From a virus (taxonomy: Duplodnaviria; Caudoviricetes), in the IMG/VR virus record IMGVR_UViG_3300012352_000420, positions 1-61,459 of that record: a stretch of DNA of 61,459 bases. One strand, given 5' to 3'. The notes below the pieces were generated by a model. The model saw only the letters and a program-made list of their open reading frames with translations. It was not told the origin of the DNA and ran no database searches. Position numbers and translations under genes: made by a program. Of this stretch, positions 1-61,459 are shown in pieces (the stretch's first letter is position 1; every line of letters starts with the position of its first letter).

Positions 1-3000
1 ATGTAGAAGGATTTAACAATATTGATTCTTCAAGGGTTGATAGCTATGCAGCGTCATTAAAGGCACAGTTTGTTGGAATGGGAATGTCTGCCTCTGATGC
101 AACAAATCAAATATATGCAATAATTAAGGCTTCTGACAAGGCTAATCAAGCATTAGGTGCGATATCAGCAAAGTCATTTAAGTCTATTCAGACAACTGCT
201 CAAGGTGTTGCCTTTATGGTTAAGGCTCTAAACAAAGAACTTAACAGCCAAGACTTTAATGCAGAAGAGTATGGGACTGGAGTAGACACGCTCTTAAATT
301 CTCTTTATGCTTATCAGGATGGATTAATAGGTACAAAAACAAAAACTGGTGAGATAATTGATGAAACAGATGCCTTAAAAATGGCACTGGATAAAGTTGT
401 AAAAATAGAGGGATCTCGCACTACACTTTCTGAAGATCAGCTAGAATCTCTAAAGGAACAAAACGTAGTCTATGGATCTATACTTGGTAAAAATGAAAAC
501 CTTAGAAGTATAACTGCTAAAATATTAATGTACAATGCTGGACTAGGTGAAATTGTTGATCTTTCTCAGATGGGTGCACAAGAAGCAGTAAAGATGGCAA
601 ACAACCTAAAGGTTGTTCAAGATGCCATGAATGCAATTACAATTAAGACTACTGATGATAACCCACTGTCACCATTGGCAAGACTTAGAAACTCAGCAAA
701 GCTGCAAAGCGAAGAGTCCCAAAAGGCTCTCAAAAAACTTAAAGAAGTAGACGAAGATTATTACAATGATAAGATAGAAAATCATCAAAAAATAATTGAA
801 AAGATTGAGGAAGAGACAGCAGCAAGACTCAAGCTTCTTGATGTTGAGCAGAAGCGTGTAGATTATGAATCAGAATTAGCTGGAGCAAAGCTTAGGTACG
901 AGCAAGCTATTGCTAATGGAGATATGGCTCAGGCTGCACGAGAGCAATTAACTATTAATAAGATTATGTCTGATAGACAAAGACAGTTAACATCACAGTC
1001 TATTACAGACAAGGCAGAGAAAGACAAAAAGGCTCAGCAAGAAGAGATAAATGAACTGCAAAAGCAACTAAAGTCTGCTAAAGAAGGATATTCTGCTATA
1101 ACTGCAAAGGCATCGTCCGATCTTGCTGCCTATCAAGTTTACGAAGATTATATGAATAGATTTGAAGCTATAGCTATAAGAAACATTGGTAAAAAGAGTT
1201 TAGGCTCAGATGACAAAAAAGAGATGGCAGTACTATTGCAGGAAATGATTGATGCTGGAGGAAAGCTTAAAGAAGCAGCATTAGCAATAAAAGCTGATTA
1301 TCCAGCTACAACCACAACAACAATTACGGCAAATGGACCAGTTGCTACTACACAACCTGGTGACTGGATGAATGGCCTCATCAATCAATTAAAGGCTGCA
1401 TCTAAGTCAGTAAGTGATGGCAAGTTCTCAACAGCAGTAGCAAACTTTGCTGCAGCAGTTGAAAAATTTGCTGGACAAACAAGTACAAATGCGCCAGCAA
1501 AAGATCAGCAGCAGGATGTACCGTGGTATGAGCAAAGACCTGGAGTCTCAATAGGTGAGGATATAAGCTATATCCACTTTGTATTTAAGAATAAAAAATA
1601 TTCTGCTTCTATCGGATCAAAAGATTGGGAAGACGCATTTGCTGATGCTCAAAATATTGGCGCAAAAAATATATCATGGAATAAGTATAGAAAAGAAGGC
1701 TGGACAGATGCAGCATATGATGGAATATCAAGAGACAAGCCGTTTGAAGGCCTGCAGTATACAAAGAAGGCTTCTGGCGGAATGGTTCAACACTTTGAGC
1801 CAGGAGGAAAGGTGTCTGGGCCAGGAACTTCTACATCTGATTCTATTCCAGCAATGCTTTCTGATGGAGAGTATGTAATCAAGGCAGACTCTGTAAAGAA
1901 GTATGGAGTCGATACATTTGAAGCACTTAATACTCAAAGATTTGCAAGTGGCGGATCCGTAAGAAGAAAGCTATCTTCTAGCCATGTATCAAGCTCAAAG
2001 ATTAATAATGAATTTGTCACACAAACACAAATTAATGAAATGCTTGCTGAGCGAGGAATGGACCCTAGCAAGTTTAAAGATAGGTCCAGAAAACTACCTT
2101 CTAAGGTTACACCAGAGCTTATCGCAAAAATTATGTCAGCAGGTGCAAAGCAAGGATCATTAGCTAGCTATCAGCAAATGGCTATTAGTGCAATGAAGGG
2201 GTCTGAGCGCAATCAAGACTTTATGCTTAAACATCTTAATGATGCAACAGCAATGAATATGCCAAACTGGAACTTGCCTGGAAGCTATGCATACTTAGCT
2301 AGAGAGATGGCTGGATCTGGAAGAAGCAAAGATTTTATTAGAGAAAAGCTTGGATTAGCATCAAATATTTATGTCCCAGGAAAGTTTGCAAGTGGTGGAT
2401 CCGTAGGCTCCTCTAAGGGCAAGTCAAGTATTGATAAGACATACATGAACGAGATAAAGAAGAGGTTTAAAAAAGATGGCTCATCAATGCCATATATTCC
2501 AGGAACAAGCATAGTCCCAGATTCAAGAGAATTCTTTGCCTACATGAATCTTGCTAATGGTGGATATATTCAAAAGTTTGGTAGCGGAGGAATGGCGTCT
2601 ACACCACACGATAAGGGTATGCAGTGGGGTGTAGGTAATAAGAAAAAATCAATATGGCAAAAGGCATACGATAACTTTATATTTCCTACAGTTTTATCAG
2701 CAGACAGAGTACAATCTGCATTCACTGGAACAAACCCAATAGCATCTACAAATCTAAAAATGTATGCTGATTGGGAGGCAAAAGGCAAAAAGGACGGGTT
2801 TATGTCAATGATGGGTGCAGCAGCACCTACTATATTAATGGACCTTGCATCACTTATTACTCCTATTGCGCTTGGCAATTCTTTGGGTAGAGGATTTATA
2901 GAACAGTATGGTATTTCAAAGGGAATTCCAGGATTAGGATCACTTCTACCAAAGGGCTCCATCCCATTCGCTACAAAGGGAATTACAACAACTCTAAAAA

Positions 3001-5249
3001 ATACTGCTATAGCTGCAATGCTTGGTGCATCAAGACCTTTAGTCGAATCAAAAGCTAGCGCAATATTCAGCAATAAGCCAAAGATTGTAGCAACAGAGAG
3101 CGAATCAATGAGACGCCGAAAAGATGGTGCAACCCCAGGCATTATTGAATATGACGGCTGGAGAATCCCTACATATACTGGCGGACCTTTTGAAGAGCAA
3201 ACAATTGTTTATCAAGGACTAGGTGAAGATTTTAGCGCTCTTCGTGGAAGAGTAAGTGCTGTTATCCCAACAAATGCAGCTGGATTACTTGGATACCTTG
3301 TTAAGAGAGAGCCAAATAATAAATACTTCAGCAACATGCTTAAGAATTTTGAAGCTGGACCAGAGTCATATGGTAAGGCAGAATACCAATTCATGACTAA
3401 GATGCTTGCAGCAAGCAGCTTTGGTGGAAGAAAAATATCTGGAAGCACAAAGATAAAAGAGCTCCCATCTGATATAGCAGAAGTTCTTAAGTTAGATAAA
3501 TATAAATATGATGTAAAGGACCTAACTGAAGATTCATCATTTAGCGAAATCCCATTTGTATTAAGAGAAAAATTGCAAAAAATGAATCTTAATAAGAATG
3601 AAACTTCTCAAAACTCAGAAACAGAAGGACTAACTCTTTTATTAGACTCTATGCTAGGTAACAAAACTGCTACCGCTCAATTGAATACCAGACTAAAACT
3701 TCTTTCACCAGAGCTTAAGGGTATAACTGGCAAGTATAAGTCAAGTATTGAAGAGGCTGCAGAGGCTTATAGAAGTAGAATGTCTGAGAGAGACATGAGA
3801 TGGTATGAAGATACTGGTCTAGATGAAATTCCTATGGTAAGGTCATATAACTATGGAATGAAGTTTGACGAGAATGGCAATGTTGTTGAAAATGCTGCAG
3901 GCTTTGAAATATTTAAGCACTTATTTAAAAAATCAAATAATCCAGATGACGCATACTCAAGATCTACAAGACACTGGACCGCATATGACGCAGTGCAGTC
4001 TTCAACTCAGCATGGAAATTCAAGTTGGGGAGAAGGCAATAAGATTGTAGTAACAACACTTAAGAATCTAATGAATGCAAATGGAAAGCCTGAAACATTG
4101 CATGCTGTAGATTCATGGTGGCTACAACAATTTGGAAAGCAATTTAAGGTTCCAAGAAAACAAGCGAGCATAGTTACTCCCTATGTAGATAAAGTTGCAT
4201 ATGCCAACATTTTGAAAAAACGAGGCCTATGGGAGCCTGGTAAACAACTGCCATTGATTGCTGAAGATCCAGCAACAAAGGAAGTTTTTTATCTAACGCA
4301 AAAGAAATATTCAAAGACAGACTTGGATCAAGTTTTAGCAGAATTTGAAAATGATAAGTTCCTTCCAGACATTAAAAAGCAGACTGGCCTAGAAAGAGGC
4401 CCGTGGGACTTTAAGATGGGAACTGGTGTCTTTGCAACAACTAGTGACCGTAATAGAAGCACCTATAGTGTTGAAAGAGCTCTTCAAATTGCTGCAATTA
4501 GACGTGCACAAAAGCAAATTGGAATAGATATTCCTTATAGAGAAATTACAGGAGGCTCTTTTGAGGGGCCAATGGAGAGCACTCTTAAAGATGTAGCAGC
4601 TAAGCATGGAATTAAATATAGTCCATTCCATAACAGTAGTAACCTAGGAGAGCTTGAAAAATCATCTAATACTAATCCATTAAGAAAATTAAATGAAGAT
4701 TACATGCCAGAAGGAACTCAAACGGGTACTGGTGCAATGGGTGCAGCACTTATGAGCATGCAATTTGGAAAATTCTCTAGCGGTAAATATAGAGCGTCAT
4801 ATTCTCCAGAAAATACTAGAATTCAAAATGTTGTAGGAGAATATATAAAAAGCTTTATGGCTTATAAGTATGGAGAATCTAAGACGCCTCCATCATACAG
4901 CATGTTCTTAAAAGATATTGAAAGAATTAAAGAAGATACTAGAGAGGCAAATCTGTTCTCAGGCGGAGGATATGTTGGAAATCAATCCATGAAATTGCCA
5001 AAGTTTGATCAAGGAATCAACCTTGTGCCACAAGATATGATGGCTCTTATCCATAAAAATGAAGCGGTTGTTCCAGCCAGCATGAACCCCTTTAATCCTA
5101 ACGCTAATAATGCTACAATGGGTGGAGCTCAATACAATGTAAATGTAACACTAAATGGCTCTAGCATTGATGCAGACGATGTTGCTAGAGTAATTACAAG
5201 AGAATTAAAGATTCGTGAGTCTATGAATGGAAGGTCGGTGATTAGATAA
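1..5249 (+). CDS. Tape measure protein (5'-truncated; first in-window ATG at 78) with C-terminal cargo segments
   Basis: Long ORF, Ala/Lys/Glu-rich helical N-part. Carries the TMP-type block GGKVSGPGTSTSDSIPAMLSDGEYVI and C-terminal LPKFDQG...ALIHKNEAVVP...YNVNVTLNG. Directly upstream of tail genes. Confidence 0.85.
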   Translation, partial: VEGFNNIDSSRVDSYAASLKAQFVGMGMSASDATNQIYAIIKASDKANQALGAISAKSFKSIQTTAQGVAFMVKALNKELNSQDFNAEEYGTGVDTLLNSLYAYQDGLIGTKTKTGEIIDETDALKMALDKVVKIEGSRTTLSEDQLESLKEQNVVYGSILGKNENLRSITAKILMYNAGLGEIVDLSQMGAQEAVKMANNLKVVQDAMNAITIKTTDDNPLSPLARLRNSAKLQSEESQKALKKLKEVDEDYYNDKIENHQKIIEKIEEETAARLKLLDVEQKRVDYESELAGAKLRYEQAIANGDMAQAAREQLTINKIMSDRQRQLTSQSITDKAEKDKKAQQEEINELQKQLKSAKEGYSAITAKASSDLAAYQVYEDYMNRFEAIAIRNIGKKSLGSDDKKEMAVLLQEMIDAGGKLKEAALAIKADYPATTTTTITANGPVATTQPGDWMNGLINQLKAASKSVSDGKFSTAVANFAAAVEKFAGQTSTNAPAKDQQQDVPWYEQRPGVSIGEDISYIHFVFKNKKYSASIGSKDWEDAFADAQNIGAKNISWNKYRKEGWTDAAYDGISRDKPFEGLQYTKKASGGMVQHFEPGGKVSGPGTSTSDSIPAMLSDGEYVIKADSVKKYGVDTFEALNTQRFASGGSVRRKLSSSHVSSSKINNEFVTQTQINEMLAERGMDPSKFKDRSRKLPSKVTPELIAKIMSAGAKQGSLASYQQMAISAMKGSERNQDFMLKHLNDATAMNMPNWNLPGSYAYLAREMAGSGRSKDFIREKLGLASNIYVPGKFASGGSVGSSKGKSSIDKTYMNEIKKRFKKDGSSMPYIPGTSIVPDSREFFAYMNLANGGYIQKFGSGGMASTPHDKGMQWGVGNKKKSIWQKAYDNFIFPTVLSADRVQSAFTGTNPIASTNLKMYADWEAKGKKDGFMSMMGAAAPTILMDLASLITPIALGNSLGRGFIEQYGISKGIPGLGSLLPKGSIPFATKGITTTLKNTAIAAMLGASRPLVESKASAIFSNKPKIVATESESMRRRKDGATPGIIEYDGWRIPTYTGGPFEEQTIVYQGLGEDFSALRGRVSAVIPTNAAGLLGYLVKREPNNKYFSNMLKNFEAGPESYGKAEYQFMTKMLAASSFGGRKISGSTKIKELPSDIAEVLKLDKYKYDVKDLTEDSSFSEIPFVLREKLQKMNLNKNETSQNSETEGLTLLLDSMLGNKTATAQLNTRLKLLSPELKGITGKYKSSIEEAAEAYRSRMSERDMRWYEDTGLDEIPMVRSYNYGMKFDENGNVVENAAGFEIFKHLFKKSNNPDDAYSRSTRHWTAYDAVQSSTQHGNSSWGEGNKIVVTTLKNLMNANGKPETLHAVDSWWLQQFGKQFKVPRKQASIVTPYVDKVAYANILKKRGLWEPGKQLPLIAEDPATKEVFYLTQKKYSKTDLDQVLAEFENDKFLPDIKKQTGLERGPWDFKMGTGVFATTSDRNRSTYSVERALQIAAIRRAQKQIGIDIPYREITGGSFEGPMESTLKDVAAKHGIKYSPFHNSSNLGELEKSSNTNPLRKLNEDYMPEGTQTGTGAMGAALMSMQFGKFSSGKYRASYSPENTRIQNVVGEYIKSFMAYKYGESKTPPSYSMFLKDIERIKEDTREANLFSGGGYVGNQSMKLPKFDQGINLVPQDMMALIHKNEAVVPASMNPFNPNANNATMGGAQYNVNVTLNGSSIDADDVARVITRELKIRESMNGRSVIR
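1941..2405 (+). repeat. 21-nt direct repeat TTTGCAAGTGGYGGATCCGTA (1941-1961, 2385-2405), encoding FASGGSV
   Basis: Seen directly; one mismatch between copies. Confidence 0.9.
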
Positions 5250-5680
5250 TGTCAATGGTACTATCAAAAGGATCCGCTATTGAATTTGAGTCTTCCAGCG
5301 TTTGGTATAAGATGTCAGAGCATAACCGATCTGCTTTGGATGTAACACCAATTAGAATTGAAAAAATGGAAAGAACCGCAAACGGTACTGCCAGAAAGTT
5401 CTTTGTTGCAGAAAAAAAGAAGATTTCTTGCAGTTGGGACATGTTGCCTTCAACGACTGCTTTAACGGTTGACGGTGGCTGGGGAGCTGTAAATCTAAAA
5501 TCTTTTTATGAGAGCTCAGCTGGTCAGGGGTCGTTTAGAGTAAGATTAAACTATGCGGAAAATGGCGTGACAAATGTGCAATCACCAATAACTGTAATGT
5601 TTACAGAGTGTTCAATTGTTCTTGTCAAAAGAGGAGCACAAGCTTTCTGGAATGTATCCATAACTCTGGAGGAAGTATAA
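5249..5680 (+). CDS. Tail protein (distal-tail-like)
   Basis: 143 aa right after TMP, start overlapping the TMP stop. ERTANGTARKF motif and C-terminal WNVSITLEEV resemble siphovirus minor tail proteins. Confidence 0.65.
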   Translation: MSMVLSKGSAIEFESSSVWYKMSEHNRSALDVTPIRIEKMERTANGTARKFFVAEKKKISCSWDMLPSTTALTVDGGWGAVNLKSFYESSAGQGSFRVRLNYAENGVTNVQSPITVMFTECSIVLVKRGAQAFWNVSITLEEV

Positions 5681-5681
5681 A

Positions 5682-7646
5682 GTGATAACTTTATCTGATT
5701 CAGCAGCTAATGATAACATCAAAAGCATATTTAAGTCTAATACATCTATAAGAATTTCATCTGGTTGTTTTATTGAGTATAATATGAATTCAATGACTAA
5801 CTTAACAGAATCAAGCGTAACTAGTACAGCGTATACGACCATTGGAAGCAAAACTCCATTTAAAAAGCTTTTTCCAGTTGACTCTATCGTAAAAACATTT
5901 AGGCCACAAAAAGCAGGAATCAAGTATGCAATTGTTGGTGATGTTGCAAAAAACACATATAGAGATCCAAAGACTTTAGAGTATGATCTAAACTATAGAA
6001 CATACTATCCAGGAGAAACCAATAGCTATAAATATTGGATAACTCCAAAAGATGCAGCAAGCCCATATATTGCAATTTCTTATCCTAAAGATATTGTTAC
6101 TAATAAAATAGTTATTAAGTTTGAGATATCTCATTCTATACCACCAACCTGGGATATATTAACAACTGGAGCTGGAGTTACAAATTTAGCTAGCGGTGCC
6201 TCTATTAAAAGCGGAACATCTTCAGATATAGGATCTTTTTCATCATCAAAGCCAGGACTACTTGCATTATATTACACTGGTTCAGCGTGGGTAACAGATG
6301 AGACTAAATTAAATACATCTGCCTATCAAACAATTAGAACAATTAAGTTATCTATGGGGCAAATAACTGGCTATGCTGGAGTTATAGAGCTTTCTCCAAG
6401 GTGGGTCAAAGATATATCAGAAACCGTTAAATCATTTAGCTTAAACAAAGAATCGTCTTCGTCGCAAGACGACATTGTACCAGTAGGAAATGTAACTGCA
6501 AATTCTCTTACAATGGATCTAATAAAGTATAATTCTTCATATCCAGAAATTTTATCTTATGACATATCAGATTCAGTTGCGATAGAGCCGAGTAGAATTT
6601 ATGTATATGAGAACTCTGAGATTAGCCCATATCTAATTGTTTATCATGAAAATGGATTAGAAGGAACTAGCCCACTAAAGTATGATAAAGTATGGCAGGG
6701 TAAATTTTATATAGCAGACTGGACTGACTCTGAGTTTAATGATATCTCTATAGTTGCATTAGATAGCGCAAAATTTTTACAAGAAATAGTTGCTCCACCT
6801 ATTTTGTCTCAAGACTTTTCTGTAGTATCTGTAATAAGACAGATGCTTGACAATATTGGTTTTACCTCATATAACTTTAATTTACAAAAAAATGAATCAG
6901 ATATTGTTGTAGATAAATCTATTATCACAATGGCATACTGGTGGACGGAAGATAATCAAACAGTTTGGGATGTCATACAAGAACTTTGCCGTGATACGCA
7001 GATGACTGCATTCTTTGATGAGGATAATATATTACAATTCTATAGCAGAGAGTATATGTACGACCCAACAAGAACCGAGTCTTGGATCCTTGCTTCAGAA
7101 TCAGTTGGCTCATATATACCAAATATTATAGATCTATCTAAAAACAAGGTTCCTACTGCTAATCAAATTAAAATTTTATGGGAAAGCGCAATAACATCAG
7201 ATTATGGAGGAGACCTTGATCCAATATGGTCTGCAGATCCATCATTCCTTCTAGCTGCAGCATTAACAGAAGACTTAACTGCCGAGACTGGAGTTGGTGG
7301 ATATATGAAGTTAAGCCCAGTGTCAATTCAAAATGACTTTAACCCAACCACTGGCCTTGCGTTTTCTGGGTATTTTGCAATAAACAATGAGATAATACAA
7401 TATGATGCAGTCCAGTATGAATATGAGCCAAGCTCTGCTCCAGGAACACGAGTATCTGTTGATATAGAAAATGCTTCTGATATTGCAAAGTCTAAAGGGC
7501 TAGCAGTTCCTTCATCAACAGCATTTAAGCCAAATGGTAAATATAGAATTAAAGAAAGGGGAGCTTTCGGAACAGGTCCAGCAAAATTGCATAGTTCAAA
7601 ATATGATGCAAGCGCATGGAATGTAAACCGAATAACTATATCATAA
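5682..7646 (+). CDS. Minor tail / baseplate hub protein, N-terminal part
   Basis: Position; hub-like segment VIRQMLDNIGF...VWDVIQELCRDTQMTAFFDEDNILQF. Confidence 0.65.
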   Translation: MITLSDSAANDNIKSIFKSNTSIRISSGCFIEYNMNSMTNLTESSVTSTAYTTIGSKTPFKKLFPVDSIVKTFRPQKAGIKYAIVGDVAKNTYRDPKTLEYDLNYRTYYPGETNSYKYWITPKDAASPYIAISYPKDIVTNKIVIKFEISHSIPPTWDILTTGAGVTNLASGASIKSGTSSDIGSFSSSKPGLLALYYTGSAWVTDETKLNTSAYQTIRTIKLSMGQITGYAGVIELSPRWVKDISETVKSFSLNKESSSSQDDIVPVGNVTANSLTMDLIKYNSSYPEILSYDISDSVAIEPSRIYVYENSEISPYLIVYHENGLEGTSPLKYDKVWQGKFYIADWTDSEFNDISIVALDSAKFLQEIVAPPILSQDFSVVSVIRQMLDNIGFTSYNFNLQKNESDIVVDKSIITMAYWWTEDNQTVWDVIQELCRDTQMTAFFDEDNILQFYSREYMYDPTRTESWILASESVGSYIPNIIDLSKNKVPTANQIKILWESAITSDYGGDLDPIWSADPSFLLAAALTEDLTAETGVGGYMKLSPVSIQNDFNPTTGLAFSGYFAINNEIIQYDAVQYEYEPSSAPGTRVSVDIENASDIAKSKGLAVPSSTAFKPNGKYRIKERGAFGTGPAKLHSSKYDASAWNVNRITIS

Positions 7647-7647
7647 T

Positions 7648-9417
7648 ATGCCAATAGCCCCAGATTTACTTTTAATTGGAGAAGACTCGTCATCAACCTT
7701 AGAGATATGGTACATCGGTGCATCAGAAGTTTTATACAACTCTGCGACCATCACATTTGGATTAGGCCTTTCTACTGGGTCGATTAAATATAGGCATTAT
7801 GTTGAAGGTTCTCCAAGTGGTTCTTACCAGACAACAAATGGTGCCACCGTTACTCTTAGTGGGCTGCTGCCAAATACAACATATACTATTGAGGCTACAC
7901 CATACTCGCTGCAAAATGGCGGTGGATCAACTGGTGACAAAAAGTCAATATCATTTAAGACTCCAGTACAGTCAAAGGCAGGTGCAGTTGTTCAATCATT
8001 AAACTTAAGTCCAGTAGATGCAATTACCAAAGGTATGCTTGCTAGAATACTGGCAACTGAGGCTGAAGCAGCAGCATTAAATTATGGTATTACTAGTCAA
8101 ACAGATCAAAGCTCATCAGCTTCAGCATCTACACCATCTGTTAAGCCAGCTTCTGGTGCCGAGGCATCTTCTCTCAAGCCAACAAATTCAGTATTTCAGC
8201 TAAGCAATAATTCAAAAGAAATTGGAAGTTATATTTCTGCAGAGAAGACCTTTAGTATAGACACAAGCGGATCTTATTATGCATTTGGTACAACAATATT
8301 TTTAAAGCAAGACAACGATGTGTCTTCATCCAATTATGGCGGTATAAGTATATTTTCAGATAACCTAGGAAGACAAGGGTATTTTATAGAAATTCAATCA
8401 TCAGACGTAGCTGCCAATATAACTAAATCTAACCCAGTCAGAATATTAAAGATTAAAGATGGTAAAAAATATACTATAGATGACAGCCAGGATTTAGACA
8501 TACAAACATTCGGAGCAGTATTTGGCGGCAAATCATATAAGCTAGATGTGCTTGTAAAGAAGTCGACAGGCAAAGTAGAGTTTGTTGTTTACGTTAATGG
8601 ATTCAAAATAACAGCAACAGATGTAAATACAGACGCTTCACAATCTGTTATGCCAGCAACTAATAAAATAAGCCTGATATCTTCTCAAGGAACACTGTAC
8701 TTTGATTATGTTTATGGAATGAATATTCTAGAAGAAGATTATAATAATAGCAACATATTTAATATTTATGATGGTAAATTTTCAGATGCTACATTGTCAC
8801 TCGCATTTGGAGATAAGGTTATTAATGCTCCAACAACACAGCCAAGAAAAGCCGACATAGATGAGTTTGGTGCTGTTGCAAGAGAGATTAGACACTATAC
8901 ATTTAAATATAAAAACCCTTCCTTCCCAACATATCCAACAACTGGCGCAAACAGCCTGGTCAAGATTATTGGCAAGAAGATGGATCCATTTAAAGCTGAG
9001 ATATTTGTTATAAATAATAGTGGTATGTTTATTCCATTAGTAGACGATGAGTCAAACAGCCTCTGGCTTCTTGGCAAATCTGTATCTAAATCTAGCTACT
9101 CTGAATATGAAGATACATCGCTAAATAAGTATAACAACCCACAGCCAGTTATATTTGAATCTAGGTGGATACAAAAAGCTTCGGATGCCAAGGCGCTTGC
9201 CGATTGGATTAAGGATACATGGTCTTCAAAAAAACAGATCTTAAATATATCTGTTTTTGGTAATCCGTTATTGTCAGTTGGAGACATAGTAAAGGTACAT
9301 TATCCATATAATGATATGGACGGTAGCGAGCCATCATCAGAAAGATATGTAATCACAAGCGTGAGCCAGACATATAATGGTGGTCTTTCTACAAGCATTA
9401 CATGTAGAACATTGTAA
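7648..9417 (+). CDS. Minor tail protein: FN3 domain, beta-sandwich and hub C-terminal domain
   Basis: LSGLLPNTTYTIEATP is FN3-like. C-terminus ESRWIQ...FGNPLLSVGDIVKV...YVITSVSQTY is typical of hub C-terminal domains. Confidence 0.65.
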   Translation: MPIAPDLLLIGEDSSSTLEIWYIGASEVLYNSATITFGLGLSTGSIKYRHYVEGSPSGSYQTTNGATVTLSGLLPNTTYTIEATPYSLQNGGGSTGDKKSISFKTPVQSKAGAVVQSLNLSPVDAITKGMLARILATEAEAAALNYGITSQTDQSSSASASTPSVKPASGAEASSLKPTNSVFQLSNNSKEIGSYISAEKTFSIDTSGSYYAFGTTIFLKQDNDVSSSNYGGISIFSDNLGRQGYFIEIQSSDVAANITKSNPVRILKIKDGKKYTIDDSQDLDIQTFGAVFGGKSYKLDVLVKKSTGKVEFVVYVNGFKITATDVNTDASQSVMPATNKISLISSQGTLYFDYVYGMNILEEDYNNSNIFNIYDGKFSDATLSLAFGDKVINAPTTQPRKADIDEFGAVAREIRHYTFKYKNPSFPTYPTTGANSLVKIIGKKMDPFKAEIFVINNSGMFIPLVDDESNSLWLLGKSVSKSSYSEYEDTSLNKYNNPQPVIFESRWIQKASDAKALADWIKDTWSSKKQILNISVFGNPLLSVGDIVKVHYPYNDMDGSEPSSERYVITSVSQTYNGGLSTSITCRTL

Positions 9418-9424
9418 GGATAAA

Positions 9425-9439
9425 TGGTATAATAAATAA
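9425..9439 (+). promoter_or_regulatory. Extended -10 promoter TGGTATAAT, leaderless
   Basis: TATAAT at 9428-9433, 6 nt before ATG 9440, no SD. Confidence 0.65.
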
Positions 9440-9802
9440 ATGGCAAAAAATAGAGTATCAGAAACAGACTTAACTAGAATTAAGCCTTTACAGGTATACT
9501 CTAATTCGCCAGAGTCCCTGGATATAGATCCTAGGCACATAAGAGTTGTAACTGGAACCGTTGTTGAGCGTTATATAGTTGGGACTGGTGGAAGCTCGGT
9601 TGACTATGAGGTAAATGATGAAGAGTATGAGGCTCCTGGAGTACCCCATTTAGCAGATATATCTATAGTTAAGAATGCTTCTTATGTGGATAAAAAGGGT
9701 AATGTTAGATCTAGAATTATATTTAGAGTTAAAAACTCAAGTGGTGAAGCAGTTAATGGAGTAGATGCAAGACTAGAATTACTTGGAGGAACTGATCAAT
9801 AA
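9440..9802 (+). CDS. Hypothetical tail-region protein
   Basis: 120-aa ORF in tail module, stop overlaps next start. Confidence 0.7.
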   Translation: MAKNRVSETDLTRIKPLQVYSNSPESLDIDPRHIRVVTGTVVERYIVGTGGSSVDYEVNDEEYEAPGVPHLADISIVKNASYVDKKGNVRSRIIFRVKNSSGEAVNGVDARLELLGGTDQ

Positions 9803-10761
9803 TGATAACTGGTGAATATATATTCTACTCTGATGGTTTAGAGGTAGCTAGATCTAAAAATATTATAACTAAGTTTGGAAAAAGATTCCTGACAGAGCAT
9901 TTAGCAGGAATGATTTCTTTTACATATAAAGATATTGCAGTTGGAATAGCAAATGGAACTGACTTCGCATTAGCAGACACAAATAGCAGACTAGGCTTTG
10001 AATTCTATAAGTCACAGGTTAATTTTGGTAGCATAGATATTCAGCCAAGCGGAGATACCTTTTCATATAGCGTAGTATATAAAACAACACTCCCCCAGGA
10101 CCTTGTTGGAACAATAAAGGAGATTGGGTTATATCCAGGCGGAAGAGTTTCAAGAATTTCATATGACAGCAAGTTCATATCTACATTTGAAAATAATTTA
10201 GAGTGGAAGGATTCTGATGGGTATAATCCTTTATTGGTAGACTCAGTAACACCTAGAGTCGGAAACTATGTAATGAAGGTCGGAATGCCATCAGGAGATA
10301 CAGTTAACACCTCTAAGGAGTATAAGCTTGCAACAGGTGTGTTTGATTTATCTGGATATAGCGTAAATGATAGCATAACATTAGCATTTAATAAGGCTGA
10401 CTCAAATGCCTCAAATATTAGAGTAATATTTTACAGCTCTCCAACTGATTATTTTTACGGGGACATGGATATATCAGCACTTGCTACAGGCGATAGAATA
10501 GTTAATCTATCGCTTTCAGATGTATTTGATAATTCTTCTGGCACACCAGATGCAACAAATATTTCATTTATAGGAATAGAGTTTACTAGATCAAGTGCTT
10601 CTTCTCAGTCTTATGTTTATTTAGATGCAATAAGAATTAATGATGAGGATACATTCGATCCAGGATTTGGAATGATAAGCAGATCTGTTTTATCTGTACC
10701 AATTGAAAAATTAGCTGGAAGACCAATCGACATAGAATATAAGATTACATTAGGATTCTAG
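9802..10761 (+). CDS. Putative baseplate/tail protein
   Basis: N-terminal KNIITKFGK...IAVG...IKEIGLY...IEYKITL frame, as in baseplate/tail-collar proteins, with an inserted beta-rich domain. Confidence 0.55.
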   Translation: MITGEYIFYSDGLEVARSKNIITKFGKRFLTEHLAGMISFTYKDIAVGIANGTDFALADTNSRLGFEFYKSQVNFGSIDIQPSGDTFSYSVVYKTTLPQDLVGTIKEIGLYPGGRVSRISYDSKFISTFENNLEWKDSDGYNPLLVDSVTPRVGNYVMKVGMPSGDTVNTSKEYKLATGVFDLSGYSVNDSITLAFNKADSNASNIRVIFYSSPTDYFYGDMDISALATGDRIVNLSLSDVFDNSSGTPDATNISFIGIEFTRSSASSQSYVYLDAIRINDEDTFDPGFGMISRSVLSVPIEKLAGRPIDIEYKITLGF

Positions 10762-10762
10762 C

Positions 10763-12352
10763 ATGGCAACACCAGACGATCTAAAAGATACATCAGCACC
10801 AGATAAAACAGATAATAACTTCTATCTTGTGACTGTTGACGATTTAACTCCATCTGAAACATATAAGTTTCAGTTTGCTTGGATTTATCCAGATAAAAGA
10901 GCAATTGGAGAAGATGACTGGTCAATTACTAAAACCGTTACTGCATCTACTGAAGCTCAGCCAAATCCGCCACAATTCTTAGAAACCGATTTAACTTCAG
11001 ATACAGAGAAGATATTTGTTCAATGGAATGGTGTAGACAGTGCTGGTAATCCATATAAGGGCATTGATCGTGTTGAAGTTTTTATATCAGATGCAAGTGA
11101 CACTTTTGGAGATGGAACAACTCCAGTAACATTTTTTAAAGTAGCTGGAAAGAAATCAATTACAGCGCCAGCTGGAGACTATACGGTTTATTTAAAGGCA
11201 GTAACGCTTGCTGGAACATATTCTGAGTCTTCTGATGAACAAACAGTTACCGTTGATGCCCAAGGTGGAGAAACAATTGAAAGCCCTACTCTTCCAACTG
11301 GACTTACTGCAGAATCAATTGCATTCGGACTTAAAGTAAACTGGGGCGGACAGTATTCTGGAGGTAGCAGCTTTACTGGATTTAAGTCAATTAATATATA
11401 CGCAGTAAATTCTAATCTAGGTTCAACAACAACAAGTGGCATAACATCTTCAAATCAGGTAGCTACACTAGCAGTTAACGATACTCCAAATGCATCAAAC
11501 ATCCCACTTGGAACTTATGTTGGATACAGTCAAGATACATACCTATATTACATATCTGTAAATGCATTAGATGTAGGGTATCAGTCTGGCGGAGTAACAA
11601 CATATACTAGAATAAATAGCTCAGCCTTAAGACCTAGTAAAGCAAACTTTATTGATTTAGCAAGCGGTGTTATATCTATTGAAAACCTTGTTGCTGGAAA
11701 TGGGCAATTCCAGTCATGGCTTCGTGCGGGTGCTTGGGATGGAGCTAGAGTTGAAATAAGTGGACTCACAAACTCTATTACAGATCCAAACCATTCTGGA
11801 ACAACTATTTATCCAGGTATAGCTATATGGGATTCTTCTGGGTCTACTAGATCATTTTATTCAGACTCATCTGGAAATGTTACTATTACTGGAACAATTA
11901 ATGCAACAGATGGTTATATTGGATCATCAACTCAGGGATGGAATATTACAGAGTATGGCCTTCTAGCTAATGGAAGCTTTTCAATAATTGATTTGGGTGA
12001 TGTTGGTATAATAGATGTCGGATCTGGATTTATAGAACTAGGCAGCTATACCATGACAGGTGCTGGCGGAAGCTTTAATATATATGAAACTGTTGATGTT
12101 TCAGGAACTCCAACTCCTATTGATATAGTAAATACAGATTATACTGGCAGGGTGATATTAGGATCAGAGTCTTCAAGTGGAAGACAAGTAGAGGTTGGAA
12201 GATCTGCACAGGTTGCTGGAAGCGCAAACTCAAACTCTGGCGGTCTTAGAAATATGTACACTATTGCAGAAGGAAACTATACATCAACTGTATATCTTTC
12301 AGACAAGACAACAAATGGTGATGTCTTATTAGTTTATGACACAACATCTTAG
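10763..12352 (+). CDS. Tail fibre / host-recognition protein with FN3-like domains
   Basis: LTPSETYKFQF and PTGLTAESIAFGLKVNW are FN3-like. GNVTITGTINATDGYIG..GWNI is a fibre motif. Confidence 0.65.
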   Translation: MATPDDLKDTSAPDKTDNNFYLVTVDDLTPSETYKFQFAWIYPDKRAIGEDDWSITKTVTASTEAQPNPPQFLETDLTSDTEKIFVQWNGVDSAGNPYKGIDRVEVFISDASDTFGDGTTPVTFFKVAGKKSITAPAGDYTVYLKAVTLAGTYSESSDEQTVTVDAQGGETIESPTLPTGLTAESIAFGLKVNWGGQYSGGSSFTGFKSINIYAVNSNLGSTTTSGITSSNQVATLAVNDTPNASNIPLGTYVGYSQDTYLYYISVNALDVGYQSGGVTTYTRINSSALRPSKANFIDLASGVISIENLVAGNGQFQSWLRAGAWDGARVEISGLTNSITDPNHSGTTIYPGIAIWDSSGSTRSFYSDSSGNVTITGTINATDGYIGSSTQGWNITEYGLLANGSFSIIDLGDVGIIDVGSGFIELGSYTMTGAGGSFNIYETVDVSGTPTPIDIVNTDYTGRVILGSESSSGRQVEVGRSAQVAGSANSNSGGLRNMYTIAEGNYTSTVYLSDKTTNGDVLLVYDTTS

Positions 12353-12360
12353 GCTAGCAA

Positions 12361-14619
12361 ATGACAGTAAAACTAAAGGTAGATGGATCTTGGAAAAATG
12401 TAACCTCTATAAAGCTAAAGGTTTCTGGTGCATGGAAAAATGTATCGCAAGCAAAGCTAAAGGTGTCTGGAGTATGGAAAACTATATTTTTGTCTGGATT
12501 GGTTTCTGAGCCAGACAGCACTGTAACCATATCTCAATCTACAAATTCAACTACCAAGCTTGTTACATTAACGGGAACAAATAAGCATTGGAATCCTACG
12601 CCATCATCATTAACATATAGGTTTGAATGGTATGACGGCACAGCTTGGAGAATACTTCCTGGCGGTACTACAATATTAAATCCATCTACAGGAAGCACAA
12701 ATACTGTAACCACTTTAATAGATGCACAACAAGATGGAGATACTTATGTCACTAACAGTGAAATTAAGGCTAATGCAGAAAATATCTATAGATTTGTTGT
12801 AACCTCTATATATAATGGAAATAGTAATGCATCAACATCTTCTACCACATCAATTCAAACTCCTAGAAACATATCCGATCTTTCTGCAAGTACTAATACA
12901 TCTAACCCTACAGCAGCGATAGATCTGGCGTGGTCCGCATCTTTATATGCAAATAACTACAAGGTTTATAGAAAAGATTCTGGGGATTATACGCTTGTGG
13001 CTACCACATCATCTACCTCGTATACAATGTCTGGATTAACTCAAAACACATCTTATACGTTTAAAGTTATTCCTATCACTGGAAACTCTTCTTATGCTGG
13101 ATATGTTGGAAACAGTTCTAATGAGGCATCAAAAACTACTCAAGCAGCATTAAAACCAGGACTACCATCGGTATCATCAGTAACTGCAACATATAATACA
13201 ATATCATTTAATACTGTAACCTTCGGAGCTAATACAGAATCAGTGCTATTAGAATGGAGTACTAATACAAGTTTTTCATCTGGAGGAGCTTCAGCTATTT
13301 CTGTTAGCGGAAACTCATATACATCATATGCTGGCTCAGTTGCCGCTGAAACACTGTACTACTGGAGAATAAAAGGGTATAACTCATCATATGGATTTGG
13401 AGATCCAGTTAGTGGAAGCCTTACAACCCCTGCTGCAGCAGTTGCTCCAAGTATTTCTCCAACCATTACTCCAACAACTGGATATCTAGGAGATACTGTA
13501 TTTACATGTAGTCCGAATTTATCTTCTGGGACAGAGCCAGTAACCTATGAATACAATTGGCAGTACTTTGACACTGGTGGATATACAGCAACTGGATACA
13601 CAAATAGTACATATACTCCGCCATATCCATTTACAGATTCAACTTGGCTGTATAGTATTAGGTGTCTTGTAAGAGCAACTAATATTGCTGGAAATTCTGG
13701 TTGGGTTGCCAGTAATTCTGCAAGCTTATACGAACCTATTCCAGGAACTCCAACATCATTAACTGCATCAACTGATAAAACAGATAAGATTGAACTTACA
13801 TTTAGTGGATCAGCTAGGTCTACCTCATACGATTTATTTTGGAATATAACCGCAAGCGGAACTCCTACCTCTGGGGCAACCCCAGATTTTCCTGGAGTTT
13901 CTTCTCCATATTCATGGACAACTGCTCCCATAGACACTAATAGATGGTTTTGGGTACGTGGTAAAAATTCTTATGGTGTGTCAAGCTGGTACCCATCTGG
14001 AGACGGAGTACTTGGTAAAAGAATTGCAGCAGTCACTCCACCAGACTTTACTCCAGCGCCACCAGACTTCACTCCAACGCCTGACTTTACTCCAACGCCT
14101 GACTTTACTCCAACGCCACCTGACTTTACGCCAGTACCACCTTACTTCAAGGGTGGAAAGGGACCTGGCTGTATCTACGCATATACGAGAATTCTTACAG
14201 CTGACGGATATGTAGAAGCGAAGTCAATTTCTGTCGGAGATAAGCTTATGACTCTAAGTCCTTATGGTCTGCCAGGAAGCACAATCCTTAATTCAAGCAC
14301 AGATATTACATTTGACTTGGTAGACGTAAAGGTTCTTAGCGTTGAAAAGAGCATAAAAGATGTTGTTGGATTTAATAATGCTTCGGCTCTTTACTCCAAT
14401 GCACAGCCTATAATGATAGAAATTGATGGAAAGTTTGCATATGTGCCAGCTGGAGACATTTCAATAGGCGACTTAATAATTGATGTAAATGCTGAAACTG
14501 GAACGATCTCCAGCACTGCTGTCGAATCAATCCAGACTCAAAGCTCAGCAGAAGTATATGACATCAGGACCACACCATACCAGTGGTACATTGTAGAAAA
14601 TAGTATGGTTATAACATAA
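12361..14619 (+). CDS. Virion-associated FN3-repeat protein with Pro-rich linker and C-terminal Hint domain
   Basis: Three N-terminal KLKVxGxWK repeats; several FN3 domains (SGLTQNTSYTFKV, YYWRIKGYNS, WFWVRGKNSYG); PDFTP repeats; Hint from Cys at 14170 (CIYAYTRILTADG...ISVGD...VYDI...YIV). Confidence 0.75.
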   Translation: MTVKLKVDGSWKNVTSIKLKVSGAWKNVSQAKLKVSGVWKTIFLSGLVSEPDSTVTISQSTNSTTKLVTLTGTNKHWNPTPSSLTYRFEWYDGTAWRILPGGTTILNPSTGSTNTVTTLIDAQQDGDTYVTNSEIKANAENIYRFVVTSIYNGNSNASTSSTTSIQTPRNISDLSASTNTSNPTAAIDLAWSASLYANNYKVYRKDSGDYTLVATTSSTSYTMSGLTQNTSYTFKVIPITGNSSYAGYVGNSSNEASKTTQAALKPGLPSVSSVTATYNTISFNTVTFGANTESVLLEWSTNTSFSSGGASAISVSGNSYTSYAGSVAAETLYYWRIKGYNSSYGFGDPVSGSLTTPAAAVAPSISPTITPTTGYLGDTVFTCSPNLSSGTEPVTYEYNWQYFDTGGYTATGYTNSTYTPPYPFTDSTWLYSIRCLVRATNIAGNSGWVASNSASLYEPIPGTPTSLTASTDKTDKIELTFSGSARSTSYDLFWNITASGTPTSGATPDFPGVSSPYSWTTAPIDTNRWFWVRGKNSYGVSSWYPSGDGVLGKRIAAVTPPDFTPAPPDFTPTPDFTPTPDFTPTPPDFTPVPPYFKGGKGPGCIYAYTRILTADGYVEAKSISVGDKLMTLSPYGLPGSTILNSSTDITFDLVDVKVLSVEKSIKDVVGFNNASALYSNAQPIMIEIDGKFAYVPAGDISIGDLIIDVNAETGTISSTAVESIQTQSSAEVYDIRTTPYQWYIVENSMVIT
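14038..14140 (+). repeat. Tandem 18-21 nt repeats encoding five PDFTP units
   Basis: CCWGACTTYACKCCA recurs five times. Confidence 0.9.
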
Positions 14620-14652
14620 TATACGTCATCTATTGTATGTTATTGACCTACA

Positions 14653-14673
14653 TGATATAATATGAAAGGAGGA
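14653..14673 (+). promoter_or_regulatory. Extended -10 promoter (TGATATAAT) and SD
   Basis: TATAAT at 14656-14661; AAGGAGG before ATG 14679. Confidence 0.55.
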
Positions 14674-14678
14674 TTAAA

Positions 14679-14888
14679 ATGTTAACAAATGAAGAAAAGA
14701 TTAATATCGTAACTCAGCATTTAAAAAATACTTATACTAATGAGTATAACTTAGACGTAAGTCTAATTGAGGCAAATGCTAAGTCTACTCCAGATCAGGC
14801 AAACATTGACTCAATCAATGCACAGCTTACTGATTTAGCTGCTCAAAGAACAGCCCTTGAAGCAGAGCTAGCAAGCTTACAGGCATAA
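14679..14888 (+). CDS. Small coiled-coil protein (tail fibre-associated)
   Basis: Strong SD; heptad pattern. Confidence 0.7.
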   Translation: MLTNEEKINIVTQHLKNTYTNEYNLDVSLIEANAKSTPDQANIDSINAQLTDLAAQRTALEAELASLQA

Positions 14889-14896
14889 GGATAATA

Positions 14897-15070
14897 ATGG
14901 AAAAAGCGGAATTAATTATTACCGCATTGCAACAGCGCATTGGTGAGCTAGTATCTAACTATGAAACTCAAAATGCAATTTTACGTGCAGAAATAACACA
15001 ACTACTTAATGAAAAGAGTGAGCATGAGAAAGCTATTCAAGACTATTCAGCCAGCCTTAATAATCTCTAG
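14897..15070 (+). CDS. Small coiled-coil protein, 57 aa (not in ORF track)
   Basis: AAGGA SD; MEKAELIITALQQRIGELVSNYETQNAILRAEITQLL...; fills the gap. Confidence 0.7.
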   Translation: MEKAELIITALQQRIGELVSNYETQNAILRAEITQLLNEKSEHEKAIQDYSASLNNL

Positions 15071-15434
15071 TCCAACTAATTTCCCTTCTGGGATAGCTGT
15101 AAAAACAGATAAGGCTACCTACTGGATTAAAGATGGCAAGAGATATAAGCTTGTGTCTGATCGTGCTGCGTCAAGCTGGCTTTTTACTACAGTAAATGCA
15201 ACAGAAAATGCGCTGTCCAAAATCAAGCTAGTCGGTAAGTTAGGGTTTAGAGACGGCACCTTGATTAAAGACATTTCAGATGGTAGAATATATCTAATAT
15301 CTCAAAATAAAAGACGGCATATTGTAAGCCCAGATGTATTTGATATGTTTGGTCTAGACAGATCTTCTATTATTGAGGTAAGCAATACAGAGGCATTAAT
15401 GCATGAACAAGGAGAAGACTTATGGCAACAATAG
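15024..15434 (+). CDS. Hypothetical protein with two internal repeats (YWIKDGKR / YLISQNKRRHI)
   Basis: ORF track (start uncertain, 15009 or 15024); duplicated beta motif. Confidence 0.65.
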   Translation: MRKLFKTIQPALIISSPTNFPSGIAVKTDKATYWIKDGKRYKLVSDRAASSWLFTTVNATENALSKIKLVGKLGFRDGTLIKDISDGRIYLISQNKRRHIVSPDVFDMFGLDRSSIIEVSNTEALMHEQGEDLWQQ

Positions 15435-15829
15435 ATAGATTCTACGATGGTGAGCCAGTTGACATTACTAAGTTAAATCAGATTGTTGATGCAATTATTG
15501 ATATTAATAAAAAGAGCCCGAACCTATCAAGCAGCACAGTACTACTTACTCCAGAAGTTTGGTCTGGACAAGGCAAGATTACTACTGGCGCAAAAGCTGG
15601 GGCAATAACAGAGGCAACTATTAACTATGCTGATGCTAATTTTAGCGCCATTCCAGCAGTAACTGTTACACCAATTATTAATACTGGAGCTAGCGGTAAC
15701 TCTTTGACTATGTTTGTAAAAAGCGTTACAAAAAGCCAGGCAGTCGTGGCCATACATGCATCTGGAAAGCTTTTGAGCAAAGACATTAACTTTAGCTACA
15801 TAGCAGTATCAATGAAGTCAAATAAATAG
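15422..15829 (+). CDS. Small fibre-like protein, H-type-lectin-like C-terminus
   Basis: FSAIPAVTVT...VKSVTKS...FSYIAV pattern seen in phage tail proteins. Confidence 0.55.
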   Translation: MATIDRFYDGEPVDITKLNQIVDAIIDINKKSPNLSSSTVLLTPEVWSGQGKITTGAKAGAITEATINYADANFSAIPAVTVTPIINTGASGNSLTMFVKSVTKSQAVVAIHASGKLLSKDINFSYIAVSMKSNK

Positions 15830-15831
15830 TA

Positions 15832-15860
15832 TTGACACTAATACTTTAAGCTGATACAAT
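15832..15860 (+). promoter_or_regulatory. Sigma70/HrdB-type promoter of the replication operon
   Basis: TTGACA-17-TACAAT with extended TG. Confidence 0.75.
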
Positions 15861-15871
15861 TACCCATTATT

Positions 15872-15897
15872 AAAAGTCACGGTCTCGTGACTTTTTT
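15872..15897 (+). terminator. Intrinsic terminator-like hairpin
   Basis: AAAAGTCACG-GTCT-CGTGACTTTT followed by TT. Confidence 0.65.
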
Positions 15898-15913
15898 AAC
15901 TATTAGGAGAACA

Positions 15914-16717
15914 ATGTCAAACGATTTAAAGTGGATGCTATCATCTGATCAGCAGTTCCCATATCAAGACGATAAGATGATTGCTCTGTGGTTTAAGGTC
16001 ATGAAATGGTTTAAGCCAGATGTGGTGGACTACCTTGGAGATACAGATGATCAGGCATGCTACAGCAAATACACAGAAGGTAGATCTGCTGAGTTTATGC
16101 AACTGCATAAGGACGATAGTCGTGATCTTATTGTTCCAATGATGCGCCATGAAGCAAAGGGTGCAAGAGATTTTTATACAAAGACCAGAGAAATGCTACC
16201 AGACGCACAGTTATTTTCTGCATTAGGGAATCACGATATTAGAGTATTTGATTACATTGATAAGAAGTTGCCCGACTATGCAAAAGAAGTAACTCCAGAA
16301 GCTCTGTGGGGCTTGGACTCATTGGGATACGACTATATTTATTATGACAGTCTACCAAAACAGCGATTCGGAGACATCCATGTACACCACGGACTCTCAA
16401 TTGCAGCAGGCGGAGCAGTTAGAAAAGACATGGAAGACATGCAAGTTTCTTTAATTAGAGGACATTCACATAGAATTGCTTCGCATATGGTAACATATGA
16501 GTTGAGAAATAACGGTGCTGGTGAAACTCTCCGTGGATACGAGATTGGTCACATGTGTGATGAAAAAGGTCCTGGAATGAAGTATACTCAGCACCACGAT
16601 TGGCAAAAGGGTTTTGCCATAGCACATATTGAAAATGGAGAATACCCACATGTACAGATGATCCATGTGTCTCCAAACTATACATGTGTAGTTGATGGAA
16701 AGTTGTTTAGTTTATGA
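15914..16717 (+). CDS. Calcineurin-like metallophosphoesterase
   Basis: SDQQ, GDTDD, GNHD, HHG and GHSH motifs; SD AGGAGA before ATG 15914. Confidence 0.85.
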   Translation: MSNDLKWMLSSDQQFPYQDDKMIALWFKVMKWFKPDVVDYLGDTDDQACYSKYTEGRSAEFMQLHKDDSRDLIVPMMRHEAKGARDFYTKTREMLPDAQLFSALGNHDIRVFDYIDKKLPDYAKEVTPEALWGLDSLGYDYIYYDSLPKQRFGDIHVHHGLSIAAGGAVRKDMEDMQVSLIRGHSHRIASHMVTYELRNNGAGETLRGYEIGHMCDEKGPGMKYTQHHDWQKGFAIAHIENGEYPHVQMIHVSPNYTCVVDGKLFSL

Positions 16718-16902
16718 TGACATGTGGTAAGTGCTCTGGAAGAGTATTTGTAGATAGAGTTTTTTCTCAAAAGCTACATATTGAATTATACTGCATAATG
16801 TGTGGCAAGAGAGTTATGATTAACAGAGAGACGAGTGCATTCGGAAGATGGCTAGATCAAAAAGAAGAAAAGTACAAAAAAAGTTTCTCTATTTCTTTTT
16901 AA
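16714..16902 (+). CDS. Small zinc-ribbon protein
   Basis: CGKC...CIMC. Confidence 0.7.
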   Translation: MMTCGKCSGRVFVDRVFSQKLHIELYCIMCGKRVMINRETSAFGRWLDQKEEKYKKSFSISF

Positions 16903-17330
16903 ATGATAAGGTACACAAAGTACTAAGTCGTTCAAGAGCAAAAGATGAACTCATCGCTTGGTGTTACCCTGATGGTAAAAGAGTGCTTTACTCATTATCT
17001 TTAGTTGAAAAGAGCATGAAGAATGCATATTCAACAGCAGAGGTGGCAAAGATTTTAAATCGGCATAAGGTTACAATTGAAGATTATATTATTGAGGGTA
17101 AAATTAGAACCCCTCAGATTGTATATCCAATAGGTAATCCAGAAAGCAAATGGTATAAATTTATGTTTAGCGAAAGCGACGTGATGGATGTCCATCAATT
17201 TATATTAGATGCTGGGTACACAAATACCTTGCCATCAAAAGCTGAGCTACAGGCTATTCTCAAACACAATTTAATATTGTATACTAAGACAGAAGAAGGA
17301 AACTTTGTACCAGTATGGAAGGCGGAATGA
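16848..17330 (+). CDS. HTH DNA-binding protein (MerR/excisionase-like)
   Basis: YSTAEVAKILNRHKVTIEDYI. Confidence 0.7.
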   Translation: MARSKRRKVQKKFLYFFLNDKVHKVLSRSRAKDELIAWCYPDGKRVLYSLSLVEKSMKNAYSTAEVAKILNRHKVTIEDYIIEGKIRTPQIVYPIGNPESKWYKFMFSESDVMDVHQFILDAGYTNTLPSKAELQAILKHNLILYTKTEEGNFVPVWKAE

Positions 17331-17539
17331 TGTCAGATCAAACAAGAGTTAAGGTAGACCTATCGTTTACACGCAACTTGGGCAACTATGAAAGTATTAA
17401 GATCGGAATTGGCGTAGAAGATATTGTTCGTCAAGGAGAGAATGTTGATACTGCAACAGAGCGTGTCTACGAATTTGTTGAAGCTAAGCTAATTGAAAAG
17501 ACTCGTGAAGTAGAAGAAGAGCTAAAGCGTGGCAAGTAA
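17327..17539 (+). CDS. Hypothetical phage protein
   Basis: TRNLGNYESIKI motif; coupled to neighbours. Confidence 0.7.
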   Translation: MMSDQTRVKVDLSFTRNLGNYESIKIGIGVEDIVRQGENVDTATERVYEFVEAKLIEKTREVEEELKRGK

Positions 17540-17846
17540 GAATCAAGAACCTTACGTGTTATTATGGCAATTTGAAAAGTGCTATGAGGAGCGTTACGGC
17601 AGAAAGCCTGTCATGAATAAATTCAGGGACAAGATGGCTATGAATGACGTTATAGATACTGTAGGATTTGATCGTGCACAAGCATTAATCAACTACTACT
17701 TTAGCTTAAACAGAGATAGCCATAAGTTATCGTTCTTCCTGTTTAACTTTGATAAGATGAATGTTGCAGAAAAAGAGCATGCTAAAGATAGGCAGAACAT
17801 AAAGCGTTTAATGGAAGAAACTAAGAGAATGGTAGAAGAAGAGTGA
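17529..17846 (+). CDS. Hypothetical protein (possible helicase loader/replication accessory)
   Basis: Directly upstream of and overlapping the helicase gene. Confidence 0.6.
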   Translation: MASKNQEPYVLLWQFEKCYEERYGRKPVMNKFRDKMAMNDVIDTVGFDRAQALINYYFSLNRDSHKLSFFLFNFDKMNVAEKEHAKDRQNIKRLMEETKRMVEEE

Positions 17847-19078
17847 ACACGGAAGCAGAAGTAATCTCGGCGGTATGTAAGAATAAAGACATAAGTACAC
17901 TTCTTGCTGATAACGTAGATGAGCTATTTACATCCCATAAAGATATCTGGGATGGGCTTAAGTCATACTACTATAAGTTCAAGGCAGTTCCAGAGCCAGG
18001 GATCTTAATTGAAAAGTTTAAAGACTTTGAGATTGTAAAGACAGATGCTGCAACTGGATACTATTTAGATAAACTTAAGAATGAGTACCTGTCTAATAAG
18101 CTAAAAACAATTCTTCTACAAAGCGGTTCTGCTCTTAAAGAAGATGCAGCTGGTAGAGTTCTTGCTGATATGCAAAGCAAGCTGGCATCGCTTAGCAAGT
18201 TTACCAACAATGTGCGAGACCTAGATATTACAGACATCGAAGCAGCAGAAAGACACTTTGCCTCTGTTAAGGAAAGATCTGCCGTTATGGGTGGAGCACC
18301 AGGAATTCTAACTGGCTTTGATGCAATTGATAAGGCATATCCAACTGGAATGGCTCCAGGACACCTTATTGTCGCTATTGGTTGGCCAGGACGTGGTAAG
18401 ACATGGTTTACTTCTTATCTGGCTTGTAAGGCTTGGGAGCAGGGCTTTAAGCCAATGATCATCTCGCTTGAGATGTCTCCAGAGAATATGCGTGACCGTA
18501 TCTATACAATGCTTGGCTCTGGACTCTTCAAAGCATCAGACTTTTCTAAGGGTGATGTAAACATTGATGACTTCCGCTCATGGTCTACAAAAAAGTTTGA
18601 GGGCAAGAACAGCTTTGTACTAATCTCTAATGAGGGAACAGCAGAAGTAACTCCAGCAACAGTACAAGGCAAGATTGATCAGCATAAGCCAGATCTAGTT
18701 ATCCTTGACTACCACCAGTTGTTTAACGATAATAAGCGAAGCAACTCAGAAGTTGAACGAAATAGAAATATTTCACGTGAGTTTAAGTTGTTGGCAGTAG
18801 CAAACAATATTCCTATTATTGATATTACTGCAGCTACAGCAGACGATGTTTCAGATCAGGATAATCCACCAATGATGAGTCAGGTGGCATGGTCTAAGGC
18901 AATTGAATATGATGCTGATATGGCTATGGCTATTCATAGGTATCCAGACACAAACCTTATCGAGGTTGTATCTAGAAAGAACCGTCATGGTAGCAACTAT
19001 GCATTCTACTTAGACTGGGATATCAATAGGGGTATTATCAAGGAATTATATGATTACAATCCCAATACGCAAAATTAA
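17843..19078 (+). CDS. dnaB: DnaB-like replicative helicase
   Basis: Walker A GWPGRGKT, SLEM, ILDY, IEYDAD, KNRHG. Confidence 0.92.
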   Translation: MNTEAEVISAVCKNKDISTLLADNVDELFTSHKDIWDGLKSYYYKFKAVPEPGILIEKFKDFEIVKTDAATGYYLDKLKNEYLSNKLKTILLQSGSALKEDAAGRVLADMQSKLASLSKFTNNVRDLDITDIEAAERHFASVKERSAVMGGAPGILTGFDAIDKAYPTGMAPGHLIVAIGWPGRGKTWFTSYLACKAWEQGFKPMIISLEMSPENMRDRIYTMLGSGLFKASDFSKGDVNIDDFRSWSTKKFEGKNSFVLISNEGTAEVTPATVQGKIDQHKPDLVILDYHQLFNDNKRSNSEVERNRNISREFKLLAVANNIPIIDITAATADDVSDQDNPPMMSQVAWSKAIEYDADMAMAIHRYPDTNLIEVVSRKNRHGSNYAFYLDWDINRGIIKELYDYNPNTQN

Positions 19079-19361
19079 AGAGTTCACACTTACTGGGGTT
19101 TTGACAGACAGCACCTTAGAGTCAACTAAGGAAAATGTTTACAGAACACTGTTAACTTCTATGAGAGATAGCGGTTACGTAAGGCTACTAGACCTTGATC
19201 CGACTTGGATAGTAGAGTATAATTCTTTTGCAGACAAATGGGTATTCACAATGGTTATTCATGGAGTACATTTAGGAGGGGACACATGGCAATACGAGGG
19301 TATAACACAAAGCAAATTGATACCACGCATTATACGCCAGGACACATCAAGTCAATCCTGA
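19050..19361 (+). CDS. Hypothetical protein
   Basis: MRDSGYVRLLDLDP motif; bridges helicase and primase. Confidence 0.65.
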   Translation: MITIPIRKIKEFTLTGVLTDSTLESTKENVYRTLLTSMRDSGYVRLLDLDPTWIVEYNSFADKWVFTMVIHGVHLGGDTWQYEGITQSKLIPRIIRQDTSSQS

Positions 19362-20281
19362 AAGAGCTTGGCCTAGAAGTTGTTGGTGAAACTAACAATG
19401 ACTTCCTTTGCTACTGCCCATTCCATTCAAATCGCCATACGTCTAGCTTTAGCGTTAGTCGTGAGAAGGGTGCATTCATATGCTTTAATCCTGCATGCGG
19501 TGAGGCTGGCACATTAAATGAACTAGTTCGCAGAGTTTTGAATAAGAATGATTACGAAGCCATTAGGTTTATTGCAAGTAAAGAAGCTGAGTCGCTTAAT
19601 AACTTTGATGAGCTTCTTAATGAAGCAATGGAAGAAAGACCCACATTTGAAGAGTTCTCTCAAGAAACCTTAGATAGACTTCATGCTGATCTATACGGAA
19701 GCGGTAAGGCAAAAGACTACCTGCTTTCAAGAGGCATTAATGAAGAGTCTATGGAATACTTCTGGCTAGGGTACTCTAACTCTATGAATATGGTTGTAAC
19801 TCCAGTACATAGTCCAGATGCAACTCCAATTGGAATTGTAGGTAGGTCTATTGAAGGAAAGTCATTTAAGAATAGCACAAACCTTCCAAAGAGCAAAACA
19901 TTATTTAATGTGCATAATGCAAAAAGATTTGCAAATGTTATAGTTGTCGAATCCAACTTTGATGCAATTAGAATTCATCAGGCTGGATTTCCAAATGTAG
20001 TTGCAACTCTTGGTGGATTTTTATCTACAGAGCAGCAAAGCATACTTAATAGGTACTTTGACAGAATAACAATAATGACTGATGCGGATCAGGCTGGAAG
20101 ACAATTAGGATTCTCTATTGCTAGCAAGCTACGCAATAAAGATATCTTGTGGGCATCTTACGAATATGATAAGATTTACCCACACGATGCAAAAGATGCA
20201 GGGGATTTAACTGATGAAGAAATAAAATCCTGTATAAAGAATGCAGTTTCCAATATCGAATATCGATCTTGGAACCCATGA
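19286..20281 (+). CDS. dnaG: DNA primase (CHC2 zinc finger + TOPRIM)
   Basis: CPFH...CFNPAC, VESNFDA, DADQAG, KDAGD; SD AGGAGG before ATG 19286. Confidence 0.9.
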   Translation: MAIRGYNTKQIDTTHYTPGHIKSILKELGLEVVGETNNDFLCYCPFHSNRHTSSFSVSREKGAFICFNPACGEAGTLNELVRRVLNKNDYEAIRFIASKEAESLNNFDELLNEAMEERPTFEEFSQETLDRLHADLYGSGKAKDYLLSRGINEESMEYFWLGYSNSMNMVVTPVHSPDATPIGIVGRSIEGKSFKNSTNLPKSKTLFNVHNAKRFANVIVVESNFDAIRIHQAGFPNVVATLGGFLSTEQQSILNRYFDRITIMTDADQAGRQLGFSIASKLRNKDILWASYEYDKIYPHDAKDAGDLTDEEIKSCIKNAVSNIEYRSWNP

Positions 20282-20287
20282 TATAAT
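20279..20287 (+). promoter_or_regulatory. Extended -10 promoter for SSB gene
   Basis: TGATATAAT; SD AAGGAG before 20335. Confidence 0.5.
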
Positions 20288-20334
20288 AATGATACAGACG
20301 AATTTATATCGTCAATTATAAAGGAGAAATACAA

Positions 20335-21009
20335 ATGGGTATAGTAAAGGGTCTGCAAGGACTAAACAAGGTAATGGACAAGCCTACTTATTCAGAGGGC
20401 GAAGGTTCAAAGGCAAGATGGGTAAAGCTTGAAGATGGCGAAAGCGTAAAGATTAGATTTCTTCAGGAACTTGATCCAGACTCACCAAACTACAATGAAA
20501 AGAACGGCCTAGGATTTATTGCTGTAGAGCACACAAATCCTGCGGACTACCGTCGTAAGGCTCTGTGTTCAATGGACGATCAGGGCAAGTGCTATGGATG
20601 CGAGGAGCACCGAAAAGATTACAAGAAGGGCTGGAAGGGCAAGTCACGCCTTTACATCAATGTTCTTGTAGATGACGGTAAGGAAGATCCTTACGTTGCA
20701 ATTCTTTCACAGGGTTCAAGCACAAAGGCAATTACACCAACTCTTATTGAGTATGCTGGTGAAATGGGAAGCATCAGCAATTTGGTATGGCGTATTAAGC
20801 GTACAGGTCTGAAGACAGACACAAGCTACACAGCAATCCCACTTGGTAAGGATGAGACAGCGTTTGACGGTTCTGATCTTGAGCTTTATAAGCTAGAAGA
20901 TATTGCCGTTCGTGATATGCCTTATTCAGAACAAGAAGGATTCTTCAATGGGGAAAACTCAGAAGAAGAGTCAACAACAGATTCTACCTCAAGCAGCGTA
21001 GACTGGTAA
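20335..21009 (+). CDS. Single-stranded DNA-binding protein (gp32-like)
   Basis: KLEDGESVKIRF, H...C...CYGC zinc site, acidic tail ending in VDW; lies between primase and polymerase. Confidence 0.75.
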   Translation: MGIVKGLQGLNKVMDKPTYSEGEGSKARWVKLEDGESVKIRFLQELDPDSPNYNEKNGLGFIAVEHTNPADYRRKALCSMDDQGKCYGCEEHRKDYKKGWKGKSRLYINVLVDDGKEDPYVAILSQGSSTKAITPTLIEYAGEMGSISNLVWRIKRTGLKTDTSYTAIPLGKDETAFDGSDLELYKLEDIAVRDMPYSEQEGFFNGENSEEESTTDSTSSSVDW

Positions 21010-21019
21010 TCAATAATTT

Positions 21020-21049
21020 GGAGGGGTGGCTATTGCCATCCCTCCTTTT
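21020..21049 (+). terminator. Intrinsic terminator overlapping the next promoter
   Basis: GGAGGGGTGGC-TATT-GCCATCCCTCC followed by TTTT. Confidence 0.8.
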
Positions 21050-21067
21050 ATTTGATAGGATATGGCC
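21033..21067 (+). promoter_or_regulatory. Promoter TTGCCA-17-TAGGAT, leaderless
   Basis: -10 at 21056-21061, 6 nt before ATG 21068. Confidence 0.6.
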
Positions 21068-21274
21068 ATGATTTCATATGAGATACCAGACCCATTCGAC
21101 ACCTTTGTTGCTAATAAGTATAAGGCTGCAAAAGGATTAAAGTATGACTTCTTTGGCCAGGAATGGTATTTAAAGACAACTTGTTGCGGTGAAGAGCTAT
21201 ATGCACCAAATAAAAAAACAATGACTAAGATTAGACTTTATCATACAAGAAATGAATGTTTAGGCGGATACTAA
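21068..21274 (+). CDS. Hypothetical protein
   Basis: Start moved from 21062 to 21068 by promoter geometry; CCG...HTRNEC. Confidence 0.7.
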   Translation: MISYEIPDPFDTFVANKYKAAKGLKYDFFGQEWYLKTTCCGEELYAPNKKTMTKIRLYHTRNECLGGY

Positions 21275-24200
21275 TGAGTTTTACACATTTACACGTACAC
21301 AGCTACTATAGCTTAATGGATGGACTTAATTCACCCAAAGAGCTATGTCAAGCTGCTTTAGATGCTGGACAAACTGCTATCGCAATTACAGACCATGGAA
21401 CTTTATCTTCACACAGAGACATGCAAATTGCAGCAAAAGAATTAGGTATTAAGCCGATCCTTGGAGTAGAAGCTTACATATCTCCAACTGATAGATTTGA
21501 TAGATCTTCAAAAACAGATAAGTCTATTCAGGCTTATAATCACATCATTCTGCTCGCAAAGAATCAAACTGGATTGAATAACATCCACACTCTTCAAGAG
21601 CTTGCTTGGAACGAAGGCTTTTATCATAAGCCACGTATTGATAGAGAGGTTTTAAAACAATATGCAGAAGGTATTATTGTATTGTCTGGATGCCTTAACG
21701 GTCTTATTTCTAAGGCTATCGAAAGGGGCGAATTTTCTGAAGCTAAATTGGTTCTCAAGGATTTTCAGAAAACTTTCGGTTCAGATTTTTACGTTGAGGT
21801 TCAGTCGCACAACCCTGAAGAAATAAATGCAAAGCTGCTTGAATTAGCAGATGAATTAAATATTAAGGCGGTGGCAACAGGGGATGCACACTTTGCTAAG
21901 GGAGAAGATAAAGTCCTTGAAGAAGCTATGCTAATTCTTTCAACATCTCCAAAGGCTGACAAGGAAACAGATTTTGAAATGTCCAGAAATATGAAGGACA
22001 TGATGGATCGATTTAATTACTTGTATCCAGATAGAAGAATCTCATTTCAAGACTATAACCTATTTATTCAGTCACGCTCAGAAATTGAGGCTGATTTCAA
22101 CAAGGCTGGAATCTCACGTATTGATATTTATGAGAATACCATGGAGATTGCTGATAAGGTAGGCGAATATGAGTTTAACCGTGGACTTGACCTTCTGCCA
22201 GTCCCAAAGACCAATGCCGATAAGAAGCTAAGGGAACTGGCTGAAAGTGGCTTAGAGAGGCTAGGAAAGGCCTCAGATGAGGTCTACAGGGCACGTCTAG
22301 ACGAAGAGCTGGCGGTTATTAAGGATAAAAACTTTGCCTCATACTTCCTTGTGGTAGGAGATATGATTAACTGGGCAAAAGGCTCGAATATTATGGTTGG
22401 TCCAGGCCGAGGTTCGGCAGCAGGATCGTTGGTCTGCTATGCCCTAGGTATTACAGACGTAGATCCAATTAAATATGACCTTCTGTTTTTCCGATTTATT
22501 AACCCAGAGCGAAATGACTTTCCTGATATTGATACAGACTTCGAAGATCGCCGTCGCAAAGAGGTAAAGGAATATCTTAAAAAGAAATTTAAGCACGTAG
22601 CGTCAATTTCTACATACACATACTTTAAAGATAAGGGTGTCATTAGAGATGCTGCTCGTGTATTTATGGTTCCACTTCAAGAAGTAAATCGTGCAACAAA
22701 ACAAATAGATACATTTGAAGATTACCTAGACTCACCAAACACACGTGAGTTCCGAGAGAAGTACCCAGAGGTAACTTGGCTTGCAGAAAGACTTCGTGGA
22801 AAGATTAGAAGCGTAGGAGTCCATGCTGCTGGTGTTGTTGTAGCTAAAGATGATATTAGAAAGTATGCTCCAATTGAATCCAGAGAAGATGCACAGGACA
22901 AGGTGTCAGGAAGAATTCCAGTTGTTGCGTATGACATGGATACAGTTGCGGACATTGGTCTAATTAAGCTTGATGCCTTGGGTCTAAAAACCTTGTCAGT
23001 TATTTCAGACACGCTAGAGTCTGTAAGAAAGAGAACTGGTAGAAGCATTGTGTTGTCTGATATTGAATTAGATGATCCAAAGGTTTATAAGACTTTGAGT
23101 GATGGATATACTAAGGGCGTATTCCAGGCAGAAGCAACTCCGTATACAAACCTGCTTATTAAGATGGGTGTAGATAAGTTCGAGGACCTTGCTGCATCAA
23201 ATGCTTTGGTTCGCCCAGGAGCTATGAATACAGTAGGAGCTACATACATTAATAGAAAGCATGGTCGTGAAGCGGTACAGTATACGCATACAGTCATGAA
23301 GCCTTTTACCGAGAATACATACGGTGTTATTATTTATCAAGAGCAAGTTATGCAGGCATGCGTACACCTAGGTGGGATGTCATGGTCTGAGGCTGATAAG
23401 GTCCGTAAGATTATTGGTAAGAAGAAGGATGCAAAAGAGTTTGATGTATTTAAAGACAAGTTTATTGAAGGTGCAACAAAGCACATTAGTCAAGAAGATG
23501 CAGAGAAACTTTGGCATGACTTTGAAGCTCACGCTGGTTACTCTTTCAATCGCTCTCATGCTGTTGCTTACTCTATGCTTTCTTATTATACGGCTTGGCT
23601 TAAGCATTACTACCCACTTGAGTTTATGTTTTCAATCCTTAAGAATGAAAATGATAAGGATGCTAGAACAGAATACCTAATTGAAGCAAAGCGTTTAGGT
23701 CTAAGAGTTCTACTGCCACATGTTAATGAGTCAGACATATACTTCTCGCTTCAAAAGGATGCAATCAGATTTGGACTGGCGGAAGTTAAGTTTATCTCAG
23801 ACAATATTGCCAATAAGATTATGGCGTTAAGGCCATTTAAAGACTACAAGGATTTCGTTGATAAGGCTTCCAAAAAGGGAAGCGGTATTAATAGTCGTGC
23901 TGTAACTGCATTAAATATGATTGGCGGTGCAGCATTTGATGATAATCCAAGATCTGGAAATGAGCAGGAGAACTACTATGAGTATCTTGGCATTCCTACA
24001 TTTAACCTAGAATCAATTCCTCCTAGAATTAAATCACAGGCAAGACCAATTGATGACTTTGATGACCTAGGATCATTCGTTATGTTTGGAATGGTAAAGG
24101 CTATCAAGCGTGGAAATGGCTGGGCTAGAGTGGAGCTTGTTGATGAGACTGGATCTATTGGTTTATTCCACCATGAGCAGACGCAGATTGAAACAAATCA

Positions 24201-24543
24201 AATGTACTTTATTCTAGTTGGAGACAATAGAATCGCAAGGTATATTAATGTTAAGGATATTAAACCAGAATCATCTGACCTATTTGTTGATTATTTATAT
24301 GCAACAGAATACGATATGGCAGAGGATGAATATATGGTGGTCAACTTTACTCCATATAAAACAAAGGCTGGCAAGATGATGGCTCACATCGTTATGACAA
24401 ATAAGGATAAGGAGCTTACCAGAGCAATTGCATTCCCTACATTGTATAAGATGGCTCTGGGCAAAATGAGAGAAGGAATGAAGTGTAAGGTTGTTCTATC
24501 TAAATTAGACGATGGAACTTTAAGTATAAAGGAAATTAAATGA
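21274..24543 (+). CDS. dnaE: DNA polymerase III alpha subunit (family C)
   Basis: PHP HLHVHSYYSLMDG, GRGSAAGS, PDIDTDF, HAAGVV, KLDALGL, YSFNRSHA. Confidence 0.97.
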   Translation: MSFTHLHVHSYYSLMDGLNSPKELCQAALDAGQTAIAITDHGTLSSHRDMQIAAKELGIKPILGVEAYISPTDRFDRSSKTDKSIQAYNHIILLAKNQTGLNNIHTLQELAWNEGFYHKPRIDREVLKQYAEGIIVLSGCLNGLISKAIERGEFSEAKLVLKDFQKTFGSDFYVEVQSHNPEEINAKLLELADELNIKAVATGDAHFAKGEDKVLEEAMLILSTSPKADKETDFEMSRNMKDMMDRFNYLYPDRRISFQDYNLFIQSRSEIEADFNKAGISRIDIYENTMEIADKVGEYEFNRGLDLLPVPKTNADKKLRELAESGLERLGKASDEVYRARLDEELAVIKDKNFASYFLVVGDMINWAKGSNIMVGPGRGSAAGSLVCYALGITDVDPIKYDLLFFRFINPERNDFPDIDTDFEDRRRKEVKEYLKKKFKHVASISTYTYFKDKGVIRDAARVFMVPLQEVNRATKQIDTFEDYLDSPNTREFREKYPEVTWLAERLRGKIRSVGVHAAGVVVAKDDIRKYAPIESREDAQDKVSGRIPVVAYDMDTVADIGLIKLDALGLKTLSVISDTLESVRKRTGRSIVLSDIELDDPKVYKTLSDGYTKGVFQAEATPYTNLLIKMGVDKFEDLAASNALVRPGAMNTVGATYINRKHGREAVQYTHTVMKPFTENTYGVIIYQEQVMQACVHLGGMSWSEADKVRKIIGKKKDAKEFDVFKDKFIEGATKHISQEDAEKLWHDFEAHAGYSFNRSHAVAYSMLSYYTAWLKHYYPLEFMFSILKNENDKDARTEYLIEAKRLGLRVLLPHVNESDIYFSLQKDAIRFGLAEVKFISDNIANKIMALRPFKDYKDFVDKASKKGSGINSRAVTALNMIGGAAFDDNPRSGNEQENYYEYLGIPTFNLESIPPRIKSQARPIDDFDDLGSFVMFGMVKAIKRGNGWARVELVDETGSIGLFHHEQTQIETNQMYFILVGDNRIARYINVKDIKPESSDLFVDYLYATEYDMAEDEYMVVNFTPYKTKAGKMMAHIVMTNKDKELTRAIAFPTLYKMALGKMREGMKCKVVLSKLDDGTLSIKEIK

Positions 24544-24743
24544 CAGAAAACATTGAGGACTTGGTAAAATCAGTTAGCCTTAATCAGATCCTTGTTGCCA
24601 TTTTAGAGGAGCAAGGCAAGATTACAGTGCCAACACTTAGATTTTTAGATGCAAAGAACGACGACAAAGAACTCGTAATTGATTATGACTCAGAAGCATT
24701 ATCATTTACTTTTAGCCTAAGGAGCAATAATGAACAGCAATAA
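24540..24743 (+). CDS. Hypothetical protein
   Basis: Overlaps dnaE stop; SD AAGGA. Confidence 0.7.
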   Translation: MTENIEDLVKSVSLNQILVAILEEQGKITVPTLRFLDAKNDDKELVIDYDSEALSFTFSLRSNNEQQ

Positions 24744-25077
24744 TATCGTAACAGAGTATGGACTAGATGCGCTTTCTGCCGTACTACATGAGACAGCAAG
24801 AGAGAAGGGATTTTGGGATGGAGATTATTCGTACGATAAGGTCGGCAATAAACTTGCCCTCGTACATTCTGAAGTTACTGAGGTTCTGGAAGCTATCCGT
24901 AAAAATCAAGGCTCTGAAAAAGTTGTAGAAGAAATGGCGGATGTAATTATTCGCTTGCTAGATATCTATGCAGCAATGAGAAATGAAGAAGAGTTGATTC
25001 ATAGCTTGGATGAAGTACTAGAAAATAAACTTAATAAAAATAAAGAGCGTCCAAAGCTTCACGGCAATTTGTTTTAA
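24730..25077 (+). CDS. MazG-like NTP pyrophosphohydrolase
   Basis: HSEVTEVLE...EEMADVIIRLLD...KLNKNKER. Confidence 0.85.
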   Translation: MNSNNIVTEYGLDALSAVLHETAREKGFWDGDYSYDKVGNKLALVHSEVTEVLEAIRKNQGSEKVVEEMADVIIRLLDIYAAMRNEEELIHSLDEVLENKLNKNKERPKLHGNLF

Positions 25078-25107
25078 TGCTATACTTATACGAAAGAAAG
25101 AGAATCA

Positions 25108-26112
25108 ATGACAATAGATATCGATAGTATATTATCAAAATTAGATCCAAAAACTAGAGCTCGAGTTACAGCAGCTCAAGATGTTAAAGTAGAAAAGCAA
25201 TTAACACCAAGTATCGGACTTAACATGTCCCTAAAGGGTGGTCTAGGTTATGGCAGACAGGTCCTAGTATGGGGTAACAAGTCTGCTGGAAAGTCTTCTT
25301 TCTGCCTACAAATGATTGCTATGGCACAAAAAGAGGGCAAGACATGCGCCTGGATTGATGCTGAAGCATCATATGATCAGTCATGGGCAGAGGCTCTTGG
25401 GGTAGATTCATCTAAGCTAATTTACTCACCAGCAAAAACAGTCAATGATATGGTTGACGTTGCTACAAAGCTTATGGAAGCAGATGTAGATATGATCGTA
25501 GTTGACTCTATCTCAGCTCTACTTCCAGCAATTTATTTTGAAAAAGATGGCAATGAATTAAAGGATCTGCAAGACACAAAGCAGATCGGTGCAGAAGCAA
25601 AGGACATGACTCATGCAGTTAAGATGCTTAATTACGCAAACAAGAAAACGCTTCTTGTTCTCATTTCTCAGCAACGCAATCAATTTGGTAGCATGCATGC
25701 AAGTCATATCCCTACGGGTGGCATGGCGGTTAAATTCTTCTCCTCTACAGTCATTAAACTTTGGTCTAGTGAGGCTGAGGCTAATGCTATTAAGGCTGGC
25801 ATTAAGGTGGGAGATAAAATCATTGAACAAAGAGTGGGTAGACCAGTAAACTGGATCATTGATTATAATAAGCTTGGGCCTCCAAACCTATCTGGTCAAT
25901 ATGATTTTTATTACCAAGGCGAATCTTTAGGTGTGGATCGAGTTGGAGAAACACTAGATGTTGCAGAAATGTGTGGCATTGTAGAAAAGGGTGGAGCATG
26001 GTATACAGTAAATGGAGAACGTTTTCAAGGACGTGCAAAGGCTGTCGCATATTTAAGAGAAAATCCAGATGTTGTAGACAGCTTGATTGGAGAAATAAAT
26101 GCCAAATCTTAA
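25108..26112 (+). CDS. recA: RecA/UvsX-like recombinase
   Basis: GNKSAGKS, IDAE, VVDS, PTGGMAVKFFSS, KGGAWY; TGCTATACT promoter upstream. Confidence 0.92.
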   Translation: MTIDIDSILSKLDPKTRARVTAAQDVKVEKQLTPSIGLNMSLKGGLGYGRQVLVWGNKSAGKSSFCLQMIAMAQKEGKTCAWIDAEASYDQSWAEALGVDSSKLIYSPAKTVNDMVDVATKLMEADVDMIVVDSISALLPAIYFEKDGNELKDLQDTKQIGAEAKDMTHAVKMLNYANKKTLLVLISQQRNQFGSMHASHIPTGGMAVKFFSSTVIKLWSSEAEANAIKAGIKVGDKIIEQRVGRPVNWIIDYNKLGPPNLSGQYDFYYQGESLGVDRVGETLDVAEMCGIVEKGGAWYTVNGERFQGRAKAVAYLRENPDVVDSLIGEINAKS

Positions 26113-26290
26113 TGAGTTTTTTGGCCCAAAGCCAACCGTTGAGCAAGTTTCTAACTTGGAAAAAATAGTTGGAGATAAGCCTTGTTCAAAGTGTGATAAG
26201 GATGCTGGAGAGGCATACTTTGATCCAGCAACATTTACTATGTCATGGACATGTCCAGATGGACACCAGAATACTTTTAGGGTGAGCTAG
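26099..26290 (+). CDS. Small Zn-binding protein
   Basis: CSKC...CPDGH. Confidence 0.65.
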   Translation: MPNLNEFFGPKPTVEQVSNLEKIVGDKPCSKCDKDAGEAYFDPATFTMSWTCPDGHQNTFRVS

Positions 26291-26589
26291 TGTCAGAAAG
26301 GTCTGAGGTAAAACGTGATGGAGCAAAGGCACAGAAGAATAGTGGGCGTGGTAACTACCAAAAGGGTGATGCCCAATGGCATGATTTTGTGGTTGATTAC
26401 AAAGAGTATGAGAAGAGTATTTCCATATCGCAAAGCATCTGGTCAAAGATTTGTACAGATACTTTTAAAGTTAGCAGGGATAAGTATCCAGTACTCAAAA
26501 TAATATTGGGTAAGGATAATAGCAAGACAAGACTAGCGGTGATCGAGTGGACACTGTTTGAGCAGATGGTAGAAAAGTGGGAAGAATGA
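26290..26589 (+). CDS. Holliday-junction-resolvase-like PD-(D/E)xK nuclease
   Basis: SE...NSGRG...KGD...VDYKE. Confidence 0.6.
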   Translation: MSERSEVKRDGAKAQKNSGRGNYQKGDAQWHDFVVDYKEYEKSISISQSIWSKICTDTFKVSRDKYPVLKIILGKDNSKTRLAVIEWTLFEQMVEKWEE

Positions 26590-26696
26590 TAGAGTTTCTT
26601 TTTGGTTTATTACTTGGACATGTATTTGGATATGGAACATATACAATTGTTGACAAGATTGATCGTGATTTGAGGGCACAAAATGAGCGAGAATAA
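26586..26696 (+). CDS. Small membrane protein, 36 aa (not in ORF track)
   Basis: MIEFLFGLLLGHVFGYG...; ATGA overlap fills the gap. Confidence 0.55.
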   Translation: MIEFLFGLLLGHVFGYGTYTIVDKIDRDLRAQNERE

Positions 26697-27027
26697 TGAT
26701 AAGAATACTCTAGAGCTTATTAGCAATATCACGGAGTTTAATGATCTTCATGAGTTTATGAGCGATGAACATTTAGATAAGGCTATGGCTATTGTTGTGA
26801 AGATACTTATGAACCCAGATGTCCCATCTGCTAAGTCACCAATGCTTATTATGGAGCTTCAGGCCATGTCAACCAAGTTTGCCATCCTTGCTTCCTACTA
26901 CTCTACAATTGCAAAGGACAAAGCTGGAACGGTTAACAATAATAAGAAGAATGTTTACTATTCAGTAAAGGAGTCCATAGACAAGCTTGTAGATGCACTT
27001 AAGTATGTCGTTAGGTATAACTCATAA
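26683..27027 (+). CDS. Hypothetical protein
   Basis: Helical 114-aa ORF in the recombination cluster. Confidence 0.7.
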   Translation: MSENNDKNTLELISNITEFNDLHEFMSDEHLDKAMAIVVKILMNPDVPSAKSPMLIMELQAMSTKFAILASYYSTIAKDKAGTVNNNKKNVYYSVKESIDKLVDALKYVVRYNS

Positions 27028-27819
27028 ATGGCTAGAGATATTGTAAAGAATCTAAAGTTTAAGAAGTACAACGGTAAATTTTTTGATCCAGAAAGATTTG
27101 CCCAGCTTCTAGATGAGTCGTACAGAAATACTAAGAGGCTAGATGGAGAGATGACCAAGAAATCATTTAGCCCAAGCTCGCTTGGCTATGGACATGGAAG
27201 ATGCCCTAGATACTGGTATATGGCTTTTTCTGGCGCTATGTTTATCGATGACAATGATGCAGTCGCTGTTGCTAATATGGCACAGGGAACTCAGGCTCAC
27301 GAAAGGCTTCAAAAGCTTATTGCTACTATGCCAGAGTTTGTTGCTGAAGAAGAAGAGATTATTAATGAGTATCCTCCAATTCGTGGCTTCATTGACTTGA
27401 TCATGAAGTACGATGGTGAGATGGTAATTGGTGAAATCAAGACGGCAAAGCAAGAGGTCTGGGATACTAGACAGGCTGAAATGAAATCATCGCCTAATCA
27501 CATGCTCCAGCTTCTTACATACATGAAGCTAAAGAATGCCAAAGAGGGATTCTTCTTGTATGAGAATAAGAATACTCAGGAAGTCCTGATCATTCCAGTT
27601 TCTATGAATGATAAGAATAAAAAGATTATTGAGGATACTTTCCTATGGATGCAGGAGGTCTGGGATAATTTCCAAGATGGGGATATTCCTATGAGGCCAG
27701 AGGGTGCAACTAAATCAAAGATGCCATGCACATATTGCCCTATCAAAAAGGAATGTTATGCTAAGACAACACCTCTGGGTACAGTTCAAATTAATTTATT
27801 TGAGGTGCCAGTTCTATGA
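27028..27819 (+). CDS. Cas4-like / RecB-family exonuclease
   Basis: SPSS...CPR, GTQAHE, GFID, GEIKT, QLLTY, CTYCPIKKEC Fe-S cysteines. Confidence 0.85.
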   Translation: MARDIVKNLKFKKYNGKFFDPERFAQLLDESYRNTKRLDGEMTKKSFSPSSLGYGHGRCPRYWYMAFSGAMFIDDNDAVAVANMAQGTQAHERLQKLIATMPEFVAEEEEIINEYPPIRGFIDLIMKYDGEMVIGEIKTAKQEVWDTRQAEMKSSPNHMLQLLTYMKLKNAKEGFFLYENKNTQEVLIIPVSMNDKNKKIIEDTFLWMQEVWDNFQDGDIPMRPEGATKSKMPCTYCPIKKECYAKTTPLGTVQINLFEVPVL

Positions 27820-28094
27820 TATGCTCAAATAAAGATTGTGCAAAAGACTTCGATGCCAAGACACATAATCAAAAGTACTGCTCTGATGAATGCTGTAGGG
27901 TGGCTACAAACAAAAGAATTATGGAGAAGTATTACGAAAAGAAGGCTATTAGAAATGGTGCATATAGAGAGTGTAAGGTATGTAAGACACAGCTAAGTAG
28001 ATATAATCAATCTGATGTTTGTGTTATATGTGAAAAGAAAAATGGCACATCTAAAAAGACAAAGATATTAGGAATGATAGATGAGATTAGCTGA
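27816..28094 (+). CDS. Cys-rich zinc-finger protein
   Basis: CSNKDC...QKYCSDEC...CKVC...CVIC. Confidence 0.7.
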   Translation: MICSNKDCAKDFDAKTHNQKYCSDECCRVATNKRIMEKYYEKKAIRNGAYRECKVCKTQLSRYNQSDVCVICEKKNGTSKKTKILGMIDEIS

Positions 28095-28647
28095 GCTAGT
28101 AAAGACAAAAGCACACAGGGTTTTAGGAATAGATGCCTCCACAAACTCTGTGGCTTTTTGTTTGATGGAAGATGATGTCCCAATTAAATGGGGTAAAATC
28201 GAGCTGTCTGGATCAGATATTTATGAAAAGATATATGACGCCAAAAGAAAGATGAGCATGATGCTTGATGAGCTTAAGGCTGATTATATTGTCGTTGAGG
28301 GTGCCATACTTGTAAGATCCCCTGATGCTGTGATAAAATTGTCTTATGTTTATGGAGTGGTTATAGCAGAGCTTATGTCTACTGGAGCTACCGTAATTAC
28401 TATATCACCAACAGCATGGCAAGCCTATATTGGTAATAAGAATCCTACAAAGGCAGAGAAGGACGCCTTGAAGATTAAGTCTCCAGGATACGCCGACTCA
28501 TGGTATAAGAATCAGATTAGAAATATGAGAAAGCAAAGAACAGTGGACTACTTTAATAGTAAATACGGGCTAAAGCTGGATGACTTTGACGTGGCAGACT
28601 CATTTGGGATTGCTCATTATGCAAATAAGGTGTTAACAGAACGATGA
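28081..28647 (+). CDS. ruvC: RuvC-like resolvase
   Basis: VLGIDAS, VVEG, DVADSFGIA. Confidence 0.8.
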   Translation: MRLAELVKTKAHRVLGIDASTNSVAFCLMEDDVPIKWGKIELSGSDIYEKIYDAKRKMSMMLDELKADYIVVEGAILVRSPDAVIKLSYVYGVVIAELMSTGATVITISPTAWQAYIGNKNPTKAEKDALKIKSPGYADSWYKNQIRNMRKQRTVDYFNSKYGLKLDDFDVADSFGIAHYANKVLTER

Positions 28648-28790
28648 AATATTATCAGAGTAAAGAGTGGCTGCATAGAAGATATGTGGTCCAGAAGAAG
28701 ACAGTAACAGAGATAGGCAAAGAGTGTAACGTATCTGCTATGACCATACAAAGATACTTAGAGCAGTTTGGGTTGATTAAAAAAAGATGA
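28644..28790 (+). CDS. Small HTH protein, 48 aa (not in ORF track)
   Basis: MKLYQSKEWLHRRYVVQKKTVTEIGKECNVSAMTIQRYLEQFGLI; ATGA overlaps on both sides. Confidence 0.75.
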   Translation: MKYYQSKEWLHRRYVVQKKTVTEIGKECNVSAMTIQRYLEQFGLIKKR

Positions 28791-30070
28791 AAAAGTTTAT
28801 TTTTATACCAGTAGTTAATAGATTTGATTTGCTTGAAAAAGCAGTAAAGGGAATTAAAACAGACCTTTATGATGAATATATTATCTATAATAATTCAGAG
28901 CAGGAGATCCCAGAAGAAGTTTATTCTGGGACCCAGTTTAAAGTTTTGAATCCAGAAAGAAGAATGACTTTTACTGAAACTCAAAATGCAATGAGGCAGT
29001 ACGCAATAGATAATAATTTTGATTTTTATTCTTTTATGCATAATGATGGAGAAGTCCATGATGATACTGACGTCGCTCTAGTTAGATATGCCGAGTCTTT
29101 GACAGAAAACTGGGGAGTGATATTTACTAATTACGATGTTTTATGTGCATTTAACACAAAAGCATTTGAAGAAATTGGACCATGGGGAGATGAGAATTGG
29201 CCACCGCAACAAAATGGATACCTTTTGGATAATGATTATTATAGAAGAGTTAGGTCAAATGGGTATGCCATTAAAGAGATTACAGAAAGAGAAGTTACGT
29301 ATGTCCCGTCTGATCGTGTTGGTGGAGTCTCTCATTTCGGCTCAGCTACATTAAAGGATCCACAAGAGCAGAAGCTTTGGGATACTCAGGTTAGCTTTAT
29401 TTATGATCATTACTACAAGAAGTGGGGCGGAGAGCCAGGTCAAGAAAAGTATATTCATCCATATAACGTAGAGCCTAATCCTGGAATCAACTTTCCAAAC
29501 TGGTTTGACGGTATAAAGGCCAGCGCAAATTTTGAAAGTATTCTTTCTGACTATAATGGCAAAGAGGGGCTTGAGTTCTTAGAGATAGGATCATTTACTG
29601 GTGATAGTGCAGTTTACATGCTAGAAAATATACTGACATCAGATTCAGCAAGGTTGACATGCGTAGACACATGGGCTGGAAGCTTAGAGCATGCTGGTGA
29701 ATTGCAAGAGCATTTTACTATGGGAGAAGTTGAAAAAAGATTTGATGAGCGTGTAGCTAGGTTTAATAATAAAGTTATTAAGAACAAAACAACAAGTACT
29801 GAATGGTTACTAAATAATAGGTCAAAACAGTATGACTTTATTTATATTGATGGTGATCATACTGCTAATACAGTTCTTTCAGATGCAGTCCTTTCATGGG
29901 ATCTTTTAAAGGTTGGAGGAGTAATGGCATTTGATGACTACGAATGGACTCATCCAGATGGTGGTTCTTACGCACCGAGACTTGCGATAGATTCATTTTT
30001 AAATGTGCATTCTCCATATTTAGAAGAAATAAATAGAGGATGGCAGCTCTGGGTTAGGAAGACACGATGA
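28787..30070 (+). CDS. Glycosyltransferase (GT-A-like) - class I SAM methyltransferase fusion
   Basis: N-half IPVVNR...HNDGE...DNDYYRR; C-half LEIGSFTGDS, VDTW, DFIYIDGDH, GGVMAFDDY. Confidence 0.8.
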   Translation: MKKFIFIPVVNRFDLLEKAVKGIKTDLYDEYIIYNNSEQEIPEEVYSGTQFKVLNPERRMTFTETQNAMRQYAIDNNFDFYSFMHNDGEVHDDTDVALVRYAESLTENWGVIFTNYDVLCAFNTKAFEEIGPWGDENWPPQQNGYLLDNDYYRRVRSNGYAIKEITEREVTYVPSDRVGGVSHFGSATLKDPQEQKLWDTQVSFIYDHYYKKWGGEPGQEKYIHPYNVEPNPGINFPNWFDGIKASANFESILSDYNGKEGLEFLEIGSFTGDSAVYMLENILTSDSARLTCVDTWAGSLEHAGELQEHFTMGEVEKRFDERVARFNNKVIKNKTTSTEWLLNNRSKQYDFIYIDGDHTANTVLSDAVLSWDLLKVGGVMAFDDYEWTHPDGGSYAPRLAIDSFLNVHSPYLEEINRGWQLWVRKTR

Positions 30071-30966
30071 AGGTTTTAGTTACTGGTGGCGCTGGATTCA
30101 TTGGCTCTCATCTAGTAGATAGGCTGATTGAATTAGGTCATGAAGTCATCTGTATAGATAATGAAAGCGCTGAATCTAATGAGAAGTTTTACTGGAACAC
30201 TAAGGCTCAGAACTACAAGCTTGATATCTGTGAGTATCATAAGATATATGCATTATTCGATGGGGTGGATATTGTATTTCATCTAGCATCAGATGCAAGG
30301 ATTCAGCCAGCAATTTTAGATCCTAAAAAGTCTATTGATACAAATGTCCTTGGTACATTTAATGTCTTAGAGGCCTCTCGCAGAAACAGTGTTGATAGAG
30401 TAATTATGTCAAGTACTTCATCTGCATATGGGAAATCTAATTCTGTGCCTAATATTGAAACTCAGAAAGAAGATTGCCTAACCCCCTACTCAGCAGCTAA
30501 AGTTTTTGGAGAGAATCTGTCTAAAGTTTATTTTAACTTATATGGACTTAAAACAATTGCATTAAGGTACTTCAATGTTTATGGAGATAGACAGCCATTA
30601 AAGGGTCAGTATGCTCCAGTTGTAGGGCTATTCTTAAAGCAGAACAAGGAAGGCAAGGCTTTAACTGTAGTTGGAGATGGTACACAAAGAAGAGACTTCA
30701 CCTATATTGATGATGCAGTTTCAGCTAATATCTTGGCTGGATTTAAAGATGTGGATGATGAAGCCTTCGGTCAAGTGTATAATGTTGGATTCGGTAAAAA
30801 TTACCAGATCCTTGACATAGCACGTATGGTATCTGATAAAATAGAGTTCATACCTGCAAGACCAGGTGAAGCAAAAGAAACACTTTCAGATACGAATAAG
30901 ATTAGATTAAGGTTTGGTTGGCATGCAACTAAATCATTAGAAGAGTGGGTTAAGGAAAATAAATAA
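30067..30966 (+). CDS. NAD-dependent nucleotide-sugar epimerase/dehydratase
   Basis: TGGAGFIGSH, YSAAK, LRYFNVYG, GDGTQRRDFTYIDD. Confidence 0.92.
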   Translation: MKVLVTGGAGFIGSHLVDRLIELGHEVICIDNESAESNEKFYWNTKAQNYKLDICEYHKIYALFDGVDIVFHLASDARIQPAILDPKKSIDTNVLGTFNVLEASRRNSVDRVIMSSTSSAYGKSNSVPNIETQKEDCLTPYSAAKVFGENLSKVYFNLYGLKTIALRYFNVYGDRQPLKGQYAPVVGLFLKQNKEGKALTVVGDGTQRRDFTYIDDAVSANILAGFKDVDDEAFGQVYNVGFGKNYQILDIARMVSDKIEFIPARPGEAKETLSDTNKIRLRFGWHATKSLEEWVKENK

Positions 30967-31292
30967 TGGCGGGATATCCAGAAAAAGAAAAAGGCTACCA
31001 GATGTGGATTACAGATTTACAGCTAATAGCAACAGATGCACCATCAGGACAAAAGATCCTAAATGAGACACTTGATATCGCAGAGATGCTTATTAAGAAG
31101 AATATTTCATATGGAGACTCAGCATTAAATCCAATGAGACTATTTGCCTCATCTGATAATGTAGAGCAGTTAAAGGTACGTATCGATGACAAGCTAAATA
31201 GAATTAATAACGCACAGGGTTTTGCTGGAGATAATGATATTGATGATTTAATTGGCTATTTAATTCTTTTGAAGATAGCAAATCGATCCTAG
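30966..31292 (+). CDS. Nucleotide-modification-associated domain protein (DUF1599/Nmad1-like)
   Basis: KKNISYGDS...RIDDKLNRI...DLIGYLIL. Confidence 0.65.
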   Translation: MAGYPEKEKGYQMWITDLQLIATDAPSGQKILNETLDIAEMLIKKNISYGDSALNPMRLFASSDNVEQLKVRIDDKLNRINNAQGFAGDNDIDDLIGYLILLKIANRS

Positions 31293-31304
31293 TCAACTAA
31301 GATA

Positions 31305-31319
31305 TGGTATACTATATCT
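31305..31319 (+). promoter_or_regulatory. Extended -10 promoter TGGTATACT, leaderless
   Basis: TATACT at 31308-31313, 6 nt before ATG 31320. Confidence 0.65.
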
Positions 31320-31859
31320 ATGGCTGAAATAGAATTAGCGGAGCATTATGACCGCATGAACATGGTTGTCGCTGAATTGCTCAAGGGCAACAGCGCAACA
31401 CAAATTGCAACAATTACTGGACTCCAGCGAAAAGAAGTACTTAGTCTTATCGATGACTGGAAGTCTGTAGTGCATAATGATAATGCTATTAGAGACCGAG
31501 CAAAGGAAGCAATTTCTGGGGCGGATCAGCATTATGCGATGCTAATTAAAGAGGCATGGAAGACCGTAGAGGATGCTGACACACAGGGGGCACTTGCAGT
31601 AAAGTCTGGTGCGTTAAAGCTAATTGCGGATATTGAAACAAAACGAATTGCAATGCTTCAGTCTGTCGGAGTACTTGAAAATAACGAGATTGCAACACAG
31701 ATTGCAGAGACAGAGAGAAAGCAGGAAGTCCTAGTAAAGATCCTGAAGGAAGTTACATCTACATGCCCTAAGTGTAAAATGGATGTTGCTAGGAGGCTTT
31801 CTCAAATATCTGGAGTTGTTGAGCCAATAGAGATCATTGAGGAAGTAAGTGGACTTTAA
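31320..31859 (+). CDS. terS: Probable terminase small subunit
   Basis: N-terminal HTH (GNSATQIATITGL); overlaps the large terminase start. Confidence 0.65.
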   Translation: MAEIELAEHYDRMNMVVAELLKGNSATQIATITGLQRKEVLSLIDDWKSVVHNDNAIRDRAKEAISGADQHYAMLIKEAWKTVEDADTQGALAVKSGALKLIADIETKRIAMLQSVGVLENNEIATQIAETERKQEVLVKILKEVTSTCPKCKMDVARRLSQISGVVEPIEIIEEVSGL

Positions 31860-33642
31860 TTTTGATGACCTCATTGATCTACTTGATGGCGAAGAGTTTG
31901 AAGAGCGCCCAGTAGATTTAAGGACATTTGTTGTTAGCCCCGATTATTTAGGGCTGCCTCCACTTTCTGAGCATCAATATACTCTAATTGAAAAGTCATC
32001 ACAGATCTATAAAGAGTCTACCCTTATAAAGCTTCTTGGAGAAGAAGAGGGTAAGCGCATGTTCAAGCAGACATGCAATGAAGTTATTGCTCAGTTAGGT
32101 AAGGGTTCTGGAAAAGACTACACCTCTACCATATCAGTAGCAAGAATTGTTTATTTGCTTTTATGTTTGAAGGATCCAGCTTCATATTACGGTAAGCCAC
32201 CAGGAGACTCAATTGATATTCTTAACATCGCTATCAACGCACAACAAGCAAACAACGTCTTCTTTAAGGGCTTTAAGACACGAATAGAACGCTCCCCATG
32301 GTTTGTTGGCAAGTATGACCCAAAGGCTTCTGAGATGAAGTTTGACAAGTCTGTAACAGTTCACTCAGGTCACTCCGAAAGAGAAGCTTGGGAAGGATAT
32401 AACGTTATAACAGTTATCCTCGACGAAATCTCAGGCTTTGCAATTGAGAATACAACTGGACACGATCAAGCAAAAACAGCTGATGCTACATACGACATGT
32501 ATCGTGCATCCGTTATGTCACGTTTTCCAGACTTTGGAAAGGTTATTCTTCTTTCATTCCCACGCTTTAAGAACGATCCAATTCAAAAGTTTTATGAGGC
32601 AGTTATTGCAGAGAAAGAAACTGTTGTTAGATCTAAGTTGTTAAAGATGGACGATGATCTTCCAGACGGAACGGAAGGCAATGAGATTGTTGTTGAATGG
32701 GAAGAAGACCATATTAAGTCATATCTATATCCAAAGACATATGCCCTAAAGCGTCCTACATGGGAAGTAAATCCAACAAAAAAGATCGAAGACTTTAAGG
32801 TAGACTTCTATAAGAATATGCCAGATGCCTTAGGTAGATTTGCATGCATGCCACCAGAAATGATTGATGCATTCTTTAAGTCACGTGAAAAGGTAGAGAA
32901 GGCATTTAATAATATGTCGATGGCGGTAGACAAGTTTGGAAGACTAGAAGAATGGTTTGTTCCAGATGATGATAAGCAATACTTTATTCACGTCGACCTT
33001 GCCCAAAAGCATGACCATTGTGCTGTCGCATTAGCACATGTAGAAAAGTGGGTTAATGTAAAGGTGACAAGTGAATACTCACAGCCAGCTCCAGTAGTAA
33101 AGGTTGATGCGGTAAGATACTGGACTCCAACTGCAGAAAAGTCTGTTGACTTTACTGAGGTAAAGGACTATATTCTTTCTCTTAAGACACGAGGATTTAA
33201 TATCGGAGTCTGTACATTTGACCGTTGGAATTCACACGATATGATGCAGCAGCTGAAGGCGTATGGAATTAACACAGAAACATTATCTGTAGCTAAAAAG
33301 CATTATGATGATATGGCTATGGTTGTGGCGGAAGAAAGATTAACTGGTCCAGCTATATCATTACTTATTGATGAATTACTTCAACTTAAGATTATGAGAG
33401 ATAGAGTCGATCACCCTAGAAAGGGATCTAAAGACTTGGCTGACGCAGTTTGCGGTGCAATATTTAATTCAATTAGTAAGACTAGGCCAAATAGAAATAC
33501 TGAAGTTGAAATTCATACATATGGATATGATAGCCACATGAGAGAGCTTGAAGAATTAAAAAAGGATTCTATCAATTTAATTAGACCTCCAAGAATGCCA
33601 AATGACTTGAGAGAAGCAATAGAAGGAATGACGATGTTATGA
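31849..33642 (+). CDS. terL: Terminase large subunit
   Basis: Walker A GKGSGKD, Walker B VILDE, nuclease HVDLAQKHD, TFDRW, DHP..GSKDLADA. Confidence 0.92.
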   Translation: MDFNFDDLIDLLDGEEFEERPVDLRTFVVSPDYLGLPPLSEHQYTLIEKSSQIYKESTLIKLLGEEEGKRMFKQTCNEVIAQLGKGSGKDYTSTISVARIVYLLLCLKDPASYYGKPPGDSIDILNIAINAQQANNVFFKGFKTRIERSPWFVGKYDPKASEMKFDKSVTVHSGHSEREAWEGYNVITVILDEISGFAIENTTGHDQAKTADATYDMYRASVMSRFPDFGKVILLSFPRFKNDPIQKFYEAVIAEKETVVRSKLLKMDDDLPDGTEGNEIVVEWEEDHIKSYLYPKTYALKRPTWEVNPTKKIEDFKVDFYKNMPDALGRFACMPPEMIDAFFKSREKVEKAFNNMSMAVDKFGRLEEWFVPDDDKQYFIHVDLAQKHDHCAVALAHVEKWVNVKVTSEYSQPAPVVKVDAVRYWTPTAEKSVDFTEVKDYILSLKTRGFNIGVCTFDRWNSHDMMQQLKAYGINTETLSVAKKHYDDMAMVVAEERLTGPAISLLIDELLQLKIMRDRVDHPRKGSKDLADAVCGAIFNSISKTRPNRNTEVEIHTYGYDSHMRELEELKKDSINLIRPPRMPNDLREAIEGMTML

Positions 33643-33872
33643 GTACGTATCAAGAGAAGGCTAAAGAGTGTAAGTGTTGTGGAAAGCATGTTCCACTACC
33701 AACAGTATTAAAAGAGTATAACGGAGTAGTGCTTTGTCCTACCACATTTTCTAATGTAATTGAATATAAGAGGCTATGGACAGCTTTTGGCAGTAGACCA
33801 TCTGGTAATGTAAGAAAACACTTCTCTGAGTATGTGCAACAAATTGTTGAGCAGACTATTGACAAGCCCTGA
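33639..33872 (+). CDS. Hypothetical Cys-containing protein
   Basis: CKCCGKH...LCPT; overlaps terL stop. Confidence 0.65.
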   Translation: MSTYQEKAKECKCCGKHVPLPTVLKEYNGVVLCPTTFSNVIEYKRLWTAFGSRPSGNVRKHFSEYVQQIVEQTIDKP

Positions 33873-33887
33873 CTATGTAAGTATAAT
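33859..33887 (+). promoter_or_regulatory. Consensus promoter for the tRNA region
   Basis: TTGACA-17-TATAAT. Confidence 0.85.
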
Positions 33888-33898
33888 TAATCCACTGA

Positions 33899-33972
33899 GC
33901 AGCGGTAGCTTAGTCGGTTAAAGCCCCAAACTCATAATTTGGTAATCGTGGGTTCGAGTCCCACCCGCTGTA
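33899..33972 (+). tRNA. tRNA with CAT anticodon (elongator Met or Ile2)
   Basis: Acceptor GCAGCGG/CCGCTGT, anticodon arm CCAAA-CTCATAA-TTTGG, T arm GTGGG-TTCGAGT-CCCAC. Lacks the initiator GGG/CCC pairs; no encoded CCA. Confidence 0.9.
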
Positions 33973-33986
33973 CAAATGGAGGAAAT

Positions 33987-34271
33987 ATGGAAGACGAAGC
34001 GTCGAATCTTTTTGAGCATTATGTTGCAATCGGAGCAGTAGAGCTAGATGGAGTTGCAGAAGATGGCGAGCTCATGTATAAGGTAAATGATATAGCAAAA
34101 GAAATTGCACCAGATCTTTGGGAGGCTCACATGGGCTTTGTAGAAGAAACTATCATTGAGTTATATAAAAAAGAGCTTATTGAAATTGAATATGATGAGG
34201 ATTTAAATGCTAATATCAGGTTATCTGATGGAGGCATTGAGGTTTTGAGAGAGAACGGATACGATATTTAG
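33987..34271 (+). CDS. Acidic hypothetical protein
   Basis: SD GGAGG before ATG 33987. The longer ORF-track start lies inside the tRNA. Confidence 0.75.
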   Translation: MEDEASNLFEHYVAIGAVELDGVAEDGELMYKVNDIAKEIAPDLWEAHMGFVEETIIELYKKELIEIEYDEDLNANIRLSDGGIEVLRENGYDI

Positions 34272-34277
34272 TAGTAT

Positions 34278-34349
34278 GCCTTCGTAGCTCAGAGGAAGAG
34301 CGGAACACTTCTAATGTTTAGGCCATAGGTTCGAATCCTATCGGGGGCA
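34278..34349 (+). tRNA. tRNA-Arg(TCT)
   Basis: Acceptor GCCTTCG/CGGGGGC, anticodon arm GAACA-CTTCTAA-TGTTT, T arm ATAGG-TTCGAAT-CCTAT. Confidence 0.92.
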
Positions 34350-34419
34350 CAAATGGTATAATGGTAGTAATTAAATACATCAAAGTATGATGTCAAGAAA
34401 GTATTAAAAGGAGAATAAA

Positions 34420-35031
34420 ATGGCAGCAGTACAAGGATCAGCAGCAAGACTCGTAGAGGTTGCTCTGGCAGAAATTGGATACATCGAAGGTCCAAAGGAT
34501 AATGAAACAAAGTATGGAGCATTCACAAAGGCTAACTTCCAACCTTGGTGTGGAAGCTTCGTCAACTGGTGCGGAAATGAAGCTGGAGTTAAGCTCCCTA
34601 ACACAGTTTACACACCAGCAGGTGCACAAGCATTTATGAAGGCTGGAACATGGCAAGCAGCAGAAGTTGCAACACCACAAGTTGGAGATATTGCCTATAT
34701 GGACTTCCCAAATGATGGCGTCGATAGAATTTCTCACGTAGGAATTGTTGTTGGAGTTAACAACGACGGAACAGTAGATCTTGCAGAAGGAAATACTGCA
34801 CCAGATAAAAAGGGAGATCAGCGAAACGGCGGTCAGGCATGCGTTAAGAATCGTGCATACAAGAAGAAGAATGGCTCGAAGCTTCGCAGAAGCCAGACTG
34901 TTTCTATTGTAGGATTTGGACGCCCAGCATTTGGTCAAGTTGTGAAGACAAAGCCACAGCCAGAAGCAAAGCCAAAGAAGGCAGCAGTTAAGCCAGCAGC
35001 ACCAGTAGTAGAAAAGAAGAAGAAGGCATAA
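34420..35031 (+). CDS. Endolysin, CHAP-type amidase/peptidase
   Basis: PWCGSFVNW, GDIAY, SHVGIV, EGNT; basic tail; TGGTATAAT promoter at 34354-34362 and SD AAGGAG. Confidence 0.85.
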   Translation: MAAVQGSAARLVEVALAEIGYIEGPKDNETKYGAFTKANFQPWCGSFVNWCGNEAGVKLPNTVYTPAGAQAFMKAGTWQAAEVATPQVGDIAYMDFPNDGVDRISHVGIVVGVNNDGTVDLAEGNTAPDKKGDQRNGGQACVKNRAYKKKNGSKLRRSQTVSIVGFGRPAFGQVVKTKPQPEAKPKKAAVKPAAPVVEKKKKA

Positions 35032-35033
35032 TT

Positions 35034-35510
35034 GTGAACGATAAATATCTTTTCAGTTCTTTAAAAGAATTACAGTCTAACTTAATTGTATTCTCCCATT
35101 TAGTACAGGGATTTTACTGGAACACCGAGTCTGTTCTTATGAGACAGTCAAGAATAATTTATGAAGAGATGTATAGGGAATCTGCAAAGAATGTAGATGT
35201 GGTTGCTATCTGGCTTAGGAGACTAGGCCAGGAAGCACCGTATACTCTTGAAGAGTTTGCATTAAATCAAACACTTGGAGATGTAAAGCCAGACACTTAT
35301 TGCGGTGTTGAAATGGCGGTACATTTAGAGCCAATCAATCGAAGAATGATCAATGATATTAAGTTCATCATAGATCAATCTATTCTCAATAAGGAGCATG
35401 GTTTAGCTAAAGACCTTTCAGATCTTTTGTCTACTCATCAAGAGTGGAATTGGTTCCTCAGCTCAAGCCTAAAGTTACCACCAAATCCATGGAAGTCTTT
35501 AAAGGACTAA
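35034..35510 (+). CDS. Dps/ferritin-like protein (degenerate ferroxidase site)
   Basis: GFYWNT...EEMY...DVVAIWLRRLG...HQEWNWFLSS aligns by eye with Dps helices. Confidence 0.65.
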   Translation: MNDKYLFSSLKELQSNLIVFSHLVQGFYWNTESVLMRQSRIIYEEMYRESAKNVDVVAIWLRRLGQEAPYTLEEFALNQTLGDVKPDTYCGVEMAVHLEPINRRMINDIKFIIDQSILNKEHGLAKDLSDLLSTHQEWNWFLSSSLKLPPNPWKSLKD

Positions 35511-35511
35511 A

Positions 35512-36540
35512 ATGATAGAGGATAAATCTGTCACAACGCTATGCTACGACGATATACTTTTGGTGCCTGGAGCATCTAAAATTGAGTCAAGATCACATAT
35601 TGAATTAGATTGTGTCTTAGGTAATCCTAGAAATCCAGAGGGCGCTTTGCATATGTACAATCCCATATGCATTGCACCAATGGAGTTTATAAGTAGTGTA
35701 GAGATGCTATTTACTGTACATCAATTAGGTGGAGCAGGATTTATCCATAGATTTCAAAAGCTGGAAAAAAGAATAGCAGACTATAATGAATTAAAAAAGC
35801 GTATCAATCCAATTAGAATCGGTATAGCAATTGCAACAGAAGATATCAAAAAAGATTCTATAGATGCGATACTTCAAAGTGGATGCAGAATTATATTACT
35901 AGATATACCATTTTCACATACTGAAAGATCAGTAATGTCTGTCAAGGAACTAAGATCGCTTGTACCAAACACTGTGCATATTATGGTTGGAAATAGTTCA
36001 TCAAAAGAATCTTACATGGAACACATGGAGGCTGGTGCAGATTCAGTAAGAATCGGTATTGGTGGAGGAGCAGCATGCACAACTAGAATTCAAGCGGGAT
36101 TCGGAGTCCCAGTCCTCGGATCAGTTATGGATATATACGCTCAGGTAGAAGACGACTATATGAATGGAATTGTTGCAGATGGTGGAATTAAAAGCAGCGG
36201 TGATATAGTTAAAGCTTTTGCAGCAGGTGCTAGCATGGTAATGATGGGATCTATGTTTGCTGGTTATGATGAGTCTGGAAATACATTTAGAGGATTAGCA
36301 TCAGAAGAGATACAGCTAGAAAATTTTGATCTAGATGATCCAGCTAAGATGCATATTGAAGGTGTTTCTGGAACTGTTGAGAGCAAGGGCTCAGCTAGAA
36401 TAGGCATAGCAAGACTAATAAATAATGTAAAGAGTGGTATCTCCTATGTTGGAGCTGAAAATCTAGAGCAGCTAAGAGACAGGGTTAAGTTTATTCGTGT
36501 ATCACAAGCCTCTATTTTAGAGTCAAAGTCTAGAATCTAG
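35512..36540 (+). CDS. IMP dehydrogenase / GMP reductase family (no CBS)
   Basis: YDDILLVP, GFIHR, GIGGGAACTTR, ADGGI, MMGSMFAG, EGVSG. Confidence 0.88.
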   Translation: MIEDKSVTTLCYDDILLVPGASKIESRSHIELDCVLGNPRNPEGALHMYNPICIAPMEFISSVEMLFTVHQLGGAGFIHRFQKLEKRIADYNELKKRINPIRIGIAIATEDIKKDSIDAILQSGCRIILLDIPFSHTERSVMSVKELRSLVPNTVHIMVGNSSSKESYMEHMEAGADSVRIGIGGGAACTTRIQAGFGVPVLGSVMDIYAQVEDDYMNGIVADGGIKSSGDIVKAFAAGASMVMMGSMFAGYDESGNTFRGLASEEIQLENFDLDDPAKMHIEGVSGTVESKGSARIGIARLINNVKSGISYVGAENLEQLRDRVKFIRVSQASILESKSRI

Positions 36541-36622
36541 ACATTTTATTTTGTTTTTGATACAATATATATAGGTCGCCAAATGGGGCCTAATTAAATT
36601 ATTCGCTTGAAAGGGGAATAAA

Positions 36623-37057
36623 ATGACTTACACATATTCAACAACAACAACAAATGGCCTTGGGCCAACATGGTTAAACGATCCATTCTTTATTGGATTT
36701 GATAAGATGTTTGACCGAATTACAAATACAACAAATCAGCAATCTGGCTTCCCGCCATATAACGTTCGCAAAATCGATGAGGATACTTTTGTAGTCGAGC
36801 TTGCGGTGGCAGGATATAATAAGCATGCAATTGATATTCAAGAGCATGATGGTAGCCTAATTATCAAGGGTGAGCGCCCAGAAGACGCTGAAGAATATCT
36901 TCACAAGGGAATTGCAGGTAGAAAGTTTACACGCACATTTGCCCTAGGTGAATATATGTATGTGGATTCTGCTGATCTAAATGACGGAATGCTTTATATT
37001 GTAGTAAAGCGGGAAGTCCCAGAAGAGAAGAAGCCAAAGACAATTAAAATCAAGTAG
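36623..37057 (+). CDS. Small heat shock protein (Hsp20/IbpA-like)
   Basis: FPPYNV, ELAVAG, YLHKGIAGRKFTRTF, DGMLYI, PEEKKP. Confidence 0.95.
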   Translation: MTYTYSTTTTNGLGPTWLNDPFFIGFDKMFDRITNTTNQQSGFPPYNVRKIDEDTFVVELAVAGYNKHAIDIQEHDGSLIIKGERPEDAEEYLHKGIAGRKFTRTFALGEYMYVDSADLNDGMLYIVVKREVPEEKKPKTIKIK

Positions 37058-37059
37058 GG

Positions 37060-37140
37060 TATAATAGTCTTATCACGCCATTCGTGATACTGGGCTAGTT
37101 ACCCTTAGGATACACCTGAGCATGTGTTTAAACTGCTCTT
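37060..37140 (+). ncRNA. Putative structured 5'-UTR RNA (hairpin plus H-type pseudoknot)
   Basis: TATAAT at 37060; TATCACG/CGTGATA hairpin; ACAC/GTGT stem whose loop GAGCA pairs with downstream TGCTC. Confidence 0.5.
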
Positions 37141-37157
37141 CAATTTTAGGGAGAATC

Positions 37158-37565
37158 ATGTTCGAGTATTATGTTAAGAAGGTTACAAAGGTTGTGGACG
37201 GAGACACAATTGATGTAGACATTGATCTTGGATTTGATATTTCATTTAGCTCAAGAGTAAGACTTGCTGGTATAGATACACCAGAGAGCAGAACAGCAGA
37301 TAAGATGGAGAAGGCCTTAGGTTTAGAAGCAAAGGCATATCTAAAGCATGAAATAGATGCAGCTAAATCTGTTGTAATCAAAACAGAAAAGATGGATAGC
37401 TCTGAAAAGTACGGAAGAATTTTAGGTTGGGTATTCTTGGATGGATCAGAAGTTTCATTAAATGAAAAGATGATTAAGGATGGTCATGCGTGGGGATACA
37501 TGGGAGAAACTAAGGTAAAAGACTTTGATGCCTTAGCTAAAGCAAGGAAGGCAAGCGGTAAGTAA
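37158..37565 (+). CDS. Thermonuclease (SNase-like)
   Basis: KVVDGDTID, RVRLAGIDTPE, KYGRILG, NEKMIKDGHA; SD AGGGAG before 37158. Confidence 0.9.
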   Translation: MFEYYVKKVTKVVDGDTIDVDIDLGFDISFSSRVRLAGIDTPESRTADKMEKALGLEAKAYLKHEIDAAKSVVIKTEKMDSSEKYGRILGWVFLDGSEVSLNEKMIKDGHAWGYMGETKVKDFDALAKARKASGK

Positions 37566-37747
37566 TGCCAGTATATGAATACAAGTGCGAATGTAATGAT
37601 GAAGTAGTACCAGTAAAGATGTCTATTGCTGACTATAAGCCAGAACAAACATGTGAGCTATGTGGAAAAGAGATGGGTAGACACTATACTCCAACTGGAA
37701 TTCAATTTAAGGGCAGCGGGTTTTATAAAACCGATAACCCTAAGTAG
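37565..37747 (+). CDS. FmdB-family zinc-ribbon protein
   Basis: MPVYEYKC...CELC...FKGSGFYKTD. Confidence 0.85.
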   Translation: MPVYEYKCECNDEVVPVKMSIADYKPEQTCELCGKEMGRHYTPTGIQFKGSGFYKTDNPK

Positions 37748-37761
37748 GATATAATAGATCT

Positions 37762-38037
37762 ATGATTAGACATGCAATAAAAACATTATCTACTACAGAG
37801 CCAATTGAATTGACTATCAATGATAATATTAATGGTGTAAGCACCTTAGTGGTTCAAAACATATCAGATACTAATAGTGTTTACATTGGAGGTTCATCTG
37901 TTTCATCAGCCGACTATGGATTTATAATATATCCAAAACAAGCATTTACGGTAGAGCTTAGACCATTTGATAGAATTTATGCTGTTGGATCTAGTTCATT
38001 CAATATTGCATGCATGTCTATTGAGAGAGCAACATGA
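37762..38037 (+). CDS. Hypothetical beta-rich protein (leaderless)
   Basis: TATAAT at 37750-37755, 6 nt before ATG; VQN...VYIGG...IYAV. Confidence 0.7.
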   Translation: MIRHAIKTLSTTEPIELTINDNINGVSTLVVQNISDTNSVYIGGSSVSSADYGFIIYPKQAFTVELRPFDRIYAVGSSSFNIACMSIERAT

Positions 38038-39860
38038 TTCAAAGTACAGTTGGCTTTACTAGTCCGTCCAGTGGATCTGGAGATGGAACTGCTGGGGCTG
38101 ATGGGCTATCTGCATATGAAGTTGCAGTTGAAAATGGTTTTTCTGGAACAGAGCAAGAGTGGCTCGACTCTTTAGTTGGTGCAGATGGTGTTGACGGAGA
38201 TCCATTAGACTTTCTTAATGTCCCAAGCGATATAATTCCAGATGCTGATAATACACACGCATTAGGAAGTACTGAAAAAAGATGGAAAGATATATATATT
38301 GGTCCTGGAACAATTAATATAACGGATCAAACATTAGACACAGATGCAACAATTGCTGTTGACAACGGAATTTTATTTATTAATGGAATTGCTCAGGCGC
38401 AACTACAAAATATTTTAGTTACTAATTTAACTTTTGCTGATGATACAACACAAACAACTGCTGCTGTTCCACAGGTTAATTCGGACTGGAACTCAAGCAG
38501 CGGGTTATCAGAAATTTTAAACAAGCCGACGATACCTACTGACATAAATCAATTAGAAGATGTAGATAACCTACTTGATGCTGGAATAACATATGCTTCA
38601 GTTTTGCAGCATCAAGTAAAAGCTGGAGAATCCCTAACAAAAGGGCAGGCCGTATATGCATCAAGCGCTAATGGTACTAATATTATTGTTTCAAAAGCTT
38701 CTAATGCTACAGAGCAAACCTCTTCTAAAGTAATGGGGCTAATATCATCGACGCTTAGCACAAACGGACAAGGGACAGTAGTTACCGAAGGAATTTTATC
38801 TGGCCTAAATACATCTACTGCAAACGATGGAGATCCAGTATGGCTTGGTACAAATGGAAATCTCATATACGGATTAGCAAATAAACCAGTAGCTCCTGCT
38901 CATTTAGTATTCATAGGAATAGTAACTAGGGCAAATCAGAATAATGGCGAGATATTCATTCGTCCTCAAAATGGATTTGAACTTAATGAGATTCATGATG
39001 TATTAATTGGATCTGGATATGCATCAACACCAGCAGACAAAGATCTCCTTGCCTATGAGTCTTCAAGCGGTTTATGGAAAAATAAAACATTTTCTCAGCT
39101 AGGAATACAGACACGAGTATCTGGAGTAACTGACACCGAGATAGGTTATCTAGATGGTGTATCTTCTTCTATACAAAGCCAACTAAATACAAAGCAAGAT
39201 GTGGTTGGAAATGTCTCAAGTACTGAGATCGGATATTTAGATGGAGTTACAAGCGGTATACAAGGTCAGCTCAACTTTAAGGCAGATATGCTATCTCCAA
39301 TAATAACTATGGCTAGTTTTGCATCTGCAAATGAATCTGTTGATCCAGTTACAATCTCGACGGCAAATGGCCACGGTGGAACTGGATATGCTGGATTAAT
39401 AACTTTAGAGAATACATCCTCTGGTGCAACTAATAATAAAAAGTATATTCGTATGAATAACGAAGGACAATTTGAAATTGTAAACAATGCATACTCTAAT
39501 ACAATTTTTGCAGTAACAGATGGCGGAGATGTAAGTGCTGCTGGAAGATATAATGGTGCAACTCTTGGAGATACTGGATGGATTACTATAACATCGTTTG
39601 CTAATAATTTTTCAGGATCGAATGTTGCTTATCGTAGAATCAATAACGTAGTTTACTTGCGTGGTCGTATTTCAGGTGGTACAGCAAGCACAGGAGCAAT
39701 TTTTCTCCCAGAAGGATTTAGGCCAAGCGTTGAGGGTGTACATGTTGTTCAAAAATACGGAACAGCAGACATGAGCTATGTAACAATAGGTACAGATGGC
39801 GTCGTTCTTCCTAATAGCACTGCAGCGTGGCTTTCTAACGTATCGTTTGCTGTTAACTAA
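38034..39860 (+). CDS. Tail-fibre-like / virion appendage protein
   Basis: GLSAYEVAVENGFSGTEQEWLDSL, LGSTEKRWKDIY, duplicated EIGYLDGVxSxIQxQLN, C-terminal DTGWI...YRRINNVVYLRG...LPEGFRP tip. Confidence 0.75.
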   Translation: MIQSTVGFTSPSSGSGDGTAGADGLSAYEVAVENGFSGTEQEWLDSLVGADGVDGDPLDFLNVPSDIIPDADNTHALGSTEKRWKDIYIGPGTINITDQTLDTDATIAVDNGILFINGIAQAQLQNILVTNLTFADDTTQTTAAVPQVNSDWNSSSGLSEILNKPTIPTDINQLEDVDNLLDAGITYASVLQHQVKAGESLTKGQAVYASSANGTNIIVSKASNATEQTSSKVMGLISSTLSTNGQGTVVTEGILSGLNTSTANDGDPVWLGTNGNLIYGLANKPVAPAHLVFIGIVTRANQNNGEIFIRPQNGFELNEIHDVLIGSGYASTPADKDLLAYESSSGLWKNKTFSQLGIQTRVSGVTDTEIGYLDGVSSSIQSQLNTKQDVVGNVSSTEIGYLDGVTSGIQGQLNFKADMLSPIITMASFASANESVDPVTISTANGHGGTGYAGLITLENTSSGATNNKKYIRMNNEGQFEIVNNAYSNTIFAVTDGGDVSAAGRYNGATLGDTGWITITSFANNFSGSNVAYRRINNVVYLRGRISGGTASTGAIFLPEGFRPSVEGVHVVQKYGTADMSYVTIGTDGVVLPNSTAAWLSNVSFAVN

Positions 39861-39935
39861 TCTTTAATTTAAGTTTATCTTCTGATATAATTAGTAAGTA
39901 GTTCGAACAATTCGTATTACTTAGGAGGGTCTTAG

Positions 39936-42098
39936 TTGACCAGAAAGCAAGAGTTATTTTTATTCGCCCTACTTGTGCTAGGGTTTTTATCATTTGTCTC
40001 GCCCTCATCTGCAGATGATATTGCTATATCTGTTGATCAAGTGCAGGTATCAGACACATCAACAGTTGTTGTTTCACCTAGTCCTTCTCAAATAATAGTA
40101 TCTGCTCAGTCTCAAATTAATAATGCTGAGTCGGCTACGGCTACCATAGAATCTCAATCTCAATCTATTACAAATATTACAGATACCATTACAGCTACAA
40201 TATCACAGGCAGAGGAATCTATAGTTTATTCTCAAACAATAGTAGACAGTGCAACTGTTGCTATATCTCATGTTGATTCAGCAACTGTCTTGGTTGCAGA
40301 TGCCGAAGAAGATGTAGCAGTAGCTCAGATTGCAGTTGATTCTCAAACAGCAACTGTACAGTTAGGTCAGACAATACTAGATAGTGCTACCGCTACAGTA
40401 AATGCTAACACTGCTCCTGGATTGACTATGACTGTAATACATAACCCTGGGTACAATAATGCACCACCACTTAATGTTGGACATGTTGTTAGAGTTATTA
40501 CTGATACTAATGGAATTAATGAAAATTTTGATGCTACTGCAGGTTTAGTAATGGCAAATGATGATTTTAAAGTAAGATGGGACGGCCTTTGGACACCACA
40601 AACAACTGGTACTCAGTATATTACAGCACCTGCAGATGATGGAGTTCTTTTGTATTTGGACGGGGAGCTAGTCATTAATGATTGGTTTGATAAGGGTGGC
40701 GGAGGATCTACCGCAGATGTTATGACAACCGCTGGAGTGCCAAAGCAATTTAGAATGTGGTACTACGAAAATGGCGGAGGAGCAAATGTATCCTTGATAA
40801 GATACACGGGCTCTGGATGGGAAGTAATCCCTGCATCAGAATTTAGCACAACTAGTGCAAGCCCACAGCAATTACAAACGCTTGCTGATGCAAGAAATAA
40901 CCTTGCTATTGCACAAGAGGCACTTAATATTCTTGATGAAGATCTTAATACAGCAGAAGAGGATCTGGCTCAAGCAGAGCAAGACCTATTAGATGCACAA
41001 AATAATTTAAATAGCTTATTGCTACAAGTTGGAACAGCAGTCAGCATTATGGAAAATAAAGTTGCATACGCTAATAATGTAGTAAGCCAAACACTTGCTA
41101 ATGAAGAAGCAGAAAGACAAGCAGCTGAGCAGGCAAGATTAGCAGCCATAGCAGCAGAGAATGCAAGGATAGCAGCACAGCAGGCATATGAAGCAGAGCA
41201 AGCAAGAATTGCTGCAGAAGCAGCACGAATTAAAGCAGAAGCAGAAGCCAAAGCAGCAGCGGAAGCTGCAGCAAAAGCAGAAGCGGAAAGAATAGCTGCT
41301 GAAGAAGCAGCAAAGAAAGCAGAAGAAGAAAGAATTAAAGCAGAAGAAGAGGCGGCAAAAGCAAAAGCAGAAGCAGATAAAGCAGAAGCAGATAGATTAG
41401 AGGCTGAAGCAAAGGCTAAGGCTGCAGAAGAAGAAAAGGCTAAAGCGGAAGCAGAAGCTAAAGCTAAGGCTGAAGAAGAAGCTAAGAAGTTAGAAGAACA
41501 AAAAGCTGCAGAAGAAGCTAAGGCAAAGGCTGAAGAAGAAAAAGCTAAAGCAGAAGCAGAAGCTAAAAAAGCAGAACAAGAAAAATTAGATAAGTTAGCA
41601 GAAGAAGCAAAGGCTGGAAAAGAATTAACAGTTGAAGAAAAAGCCGTTGTAGTAGAAGCATTAGTAGCAGATCTAAAACCAGGAGAGGCAATATCAGCAG
41701 CACAAGTAGCTGCATCAGGAGTGTCTTATGCAGATCTTCCTGCATCAACACCAGTAGAAGTACGTACTGATGAAAATGGTAACGCTCTTGTAATTACCGC
41801 AGAGGTTGCTGCAAATGTTGAATTAGTTCAAGATCCAGGAGCATTACTAGAGGCAGCATTAACTGATCCAGGTGCAGCTCTTGCAGCTCTTGGAAGTATA
41901 GGTGCTGATATGACAGAAGAAGAAAGAGAAGAAGCAACTGATATGGTAGTTGCAACAGTTGTTGCAGCAGGTGCTGCTATTAATGCGGTAGGAGCAGCAG
42001 CTGGAGGATCCACTGGAGGTGGAACAGGCGGAGGAGGAAGTTCTGGTGGAGGATCAGGAAGCAATTCACCAGGTTCAAGAGGAGGAAGAAGATGGTAA
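39936..42098 (+). CDS. Secreted/surface protein with PA14 domain and Ala/Glu/Lys coiled coil
   Basis: Signal-like N-terminus; PA14 DFKVRWDG...ADDGVLLYLDGELVINDW...WYYENGGGA; EAKAKA repeats; Gly-rich tail; TTG start after AGGAGG. Confidence 0.8.
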   Translation: MTRKQELFLFALLVLGFLSFVSPSSADDIAISVDQVQVSDTSTVVVSPSPSQIIVSAQSQINNAESATATIESQSQSITNITDTITATISQAEESIVYSQTIVDSATVAISHVDSATVLVADAEEDVAVAQIAVDSQTATVQLGQTILDSATATVNANTAPGLTMTVIHNPGYNNAPPLNVGHVVRVITDTNGINENFDATAGLVMANDDFKVRWDGLWTPQTTGTQYITAPADDGVLLYLDGELVINDWFDKGGGGSTADVMTTAGVPKQFRMWYYENGGGANVSLIRYTGSGWEVIPASEFSTTSASPQQLQTLADARNNLAIAQEALNILDEDLNTAEEDLAQAEQDLLDAQNNLNSLLLQVGTAVSIMENKVAYANNVVSQTLANEEAERQAAEQARLAAIAAENARIAAQQAYEAEQARIAAEAARIKAEAEAKAAAEAAAKAEAERIAAEEAAKKAEEERIKAEEEAAKAKAEADKAEADRLEAEAKAKAAEEEKAKAEAEAKAKAEEEAKKLEEQKAAEEAKAKAEEEKAKAEAEAKKAEQEKLDKLAEEAKAGKELTVEEKAVVVEALVADLKPGEAISAAQVAASGVSYADLPASTPVEVRTDENGNALVITAEVAANVELVQDPGALLEAALTDPGAALAALGSIGADMTEEEREEATDMVVATVVAAGAAINAVGAAAGGSTGGGTGGGGSSGGGSGSNSPGSRGGRRW
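41100..41620 (+). repeat. Low-complexity GCA/GAA/AAA repeats (AEAKAKAEEE)
   Basis: Seen directly. Confidence 0.85.
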
Positions 42099-42271
42099 GA
42101 ATAATAAAGAACATAATTAAAGATATGATCGACCAAGCATGGACCCTTCTCGGTATGTTTATCGCTTGGGTAGTTTTGGACGGAAGTGCTAAAACTGTAG
42201 TTGGATATGGAATTATGCTAACTACAGCTATTTGGATTATAACCAGTCCGATAAGAAATAAGGAGGAATAA
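42092..42271 (+). CDS. Small two-TM membrane protein, 59 aa (not in ORF track)
   Basis: MVRIIKNIIKDMIDQAWTLLGMFIAWVVLDGSAKTVVGYGIMLTTAIWIITSPIR; SD GGAGG. Confidence 0.75.
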   Translation: MVRIIKNIIKDMIDQAWTLLGMFIAWVVLDGSAKTVVGYGIMLTTAIWIITSPIRNKEE

Positions 42272-42272
42272 A

Positions 42273-42590
42273 ATGAAAAGCTTAAATAATGTTTTAATGA
42301 GAATTATAGCTGTTTTTGCAGCATCAGGATTAAGTGTAATCGGAGCAGGTGCAATTGCTGGCGTTGATACTATTACAGCAATTACAGTAGCAGGACTTAC
42401 AGCAGTAGCTGCCGTGGTAGAAAAGCTTGCTCGTGCATTTATGGACGATGGAAAGCTGACACTTGATGAGATAAATGCAGCATTTTCAACAGTTGATAAG
42501 GGCGCAAAGACAGTCGCTGATACACAGGTTGAAGAGCGTCAAATCTCTGAAAAAGTTGCAAAGCAACGTGCTACTGCATTAGCAGAATAA
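42273..42590 (+). CDS. Membrane protein, possible holin
   Basis: Two hydrophobic helices then DDGKLTLDEINAAF; SD AAGGAGG. Confidence 0.55.
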   Translation: MKSLNNVLMRIIAVFAASGLSVIGAGAIAGVDTITAITVAGLTAVAAVVEKLARAFMDDGKLTLDEINAAFSTVDKGAKTVADTQVEERQISEKVAKQRATALAE

Positions 42591-42606
42591 ATGGTATACT
42601 AAGACT

Positions 42607-42750
42607 ATGAACACCTATAAGGTCAAAATTGAGGTAGAGGCAGAAATTAGAGCCTTCAGCCAAGATGATGCAGATGATTATATTAAAGATATTTTCGGCG
42701 TTGATCAAGAAATCAAGAGTGTTAAACTAATTAGTATCAAGGAGAAGTAA
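42607..42750 (+). CDS. Hypothetical protein, 47 aa, leaderless (not in ORF track)
   Basis: TGGTATACT 6 nt before ATG; MNTYKVKIEVEAEIRAFSQDDADDYIKDIFG... Confidence 0.7.
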   Translation: MNTYKVKIEVEAEIRAFSQDDADDYIKDIFGVDQEIKSVKLISIKEK

Positions 42751-42751
42751 G

Positions 42752-43696
42752 ATGGCAAAAGAAGGATACAAGCCTACAGCTGGTATGAAAGCTGCAGCTC
42801 GCAGAGCAATTAAATGGAAAGAGCAGGGTAAGGCAACTGGAGCTGGTACGCCAGTAGGTTGGACTCGTGCTGGACAATTAGTTAGAGGTGAGGCTTTAAG
42901 TTTAGATACTGTAAAGCGCATGTATTCTTTCTTTTCCCGTCATGAAGTTGATAAAAAAGGTGAAGATTTTAATAATACATCTAATCCATCAAATGGAAGA
43001 ATCATGTGGGATGCATGGGGCGGAGATGCAGGATACTCTTGGTCACGCAAAATTGTAGAGCGTGAAAAGAATATGAAGAAGTATGATATGGCAGAGCATA
43101 TGAAAAAGAGTATGAGTGATTCAGAAGATATGCTTGATGAAATTAAAATAGCGGTAGACGATATCTTAGATCCAATCACAGATATAATTGAAATTGAAGA
43201 TGATGCAGATATTACTAAGGCTTTAAGACCAGAAGTTACCAGAGAGCAGCTATACGCAGTCGTAGAGGCCCTTCACGAGGCTATTGAGGCTATGCTAGAA
43301 GTTCCAGAGGAAGATGACATGGAAGAGCCTGAAGATATGCCAGAGCCAGGAGATCTAGAGGACGCTGGAATTGAAATAGAAGGCCCAGCTCCAGTCGGAG
43401 ATCCGAATAAGAATGAAGTTAATTGGCCAGTAGCAAAGGCATCAGAAATGTGCTCATGCGAAATGTGTAAGCAAGAGGATATGTCTTGTGAAAATTGCCC
43501 AGAATGTGTTAGCAAGTCTTACGATTCAGATAATGAAGAAGAAGATAAATGGGATAATATGGAAAAGGCATGCTGGACTGGATATAAGCAGGAAGGCATG
43601 AAGGAAAAGGGCGGAAGAATGGTTCCTAATTGTGTTCCAGTAGAAAAGATGCAAACAGTAAAGAAGTCACTTTGGAGTGGTATATTTACTAAGTAG
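42752..43696 (+). CDS. Conserved-type phage protein with acidic region (possibly head-associated)
   Basis: GTPVGWTRA...KRMYSFFSRH...WDAWGGDAG block, acidic middle, CWTGYKQ...VPNCVP motif. Confidence 0.7.
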   Translation: MAKEGYKPTAGMKAAARRAIKWKEQGKATGAGTPVGWTRAGQLVRGEALSLDTVKRMYSFFSRHEVDKKGEDFNNTSNPSNGRIMWDAWGGDAGYSWSRKIVEREKNMKKYDMAEHMKKSMSDSEDMLDEIKIAVDDILDPITDIIEIEDDADITKALRPEVTREQLYAVVEALHEAIEAMLEVPEEDDMEEPEDMPEPGDLEDAGIEIEGPAPVGDPNKNEVNWPVAKASEMCSCEMCKQEDMSCENCPECVSKSYDSDNEEEDKWDNMEKACWTGYKQEGMKEKGGRMVPNCVPVEKMQTVKKSLWSGIFTK

Positions 43697-43699
43697 TTG

Positions 43700-43752
43700 T
43701 TGACATAACTGCAGTATCTCGTGTATAATTATACTTGGGATGCTGCAGTTAT
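43700..43752 (+). promoter_or_regulatory. Promoter TTGACA-18-TATAAT embedded in a 48-bp imperfect palindrome
   Basis: -35 at 43700-43705, -10 at 43724-43729; inverted arms 43705-43721 and 43736-43752. Confidence 0.75.
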
Positions 43753-43765
43753 CGTTTAGAGGACT

Positions 43766-43999
43766 ATGCTACATTTAAATACACGGGGAGTTGAAGTATT
43801 TATCTCTCGATATAAAAATAACTACAGAGATTCTTTCTGGGAGAACTATGACCTGATCATTTGGGATAAAAGCCCAAGTGGTTTTAGTGATCAAAAGGGT
43901 TTGTTTAGAAAGAATTCATGGGGAATATCCAATAGATTCGAAGTTAACAACGAAGGGATCTGGGTGTTACCAGTTAAATATGTTAAACATTTTAGATAG
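43766..43999 (+). CDS. Hypothetical protein
   Basis: SD AGAGGA; Trp-rich 77 aa. Confidence 0.7.
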   Translation: MLHLNTRGVEVFISRYKNNYRDSFWENYDLIIWDKSPSGFSDQKGLFRKNSWGISNRFEVNNEGIWVLPVKYVKHFR

Positions 44000-44291
44000 C
44001 CTTGGTGTAGATGAAGAAAATATTCAATGGTTCCACCTTGCAGCATGTCAGGGTATGCCAACGGATCTATTCTTTGATCAATACGAGAATGATGTAAACA
44101 TAGCAAAGAATATTGATGAGGCATGTCTTTCGTGTCCGATTATATCTATGTGCTATGAGTCTGGAATTGAGAACAACGAGTACGGAGTTTGGGGCGGAGT
44201 TTATCTAAGCTCTGGATCCATAGATAAGAATAAGAACTTGCATAAGACTCCAGAAGTATGGAAGAGATTGAAGAGGAAAAATGTTCATTGA
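43980..44291 (+). CDS. whiB: WhiB-family transcription factor
   Basis: AACQG...DLFF...CLSCP....C...YGVWGG. Confidence 0.88.
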   Translation: MLNILDSLGVDEENIQWFHLAACQGMPTDLFFDQYENDVNIAKNIDEACLSCPIISMCYESGIENNEYGVWGGVYLSSGSIDKNKNLHKTPEVWKRLKRKNVH

Positions 44292-44607
44292 TAAGAGCTT
44301 AAGTAAACAGAATGAGCATTTTAAGCATGGAATTAACCAGTGGACTGGTGAGCCAAATAAGCCTGTATTCTATACAGATGAGATGAAGAAGAAGGTAAGA
44401 GAGCTAAAGCAGCCCATGTTTTTGCTTATGGATATTGCAATGTATCCAGACTTCCTAGCTATAAGATTATATGAAGATAACTTTATTCAATTTGATGGTA
44501 TTGAAAAAGAAAAAGTAATTGATTATGTATCAAAAGTAAAGAGTCTACTCGAATCATATGGGGTTAGATGCGAACTAGAGGGGGTCCCAAGTGAAAGAGT
44601 GGTATGA
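44281..44607 (+). CDS. Hypothetical protein
   Basis: ORF track; coupled to neighbours. Confidence 0.7.
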   Translation: MFIDKSLSKQNEHFKHGINQWTGEPNKPVFYTDEMKKKVRELKQPMFLLMDIAMYPDFLAIRLYEDNFIQFDGIEKEKVIDYVSKVKSLLESYGVRCELEGVPSERVV

Positions 44608-44788
44608 GGTTGTCAATATCGTTTTTATCCATTCAGAAGGAGTTTTTGGATCGGTAGAAAAGCTAGGTGCCTTTGCATCAAATGTAGTTTACCAAAAAGA
44701 TGGCATTGAATATCAAGAGCTATTGGAAAATGAAGAGTTCTCCGTTGTGGATGAAATTGTCTTCAAGCATATAGAGGAAGAAAACTAA
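44591..44788 (+). CDS. Hypothetical protein
   Basis: ORF track; coupled. Confidence 0.65.
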   Translation: MKEWYEVVNIVFIHSEGVFGSVEKLGAFASNVVYQKDGIEYQELLENEEFSVVDEIVFKHIEEEN

Positions 44789-45024
44789 TGGATAAAATTT
44801 TATGTTACTCATGTAATAAAAGCAAAAACAAGTTAAGTATAAAGAAGTCTGCTTTACTTCCAATTAATCTATTCTTATGCGAAACATGCCTTACTGCTAA
44901 GCTAGAACCTAGATGGGTTGTTATTTTAAGCGGTAGACAGAATGGTATTGATTCAGTTAAAGATGCTATACTTAAGCGTAGATACCTTGGAGAAGAAATT
45001 TCTGCTCAGGAATTAATGATTTAG
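44788..45024 (+). CDS. Small zinc-binding protein
   Basis: CYSC...CETC...EPRW. Confidence 0.7.
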   Translation: MDKILCYSCNKSKNKLSIKKSALLPINLFLCETCLTAKLEPRWVVILSGRQNGIDSVKDAILKRRYLGEEISAQELMI

Positions 45025-45053
45025 TATTAACTATAAGATATAATTAGTTAATA

Positions 45054-45362
45054 ATGACTATTGATATCTATAGCGTAGCCCTTGCCGTTATCGCATCTAT
45101 TGCGTCTGGCTTGGGCACAGCTATTTATGCTGGCAGGCAGGATATCAAGAAAGAAAGAATTCGTGAGGCTGAAAGATACCAGGATCAGCTTAAAATTGAG
45201 TTAAAAGATCTTAAAATTCAGCTATACCAGCTAGAGAAAGATTTAACTGAATGGAAGGATAAATATTATTCTACCGTACAGGACCTAATTTCCGTTAAAT
45301 CTGAGCTTGAAGAGGCTTTAATTAAAATAGCCTTAGTAGATATGCAATTAAAAGAGAGCTAG
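45054..45362 (+). CDS. Membrane-anchored coiled-coil protein
   Basis: N-terminal TM helix then heptads; TATAAT at 45039-45044. Confidence 0.7.
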   Translation: MTIDIYSVALAVIASIASGLGTAIYAGRQDIKKERIREAERYQDQLKIELKDLKIQLYQLEKDLTEWKDKYYSTVQDLISVKSELEEALIKIALVDMQLKES

Positions 45363-45394
45363 CACTACGAATTTTTATTTAGTATACTTAAAGC

Positions 45395-45949
45395 ATGACA
45401 TGTATAGTGGCAATTGCCCAAAACGGTACCGTTTATATGGGTTCAGATCATGCTGCATCAGACGATAAGTCTGGATGGATCATAGCAAGAAAAGAACCAA
45501 AGTGCTTTAAGGTTGGACAATACGCAATTGCATTTACTGATTCATTTCGCATGGGTCAGATTCTTCAATACAATTGGACTCCACCAAAGTACACTCCAAC
45601 TAAAACTAATTCAGGTTTAGATAAGTTTTTAAGAACTAAGTTTGTTGATTCGATTAAAGATGCTTTTCAAGCAAACAATTATGGAATTATTCTTCCAGGG
45701 CAAGAGGCGGAAGGCGGAGTATTCTTAGTAGGAGTAGAAGGAAGACTCTTTACTATAGATGAAGACTTTCATGTTGGAGAAGCAGTAGTAAACTATATGG
45801 CAGAAGGAAGCGGTGCTTTCTTTGCCATGGGTTCATTGTACACAACAAGAAACCAAAAGAACCCAAAGATCAGAATCAAAACTGCATTAGAAGCAGCAGC
45901 AGAATTTTCTATGAGCGTAGCTCCACCCTTTACATATATTCAGGTTTAG
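45395..45949 (+). CDS. Ntn-hydrolase, HslV/proteasome-beta-like protease
   Basis: MTCIVA (N-terminal Thr), GSD, K, EGSG, SVAPPF; leaderless promoter TATACT 45383-45388. Confidence 0.8.
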   Translation: MTCIVAIAQNGTVYMGSDHAASDDKSGWIIARKEPKCFKVGQYAIAFTDSFRMGQILQYNWTPPKYTPTKTNSGLDKFLRTKFVDSIKDAFQANNYGIILPGQEAEGGVFLVGVEGRLFTIDEDFHVGEAVVNYMAEGSGAFFAMGSLYTTRNQKNPKIRIKTALEAAAEFSMSVAPPFTYIQV

Positions 45950-45963
45950 AGTATAATTAAATC

Positions 45964-46302
45964 ATGGAATGGCTTATCAAAATATTCGCCACGGTACTTG
46001 GTTACAAGAGTATTGAGATAATCAGATGGTTTTTTAAAAGATATCAAGTGCTAATCTTTGATAGAGATATAATAAGTGCGATGAATAAAGATATCCAAGA
46101 AGACTACGATAAGCCTTATATGGATCTTAGAGGCACACCCACTCACACATGCATATGTGGAGGAGAAGTGTTTTACTTAAAGGCTACATTTAAAGATTCA
46201 GAGATATCGCAATATCTTTTAGATATGCAATGTGCAAATTGTGGTAGTTTGGCAACTGCGCCTACTCCAATAGATCAGATGCCAGGAACAGATGAGAACT
46301 AA
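45964..46302 (+). CDS. Zinc-ribbon protein
   Basis: DLRGTPTHTCICG...CANCGSLATAPTP; TATAAT 6 nt before ATG. Confidence 0.7.
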   Translation: MEWLIKIFATVLGYKSIEIIRWFFKRYQVLIFDRDIISAMNKDIQEDYDKPYMDLRGTPTHTCICGGEVFYLKATFKDSEISQYLLDMQCANCGSLATAPTPIDQMPGTDEN

Positions 46303-46456
46303 GAAAAGAGTTAAAGAGCTAGAGATTCAGCTAGCATACCTTACTGAATATGTAAAGATAATATCTGACTCAGTTTTAGAGCTTTTAGAAAAAGAAGATG
46401 AGCGAGCTGAAAAGGCTAAGAATCTTGATTCTGGAAAATGGTATAGGAACTCTTGA
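46292..46456 (+). CDS. Small coiled-coil protein, 54 aa (not in ORF track)
   Basis: MRTKKRVKELEIQLAYLTE...LDSGKWYRNS; fills the gap. Confidence 0.6.
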   Translation: MRTKKRVKELEIQLAYLTEYVKIISDSVLELLEKEDERAEKAKNLDSGKWYRNS

Positions 46457-46487
46457 CATCCCTGGTAAAGTTTAGTAAACTTACCAC
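46453..46487 (+). promoter_or_regulatory. Promoter TTGACA-17-TAAACT, leaderless
   Basis: -10 at 46476-46481, 6 nt before ATG 46488. Confidence 0.75.
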
Positions 46488-47420
46488 ATGAACAAAAAAC
46501 TAATCGTGGCTCTATTAGCCCTAACAATCACACTACCAACTACTGCAAATGCAGCGCTTAAGTCTTCTACTGTACAGAAGCCAACAATTGCAATTCTAGA
46601 CACAGCACTAGATGCATCTGTACCAGAATTTGCTGGACGAATTACTCATGAGGTTTGTATCCTTGAGTGGACAACATGTCCAAACGGAACTAGCTATATG
46701 GAGGGTCCAGGAGCGGGCTTGACTTATCCAGCAACCTTTACATCTAATAAGACATTTAATCACGGAACACAGATGGTTTCAGCAGCAATTAGATCAAACC
46801 CTAATGTCAACATTGTGTTTGTAAGAATTATTGGAAATACTCTTAGGGGAGAGCGACAGATTGCTAATGAGCGAACTGTATATAATGCCCTTAACTGGGT
46901 GGCAGCCAATGCATCTAAGTATAATATTAAAGCAGTCGCTATGGCTCAGGGACATCATAACCTAACTCCACTAGCAGACTATTGCCCTAATACTCCAAAC
47001 ACAAAGACATCAATTATTAATCTTAAGAACATGAACATCCCTACATTCTTTTCAGCAGGCAATGGTCGTGACTACAAGAGAATCGATTGGCCTTCATGCA
47101 TTAACGAGTCTGTATCAGTAGGTGCAGTAGATCAGTATAATGAGATTGCAATCTATTCAAATGCAGATGCAAATAGAGTAGACTTCTATGCTCTTGGACA
47201 CATGAGAGTATTGCTTCCAGGTGGAGTAGAGGCAAATGCTGCTGGAACATCAGTTTCAGCACAGGTGGCAGCAGCTAACTGGGTTGCCCTATCAACTGCA
47301 AAGCCAACACTTTCTTATGATCAACTGTACTCTCTTTTCGACAAGACACACATCAAGACCATGAGTGGTAAGGTTCCTTTTGGTAAGCTTATGAACTTGG
47401 CTGGTGCCATTAATGGATAG
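46488..47420 (+). CDS. Secreted subtilisin-like serine protease (S8)
   Basis: Signal peptide; IAILDT, NHGT, SAGN, AGTS catalytic motifs. Confidence 0.88.
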   Translation: MNKKLIVALLALTITLPTTANAALKSSTVQKPTIAILDTALDASVPEFAGRITHEVCILEWTTCPNGTSYMEGPGAGLTYPATFTSNKTFNHGTQMVSAAIRSNPNVNIVFVRIIGNTLRGERQIANERTVYNALNWVAANASKYNIKAVAMAQGHHNLTPLADYCPNTPNTKTSIINLKNMNIPTFFSAGNGRDYKRIDWPSCINESVSVGAVDQYNEIAIYSNADANRVDFYALGHMRVLLPGGVEANAAGTSVSAQVAAANWVALSTAKPTLSYDQLYSLFDKTHIKTMSGKVPFGKLMNLAGAING

Positions 47421-47622
47421 TAAGCAGACCGTACTTGAAGGCATTATTGAAGATGTCGCTACAGATCTATACAATAAGTGGGTGGCAGCAATGCCAGAAG
47501 AAGATAAGAATGAGATAGCATTTCAGGCTTTATCTAAGAATGCACATGAAACTACCCTATTTGTTGTTCAAAACTTCATGAATAAGTTTAATGATGCAGC
47601 AGAAGCCTTGAAGGGCGAGTAA
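47413..47622 (+). CDS. Hypothetical protein
   Basis: ORF track; start probably at MDSK. Confidence 0.65.
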   Translation: MDSKQTVLEGIIEDVATDLYNKWVAAMPEEDKNEIAFQALSKNAHETTLFVVQNFMNKFNDAAEALKGE

Positions 47623-47628
47623 TAAATA

Positions 47629-47931
47629 ATGATACTCGATAGTAACAACTTCGATGCCTTTATATCTACAAATAAAACTGCTATAATAGACTTCTGGGCT
47701 ACCTGGTGTGGTCCCTGTAAAAAGATGAAGCCTATTCTCGAAGAGGTCGAATCTGAATTCAATGTTGTGATTGGAAGGGTTGATGCGGATGAATCTGCAG
47801 ATATTGCTTCTAAGTATAACGTGTCTTCAATACCAACAATCATAGTGCTTGAAGATGGAGTTCCAGTTAAAACAATTATTGGAGCAATGCCAAAGCATAA
47901 GTTAGTTAAGGAGCTTGAAGGATGGATTTAG
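47629..47931 (+). CDS. trxA: Thioredoxin
   Basis: DFWATWCGPCK, SIPT. Confidence 0.95.
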   Translation: MILDSNNFDAFISTNKTAIIDFWATWCGPCKKMKPILEEVESEFNVVIGRVDADESADIASKYNVSSIPTIIVLEDGVPVKTIIGAMPKHKLVKELEGWI

Positions 47932-48092
47932 ATTTTGAATCATGGATGAAGTATGGTTATGATAAGGGATGGATATCTGATGTGTTTTGCAACACTCATG
48001 ACGGTGGCCCTATGTCAGATGAAGAAATGCAGGAATGGGAGGAAGGCGGAGATCCGTGTTCATTCCATGTTAGAATAAACGAACTAAACTAG
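47922..48092 (+). CDS. Hypothetical protein, 56 aa (not in ORF track)
   Basis: MDLDFESWMKYGYDKGWISDVFCNTHDGGP...GGDPCSFHVRI; C/H/C/H could bind metal. Confidence 0.7.
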   Translation: MDLDFESWMKYGYDKGWISDVFCNTHDGGPMSDEEMQEWEEGGDPCSFHVRINELN

Positions 48093-48140
48093 AATTCTGT
48101 GCTCACGTAAGAGGCAGAGGAAATAAGGAGAATAAATTAA

Positions 48141-49130
48141 ATGAACTCATTTAAGAAAATCGCAGTAGGTGTAGTTGCAGCTATGTCTATCGCAACAATC
48201 GTAGCTACACCTGCTAGTGCAGCAACAACAACTCTAACAGTAGGCGGATCGTCAGTTTCAACTGGCCTTGTTGCTTCTAATCCAGTTGTTTTGCCAGTAC
48301 CAGCAGACAACTCAGTTGATTCAGCAGATGCTCTCAAGATCGCAGTAACAGGTCTTGATACAGGCACAGTAGTTTCAGCATCAGCAACAAATGCATCAAT
48401 TGTTCCAGCATTGGCAACAGTTGCAGCACCTGTATCTGCATCAGCAGGAACAGCAACACTTTCAATTAATACAGGAACAGGCACAACAGCTGACTTCTAT
48501 GTATTTACAAAGACAGTTAACGCAGGAACAGTAGTAGTTACTGTCGGCGGAAACACAACTACATATTACATCAAGGGATCTGCTGGAGCAGCATACAACC
48601 TATCAGTTGTAGCGCCAGATTCAGCTAACATCTCAACAGTAAATAAGGTTTATGCAAAGACCACAGACGTTTTTGGAAACCCAGTTGTCACAACAACACC
48701 AACAATTACAGCAATCAACGCAGTTGTTGGAGCAGTATCTGTTTCAGATACAGCAACAGGAACATTTGCTTTTGATCTTACAGCACCAGCATCAGTTGGT
48801 CAGACAGGTCTTTCAGTAGCAATTACAGCAACAGACGTTGCTGGTCTTCCAGCAGCAGCTAAGTCTGCTACAAAGTTTGTTGCGATTGCAAATCCAGCAG
48901 ACGTACTAGCATCACTTAAGGCAGAGCTTGCAGCAGCACAGGCTGCTCTTGCAGCTGAAAAGAATGCACACGCAGTAACAAAGGCAGCAGTCGATAAGGC
49001 AGCAGCAGATGCAGTTACAGCAAAGGCAGCAGCAGATCTCGCAGCAGCAGCTTACAAGGCAGAGTACAACGCTCTTGCTAAGAAGTGGAATGCTAAGAAT
49101 CCAAAGGCTAAGGTTGCACTAAAGAAGTAA
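48141..49130 (+). CDS. Secreted Ala/Thr/Val-rich surface (S-layer-like) protein
   Basis: Signal peptide ending PASA, beta-rich Ig-like middle, C-terminal coiled coil and basic KKWNAKNPKAKVALKK; strong SD; strongly biased codons. Confidence 0.7.
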   Translation: MNSFKKIAVGVVAAMSIATIVATPASAATTTLTVGGSSVSTGLVASNPVVLPVPADNSVDSADALKIAVTGLDTGTVVSASATNASIVPALATVAAPVSASAGTATLSINTGTGTTADFYVFTKTVNAGTVVVTVGGNTTTYYIKGSAGAAYNLSVVAPDSANISTVNKVYAKTTDVFGNPVVTTTPTITAINAVVGAVSVSDTATGTFAFDLTAPASVGQTGLSVAITATDVAGLPAAAKSATKFVAIANPADVLASLKAELAAAQAALAAEKNAHAVTKAAVDKAAADAVTAKAAADLAAAAYKAEYNALAKKWNAKNPKAKVALKK

Positions 49131-49140
49131 TTCTTTAAAT

Positions 49141-49172
49141 AAAGGGGCAGGATCTTAGGGTCTTGCCCCTTT
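49141..49172 (+). terminator. Intrinsic terminator
   Basis: AAAGGGGCAGGATC-TTAG-GGTCTTGCCCCTTT. Confidence 0.8.
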
Positions 49173-49197
49173 ATCATTTAAATGCTAGACTTGATAC

Positions 49198-49398
49198 ATG
49201 GAATCAACTAAAAGAACATTATTAAAAACATTAAGCTGGGAAACATTTCACCTAGTAGGAGTTGCTGGAGTAATCTACATTTTTACTGGTGAGTGGGAGT
49301 ATGCAAGCCTAGGAGCCCTCATCTATATTGGGTGGGAAGCAACAGGCTACTTCTTGCATGAAAGAGTGTGGGCTAAGTTTGGTGGAAGATTAAAGTGA
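49198..49398 (+). CDS. DUF2061-like small membrane protein
   Basis: ESTKRTLLKTLSW...YFLHERVW; TGCTAGACT 6 nt before ATG. Confidence 0.8.
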   Translation: MESTKRTLLKTLSWETFHLVGVAGVIYIFTGEWEYASLGALIYIGWEATGYFLHERVWAKFGGRLK

Positions 49399-49532
49399 AT
49401 GAGTTTGAGTTATATAAGCAGGCATTTAAGAACAACTTGATTAAAGAGATTCAAGAACTAGAGATTCCATATGAGTGGAGCTCTAAAGATATTATTAGAT
49501 TTATTATTAAAAAGATTGAAAATGGTAACTAA
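49395..49532 (+). CDS. Hypothetical protein, 45 aa (not in ORF track)
   Basis: GTGA overlap; MNEFELYKQAFKNNLIKEIQELEIPYEW... Confidence 0.55.
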   Translation: MNEFELYKQAFKNNLIKEIQELEIPYEWSSKDIIRFIIKKIENGN

Positions 49533-49534
49533 TA

Positions 49535-49651
49535 TTGGTTGATAAGTGCGACATTCAAGGGTGTCAAAATGAAGCTGAAAGAATAACAACTTCAGAGACT
49601 AAATACATCTACATATGCGTTAGTTGTTATAATAAAAAGTATAAGGTTTGA
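49535..49651 (+). CDS. Small four-Cys protein, 38 aa (TTG start; not in ORF track)
   Basis: MVDKCDIQGCQNEAERITTSETKYIYICVSCYNKKYKV; ends 1 nt before the radical SAM gene. Confidence 0.5.
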   Translation: MVDKCDIQGCQNEAERITTSETKYIYICVSCYNKKYKV

Positions 49652-49652
49652 T

Positions 49653-50642
49653 ATGATAAAGGCAGTTCAGATAGATGTTAATGGTCTATGTAACGCTGGA
49701 TGCTGGTTTTGCCCAGTCTCTTATGAAGGAAATCCAGCCTCTGCTAGAAGAGATATGACAATACAAGAGCTTGAGTCTATATTAATACAGCTCTCTGAAG
49801 GCATGGGAGACTTTGTTGATCCAGAGCTTAGAGTAATATATACAGCTAACTACAATGAAGTACTACTATACAAGCACTTTGAAGAAATGCTGGGCGTGTA
49901 TAGAAAGCATGGATTCAAGATCAATATCCTGACAAATGGAGTGGCCTTAACAAAATCTAAAGTAGATTTAATAAAACAAAACGTAGACATAATAAACGGA
50001 ATGCTTCTTAACATCCCTTCTGGCGATAAAGCAAGATGGTCTAAGTATGTCAATATGAATGAAAAGTTATTTGATAAGGTAGTCTCAAATACAAGATACG
50101 CTATCGAGTCCATTCCAGAGCTAATTGAAAGAGACGCATTTCATCTTATGATCAATGGACTAAATGAGAAGTCCTTGGTCGAAAATGGAGGATGGCTTGA
50201 TATACTTAGCGGAGCACCAGACTTAGATCTAAATGTTGAAAGCGGAAGCCTGGCTAATGAAACAAAACTACTTACTGAATTGTTTCCAGAGCTATCTATT
50301 TTCCCTGCCTACCATCTATATGACAGGGCTGGTCATCTAGAAGACTTTAATATTATAGGTCAGTCTAATGCCATATCTAAATACTTAAAAGCGGGAAACT
50401 CTAAGGTGATAGGATGTAATGGCGGGATAGGCTTTAGAAGTAGAACAGAAGAGTGGATCCATGTAAACCCAAATGGTGATCTATTTATATGTTGTGCAGA
50501 TTTTGATTTTAAAACCGTATTCGGTAACGTTTTTTCAGAAAGTTTGAAGGATATTTGGTACGGACAAAAGAGACAAGATGCGATATCTGAGTCTTACTCC
50601 AACATGTGCACAAAATGTTCAGCTGCTATATGGGGTAATTAA
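49653..50642 (+). CDS. Radical SAM enzyme with SPASM/twitch domain
   Basis: CNAGCWFC, ILTNG, C-terminal C...IHVNPNGDLFICC...FGNV...LKDIW...CTKC. Confidence 0.9.
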   Translation: MIKAVQIDVNGLCNAGCWFCPVSYEGNPASARRDMTIQELESILIQLSEGMGDFVDPELRVIYTANYNEVLLYKHFEEMLGVYRKHGFKINILTNGVALTKSKVDLIKQNVDIINGMLLNIPSGDKARWSKYVNMNEKLFDKVVSNTRYAIESIPELIERDAFHLMINGLNEKSLVENGGWLDILSGAPDLDLNVESGSLANETKLLTELFPELSIFPAYHLYDRAGHLEDFNIIGQSNAISKYLKAGNSKVIGCNGGIGFRSRTEEWIHVNPNGDLFICCADFDFKTVFGNVFSESLKDIWYGQKRQDAISESYSNMCTKCSAAIWGN

Positions 50643-50720
50643 ATGTGTTGGATATGTGGCTGTGCTGATCATGTAGGGCCAGGTAATGAAAAAGAGGATA
50701 AAGATGAAGAACGAAACTAA
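50643..50720 (+). CDS. 25-aa MCxxCGC peptide (not in ORF track)
   Basis: MCWICGCADHVGPGNEKEDKDEERN; ATG directly abuts the radical SAM stop codon. Confidence 0.6.
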   Translation: MCWICGCADHVGPGNEKEDKDEERN

Positions 50721-51762
50721 TCTAATACATTTAGGTAGACCAAATCCTGGACCAGATGTAGGAATGAATAGCTCAGTATCATTAAACTCAACACTGCATG
50801 CTGGCGGAGACATAGGGTATGCAAGATACGGCAATCAGTCATGCTTGGATTTAGAGAATACTATTGCATCTTTAGAGCATGGAAAGACATTAGCTTTTTC
50901 ATCTGGCATGTCTGCATTTAATGCAATAGCTTCAAATATACCCCATGGGTCTATCATCGTAGCATCAGATCAAGGTTATGCTGGAATTACAGAGACACTT
51001 AGAAGAATGCATCAAGATGGAAAGATCGTACTTAGATTTGTGGATATAGCAAACGCAGCAGAAGTTTTGCACAACATGAATGATGCGTTCATGGTTTGGA
51101 TTGAAACTCCAACTAATCCATTATTAAAAATTGCTGACTTAAAGAAAATAATTAGATCTGCTAAAGAGACAAATGTTTTAGTCGGAGTCGACAATACATT
51201 TGCGACACCATTAAGGCAGGTTCCACTAGATATGGGTGCAGATATATCGTTAAACTCAGTAACAAAATATATGGCTGGGCATTCAGATGTATTAGCAGGA
51301 TCGATATCAACTAATAGCAAACTAATCTTTGATAAAATAGAATTTACCAGAAAAATATCTGGCACAATTATTCAGCCATTTGAAGCTTACCTAGCCTTAC
51401 GTGGCATGAGAACATTTAGCTTAAGATTTGAAAAGGCTGAGAAGAATGCCAAGGCTTTGGTTGATCTTTTATCCAGCAATGAGCATATTAAAAAGGTATA
51501 TTACCCAGGATTTAGCGGAGTCATATCTTTTGATATCCATGGCACTCCAGAGGATGCCGATGTCATATGCAATTCTGCTAGATTAATTGCAAATACCACC
51601 AGCCTAGGAGCTGTAGAATCAACATGGGAAAGAAGAAGGCGGTGGCAGCTAGAAAGCCATACTGTCCCAGAGACATTAATTAGGCTTTCAGTAGGATGTG
51701 AAGATATAGAAGATCTATGGGTAGATATTAAAAATGCCCTGGAATACGTAAAAATGATATAA
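50704..51762 (+). CDS. Cys/Met metabolism PLP enzyme (cystathionine gamma-synthase/lyase)
   Basis: YARYGN, FSSGMSA, ETPTNP, VDNTFATP, SVTKYMAGHSD, SLG, RLSVGCED; SD GAGGA before 50704. Confidence 0.92.
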   Translation: MKNETNLIHLGRPNPGPDVGMNSSVSLNSTLHAGGDIGYARYGNQSCLDLENTIASLEHGKTLAFSSGMSAFNAIASNIPHGSIIVASDQGYAGITETLRRMHQDGKIVLRFVDIANAAEVLHNMNDAFMVWIETPTNPLLKIADLKKIIRSAKETNVLVGVDNTFATPLRQVPLDMGADISLNSVTKYMAGHSDVLAGSISTNSKLIFDKIEFTRKISGTIIQPFEAYLALRGMRTFSLRFEKAEKNAKALVDLLSSNEHIKKVYYPGFSGVISFDIHGTPEDADVICNSARLIANTTSLGAVESTWERRRRWQLESHTVPETLIRLSVGCEDIEDLWVDIKNALEYVKMI

Positions 51763-51794
51763 TATATTGATAAGCGGATTACTAGTCCCGCTTA
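51755..51794 (+). promoter_or_regulatory. Extended -10 promoter plus leader hairpin
   Basis: TGATATAAT (TATAAT at 51758-51763); TAAGCGG...CCGCTTA at 51771-51794. Confidence 0.55.
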
Positions 51795-51819
51795 AATAAA
51801 AACCTATAGGAGAAATAAA

Positions 51820-51933
51820 ATGACAACAAACAACGTTCCACCAGTGAATTACACAGAGGCTCCAAAGCCAGCATTCCCTGCAACAGACAAGTCATCACAA
51901 GACAGCTCAGGTCTTGGTAACGGCGGTAAGTAA
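51820..51933 (+). CDS. 37-aa peptide (not in ORF track)
   Basis: Strong SD AGGAGA; MTTNNVPPVNYTEAPKPAFPATDKSSQDSSGLGNGGK. Confidence 0.7.
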   Translation: MTTNNVPPVNYTEAPKPAFPATDKSSQDSSGLGNGGK

Positions 51934-51935
51934 TA

Positions 51936-52100
51936 ATGTGCACAATGTGTGGATGTGGCAAAGAAGCCTTTATGGGCGAAGAAATGCCAAATCAAAATGT
52001 ATATGATGTAGGTCCAGGACTATTAGATTCACCATCAATGTTCGGGACAGATTCCATGAACAACCTTGGAGTCTCAAGAACAGAAATGGACATGAATTAA
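51936..52100 (+). CDS. 54-aa MCxxCGC peptide (not in ORF track)
   Basis: MCTMCGCGKEAFMGEEMPNQNVYDVGPGLLDSPSMFGTDSMNNLGVSRTEMDMN; coupled to both neighbours. Confidence 0.7.
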   Translation: MCTMCGCGKEAFMGEEMPNQNVYDVGPGLLDSPSMFGTDSMNNLGVSRTEMDMN

Positions 52101-52315
52101 TGTCAGAAAATGGAACTGGAATGGCAAGTCCAGGAAATGGCGAAGCCTCAGGTGCCTTAACTTCAAGAGAAGCAACAACAAAGTCACCATCACAAGGTAA
52201 GTTTAGATCAGGATTTGCAGGACCAAAGCCAGCTATTAAGGTGGATACCAATAAGCATGGTATTCGTAGAGAAGTTAATCTAAATCCACCTAAGAAGACA
52301 GGCAAGAAAAAGTAA
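52100..52315 (+). CDS. Small basic disordered protein
   Basis: Gly/Pro/Lys-rich 71 aa; TAATG overlap. Confidence 0.65.
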   Translation: MSENGTGMASPGNGEASGALTSREATTKSPSQGKFRSGFAGPKPAIKVDTNKHGIRREVNLNPPKKTGKKK

Positions 52316-52328
52316 TTCAAGTAGTAAT

Positions 52329-52352
52329 CAAATAGCCCGCAAGGGCTATTTG
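52329..52352 (+). terminator. Intrinsic terminator
   Basis: CAAATAGCCC-GCAA-GGGCTATTTG. Confidence 0.8.
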
Positions 52353-52365
52353 TATTTATAGAGTA

Positions 52366-52400
52366 TTGACTAACCAGCATTAAAATTATATAATAGATAC
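52366..52400 (+). promoter_or_regulatory. Promoter TTGACT-17-TATAAT, leaderless
   Basis: -10 at 52389-52394, 6 nt before ATG 52401. Confidence 0.8.
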
Positions 52401-53159
52401 ATGATTATTCAAATTATCGGTTTACCAGGTTCTGGAAAGACAGCATTAGCTAAAAGGTTAGCTGATAGAATTAATGCAATCCATCTTAATGGTGATGAGA
52501 CTAGGGCTACTGTTAACTCAGACTTAGGATTTAGTATTGAAAGTAGAATTGAGCAAGCACGTAGGTTAGGTGAGCTTGCAAGACTTATTAATAAGCAGGG
52601 TCATCATGTAGTAGTTGATTTTGTATGCCCAACAAAGGTCACACGTAACTCATTTGGCAGCCCAGATGTATTAATCTTTATGGATACAATTGAGTCTGGT
52701 AGATTTAAAGATACAAACGATATGTTCGAAAAGCCAGAAAGTGCAGACGAGGTATTTGTAAATCATGGATTAGATCCAGATGAGAAAGCAAAATATATAA
52801 TTAAACAGTTTAATCTGCATGATTGGTATGAGCCAACTACTCTCATGCTTGGCAGATATCAGCCATGGCATGCTGGACACCATGCATTATATGATGAGGC
52901 TGGCAAGCGAACAGAGCAGGTAGTTCTTGGAGTTAGAAGTACATACAATACTTCGCCAAAGGACCCTCTTACATTTGAGCAGGTCAAGGTATTTATTGAT
53001 CAGGATGAGCATATGAAGAATGCTATGGTCGTTAAGATGCCTAATATTACCAATATTGTATATGGTCGTGATGTAGGGTATAAGATTGAGCAGGTTAAGT
53101 TAGGGGATGAGATTGAAGCTATTAGCGCTACTCAAAAGCGTAAAGAGATGGGCCTCTAG
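52401..53159 (+). CDS. cysC: Adenylylsulfate kinase fused to an HxGH nucleotidyltransferase domain
   Basis: GLPGSGKT, LNGD..R...DLGFS...R, FEKP; C-domain LGRYQPWHAGH...ISAT. Confidence 0.8.
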   Translation: MIIQIIGLPGSGKTALAKRLADRINAIHLNGDETRATVNSDLGFSIESRIEQARRLGELARLINKQGHHVVVDFVCPTKVTRNSFGSPDVLIFMDTIESGRFKDTNDMFEKPESADEVFVNHGLDPDEKAKYIIKQFNLHDWYEPTTLMLGRYQPWHAGHHALYDEAGKRTEQVVLGVRSTYNTSPKDPLTFEQVKVFIDQDEHMKNAMVVKMPNITNIVYGRDVGYKIEQVKLGDEIEAISATQKRKEMGL

Positions 53160-53218
53160 TTTTTTTCTAGAGAATAACCTCGGAGATGTCGAAGAAAGAT
53201 TCTACTTTGGAGATAAAA

Positions 53219-53422
53219 ATGAAAGTAACAAAGGCTAGGTCCTTTGCCAAGGCTTTAAGTTATCGAATTTGGGGAACCCTATCTTCATTCATAGTGGCAT
53301 ATATTCTAACTGAAGATGCCACATTATCTGGAGCAATAGCATTCTGGGAAACAGTAGTTAAGATATTTATTTACTATGCACATGAGCGTGGATGGAATTA
53401 TATTCAGTGGGGAAGAAAATGA
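53219..53422 (+). CDS. DUF2061-like small membrane protein
   Basis: RSFAKALSYRIWGT...YYAHERGWNYIQWG. Confidence 0.85.
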   Translation: MKVTKARSFAKALSYRIWGTLSSFIVAYILTEDATLSGAIAFWETVVKIFIYYAHERGWNYIQWGRK

Positions 53423-54108
53423 CAATTAATGTATTAGACAAAGGTTATGTTAGATTAGTTGATGTAATGGGAGATGACCTATCAATCGTCAATGCTGCTC
53501 GTGTTTCATATGATAAAGAGTCTTATGAGTTTACAGAAAAAGACAAGGGGCTGCTAAGGTTTTTATGGAAAGAAGATCATACCTCACCATTTAGACATGC
53601 CTCAGTATCATTTGAGATTTATGCCCCTCTATTTGTTGCAAGACAGTGGTGGAAGTATGCTGTAGCATCAACTCATATCGATGATCAGAATGGCTGGAAT
53701 GAGTCCTCTAGACGCTATATAACAGAGGATGAGGAGTTCTACATACCAAAGGGCTCAGAATGGCGTTCAAAGCCTGAGAACTCAAAGCAGGGCTCAGGAG
53801 AGCCATTAGATGATTCTGTAGGCGGTTGGTTTACTAATAAACTATTTGATGTTGCAGAACAAGGGAATAATCTTTACAAGGAAGCACTAGAGGCTGGAAT
53901 TGCACCAGAGCAGGCACGTCTATTCTTGCCAGCGTACGGAATGTATGTTAGATGGAGATGGACTACAAGCCTTCATGGACTAATGCATTTCCTTAATCAA
54001 AGATTAAAGGGGGATGCCCAGTCTGAGATTAGAGACTATGCAGAAGCAGTCAAGCAATTAACTGAAGATAAGTTTTCAGAGACATTTAAGGTTGTATTCA
54101 ATGACTGA
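53419..54108 (+). CDS. thyX: Flavin-dependent thymidylate synthase
   Basis: AARVSY, HTSPF, ARQW, NESSRRY, EQARLFLP, AQSEIR. Confidence 0.93.
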   Translation: MTINVLDKGYVRLVDVMGDDLSIVNAARVSYDKESYEFTEKDKGLLRFLWKEDHTSPFRHASVSFEIYAPLFVARQWWKYAVASTHIDDQNGWNESSRRYITEDEEFYIPKGSEWRSKPENSKQGSGEPLDDSVGGWFTNKLFDVAEQGNNLYKEALEAGIAPEQARLFLPAYGMYVRWRWTTSLHGLMHFLNQRLKGDAQSEIRDYAEAVKQLTEDKFSETFKVVFND

Positions 54109-54205
54109 TATACCAGCCAAGCAATGTTTTTGCGGAAGATCAGCATCGTATCCATACTGCGATGGAACACATAGAACAAAAAAGGAAGAGGCTAAAGAGG
54201 AATGA
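54101..54205 (+). CDS. Minimal CDGSH [2Fe-2S] protein, 34 aa (not in ORF track)
   Basis: CFCGRSASYPYCDGTH matches C-x-C-x2-S-x3-P-x-C-D-G-(S/T)-H exactly. Confidence 0.85.
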   Translation: MTDIPAKQCFCGRSASYPYCDGTHRTKKEEAKEE

Positions 54206-54324
54206 AAAAGGTAACTGGATTAGTATTAATAATCTCATTGGCTCTTGCAGCCTTTGCGTTCACCCTAGTATCTATCTCAAAGAATCTAGAACTGGACTTT
54301 GAAATGGATGACTTTGATGAATGA
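54202..54324 (+). CDS. Small single-TM protein, 40 aa (not in ORF track)
   Basis: MKKVTGLVLIISLALAAFAFTLVSIS...; ATGA overlap. Confidence 0.6.
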   Translation: MKKVTGLVLIISLALAAFAFTLVSISKNLELDFEMDDFDE

Positions 54325-54484
54325 TAAGATATCAGCTATACTAGATTTAATTAAAAGAAATACAATTTGTAAGGCTAGAGGACACAATTTAGCTTATGCA
54401 GGAAGTTGTCCATACACAGGAGCAACTTATGATTATTGTGAAACATGTCACCACATGGTTCCACGAGAGGAAGTTTATGATTAA
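54317..54484 (+). CDS. Small Cys/His protein
   Basis: CKARGH...CPYTG...CETC. Confidence 0.65.
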   Translation: MNDKISAILDLIKRNTICKARGHNLAYAGSCPYTGATYDYCETCHHMVPREEVYD

Positions 54485-54776
54485 GCCATCAGGAGGTCTA
54501 GTTTTAATTAAGCAGGAAGAGGTCACAGATACTACAACAAAGTCTGGATTAGTTTTAGCTGCATCATTTAATAGCCAAGGCCCTAAGAAGGGCAAGGTTA
54601 TTGATTTAGGTACAGGGGAGCCAAACGCATTGAATGGTGAGATCATTCATATCCCAGACTTTAAGGTAGATGACACAGTTATTTATCCAGATCATTCTGG
54701 ACACGAAGTAGAAGATGAAGACGGCACAAAGTACCTATTGGTACACTACAAGCATATCCTTGGAAAGGTTATTTAA
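54477..54776 (+). CDS. groES: Co-chaperonin GroES
   Basis: MIKP..GLVLIK...TTKSGLVL...GKVIDLGTG...KVDDTVIY...ILG; SD GAGG before 54477. Confidence 0.85.
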   Translation: MIKPSGGLVLIKQEEVTDTTTKSGLVLAASFNSQGPKKGKVIDLGTGEPNALNGEIIHIPDFKVDDTVIYPDHSGHEVEDEDGTKYLLVHYKHILGKVI

Positions 54777-54943
54777 TGATACACCAAAGACTTAGCTGGA
54801 TGAAGCTAGATGAAGATTTTCTAGAGTACCTAGATGAAGAGGGTTATACAAAAGTAAACTTTGATGTAATCTATGTAGAGTACGATTACTGGACCAAGAG
54901 CGTATCAACATTCTGGTCAAGACTATTTACGCCTAGAGGTTAA
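54776..54943 (+). CDS. Hypothetical protein, 55 aa (not in ORF track)
   Basis: TAATG overlap with groES; fills the gap. Confidence 0.55.
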   Translation: MIHQRLSWMKLDEDFLEYLDEEGYTKVNFDVIYVEYDYWTKSVSTFWSRLFTPRG

Positions 54944-54949
54944 TTCCCT

Positions 54950-55531
54950 ATGAAAATATTTGGGGTTAGCCTAGGTAGAAATGGAACACAGTCTCTTAGC
55001 AAATTTTTAAGAGATCAGGGTTTTAGTGTAACTCATTTTTATGACTATCAGATACTAAAGCTCGGTGAGTTTGAAGAGAGCTTGGACGGCATTTTAAAGC
55101 ATTTTCATGCTATACCAGATACAGACGCATATATAGATATACCAACCTGCTTTGTATTTGATGTAATGTACGATACGTTCCCAGATGCTAAGTTTATTAA
55201 TATAGTAAGACCAATAGACGACTGGCTTGCATCTATGGAAAAGATTAATCGTATGCATGCTCATGAAGGAGAACCGTACGCATTTGAAGAGACATACTGT
55301 AATTTCTATGAAAATACTGGAAAGAAAAAGATCCAGGATTTAACTAAGGATGAGCTTAGGTTTATTGGCATGTACCACCTTACCAAGGTTCGTGACTTCT
55401 TTAAGGATAAAGATAACTACTTAGAAGTCTCCCTTCATGATCCAGAAATTGCTATTAAGATTAAAGAGTTTGTTGGAGGAACTTTAGATATAGAGTTCCC
55501 ATGGGAAGATAAGATTGGCGCTATAGAATGA
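54950..55531 (+). CDS. Sulfotransferase-family protein
   Basis: KIFGVSLGRNGTQSL (5'-PSB-like loop), DIP, FPDAKFINIVRPIDDWLASM, EFPW. Confidence 0.75.
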   Translation: MKIFGVSLGRNGTQSLSKFLRDQGFSVTHFYDYQILKLGEFEESLDGILKHFHAIPDTDAYIDIPTCFVFDVMYDTFPDAKFINIVRPIDDWLASMEKINRMHAHEGEPYAFEETYCNFYENTGKKKIQDLTKDELRFIGMYHLTKVRDFFKDKDNYLEVSLHDPEIAIKIKEFVGGTLDIEFPWEDKIGAIE

Positions 55532-55827
55532 ATGGTAAGATCGAATGGCCAGAAGATCAATTAGACTATTCAGATCATTACACAATCAAAGTAACTAAAG
55601 TTAACTACGGTGGGTTCTTTAACCACTGGGAGGCTGAGTTGTCATTTGCAGAAGATGGCAAGTATTGTGAAGCTACCGCTCCAACTATGGGCGGGGCTAT
55701 TGACGAAGTTATGGATTACCTGTATGATACAGTCTATGAGTGGACACAAGCTGACGCTAACAACCCTGGATATAATGCAGATACATCAAGCAATTTCAAC
55801 GACAGCATTAGAAAACAATTGGGATAA
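55528..55827 (+). CDS. Hypothetical protein
   Basis: ORF track; ATGA overlap. Confidence 0.65.
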   Translation: MNGKIEWPEDQLDYSDHYTIKVTKVNYGGFFNHWEAELSFAEDGKYCEATAPTMGGAIDEVMDYLYDTVYEWTQADANNPGYNADTSSNFNDSIRKQLG

Positions 55828-56584
55828 AGAAAAGCAGCAGGAAGTATTTAACCAAACGGTAGCAGAGCTGATCAAATCACAGGTTAAAGTAAATAAGAAG
55901 AAAAGGCATAAACAATGACAGCAGCATTATTAGTTACATTCCTCGGATTAGTATTTATATTCTGGATGGAGAAGAATAAGTGAGCGAAGCTAAGATAATG
56001 CGTATGGACTGGCGCTCATTAGGCTATTGGCCTGTATATAAGGATGGCAGACTAGAATGGGAAAAGGAAAAAGATGAGTCAATACAGAATCAATATTCAT
56101 AACTCCCGAAATTACAGTGGTTATTTCTGGGATGTAGAAAGTTATCGCCAACCTAATAAAAAGAAAGAGGGATATTGGTCAAGCGTTGATGGGGGATATG
56201 CATTTACTTATTGGGGTGCAAAGCTAGCAGCCAAAAAAGCAGCAAAAAGGTACCTATCATTTCAACCATTTGAGAAAATTGAGGACTTTAAATGACCCAC
56301 GATGAATTGCTAGACAAGATTGGTCATTGGAATTGGGTAGAGCCTGAGCCATTGATTAAGGCCATTCGTGCAGTAGTGGAGTATACTAGGCCTAATGATT
56401 GGGACTTCAACGATGAAAAATACAGCAAGATGGAGATATTTAAGATTATTGAAAGAGAGCTAAGATGAGCGAAGAGCAGTTTGATAGAGAGTTTGATCTT
56501 GAAAGATATAAAGAACTAAAGAATATTGTGGCGGAGCTAGGTAAGCAAGATAAGGAACTATTAGAAAGACTGGCAAATGATTGA
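55775..56584 (+). other. Run of small overlapping hypothetical ORFs (55775-55918, 55915-55983, 55980-56102, 56074-56295, 56292-56468, 56465-56584)
   Basis: Head-to-tail overlaps, mostly ATGA/GTGA, typical of phage gene packing. Confidence 0.55.
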
Positions 56585-56855
56585 TTGGTTAGTTAATAAG
56601 CTGTTTTGGTATACCCCTTTAAGGAAGGCTATCTTTGATGAGGTACACCTATACGATATGATCGAAGAGCGGTTAAAAGATACTACACCTGGATCAGGAT
56701 ACTGGAATGATGGAGATGGCTGGCGTTCATGGACATACAGTAAAGAGCGTAACAAGTATTACTTTAATGATATCCCAGAAGATAGTCTAGGAGATGCAAT
56801 TAGATATACATTAGAGTCTAAAGGACCTGAATTCGATTTAGATGAAGTATGGTAA
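56577..56855 (+). CDS. Hypothetical protein
   Basis: ORF track; Trp-rich. Confidence 0.65.
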   Translation: MIDWLVNKLFWYTPLRKAIFDEVHLYDMIEERLKDTTPGSGYWNDGDGWRSWTYSKERNKYYFNDIPEDSLGDAIRYTLESKGPEFDLDEVW

Positions 56856-56961
56856 TTCTAGTCAACTGTAATATATAGTACTAATTAGATCGCAATTAGT
56901 GAAGCGAAAAGTGCGACGGTAGAGACCCCATCGCCAGTACCTGGCATGATATACTTATCTT

Positions 56962-57072
56962 ATGAAAGCATGGGATGATGGCAATTGCCAGATAGAGCCT
57001 ATTAAGAGCATAGATGATGCCATGGATCCCGAGGCGGGATCCATAATGGCAGTAGCATTTGGCTCACACTAA
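56962..57072 (+). CDS. 36-aa leaderless peptide (not in ORF track)
   Basis: TGATATACT 6 nt before ATG; MKAWDDGNCQIEPIKSIDDAMDPEAGSIMAVAFGSH. Confidence 0.5.
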   Translation: MKAWDDGNCQIEPIKSIDDAMDPEAGSIMAVAFGSH

Positions 57073-57083
57073 GGAGATAGAAT

Positions 57084-57173
57084 ATGGGATTTTTAGATAA
57101 TTTAGAAGCTTACCTTGATTTAGATATAACTAATATCGATATGCAAGAAGATATCGATAAAGAGCTGGATTAA
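57084..57173 (+). CDS. 29-aa acidic peptide (not in ORF track)
   Basis: SD AAGGAG; MGFLDNLEAYLDLD... Confidence 0.55.
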   Translation: MGFLDNLEAYLDLDITNIDMQEDIDKELD

Positions 57174-57185
57174 AGGCGGGAACCA

Positions 57186-57440
57186 ATGGCATATAGCCGA
57201 TTCACCAATAGCGATATATACATATACCCAAGTGTACTAGGAGATATCGTATGTTCAGGATGCTTACTTGGAACTAAATCTATCAATATAGAATCAGATG
57301 TTCAACTTCTTGCTCATATACAAGATCATAGAGATGCAGGACATAATATTCCAGATGACCTTGAACAAGAGATATTGATGGATGAAGATCGATATCGAGA
57401 CTTGCAAGATACACGCTCTCTCGAATTTGATCAAGAGTAA
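57186..57440 (+). CDS. Hypothetical protein
   Basis: MAYSRF..SDIYIY...CSGC...H..DH...GH. Confidence 0.7.
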   Translation: MAYSRFTNSDIYIYPSVLGDIVCSGCLLGTKSINIESDVQLLAHIQDHRDAGHNIPDDLEQEILMDEDRYRDLQDTRSLEFDQE

Positions 57441-58001
57441 TCCTTATCCTACTATCCCCCGCCTCATATAAACGTCTTAAAACCCCCTTAGAAGCCTTTT
57501 TAGAGCTATTCTAGAGTCATGCATAGATTGTAATTGCTATTAATTAGATGATAATAACTGTCTATTTGTCGACATATAGGTATATGTGTAATTGAACACC
57601 CTATACAGATGGGCCCCATAATGTCTAATGAAGCATATTGGCCTATTTCTGTCAATATATCTGCATAATAATCTCATATAATGAGCATAATTTGCAGGAA
57701 ATTTGATCTTATTTTAATCTATTTATATCTATTTTGATCTATTTCTATATAGATTTGTCGACATTTGTATGCAAATTTCAGGGATTTTGTCAATAGCTCC
57801 GTAATAGAAGAATTTGGCCCACAATTTTTAAAACTTCAGGGATTTTTATATATGATCCGTAAAGCAAAATATTGGCCCATATGATCAAAAACAAAAATGG
57901 ACATACTGTACATTTCTGTACAATATGTCCACCATGTTGGATCAACTATCTATATGTATAGCAAGAGTAATACTTGATCAATTTGATCTTTCGGTCCCGC
58001 C
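57441..58001. repeat. AT-rich non-coding tract at the strand switch with ~48-bp direct repeats
   Basis: AAAYTTCAGGGATTTT-N9-TCCGTAA-N8-9-WTTGGCCC at 57773-57820 and 57831-57878; ATTTGTCGACA twice; several TTGATC. Confidence 0.75.
57898..57931. terminator. Hairpin between convergent transcription units
   Basis: TGGACATA-C-TGTACA-TTTC-TGTACA-A-TATGTCCA. Confidence 0.55.
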
Positions 58002-58289
58002 CTACCTAGGAAGTTTTAGATTATATATATTGTTATCTTCTTGAAATGCTTTGACCGCATACTTTAGTTCATTAGCAAGCAAGAGTCCTTCTGATGAGAT
58101 TCCGTCTACTAGTTCGGACTCATGACGATTAGATAGATTATTTATAACTTGGACAAGCATTTCCATTACTCTATCAACTGTATAAAATGGCTGGTCTGAT
58201 AGATACCGACCAAATACTGCTGGATTAAAGAAATGGTCTTCACAAGCACTTGCTAGTAGTTCTGCTATCTTTAGTTCTTTTGTCTTCAT
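58002..58289 (-). CDS. Hypothetical protein
   Basis: SD AAGGCGGAG; promoter TTGACT-17-TAAAAT on minus strand at 58345-58317. Confidence 0.75.
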   Translation of the reverse strand: MKTKELKIAELLASACEDHFFNPAVFGRYLSDQPFYTVDRVMEMLVQVINNLSNRHESELVDGISSEGLLLANELKYAVKAFQEDNNIYNLKLPR

Positions 58290-58333
58290 ATCTCCGCCTT
58301 TTCATTGTAACCCCGCATTTTACCAAAATATGT

Positions 58334-58370
58334 GGGGAGAGTCAAGATTATTAATCTGCTGACCCTCCCC
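58334..58370 (-). terminator. Hairpin downstream of the Lsr2-like gene
   Basis: GGGGAGAGTCA...TGACCCTCCCC inverted repeat. Confidence 0.55.
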
Positions 58371-58377
58371 AACTCTG

Positions 58378-58521
58378 TTACTTCGTTGTTGGCTTCTCAG
58401 CTGAGAACTTGATGCCCTTAGCTTCAGCTTCCTGAAGAACCTGCTTTGCAGCTCCTGAGAAACGGCCACGGACTCCTACTGTGATGCCCTGCTGCTTTAG
58501 ATATTCACGCTTTGTTGTCAT
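58378..58521 (-). CDS. Lsr2-like DNA-binding domain protein, 47 aa (not in ORF track)
   Basis: MTTKREYLKQQGITVGVRGRFSGAAKQVLQEAEAKG; RGR AT-hook; SD GAAAGGA; own promoter. Confidence 0.75.
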   Translation of the reverse strand: MTTKREYLKQQGITVGVRGRFSGAAKQVLQEAEAKGIKFSAEKPTTK

Positions 58522-58558
58522 TTGTTTTATCCTTTCGAGATAATTTGTTAGGGTGTTA

Positions 58559-58587
58559 ATTATATATCAATTTACAGATTTTGTAAA
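58559..58587 (-). promoter_or_regulatory. Promoter TTTACA-17-TATAAT for the Lsr2-like gene
   Basis: Plus-strand TGTAAA at 58582-58587 and ATTATA at 58559-58564. Confidence 0.7.
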
Positions 58588-58646
58588 TAGACTTCCAGCA
58601 TTTATTAAATTATTCCCGTAAGCACCAAAATCGGCCCCTACGAATT

Positions 58647-58949
58647 TTAGCCCGCCTGCTCCTCAAACATCAGATCGATCATGATGCCTGTCTCTAATAA
58701 CCAATTAGTTACATCTTCGTAGTGGTCTTCTGCACCATACTCCAAAGTAAACCCATGTCCGTCTGCGACGGCTGTAACTAATCTATCCCATAGTTCAACT
58801 TCTGATAGATTAAACTTATATTGCTCATCTTCCATCAGACTTTTGATTGTGCTCCAGGTCCATAGCCATACCATAGATAAACCGAGATCGGTTGAATCTA
58901 ATGTATCTAGGCAATGATTTAACTTCTGCATATCTCCAGGTTTAGCCAT
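58647..58949 (-). CDS. Hypothetical protein
   Basis: ORF track; acidic. Confidence 0.7.
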   Translation of the reverse strand: MAKPGDMQKLNHCLDTLDSTDLGLSMVWLWTWSTIKSLMEDEQYKFNLSEVELWDRLVTAVADGHGFTLEYGAEDHYEDVTNWLLETGIMIDLMFEEQAG

Positions 58950-59122
58950 TATTCCTCTTCCTCTTCTACTTCGATTACTTCGATGATGTTATCTGTTTCT
59001 AAATCAAACCAATCATTTGTGTCCCGCCCCTCTGCGATGTCATATGCCTCCAGTTTACTGTCGGCTGAGACATTCATCCAATAGAGGCTCTGGCGGGCTC
59101 CTAGGACCCTAAATATTGGCAT
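58949..59122 (-). CDS. Hypothetical protein, 57 aa (not in ORF track)
   Basis: MPIFRVLGARQSLYWMNVSADSKLEAYDIA...; overlaps both neighbours. Confidence 0.65.
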   Translation of the reverse strand: MPIFRVLGARQSLYWMNVSADSKLEAYDIAEGRDTNDWFDLETDNIIEVIEVEEEEE

Positions 59123-59399
59123 TGGCTCTCCTCTCTGAAATAGCGAATGCTAATTGATATGTTAGATTATATATTTCTACTAAAGCGTCTAGTCGACCTT
59201 CTGCTCGTGTTCGTTCCATAGAAAGCATAGCGTCTGAGTAGCCGTCTTCTTCTTCCTCAGTAGCAATCTCTGTAAACTCCTGCTCTGCTTCTAACATTAG
59301 ATTCTTTAGTTCTCCGTGAAGAATGTCGGTCCCAGATTCTCCTGCGTCAATCATGCGTTGGATGTGAATTGGGATGTTGTAGTCAGGTGTTGGCTCCAT
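59109..59399 (-). CDS. Hypothetical acidic protein
   Basis: SD GAAAGGA before ATG 59399 (MEPTPDY). Confidence 0.7.
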   Translation of the reverse strand: MEPTPDYNIPIHIQRMIDAGESGTDILHGELKNLMLEAEQEFTEIATEEEEDGYSDAMLSMERTRAEGRLDALVEIYNLTYQLAFAISERRANANI

Positions 59400-59400
59400 A

Positions 59401-59622
59401 TTAGTTTCCTTTCGTTTTGGCGAGTATATCACGAGCCACTGACAAGAGGTGGCGGGTTGCCATGAGTTCTCCAGTATTATGATAGTCATCAATCTCTAAA
59501 TCACGATACTCATCAGAATCATAGTCGTCTTCCCAATTGTCCATTAAATCTTGAAACTTGTCTGCATCTTGTAATAGACTAATTTCATGTAGTTCAATAT
59601 AAGCAATCATTTCTTCTAGCAT
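59401..59622 (-). CDS. Hypothetical acidic protein
   Basis: ORF track; coupled. Confidence 0.7.
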   Translation of the reverse strand: MLEEMIAYIELHEISLLQDADKFQDLMDNWEDDYDSDEYRDLEIDDYHNTGELMATRHLLSVARDILAKTKGN

Positions 59623-59834
59623 TACATATCTCCTTGTTTAGTAATAAGTCCATAAAGGCTGTCTGAAATTTCTGTATCTAATTGATTAAGTTCTTGTGGT
59701 GAGTAAGCAGAAGTCCATGTTTCTGCCTGTGGGTCATAAACTGTGCCGTCAACAAATCGGACGGAAGCAGAATCATAGTCAATACTAAATTCATTAGTAT
59801 CTGTATCAAACACTACTACATAATGATGTTGCAT
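59622..59834 (-). CDS. Hypothetical protein
   Basis: SD AAGGAG. Confidence 0.7.
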   Translation of the reverse strand: MQHHYVVVFDTDTNEFSIDYDSASVRFVDGTVYDPQAETWTSAYSPQELNQLDTEISDSLYGLITKQGDM

Positions 59835-59864
59835 AGTAATACTCCTTTGTTAGTCGATTGTAGT

Positions 59865-59889
59865 ATTTTACACCATTGCACTGACAAAT
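59865..59889 (-). promoter_or_regulatory. Phage-specific promoter ATTTGTCAGTG-N8-TAAAAT
   Basis: Same motif and spacing as 60889-60913. Confidence 0.65.
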
Positions 59890-60028
59890 ATAGACACCAG
59901 GGACATCTGAACATTCCCATTTATGATCATGCTCCATTATTCCCCCTGATTAACTAAATAAGCACGAGCATCTTCTAAAGCTTCAATTGCTTGCTCACAA
60001 GCAACAATCATATCTTCTCTAGTCATTG

Positions 60029-60187
60029 TCAAGCCCCCTCATATACCTTGTAGTCATGTAAAAAGTTTAATACCATGTGAATTTGACAATCGCAATCTCC
60101 ACCCATGTTATCCATAAAATCAAGGTGACTATAATTATCGTTATAGATTACATTAATTACATTGTTGAATAGTTCTGTTTCTGTCAT
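60029..60187 (-). CDS. Hypothetical protein, 52 aa (not in ORF track)
   Basis: MTETELFNNVINVIYNDNYSHLDFMDNMGGDCDCQIH...; TAATG overlap; SD GAGGGG. Confidence 0.65.
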   Translation of the reverse strand: MTETELFNNVINVIYNDNYSHLDFMDNMGGDCDCQIHMVLNFLHDYKVYEGA

Positions 60188-60861
60188 TATTCCCCCTCGT
60201 TAGTAGGTTCTGATTGTACACCATGGGTCTGACAATTTGCTCTGTCCTCATCTGTTGGCTCACCATGCCCACACTTAGGACACATATCGAATTCGCAATC
60301 CTCACAGTATGGAGGTTCGCCTGATTCTTCATAACTGCATTCCCAGCATTTCCAGTTATATTCAGTCTCAGATAATTCTTTGCCATTGGCAAACTCTGTT
60401 GAGCCACCCCAACCTGTTTCTTCCTGATATTCATTTGTAATCAAGACGGAAGGGAACTGTTTAGATAGTTCTATTAGAACAGCATTAGGAGTACCCCAAG
60501 GAGTATCAAAGTTATATACAAGAACATGGTTCTCACCATTTGGCTCATCATAAACTAATTCAGCAGAATTTGCATCCCACTTGACACCCCAATTACGACT
60601 ATTCCAAGAGTACCAGTCATCACCTGAATAAGGCTTATCTGATTTAAAATCAGGTTGCTTAGGATATGCTTCCATATCTGTTGGTTTAATTATATTCCAA
60701 AAAGAAAAGACGGAATCAACAGGTACATCTTTAACAGAATAAGCCAAATCACCATTAGATTCAACAGGCATAACATATGGCTTAGATACTTGCTCTTTAA
60801 TCTGATTAATTAATTCAGGCTTACCTTCAATTGATACTGAATTAGATACCCAATTTGGCAT
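60187..60861 (-). CDS. DUF1281/YubB ferredoxin-like domain protein with C-terminal Cys cluster
   Basis: MPNWVSN...WYSWNSRNWGVKWD...FDTPWGTP...YQEE; CWEC...CEDC...CPKC. Confidence 0.75.
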   Translation of the reverse strand: MPNWVSNSVSIEGKPELINQIKEQVSKPYVMPVESNGDLAYSVKDVPVDSVFSFWNIIKPTDMEAYPKQPDFKSDKPYSGDDWYSWNSRNWGVKWDANSAELVYDEPNGENHVLVYNFDTPWGTPNAVLIELSKQFPSVLITNEYQEETGWGGSTEFANGKELSETEYNWKCWECSYEESGEPPYCEDCEFDMCPKCGHGEPTDEDRANCQTHGVQSEPTNEGE

Positions 60862-60888
60862 TTTATATCCTTTCGTTGATATAGGAGA

Positions 60889-60913
60889 ATTATATACTAG
60901 CCCACCGACAAAT
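60889..60913 (-). promoter_or_regulatory. Phage-specific promoter ATTTGTCGGTG-N8-TATAAT
   Basis: Upstream of SD GAAAGGA and ATG 60861. Confidence 0.7.
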
Positions 60914-60961
60914 GGAATAGAAATCTATTGTGATTCCCGCCACATGGATCTAAAATTGATC

Positions 60962-61005
60962 AAACTTCAGGCGATTTTCTATTGACTCCGTAAGAGAAAT
61001 TTGCT
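60962..61005 (+). repeat. Third copy of the AAACTTCAGG..ATTTT...TCCGTAA repeat
   Basis: AAACTTCAGGCGATTTTCTATTGACTCCGTAAGAGAAATTTG. Confidence 0.65.
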
Positions 61006-61154
61006 ACCCTCCGCTTTTGCGGGCATAGATCTGGATCTGTCAAGCTATCTTGATAAGGCTGCTAGGGATTCACCAACGAAAGTAAAAGAACCCTGCTTTA
61101 TTTAACCCCTTGCCCGCGTTATTGCGACTTATAGAGGCACCTTTGTCTATTTAA

Positions 61155-61459
61155 TTAATTAACTAGAATATTATCTAGCGCATACTTTTCGCAGAATGTA
61201 GATAGGTCCATCACAAAGATTGCCTCGTTCTTCATCCCTCGAATTTTATTTGTCTCATCTCGGAAATCTGCTTCCTCGTGAAGACTAAATGTCTGCTGGT
61301 TCCAGTCAATGATTGGAATCTTGTGCTCGTTATCTAGAATAGAATTTACAGCCAAGCCCCATCCTGTTTCCATATTCCACTGGTCTCCAATTAGTTGACT
61401 GATGGCAATGCGTGTTGCATATGATTCATCTGTCCAACGAGGACGAGCAGCAATTACAG
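61155..61459 (-). CDS. Hypothetical protein, 5'-truncated by window edge
   Basis: Frame stays open beyond 61373 to the window end (ARPRWTDESYATRIAISQLIG...). Confidence 0.7.
   Translation of the reverse strand, partial: VIAARPRWTDESYATRIAISQLIGDQWNMETGWGLAVNSILDNEHKIPIIDWNQQTFSLHEEADFRDETNKIRGMKNEAIFVMDLSTFCEKYALDNILVN

Follow-up and report, generated by a model that had tools for sequence, protein, structure and literature searches.

Two separate elements of a freshwater actinophage lineage share an N-terminal MCxxCGC module, and one of them is tied to a twitch-like radical SAM enzyme

A phage radical SAM gene accompanied by two micro-peptides that begin with the same MCxxCGC motif raises the question of whether the enzyme and both peptides form one peptide-modifying system. 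An initial annotation of the window (the whole stretch of viral DNA that was analyzed, 61,459 nucleotides) had read the two peptides, here called pepA and F, and a nearby 4-Cys ORF as a candidate RiPP-like or metallopeptide system. Every ORF that it listed was confirmed at its coordinates in the 61-kb window, namely the radical SAM gene, a PLP enzyme gene, the 4-Cys ORF, the two ORFs with MCxxCGC, and the other small ORFs (Table 1).

Table 1. Features of the locus and their positions in the window
Feature	Position	Strand	Remark
4-Cys ORF, 38 aa, CxxxC...CxxC, zinc-ribbon-like	49535..49651	+	Backbone gene, outside the cassette
Accessory cassette (radical SAM, pepA, PLP), ~2.1 kb	49609..51751		Absent in the close relative L112
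Radical SAM enzyme, 329 aa	49653..50642	+	Pfam Radical_SAM E 5e-10, SPASM E 2.6e-11
pepA, 25 aa, begins MCWICGCADHVGPG...	50643..50720	+	ATG directly after the radical SAM TAA stop
PLP Cys/Met-metabolism enzyme	50686..51762	+	PF01053 E 8.5e-82; overlaps the pepA 3' end
Extended -10 element TGATATAAT of the three-gene unit	51755..51763	+	Overlaps the PLP stop codon; predicted by comparison
7-bp hairpin, CTAG-containing loop	51771..51794	+	At or just past the predicted transcription start
AGGAG ribosome-binding site, inside invariant CCTATAGGAG	51808..51812	+	Invariant columns, alignment A5
orf37, first micro-protein of the three-gene unit	51820..51933	+	Homologues upstream of F in related loci
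F, 54 aa, N-terminal MCTMCGCG, conserved core EMPNQNVYDVGPG	51936..52100	+	Conserved across DNA loci
orf71, basic micro-protein	52100..52315	+	ATG overlaps the F stop codon
Intrinsic-terminator-like hairpin closing the three-gene unit	52329..52352	+	10-bp stem, then a T-rich tail

The six-frame count of MCxxCGC was two in the window and zero in 300 first-order Markov resamples. The pN/pS value (Nei-Gojobori) was 0.09 for codons 1-16 of pepA (pS 0.82, 22 distinct sequences) and 0.18 for the first 13 codons of F, indicating purifying selection on both motif regions and thus genuine, conserved small genes. The phage group carrying the three-gene operon in which F lies is a lineage of freshwater actinobacterial phages. 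INPHARED phages gave neither a DNA match nor a tblastn match to the window, and PHROGs contained no family for any of nine small ORFs. In the literature searched, phage CxxCGC peptides and this cassette were not found described; the supplementary auxiliary-gene tables of PMC6802176 lay outside that search and may mention these genes.

The motif is shared beyond these two peptides. M1, C2, C5, G6, and C7 were invariant in 18 peptides of five families, and MCxxCGC heads four peptide families as well as a 2OG-Fe(II) oxygenase in two loci (L020 and L030), the L003 orthologue of which lacks the extension of ~23 residues. Judged by these alignments, MCxxCGC behaves as a module. Ni(II) binding at the HypB site is of high affinity and square-planar. 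As described for HypB (PMC12284835), this site is an N-terminal CxxCGC with ligands Cys2, Cys5, and Cys7, on an N-terminal extension that is disordered. The phage peptides likewise carry Cys at positions 2, 5, and 7 and Gly6 at the very N-terminus, in F at the start of a stretch predicted to be disordered, in agreement with the HypB arrangement pointed out in the initial annotation. The HypB_prefix models were also the only NCBIfam families matched by the peptides: HypB_prefix_1 (NF053667) gave 18.4-18.7 bits (E 0.003-0.004) against a curated cut-off of 30 bits and matched 7 of the 18 peptides at E <= 0.05 but not the other 11, and one peptide matched HypB_prefix_2, all below cut-off. Unlike HypB, the phage proteins have no GTPase domain, stand alone at 25-69 aa, are phage-encoded, and occur as several paralogues per genome.

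The pepA peptide has 25 aa in the window and 32-34 aa in most relatives, and its conserved part is MCWxCGCADHxGxGN, ~16 residues, in which W3 and H10, both additions to the HypB arrangement, are invariant and D9 is nearly invariant. HypB-type metal binding does not require W3, D9, or H10, and a substrate role would fit them as well. In a search of 1.84 billion representative proteins, an HMM of pepA matched no more than 15; these were 30-54 aa long, and none was a fusion. The internal VGPG that the initial annotation had emphasized is present in both window peptides, but Pro occurs in only 9 of 18 distinct pepA sequences and GATG replaces VGPG in 5 of 22 distinct loci of the 54-aa F family; since it is not conserved, it was rejected as a functional motif. 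The first Cys of pepA is residue 2, and no leader/follower layout of a precursor was found. The C-terminal NQLNDII of the pepA relatives, which is missing from the window's own pepA, was considered as a recognition or follower sequence and discarded: it is the promoter DNA of the downstream operon read as protein, and it is present also where pepA is absent. Two further candidates were rejected, namely a read-through product fusing the radical SAM enzyme and pepA, two genes that share a reading frame in the window but not in L003 and L004, and a zinc-knuckle (CCHC) likeness, for which Pfam gave no match at E <= 0.1.

The distribution of pepA follows that of the enzyme. pepA was present in 45 of the 46 evaluable contigs with this radical SAM clade; when the clade was taken at 59% identity or more, 31 of 32 evaluable loci had it. 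The exact pepA DNA pattern occurred in 29 viral contigs, every one of which contained the radical SAM gene, and the two genes were found together in 13 further contigs; pepA was never seen without the radical SAM gene. L011 retained an intact radical SAM gene with the N-terminus of pepA deleted. The pair occurs in two contexts, either behind a zinc ribbon or ferritin gene or between a TylF-like methyltransferase and a sulfotransferase (group II), and it is kept even with the PLP gene between its members. Close PLP homologues (at least 60% identity) had the radical SAM gene and pepA within 6 kb in 26 of 26 loci examined, in at least four arrangements. The linkage of pepA is tight with the radical SAM gene and looser with the PLP gene; within the one phage lineage, part of it is synteny by descent. 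Most relatives have a ferritin-like gene and 2OG-Fe(II) oxygenases beside the cassette.

The boundaries of the cassette were given by blastn of the window against L112, which showed homology over 47001-49608 and 51752-52312 and nothing between, with 88-94% identity on both sides. The cassette is inserted between the zinc-ribbon gene and the promoter of the three-gene unit. Four freshwater DNA runs gave contigs over this region; two contigs from X4 join 49135 to 51814 and 49382 to 51802, and because these junctions were accepted at a likeness threshold of 85 with sides of 36 and 23 letters, they are weak hints of cassette-less relatives.

The sequence and predicted structure of the enzyme were then compared with known families. 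Residues C13, C17, and C20 of the cluster motif CX3CX2C were invariant in 34 homologues, as were five Cys of the C-terminal domain (C255, C280, C281, C319, and C322). The initial annotation had assigned a SPASM domain, and residues 266-322 do match the Pfam SPASM model, but a full SPASM domain with 7-8 Cys and two auxiliary clusters is not present; because only five C-terminal Cys are invariant, the enzyme is classed by sequence as twitch-like. The spacings C255-x24-C280 and C319-x2-C322 would fit the C...GX4C...CXXC set for one auxiliary cluster, the ligand set of the auxiliary [4Fe-4S] cluster of BtrN. In the AF2 model (pLDDT 89.5), the core and the C-terminal domain take up the whole length of 329 aa. 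No RRE/PqqD-like domain was found in the enzyme or in neighboring ORFs with Pfam and NCBIfam, in agreement with the initial annotation, which had seen neither an RRE nor a leader. Among solved structures, BtrN was the best sequence match (phmmer, E 6.5e-8, two stretches, the best spanning residues 4-107). Foldseek placed DesII, BtrN, and anSME on top, with BtrN at E 1.6e-9 and TM 0.53/0.69; anSME (E 1e-8) and the sactisynthases scored nearly as well, and the sactipeptide enzyme entries 5wgg/5why were also significant. NCBIfam gave weak matches to peptide maturases, such as WgkB (E 4e-5).

The best NCBIfam match of the PLP enzyme was cystathionine gamma-lyase, at 271.6 bits against a 440-bit cut-off, and no equivalog cut-off was reached. 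Its PLP-binding Lys, K194 in SVTKY, was invariant in eight homologues, and by its sequence the protein belongs to PF01053, the Cys/Met-metabolism (cystathionine gamma-lyase/synthase) family.

How the enzyme and pepA are related can be read in several ways. A possible, though doubtful, account is that pepA is a leaderless substrate, either a minimal RiPP or a peptide-derived cofactor. On this account, residues in MCWxCGCADH would be cross-linked or oxidised by the enzyme (e.g., a thioether between Cys and Asp9, a bond between Cys and Trp, or formylglycine formed from Cys), with RRE-free recognition as in anSME, and F and the other MC-peptides would be unmodified paralogues. The strict adjacency and near-complete co-occurrence of the pair across two contexts favor this account, but the pepA gene follows that of the enzyme and its translation is coupled to it, unlike a precursor encoded upstream and expressed on its own. 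W3, H10, and D9 are conserved beyond the Cys, whereas the Cys motif itself is kept in paralogues that never meet the enzyme, pepA begins its Cys at residue 2 with no leader before it, no RRE accompanies it, and its apparent follower is promoter DNA. Likewise, the fold matches to anSME and 5wgg/5why and the weak maturase matches speak for a peptide substrate, whereas the leading matches by sequence and fold, BtrN and DesII, are sugar-acting enzymes, distant homologues stand beside glycosyltransferases or are fused to them, and the enzyme has one auxiliary-cluster Cys set only. The phage system resembles peptide maturases, some with an RRE and some without (anSME, sactipeptide/ranthipeptide synthases, and YydG/EpeE), in having an auxiliary-cluster radical SAM enzyme beside a small Cys-rich ORF; it has fewer auxiliary Cys than these, no leader, no RRE, and a peptide gene that follows the enzyme gene and is coupled to it. 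anSME needs a C-x-P-x-R motif, which on inspection is missing from pepA. A complex prediction with the radical SAM enzyme and pepA of L013, two 4Fe-4S clusters, and SAM scored 0.03 and gave no evidence either way.

We consider it unlikely that the enzyme acts instead on a sugar or a protein-linked glycan, in the manner of BtrN and DesII, and that pepA is a metal-binding micro-protein unrelated to this chemistry and merely riding on translation of the enzyme. BtrN heads the sequence search, and DesII and BtrN head the fold search; like them the phage enzyme has CX3CX2C, is short, and has no RRE, and its C-terminal Cys would fit a C...GX4C...CXXC set for one auxiliary cluster. However, the identity is ~15% and the TM of ~0.5 does not separate sugar-acting from peptide-acting enzymes; the phage enzyme has the extra invariant Cys281, and what accompanies it is a Cys-rich micro-peptide with a PLP enzyme, not an aminoglycoside or deoxysugar pathway. 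The 44 distant homologues (34-50% identity) had no MCxxCGC ORF, and therefore the enzyme family needs no such partner in general. In 19 of these 44 loci, the order was P4H-like oxygenase, radical SAM gene, and then a PF11397 GlcNAc transferase, and in a Syntrophorhabdaceae genome PF11397 is fused to the radical SAM enzyme; both arrangements, together with the TylF-like methyltransferases and sulfotransferases that neighbor the enzyme in group II, would suit a sugar substrate. Yet the neighborhood of the enzyme in the pepA clade yielded no glycosyltransferase, nor did the window as a whole, and pepA is kept with the enzyme in both contexts and never seen without it.

The second peptide, F, showed a different distribution. 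Its core pattern was found in 32 viral loci, all of which also contained orf71 but only two of which contained the radical SAM gene; in the 27 loci that could be evaluated, that is, those with a contiguous upstream backbone marker, F occurred without the radical SAM gene in 25. The 4-Cys ORF, for which Pfam gave a weak DUF7685 match under cut-off (E 0.002), was detected by tblastn in 19 of the 32 F loci, and the radical SAM gene was missing in 17 of those 19. F started with MCxxCGC in 31 of 31 DNA loci. In a collection of 5.8 billion proteins, F formed 117 clusters, of which 3 had a Cys-free N-terminus, indicating that some lineages can do without the tag. The AF2 model of F (pLDDT 54) had no secondary structure and no fold, and F is predicted to be disordered. 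The ESM Atlas returned only unnamed viral clusters for F, and orf37 matched no family in Pfam, NCBIfam, or PHROGs. The region 51755-52352 is a core operon of three micro-proteins (37, 54, and 71 aa), translationally coupled, with F in the middle, and it is separate from the radical SAM gene.

The initial annotation had credited this unit with a promoter and a terminator of its own. The terminator was confirmed at the 3' end. A generic sigma-70 scan found no promoter before 51820; comparison alone revealed a TGnTATAAT in which T14, G15, and T17-T22 were invariant in 34 related sequences, including cassette-less loci, and which is predicted to be a conserved extended -10 promoter. The hairpin that follows covaries: 98.7% of cells were paired and five of the seven pairs changed on both sides; 0 of 500 shuffles reached the observed values, and slid controls were 22-50% paired. 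The stretch 51754-51822 matched Rfam RF02980 (freshwater-2), a motif from freshwater metagenomes, at 26.8 bits, below the gathering score of 49.9, which none of 13 related loci reached either. The phage sequence shares with the Rfam model a hairpin and, after it, an A-rich spacer, AGGAG, and AUG, but has a -10 element in place of the model's first hairpin. The AGGAG is a strong ribosome-binding site for the unit.

The expectation that the small ORFs co-occur with the radical SAM gene thus held for pepA and failed for F and the 4-Cys ORF, which are conserved independently of it, the very outcome that the initial annotation had named as speaking against its proposal. A single RiPP-like system, in which the enzyme serves the 4-Cys ORF and the two MCxxCGC peptides alike, is highly improbable: the common motif and the proximity in the window speak for it, but it is contradicted by the distribution, by the promoter, hairpin, and terminator that F has of its own, and by the cassette being an insertion relative to L112.

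The reading that we prefer, and to which we give about an even chance, is that the peptides are metal-binding micro-proteins in two separate elements with one common N-terminal module, and that pepA is a dedicated partner or a leaderless substrate of the radical SAM enzyme. The ferritin-like gene and the 2OG-Fe(II) oxygenases near the cassette give this reading a metal context, whereas the HypB_prefix scores under cut-off, the Cys-free F clusters, the distant radical SAM homologues with no MCxxCGC ORF, the intact enzyme gene with a truncated pepA in L011, and the conservation of W3, D9, and H10 count against it. F would use its N-terminal amine and three thiolates to chelate a soft metal ion, be it Ni, Zn, Fe, or Cu, and would work without the radical SAM enzyme. 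pepA would be translated by termination-reinitiation behind the radical SAM gene, and its N-terminal ~16 residues would be the functional part, with a possible Cys3-His site. As the enzyme's dedicated partner, it would most likely be an accessory that handles metal, Fe-S, or electrons and is based on the same module for metal binding; a leaderless substrate would be only slightly less likely. The PLP enzyme may interconvert Cys and Met and so feed the enzyme's Fe-S clusters and SAM. Dph3, a small Cys4 metal protein, is the dedicated electron donor of the radical-SAM-type Dph1-Dph2. By analogy, pepA is a very small Cys-rich protein, putatively metal binding, that is genetically tied to one Fe-S radical enzyme; it differs in having three Cys and a His within 10 residues, no sequence relationship is expected, and a redox role of pepA is conjectural.

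A more far-reaching version of this reading is put forward only tentatively. Here, stand-alone micro-proteins that mimic HypB would capture or hand over metal in phages of the most abundant freshwater actinobacteria, and pepA would join a twitch radical SAM enzyme that lacks an RRE and a PLP enzyme of the transsulfuration type in a mobile three-gene module. The leaderless 16-residue N-terminus of pepA would there either be turned by cross-linking into a peptide that binds metal or is redox-active, or supply metal or electrons to this one enzyme. Both options would amount to a previously undescribed type of partnership between a radical SAM enzyme and a peptide.

The easy reading of the locus as a single RiPP cluster is corrected by the distribution of its genes. 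If the preferred reading is true, phages carry micro-proteins for metal handling that were copied from the tip of a metallochaperone of the host, with one seven-residue module reused on several peptides and an oxygenase. Three genes and a 16-residue peptide offer a clean, small test case for an RRE-less radical SAM enzyme facing a leaderless Cys-rich peptide. Furthermore, the strongly conserved unit of promoter, hairpin, and ribosome-binding site is likely to drive high expression of three micro-proteins in uncultured actinophages.

The two MCxxCGC ORFs noticed in the initial annotation, one directly behind the radical SAM gene (pepA) and one encoding the 54-aa micro-protein F, were confirmed on the plus strand; a six-frame translation of the window contains the motif twice, against zero occurrences in 300 resamples. 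Viral contigs yielded 77 relatives of the radical SAM protein. Of the 33 loci with an enzyme at 59-84% identity to the window's, 32 held one to four MCxxCGC ORFs each in an exact scan (the 33rd, L077, is cut by a contig end), and none turned up in the 44 loci with an enzyme at 34-50% identity. Among 18 distinct pepA sequences, M1, C2, W3, C5, G6, C7, A8, H10, and G12 are invariant, and codons 1-16 gave a pS of 0.82 and a pN/pS of 0.09 across 22 distinct DNA sequences. The relatives of F form 117 clusters in a collection of 5.8 billion proteins: 55 start with MCxxCGC, in 46 the gene call begins at the second Met (MCGC...) and in 12 at Met13, one is extended upstream, and three have a Cys-free N-terminus. 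These last three (P0087, P0114, and P0116) are natural tag-less variants of F, with MG[AT]TYQGDNFGLG in place of the MCxxCGC N-terminus and the EMPNQNVYDVGPG core kept. At the DNA level, the MCxxCGC start was present in 31/31 further F loci, and pN/pS was 0.18 over the first 13 F codons and 0.35 overall. As a dN/dS check, these ratios speak for the ORFs, and, judged by conservation and codon constraint, they are real genes.

Of the 32 evaluable loci in the radical SAM clade (59-84% identity), 31 have pepA. In the exception, L011, the enzyme gene is intact and pepA is without its Cys-rich N-terminus; only the tail ...VDPNQLNDIIDS is left (L011:2340-2420), i.e., the part that is promoter DNA. 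An exact pepA DNA pattern was found in 29 viral contigs, 29/29 among those carrying the enzyme, and overall, 45 of 46 evaluable contigs with the enzyme also have pepA (the related contig L115 and the window included), so that the co-occurrence envisaged for related phages was indeed found. A profile of the PLP enzyme matched 42 viral loci; in all 26 at 60% identity or more (12 of them new contigs), the enzyme and pepA lie no more than 6 kb away, and the other 16, at 26-35% identity, were left out of this linkage count. The enzyme-pepA pair lies either behind a zinc ribbon or ferritin-like gene and in front of the F unit (orf37, F, and orf71) or with a TylF-like methyltransferase on one side and a sulfotransferase on the other. 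The PLP gene occupies at least four positions: it overlaps the tail of pepA, separates the enzyme gene from pepA, or follows either a 2OG oxygenase or orf71. Among 1.84 billion proteins, the pepA profile found only 15 representatives, of 30-54 aa, none of which was a fusion. On these gene-content counts, pepA and the PLP gene are linked to the radical SAM enzyme.

In most relatives, a 156-aa ferritin-like gene (PF00210) is the immediate neighbor of the radical SAM gene (e.g., L004:3826-4296). A 62%-identical radical SAM homologue was also found on a 10-kb contig (L138) of a MAG labeled Sediminibacterium (Bacteroidota); its flanks, with genes for a methyltransferase, sulfotransferase-like and IMPDH/GMP-reductase-like proteins, and a 2OG oxygenase, look like those of a phage, and L138 probably is a phage contig that was mis-binned.

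Searching for the F core MPNQNVYDVG, which is conserved, turned up 32 viral contigs. By tblastn, F and orf71 occur together in 32/32 loci, mostly with orf37 in front, and the radical SAM and PLP genes in only two of them. Where an upstream backbone marker (zinc ribbon, DUF2061, or Ala/Thr-rich protein) was contiguous, 25 of 27 F loci had no radical SAM gene; the other five of the 32 are cut next to F and were left out of this count. The four-Cys ORF that precedes the enzyme gene was present in 19 of the 32 F loci, 17 of which are without the enzyme. The initial annotation had joined both MCxxCGC peptides and the four-Cys ORF to the enzyme in one candidate RiPP-like or metallopeptide system; the tie of pepA to the enzyme held, F was not borne out as a radical SAM partner, and the four-Cys ORF likewise fell outside the system. 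L112, a close relative of the window (thioredoxin 98% and F 100% identical), aligns to it over 47001-49608 and 51752-52312, and the intervening stretch is absent from L112; the radical SAM, pepA, and PLP genes are therefore an accessory cassette, with boundaries at 49609-51751. Relative to the same contig, 52313-53418 (an APS-kinase fusion and DUF2061) is a second insertion. The MCVECGC... peptides of other relatives were taken as divergent F because they lie at the F position and have the C-terminal EE..MHE...EDID tail in common with F. The region holds two separate units, the cassette and the F unit.

Upstream of orf37, an alignment of 34 distinct sequences from loci with and without the cassette showed an invariant TGnTATAAT, a 7-bp hairpin 7-8 nt beyond it, an A-rich spacer, an invariant CCTATAGGAG, and then the orf37 ATG. 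The hairpin was paired in 98.7% of cells, and five of its seven pairs change on both sides; 0/500 shuffles matched the observed values, and slid controls paired in only 22-50% of cells. A generic promoter scan missed this promoter. With the 10-bp terminator behind orf71, the earlier description of a three-peptide unit with its own promoter and terminator was right, and promoter, hairpin, and terminator are established at the level of sequence analysis. Because orf37, F, and orf71 overlap or abut (TAATAATG and TAATG), their products are probably made in equal amounts. The Rfam family freshwater-2 gave a sub-threshold match over 51754-51822 (26.8 bits versus a threshold of 49.9), and 0/13 relatives reached threshold for this motif; the promoter-hairpin-RBS element may be distantly related to freshwater-2 or only resemble it. 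DNA encoding the ...NQLNDII tail of pepA relatives is also present without pepA (L107 and L112), and this C-terminus is the F-unit promoter region read as protein. The functional part of pepA is therefore its first 15-16 residues, which fits the window's copy, in which the overlapping PLP gene takes the place of the tail.

The enzyme matched Radical_SAM and SPASM in Pfam. Its C-terminal part has only five cysteines, all invariant (C255, C280, C281, C319, and C322), and this C...GX4C...CXXC set, which we take to resemble the cluster ligands of BtrN, would suit one auxiliary cluster, i.e., a twitch-like enzyme. The best sequence match with a solved structure was BtrN (E 6.5e-8), with YydG next at 0.05. 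The AF2 model was confident (pLDDT 89.5), and Foldseek ranked DesII, BtrN, anSME, sactipeptide enzyme entries, BlsE, SuiB, EpeE, and SkfB; since all matches lie at a TM of ~0.5, the fold cannot tell sugar-acting from peptide-acting enzymes. No RRE was found in the enzyme or neighboring ORFs with Pfam or NCBIfam, and pepA has no leader, in line with the initial view that neither is visible. Nineteen of 44 distant viral homologues (L036, L038, L041, and 16 others, mostly on marine-type viral contigs) stand in a row of P4H-like 2OG oxygenase, radical SAM, and PF11397 GlcNAc transferase genes, a set that resembles the Skp1 hydroxyproline-GlcNAc pathway plus a radical SAM step. Further distant homologues are flanked by other glycosyltransferases, and in a Syntrophorhabdaceae MAG the PF11397 transferase and the radical SAM enzyme form one 622-aa protein (L151:3056-4924). 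Given these neighbors and the fusion, the wider family looks linked to glycosylation; the pepA clade has lost the glycosyltransferase neighbor and gained the peptide.

Passages of PMC12284835 describe that in Escherichia coli HypB, the N-terminal amine and Cys2, Cys5, and Cys7 of CxxCGC form a Ni(II) site of picomolar affinity and that this motif sits in a disordered N-terminal extension; F resembles the extension as described there in being disordered, by prediction. HypB_prefix_1 was the only NCBIfam family matched by both window peptides (E 0.003-0.004; 18-19 bits, below its 30-bit cut-off), and when the whole record was searched with it in six frames, exactly two places came up, pepA and F. 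Among 18 peptides of five families, seven matched HypB_prefix_1 and one HypB_prefix_2, and no NCBIfam family beyond these was matched. The motif is used as a module: pepA, F, and two more small families (MCKDCGCG... and, as a variant, MCxxCG[DE]C) begin with it, as does a 2OG-Fe(II) oxygenase in the related loci L020 and L030; the L003 orthologue of this oxygenase lacks the motif and begins ~23 residues further in. In relatives, the motif region is crowded with ferritin-like and 2OG-Fe(II) genes. From the likeness to HypB, the disorder, the modularity, and this gene context, we read MCxxCGC as a putative metal-binding module. MCK[DE]CGCG... peptides (32-35 aa) lie directly behind F, and MCxxCG[DE]CS... 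peptides (27-29 aa) in front of the 2OG oxygenase; a single locus can hold as many as four exact MCxxCGC ORFs in addition to a peptide with the variant motif.

The window record is an incomplete virus (61 kb, 57% complete by CheckV) with tail genes, a terminase, a DnaB-like helicase, and a large DNA polymerase, and its DNA was found in sequencing runs of freshwater metagenomes. The WhiB gene suggests an actinobacterial host. Several genes share a sulfation theme, as marked in the table.

Features of the window and of two related loci
Feature	Position	Strand	Size	Remarks
Ferritin-like homologue	about 35049 (ORF 35034-35510)			14 kb from radical SAM gene
WhiB	43878-44291
Subtilase (Peptidase_S8)	46488-47420			N-terminus signal-peptide-like by eye
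Ala/Thr-rich protein	48141-49130		329 aa	No family; N-terminus signal-peptide-like by eye; conserved backbone gene beside thioredoxin in all relatives
DUF2061 membrane protein	49198-49398			Sulfation theme
Four-Cys ORF	49535-49651	+	38 aa
Radical SAM	49653-50642	+	329 aa
pepA	50643-50720	+	25 aa	MCWICGCADHVGPG...; ATG directly after enzyme's TAA
PLP enzyme	50686-51762	+		Cys/Met family
F-unit promoter	TG 51755-6, TATAAT 51758-63
F-unit hairpin	51771-77 with 51788-94		7 bp
AGGAG	51808-12
orf37	51820-51933	+
F	51936-52100	+		MCTMCGCG...
orf71	52100-52315	+
Terminator	52329-52352		10 bp	After orf71
APS-kinase domain fused to cytidylyltransferase/NMNAT-like domain	52401-53159			Sulfation theme
DUF2061 membrane protein	53186-53422			Sulfation theme
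Candidate ThyX	53392-54108			Assigned by eye
GroES-like Cpn10	54396-54776
Sulfotransfer_4 protein	54950-55531			Sulfation theme
Tag-family members, L020	4012-4110, 4423-4512, 4515-5231
Tag-family members, L030	1457-1555, 1848-2564

Literature searches on CxxCGC found no phage work, and those on HypB or nickel in phages and metagenomes found no phage peptide. This cassette was not described in the literature found on radical SAM in phages (SPASM or auxiliary metabolic; P4H, glycosyltransferase, or pelagiphage), and searches on radical SAM with GlcNAc, Skp1, or prolyl hydroxylase returned no such enzyme set in bacteria or phages. For freshwater phages, the main text of PMC6802176 names ferritin, thioredoxin, and PAPS reductase and mentions no radical SAM, cystathionine, or sulfotransferase genes; PMC10202952 mentions none of the gene terms looked for.

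We propose that F would chelate metal and act jointly with orf37 and orf71, without involvement of the enzyme, and that pepA would be a dedicated partner of the radical SAM enzyme. For pepA, an accessory role, in which Cys2/5/7 and His10 would serve metal, Fe-S, or electron delivery, seems slightly ahead of a role as leaderless substrate. Being a substrate would suit the invariant W3 and H10, the nearly invariant D9, and the strict linkage to the enzyme, but paralogues use the motif where the enzyme is absent, the pepA gene lies downstream of the enzyme gene and is coupled to it, and there is neither leader nor RRE. The PLP enzyme would supply or recycle Cys and Met for Fe-S clusters and SAM; reduced sulfur is a requirement of the presumed host group. 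Known kinds of system are varied here: a radical SAM-micro-peptide-PLP cassette has no leader or RRE, and a HypB-type metal site is apparently reused as stand-alone phage micro-proteins.
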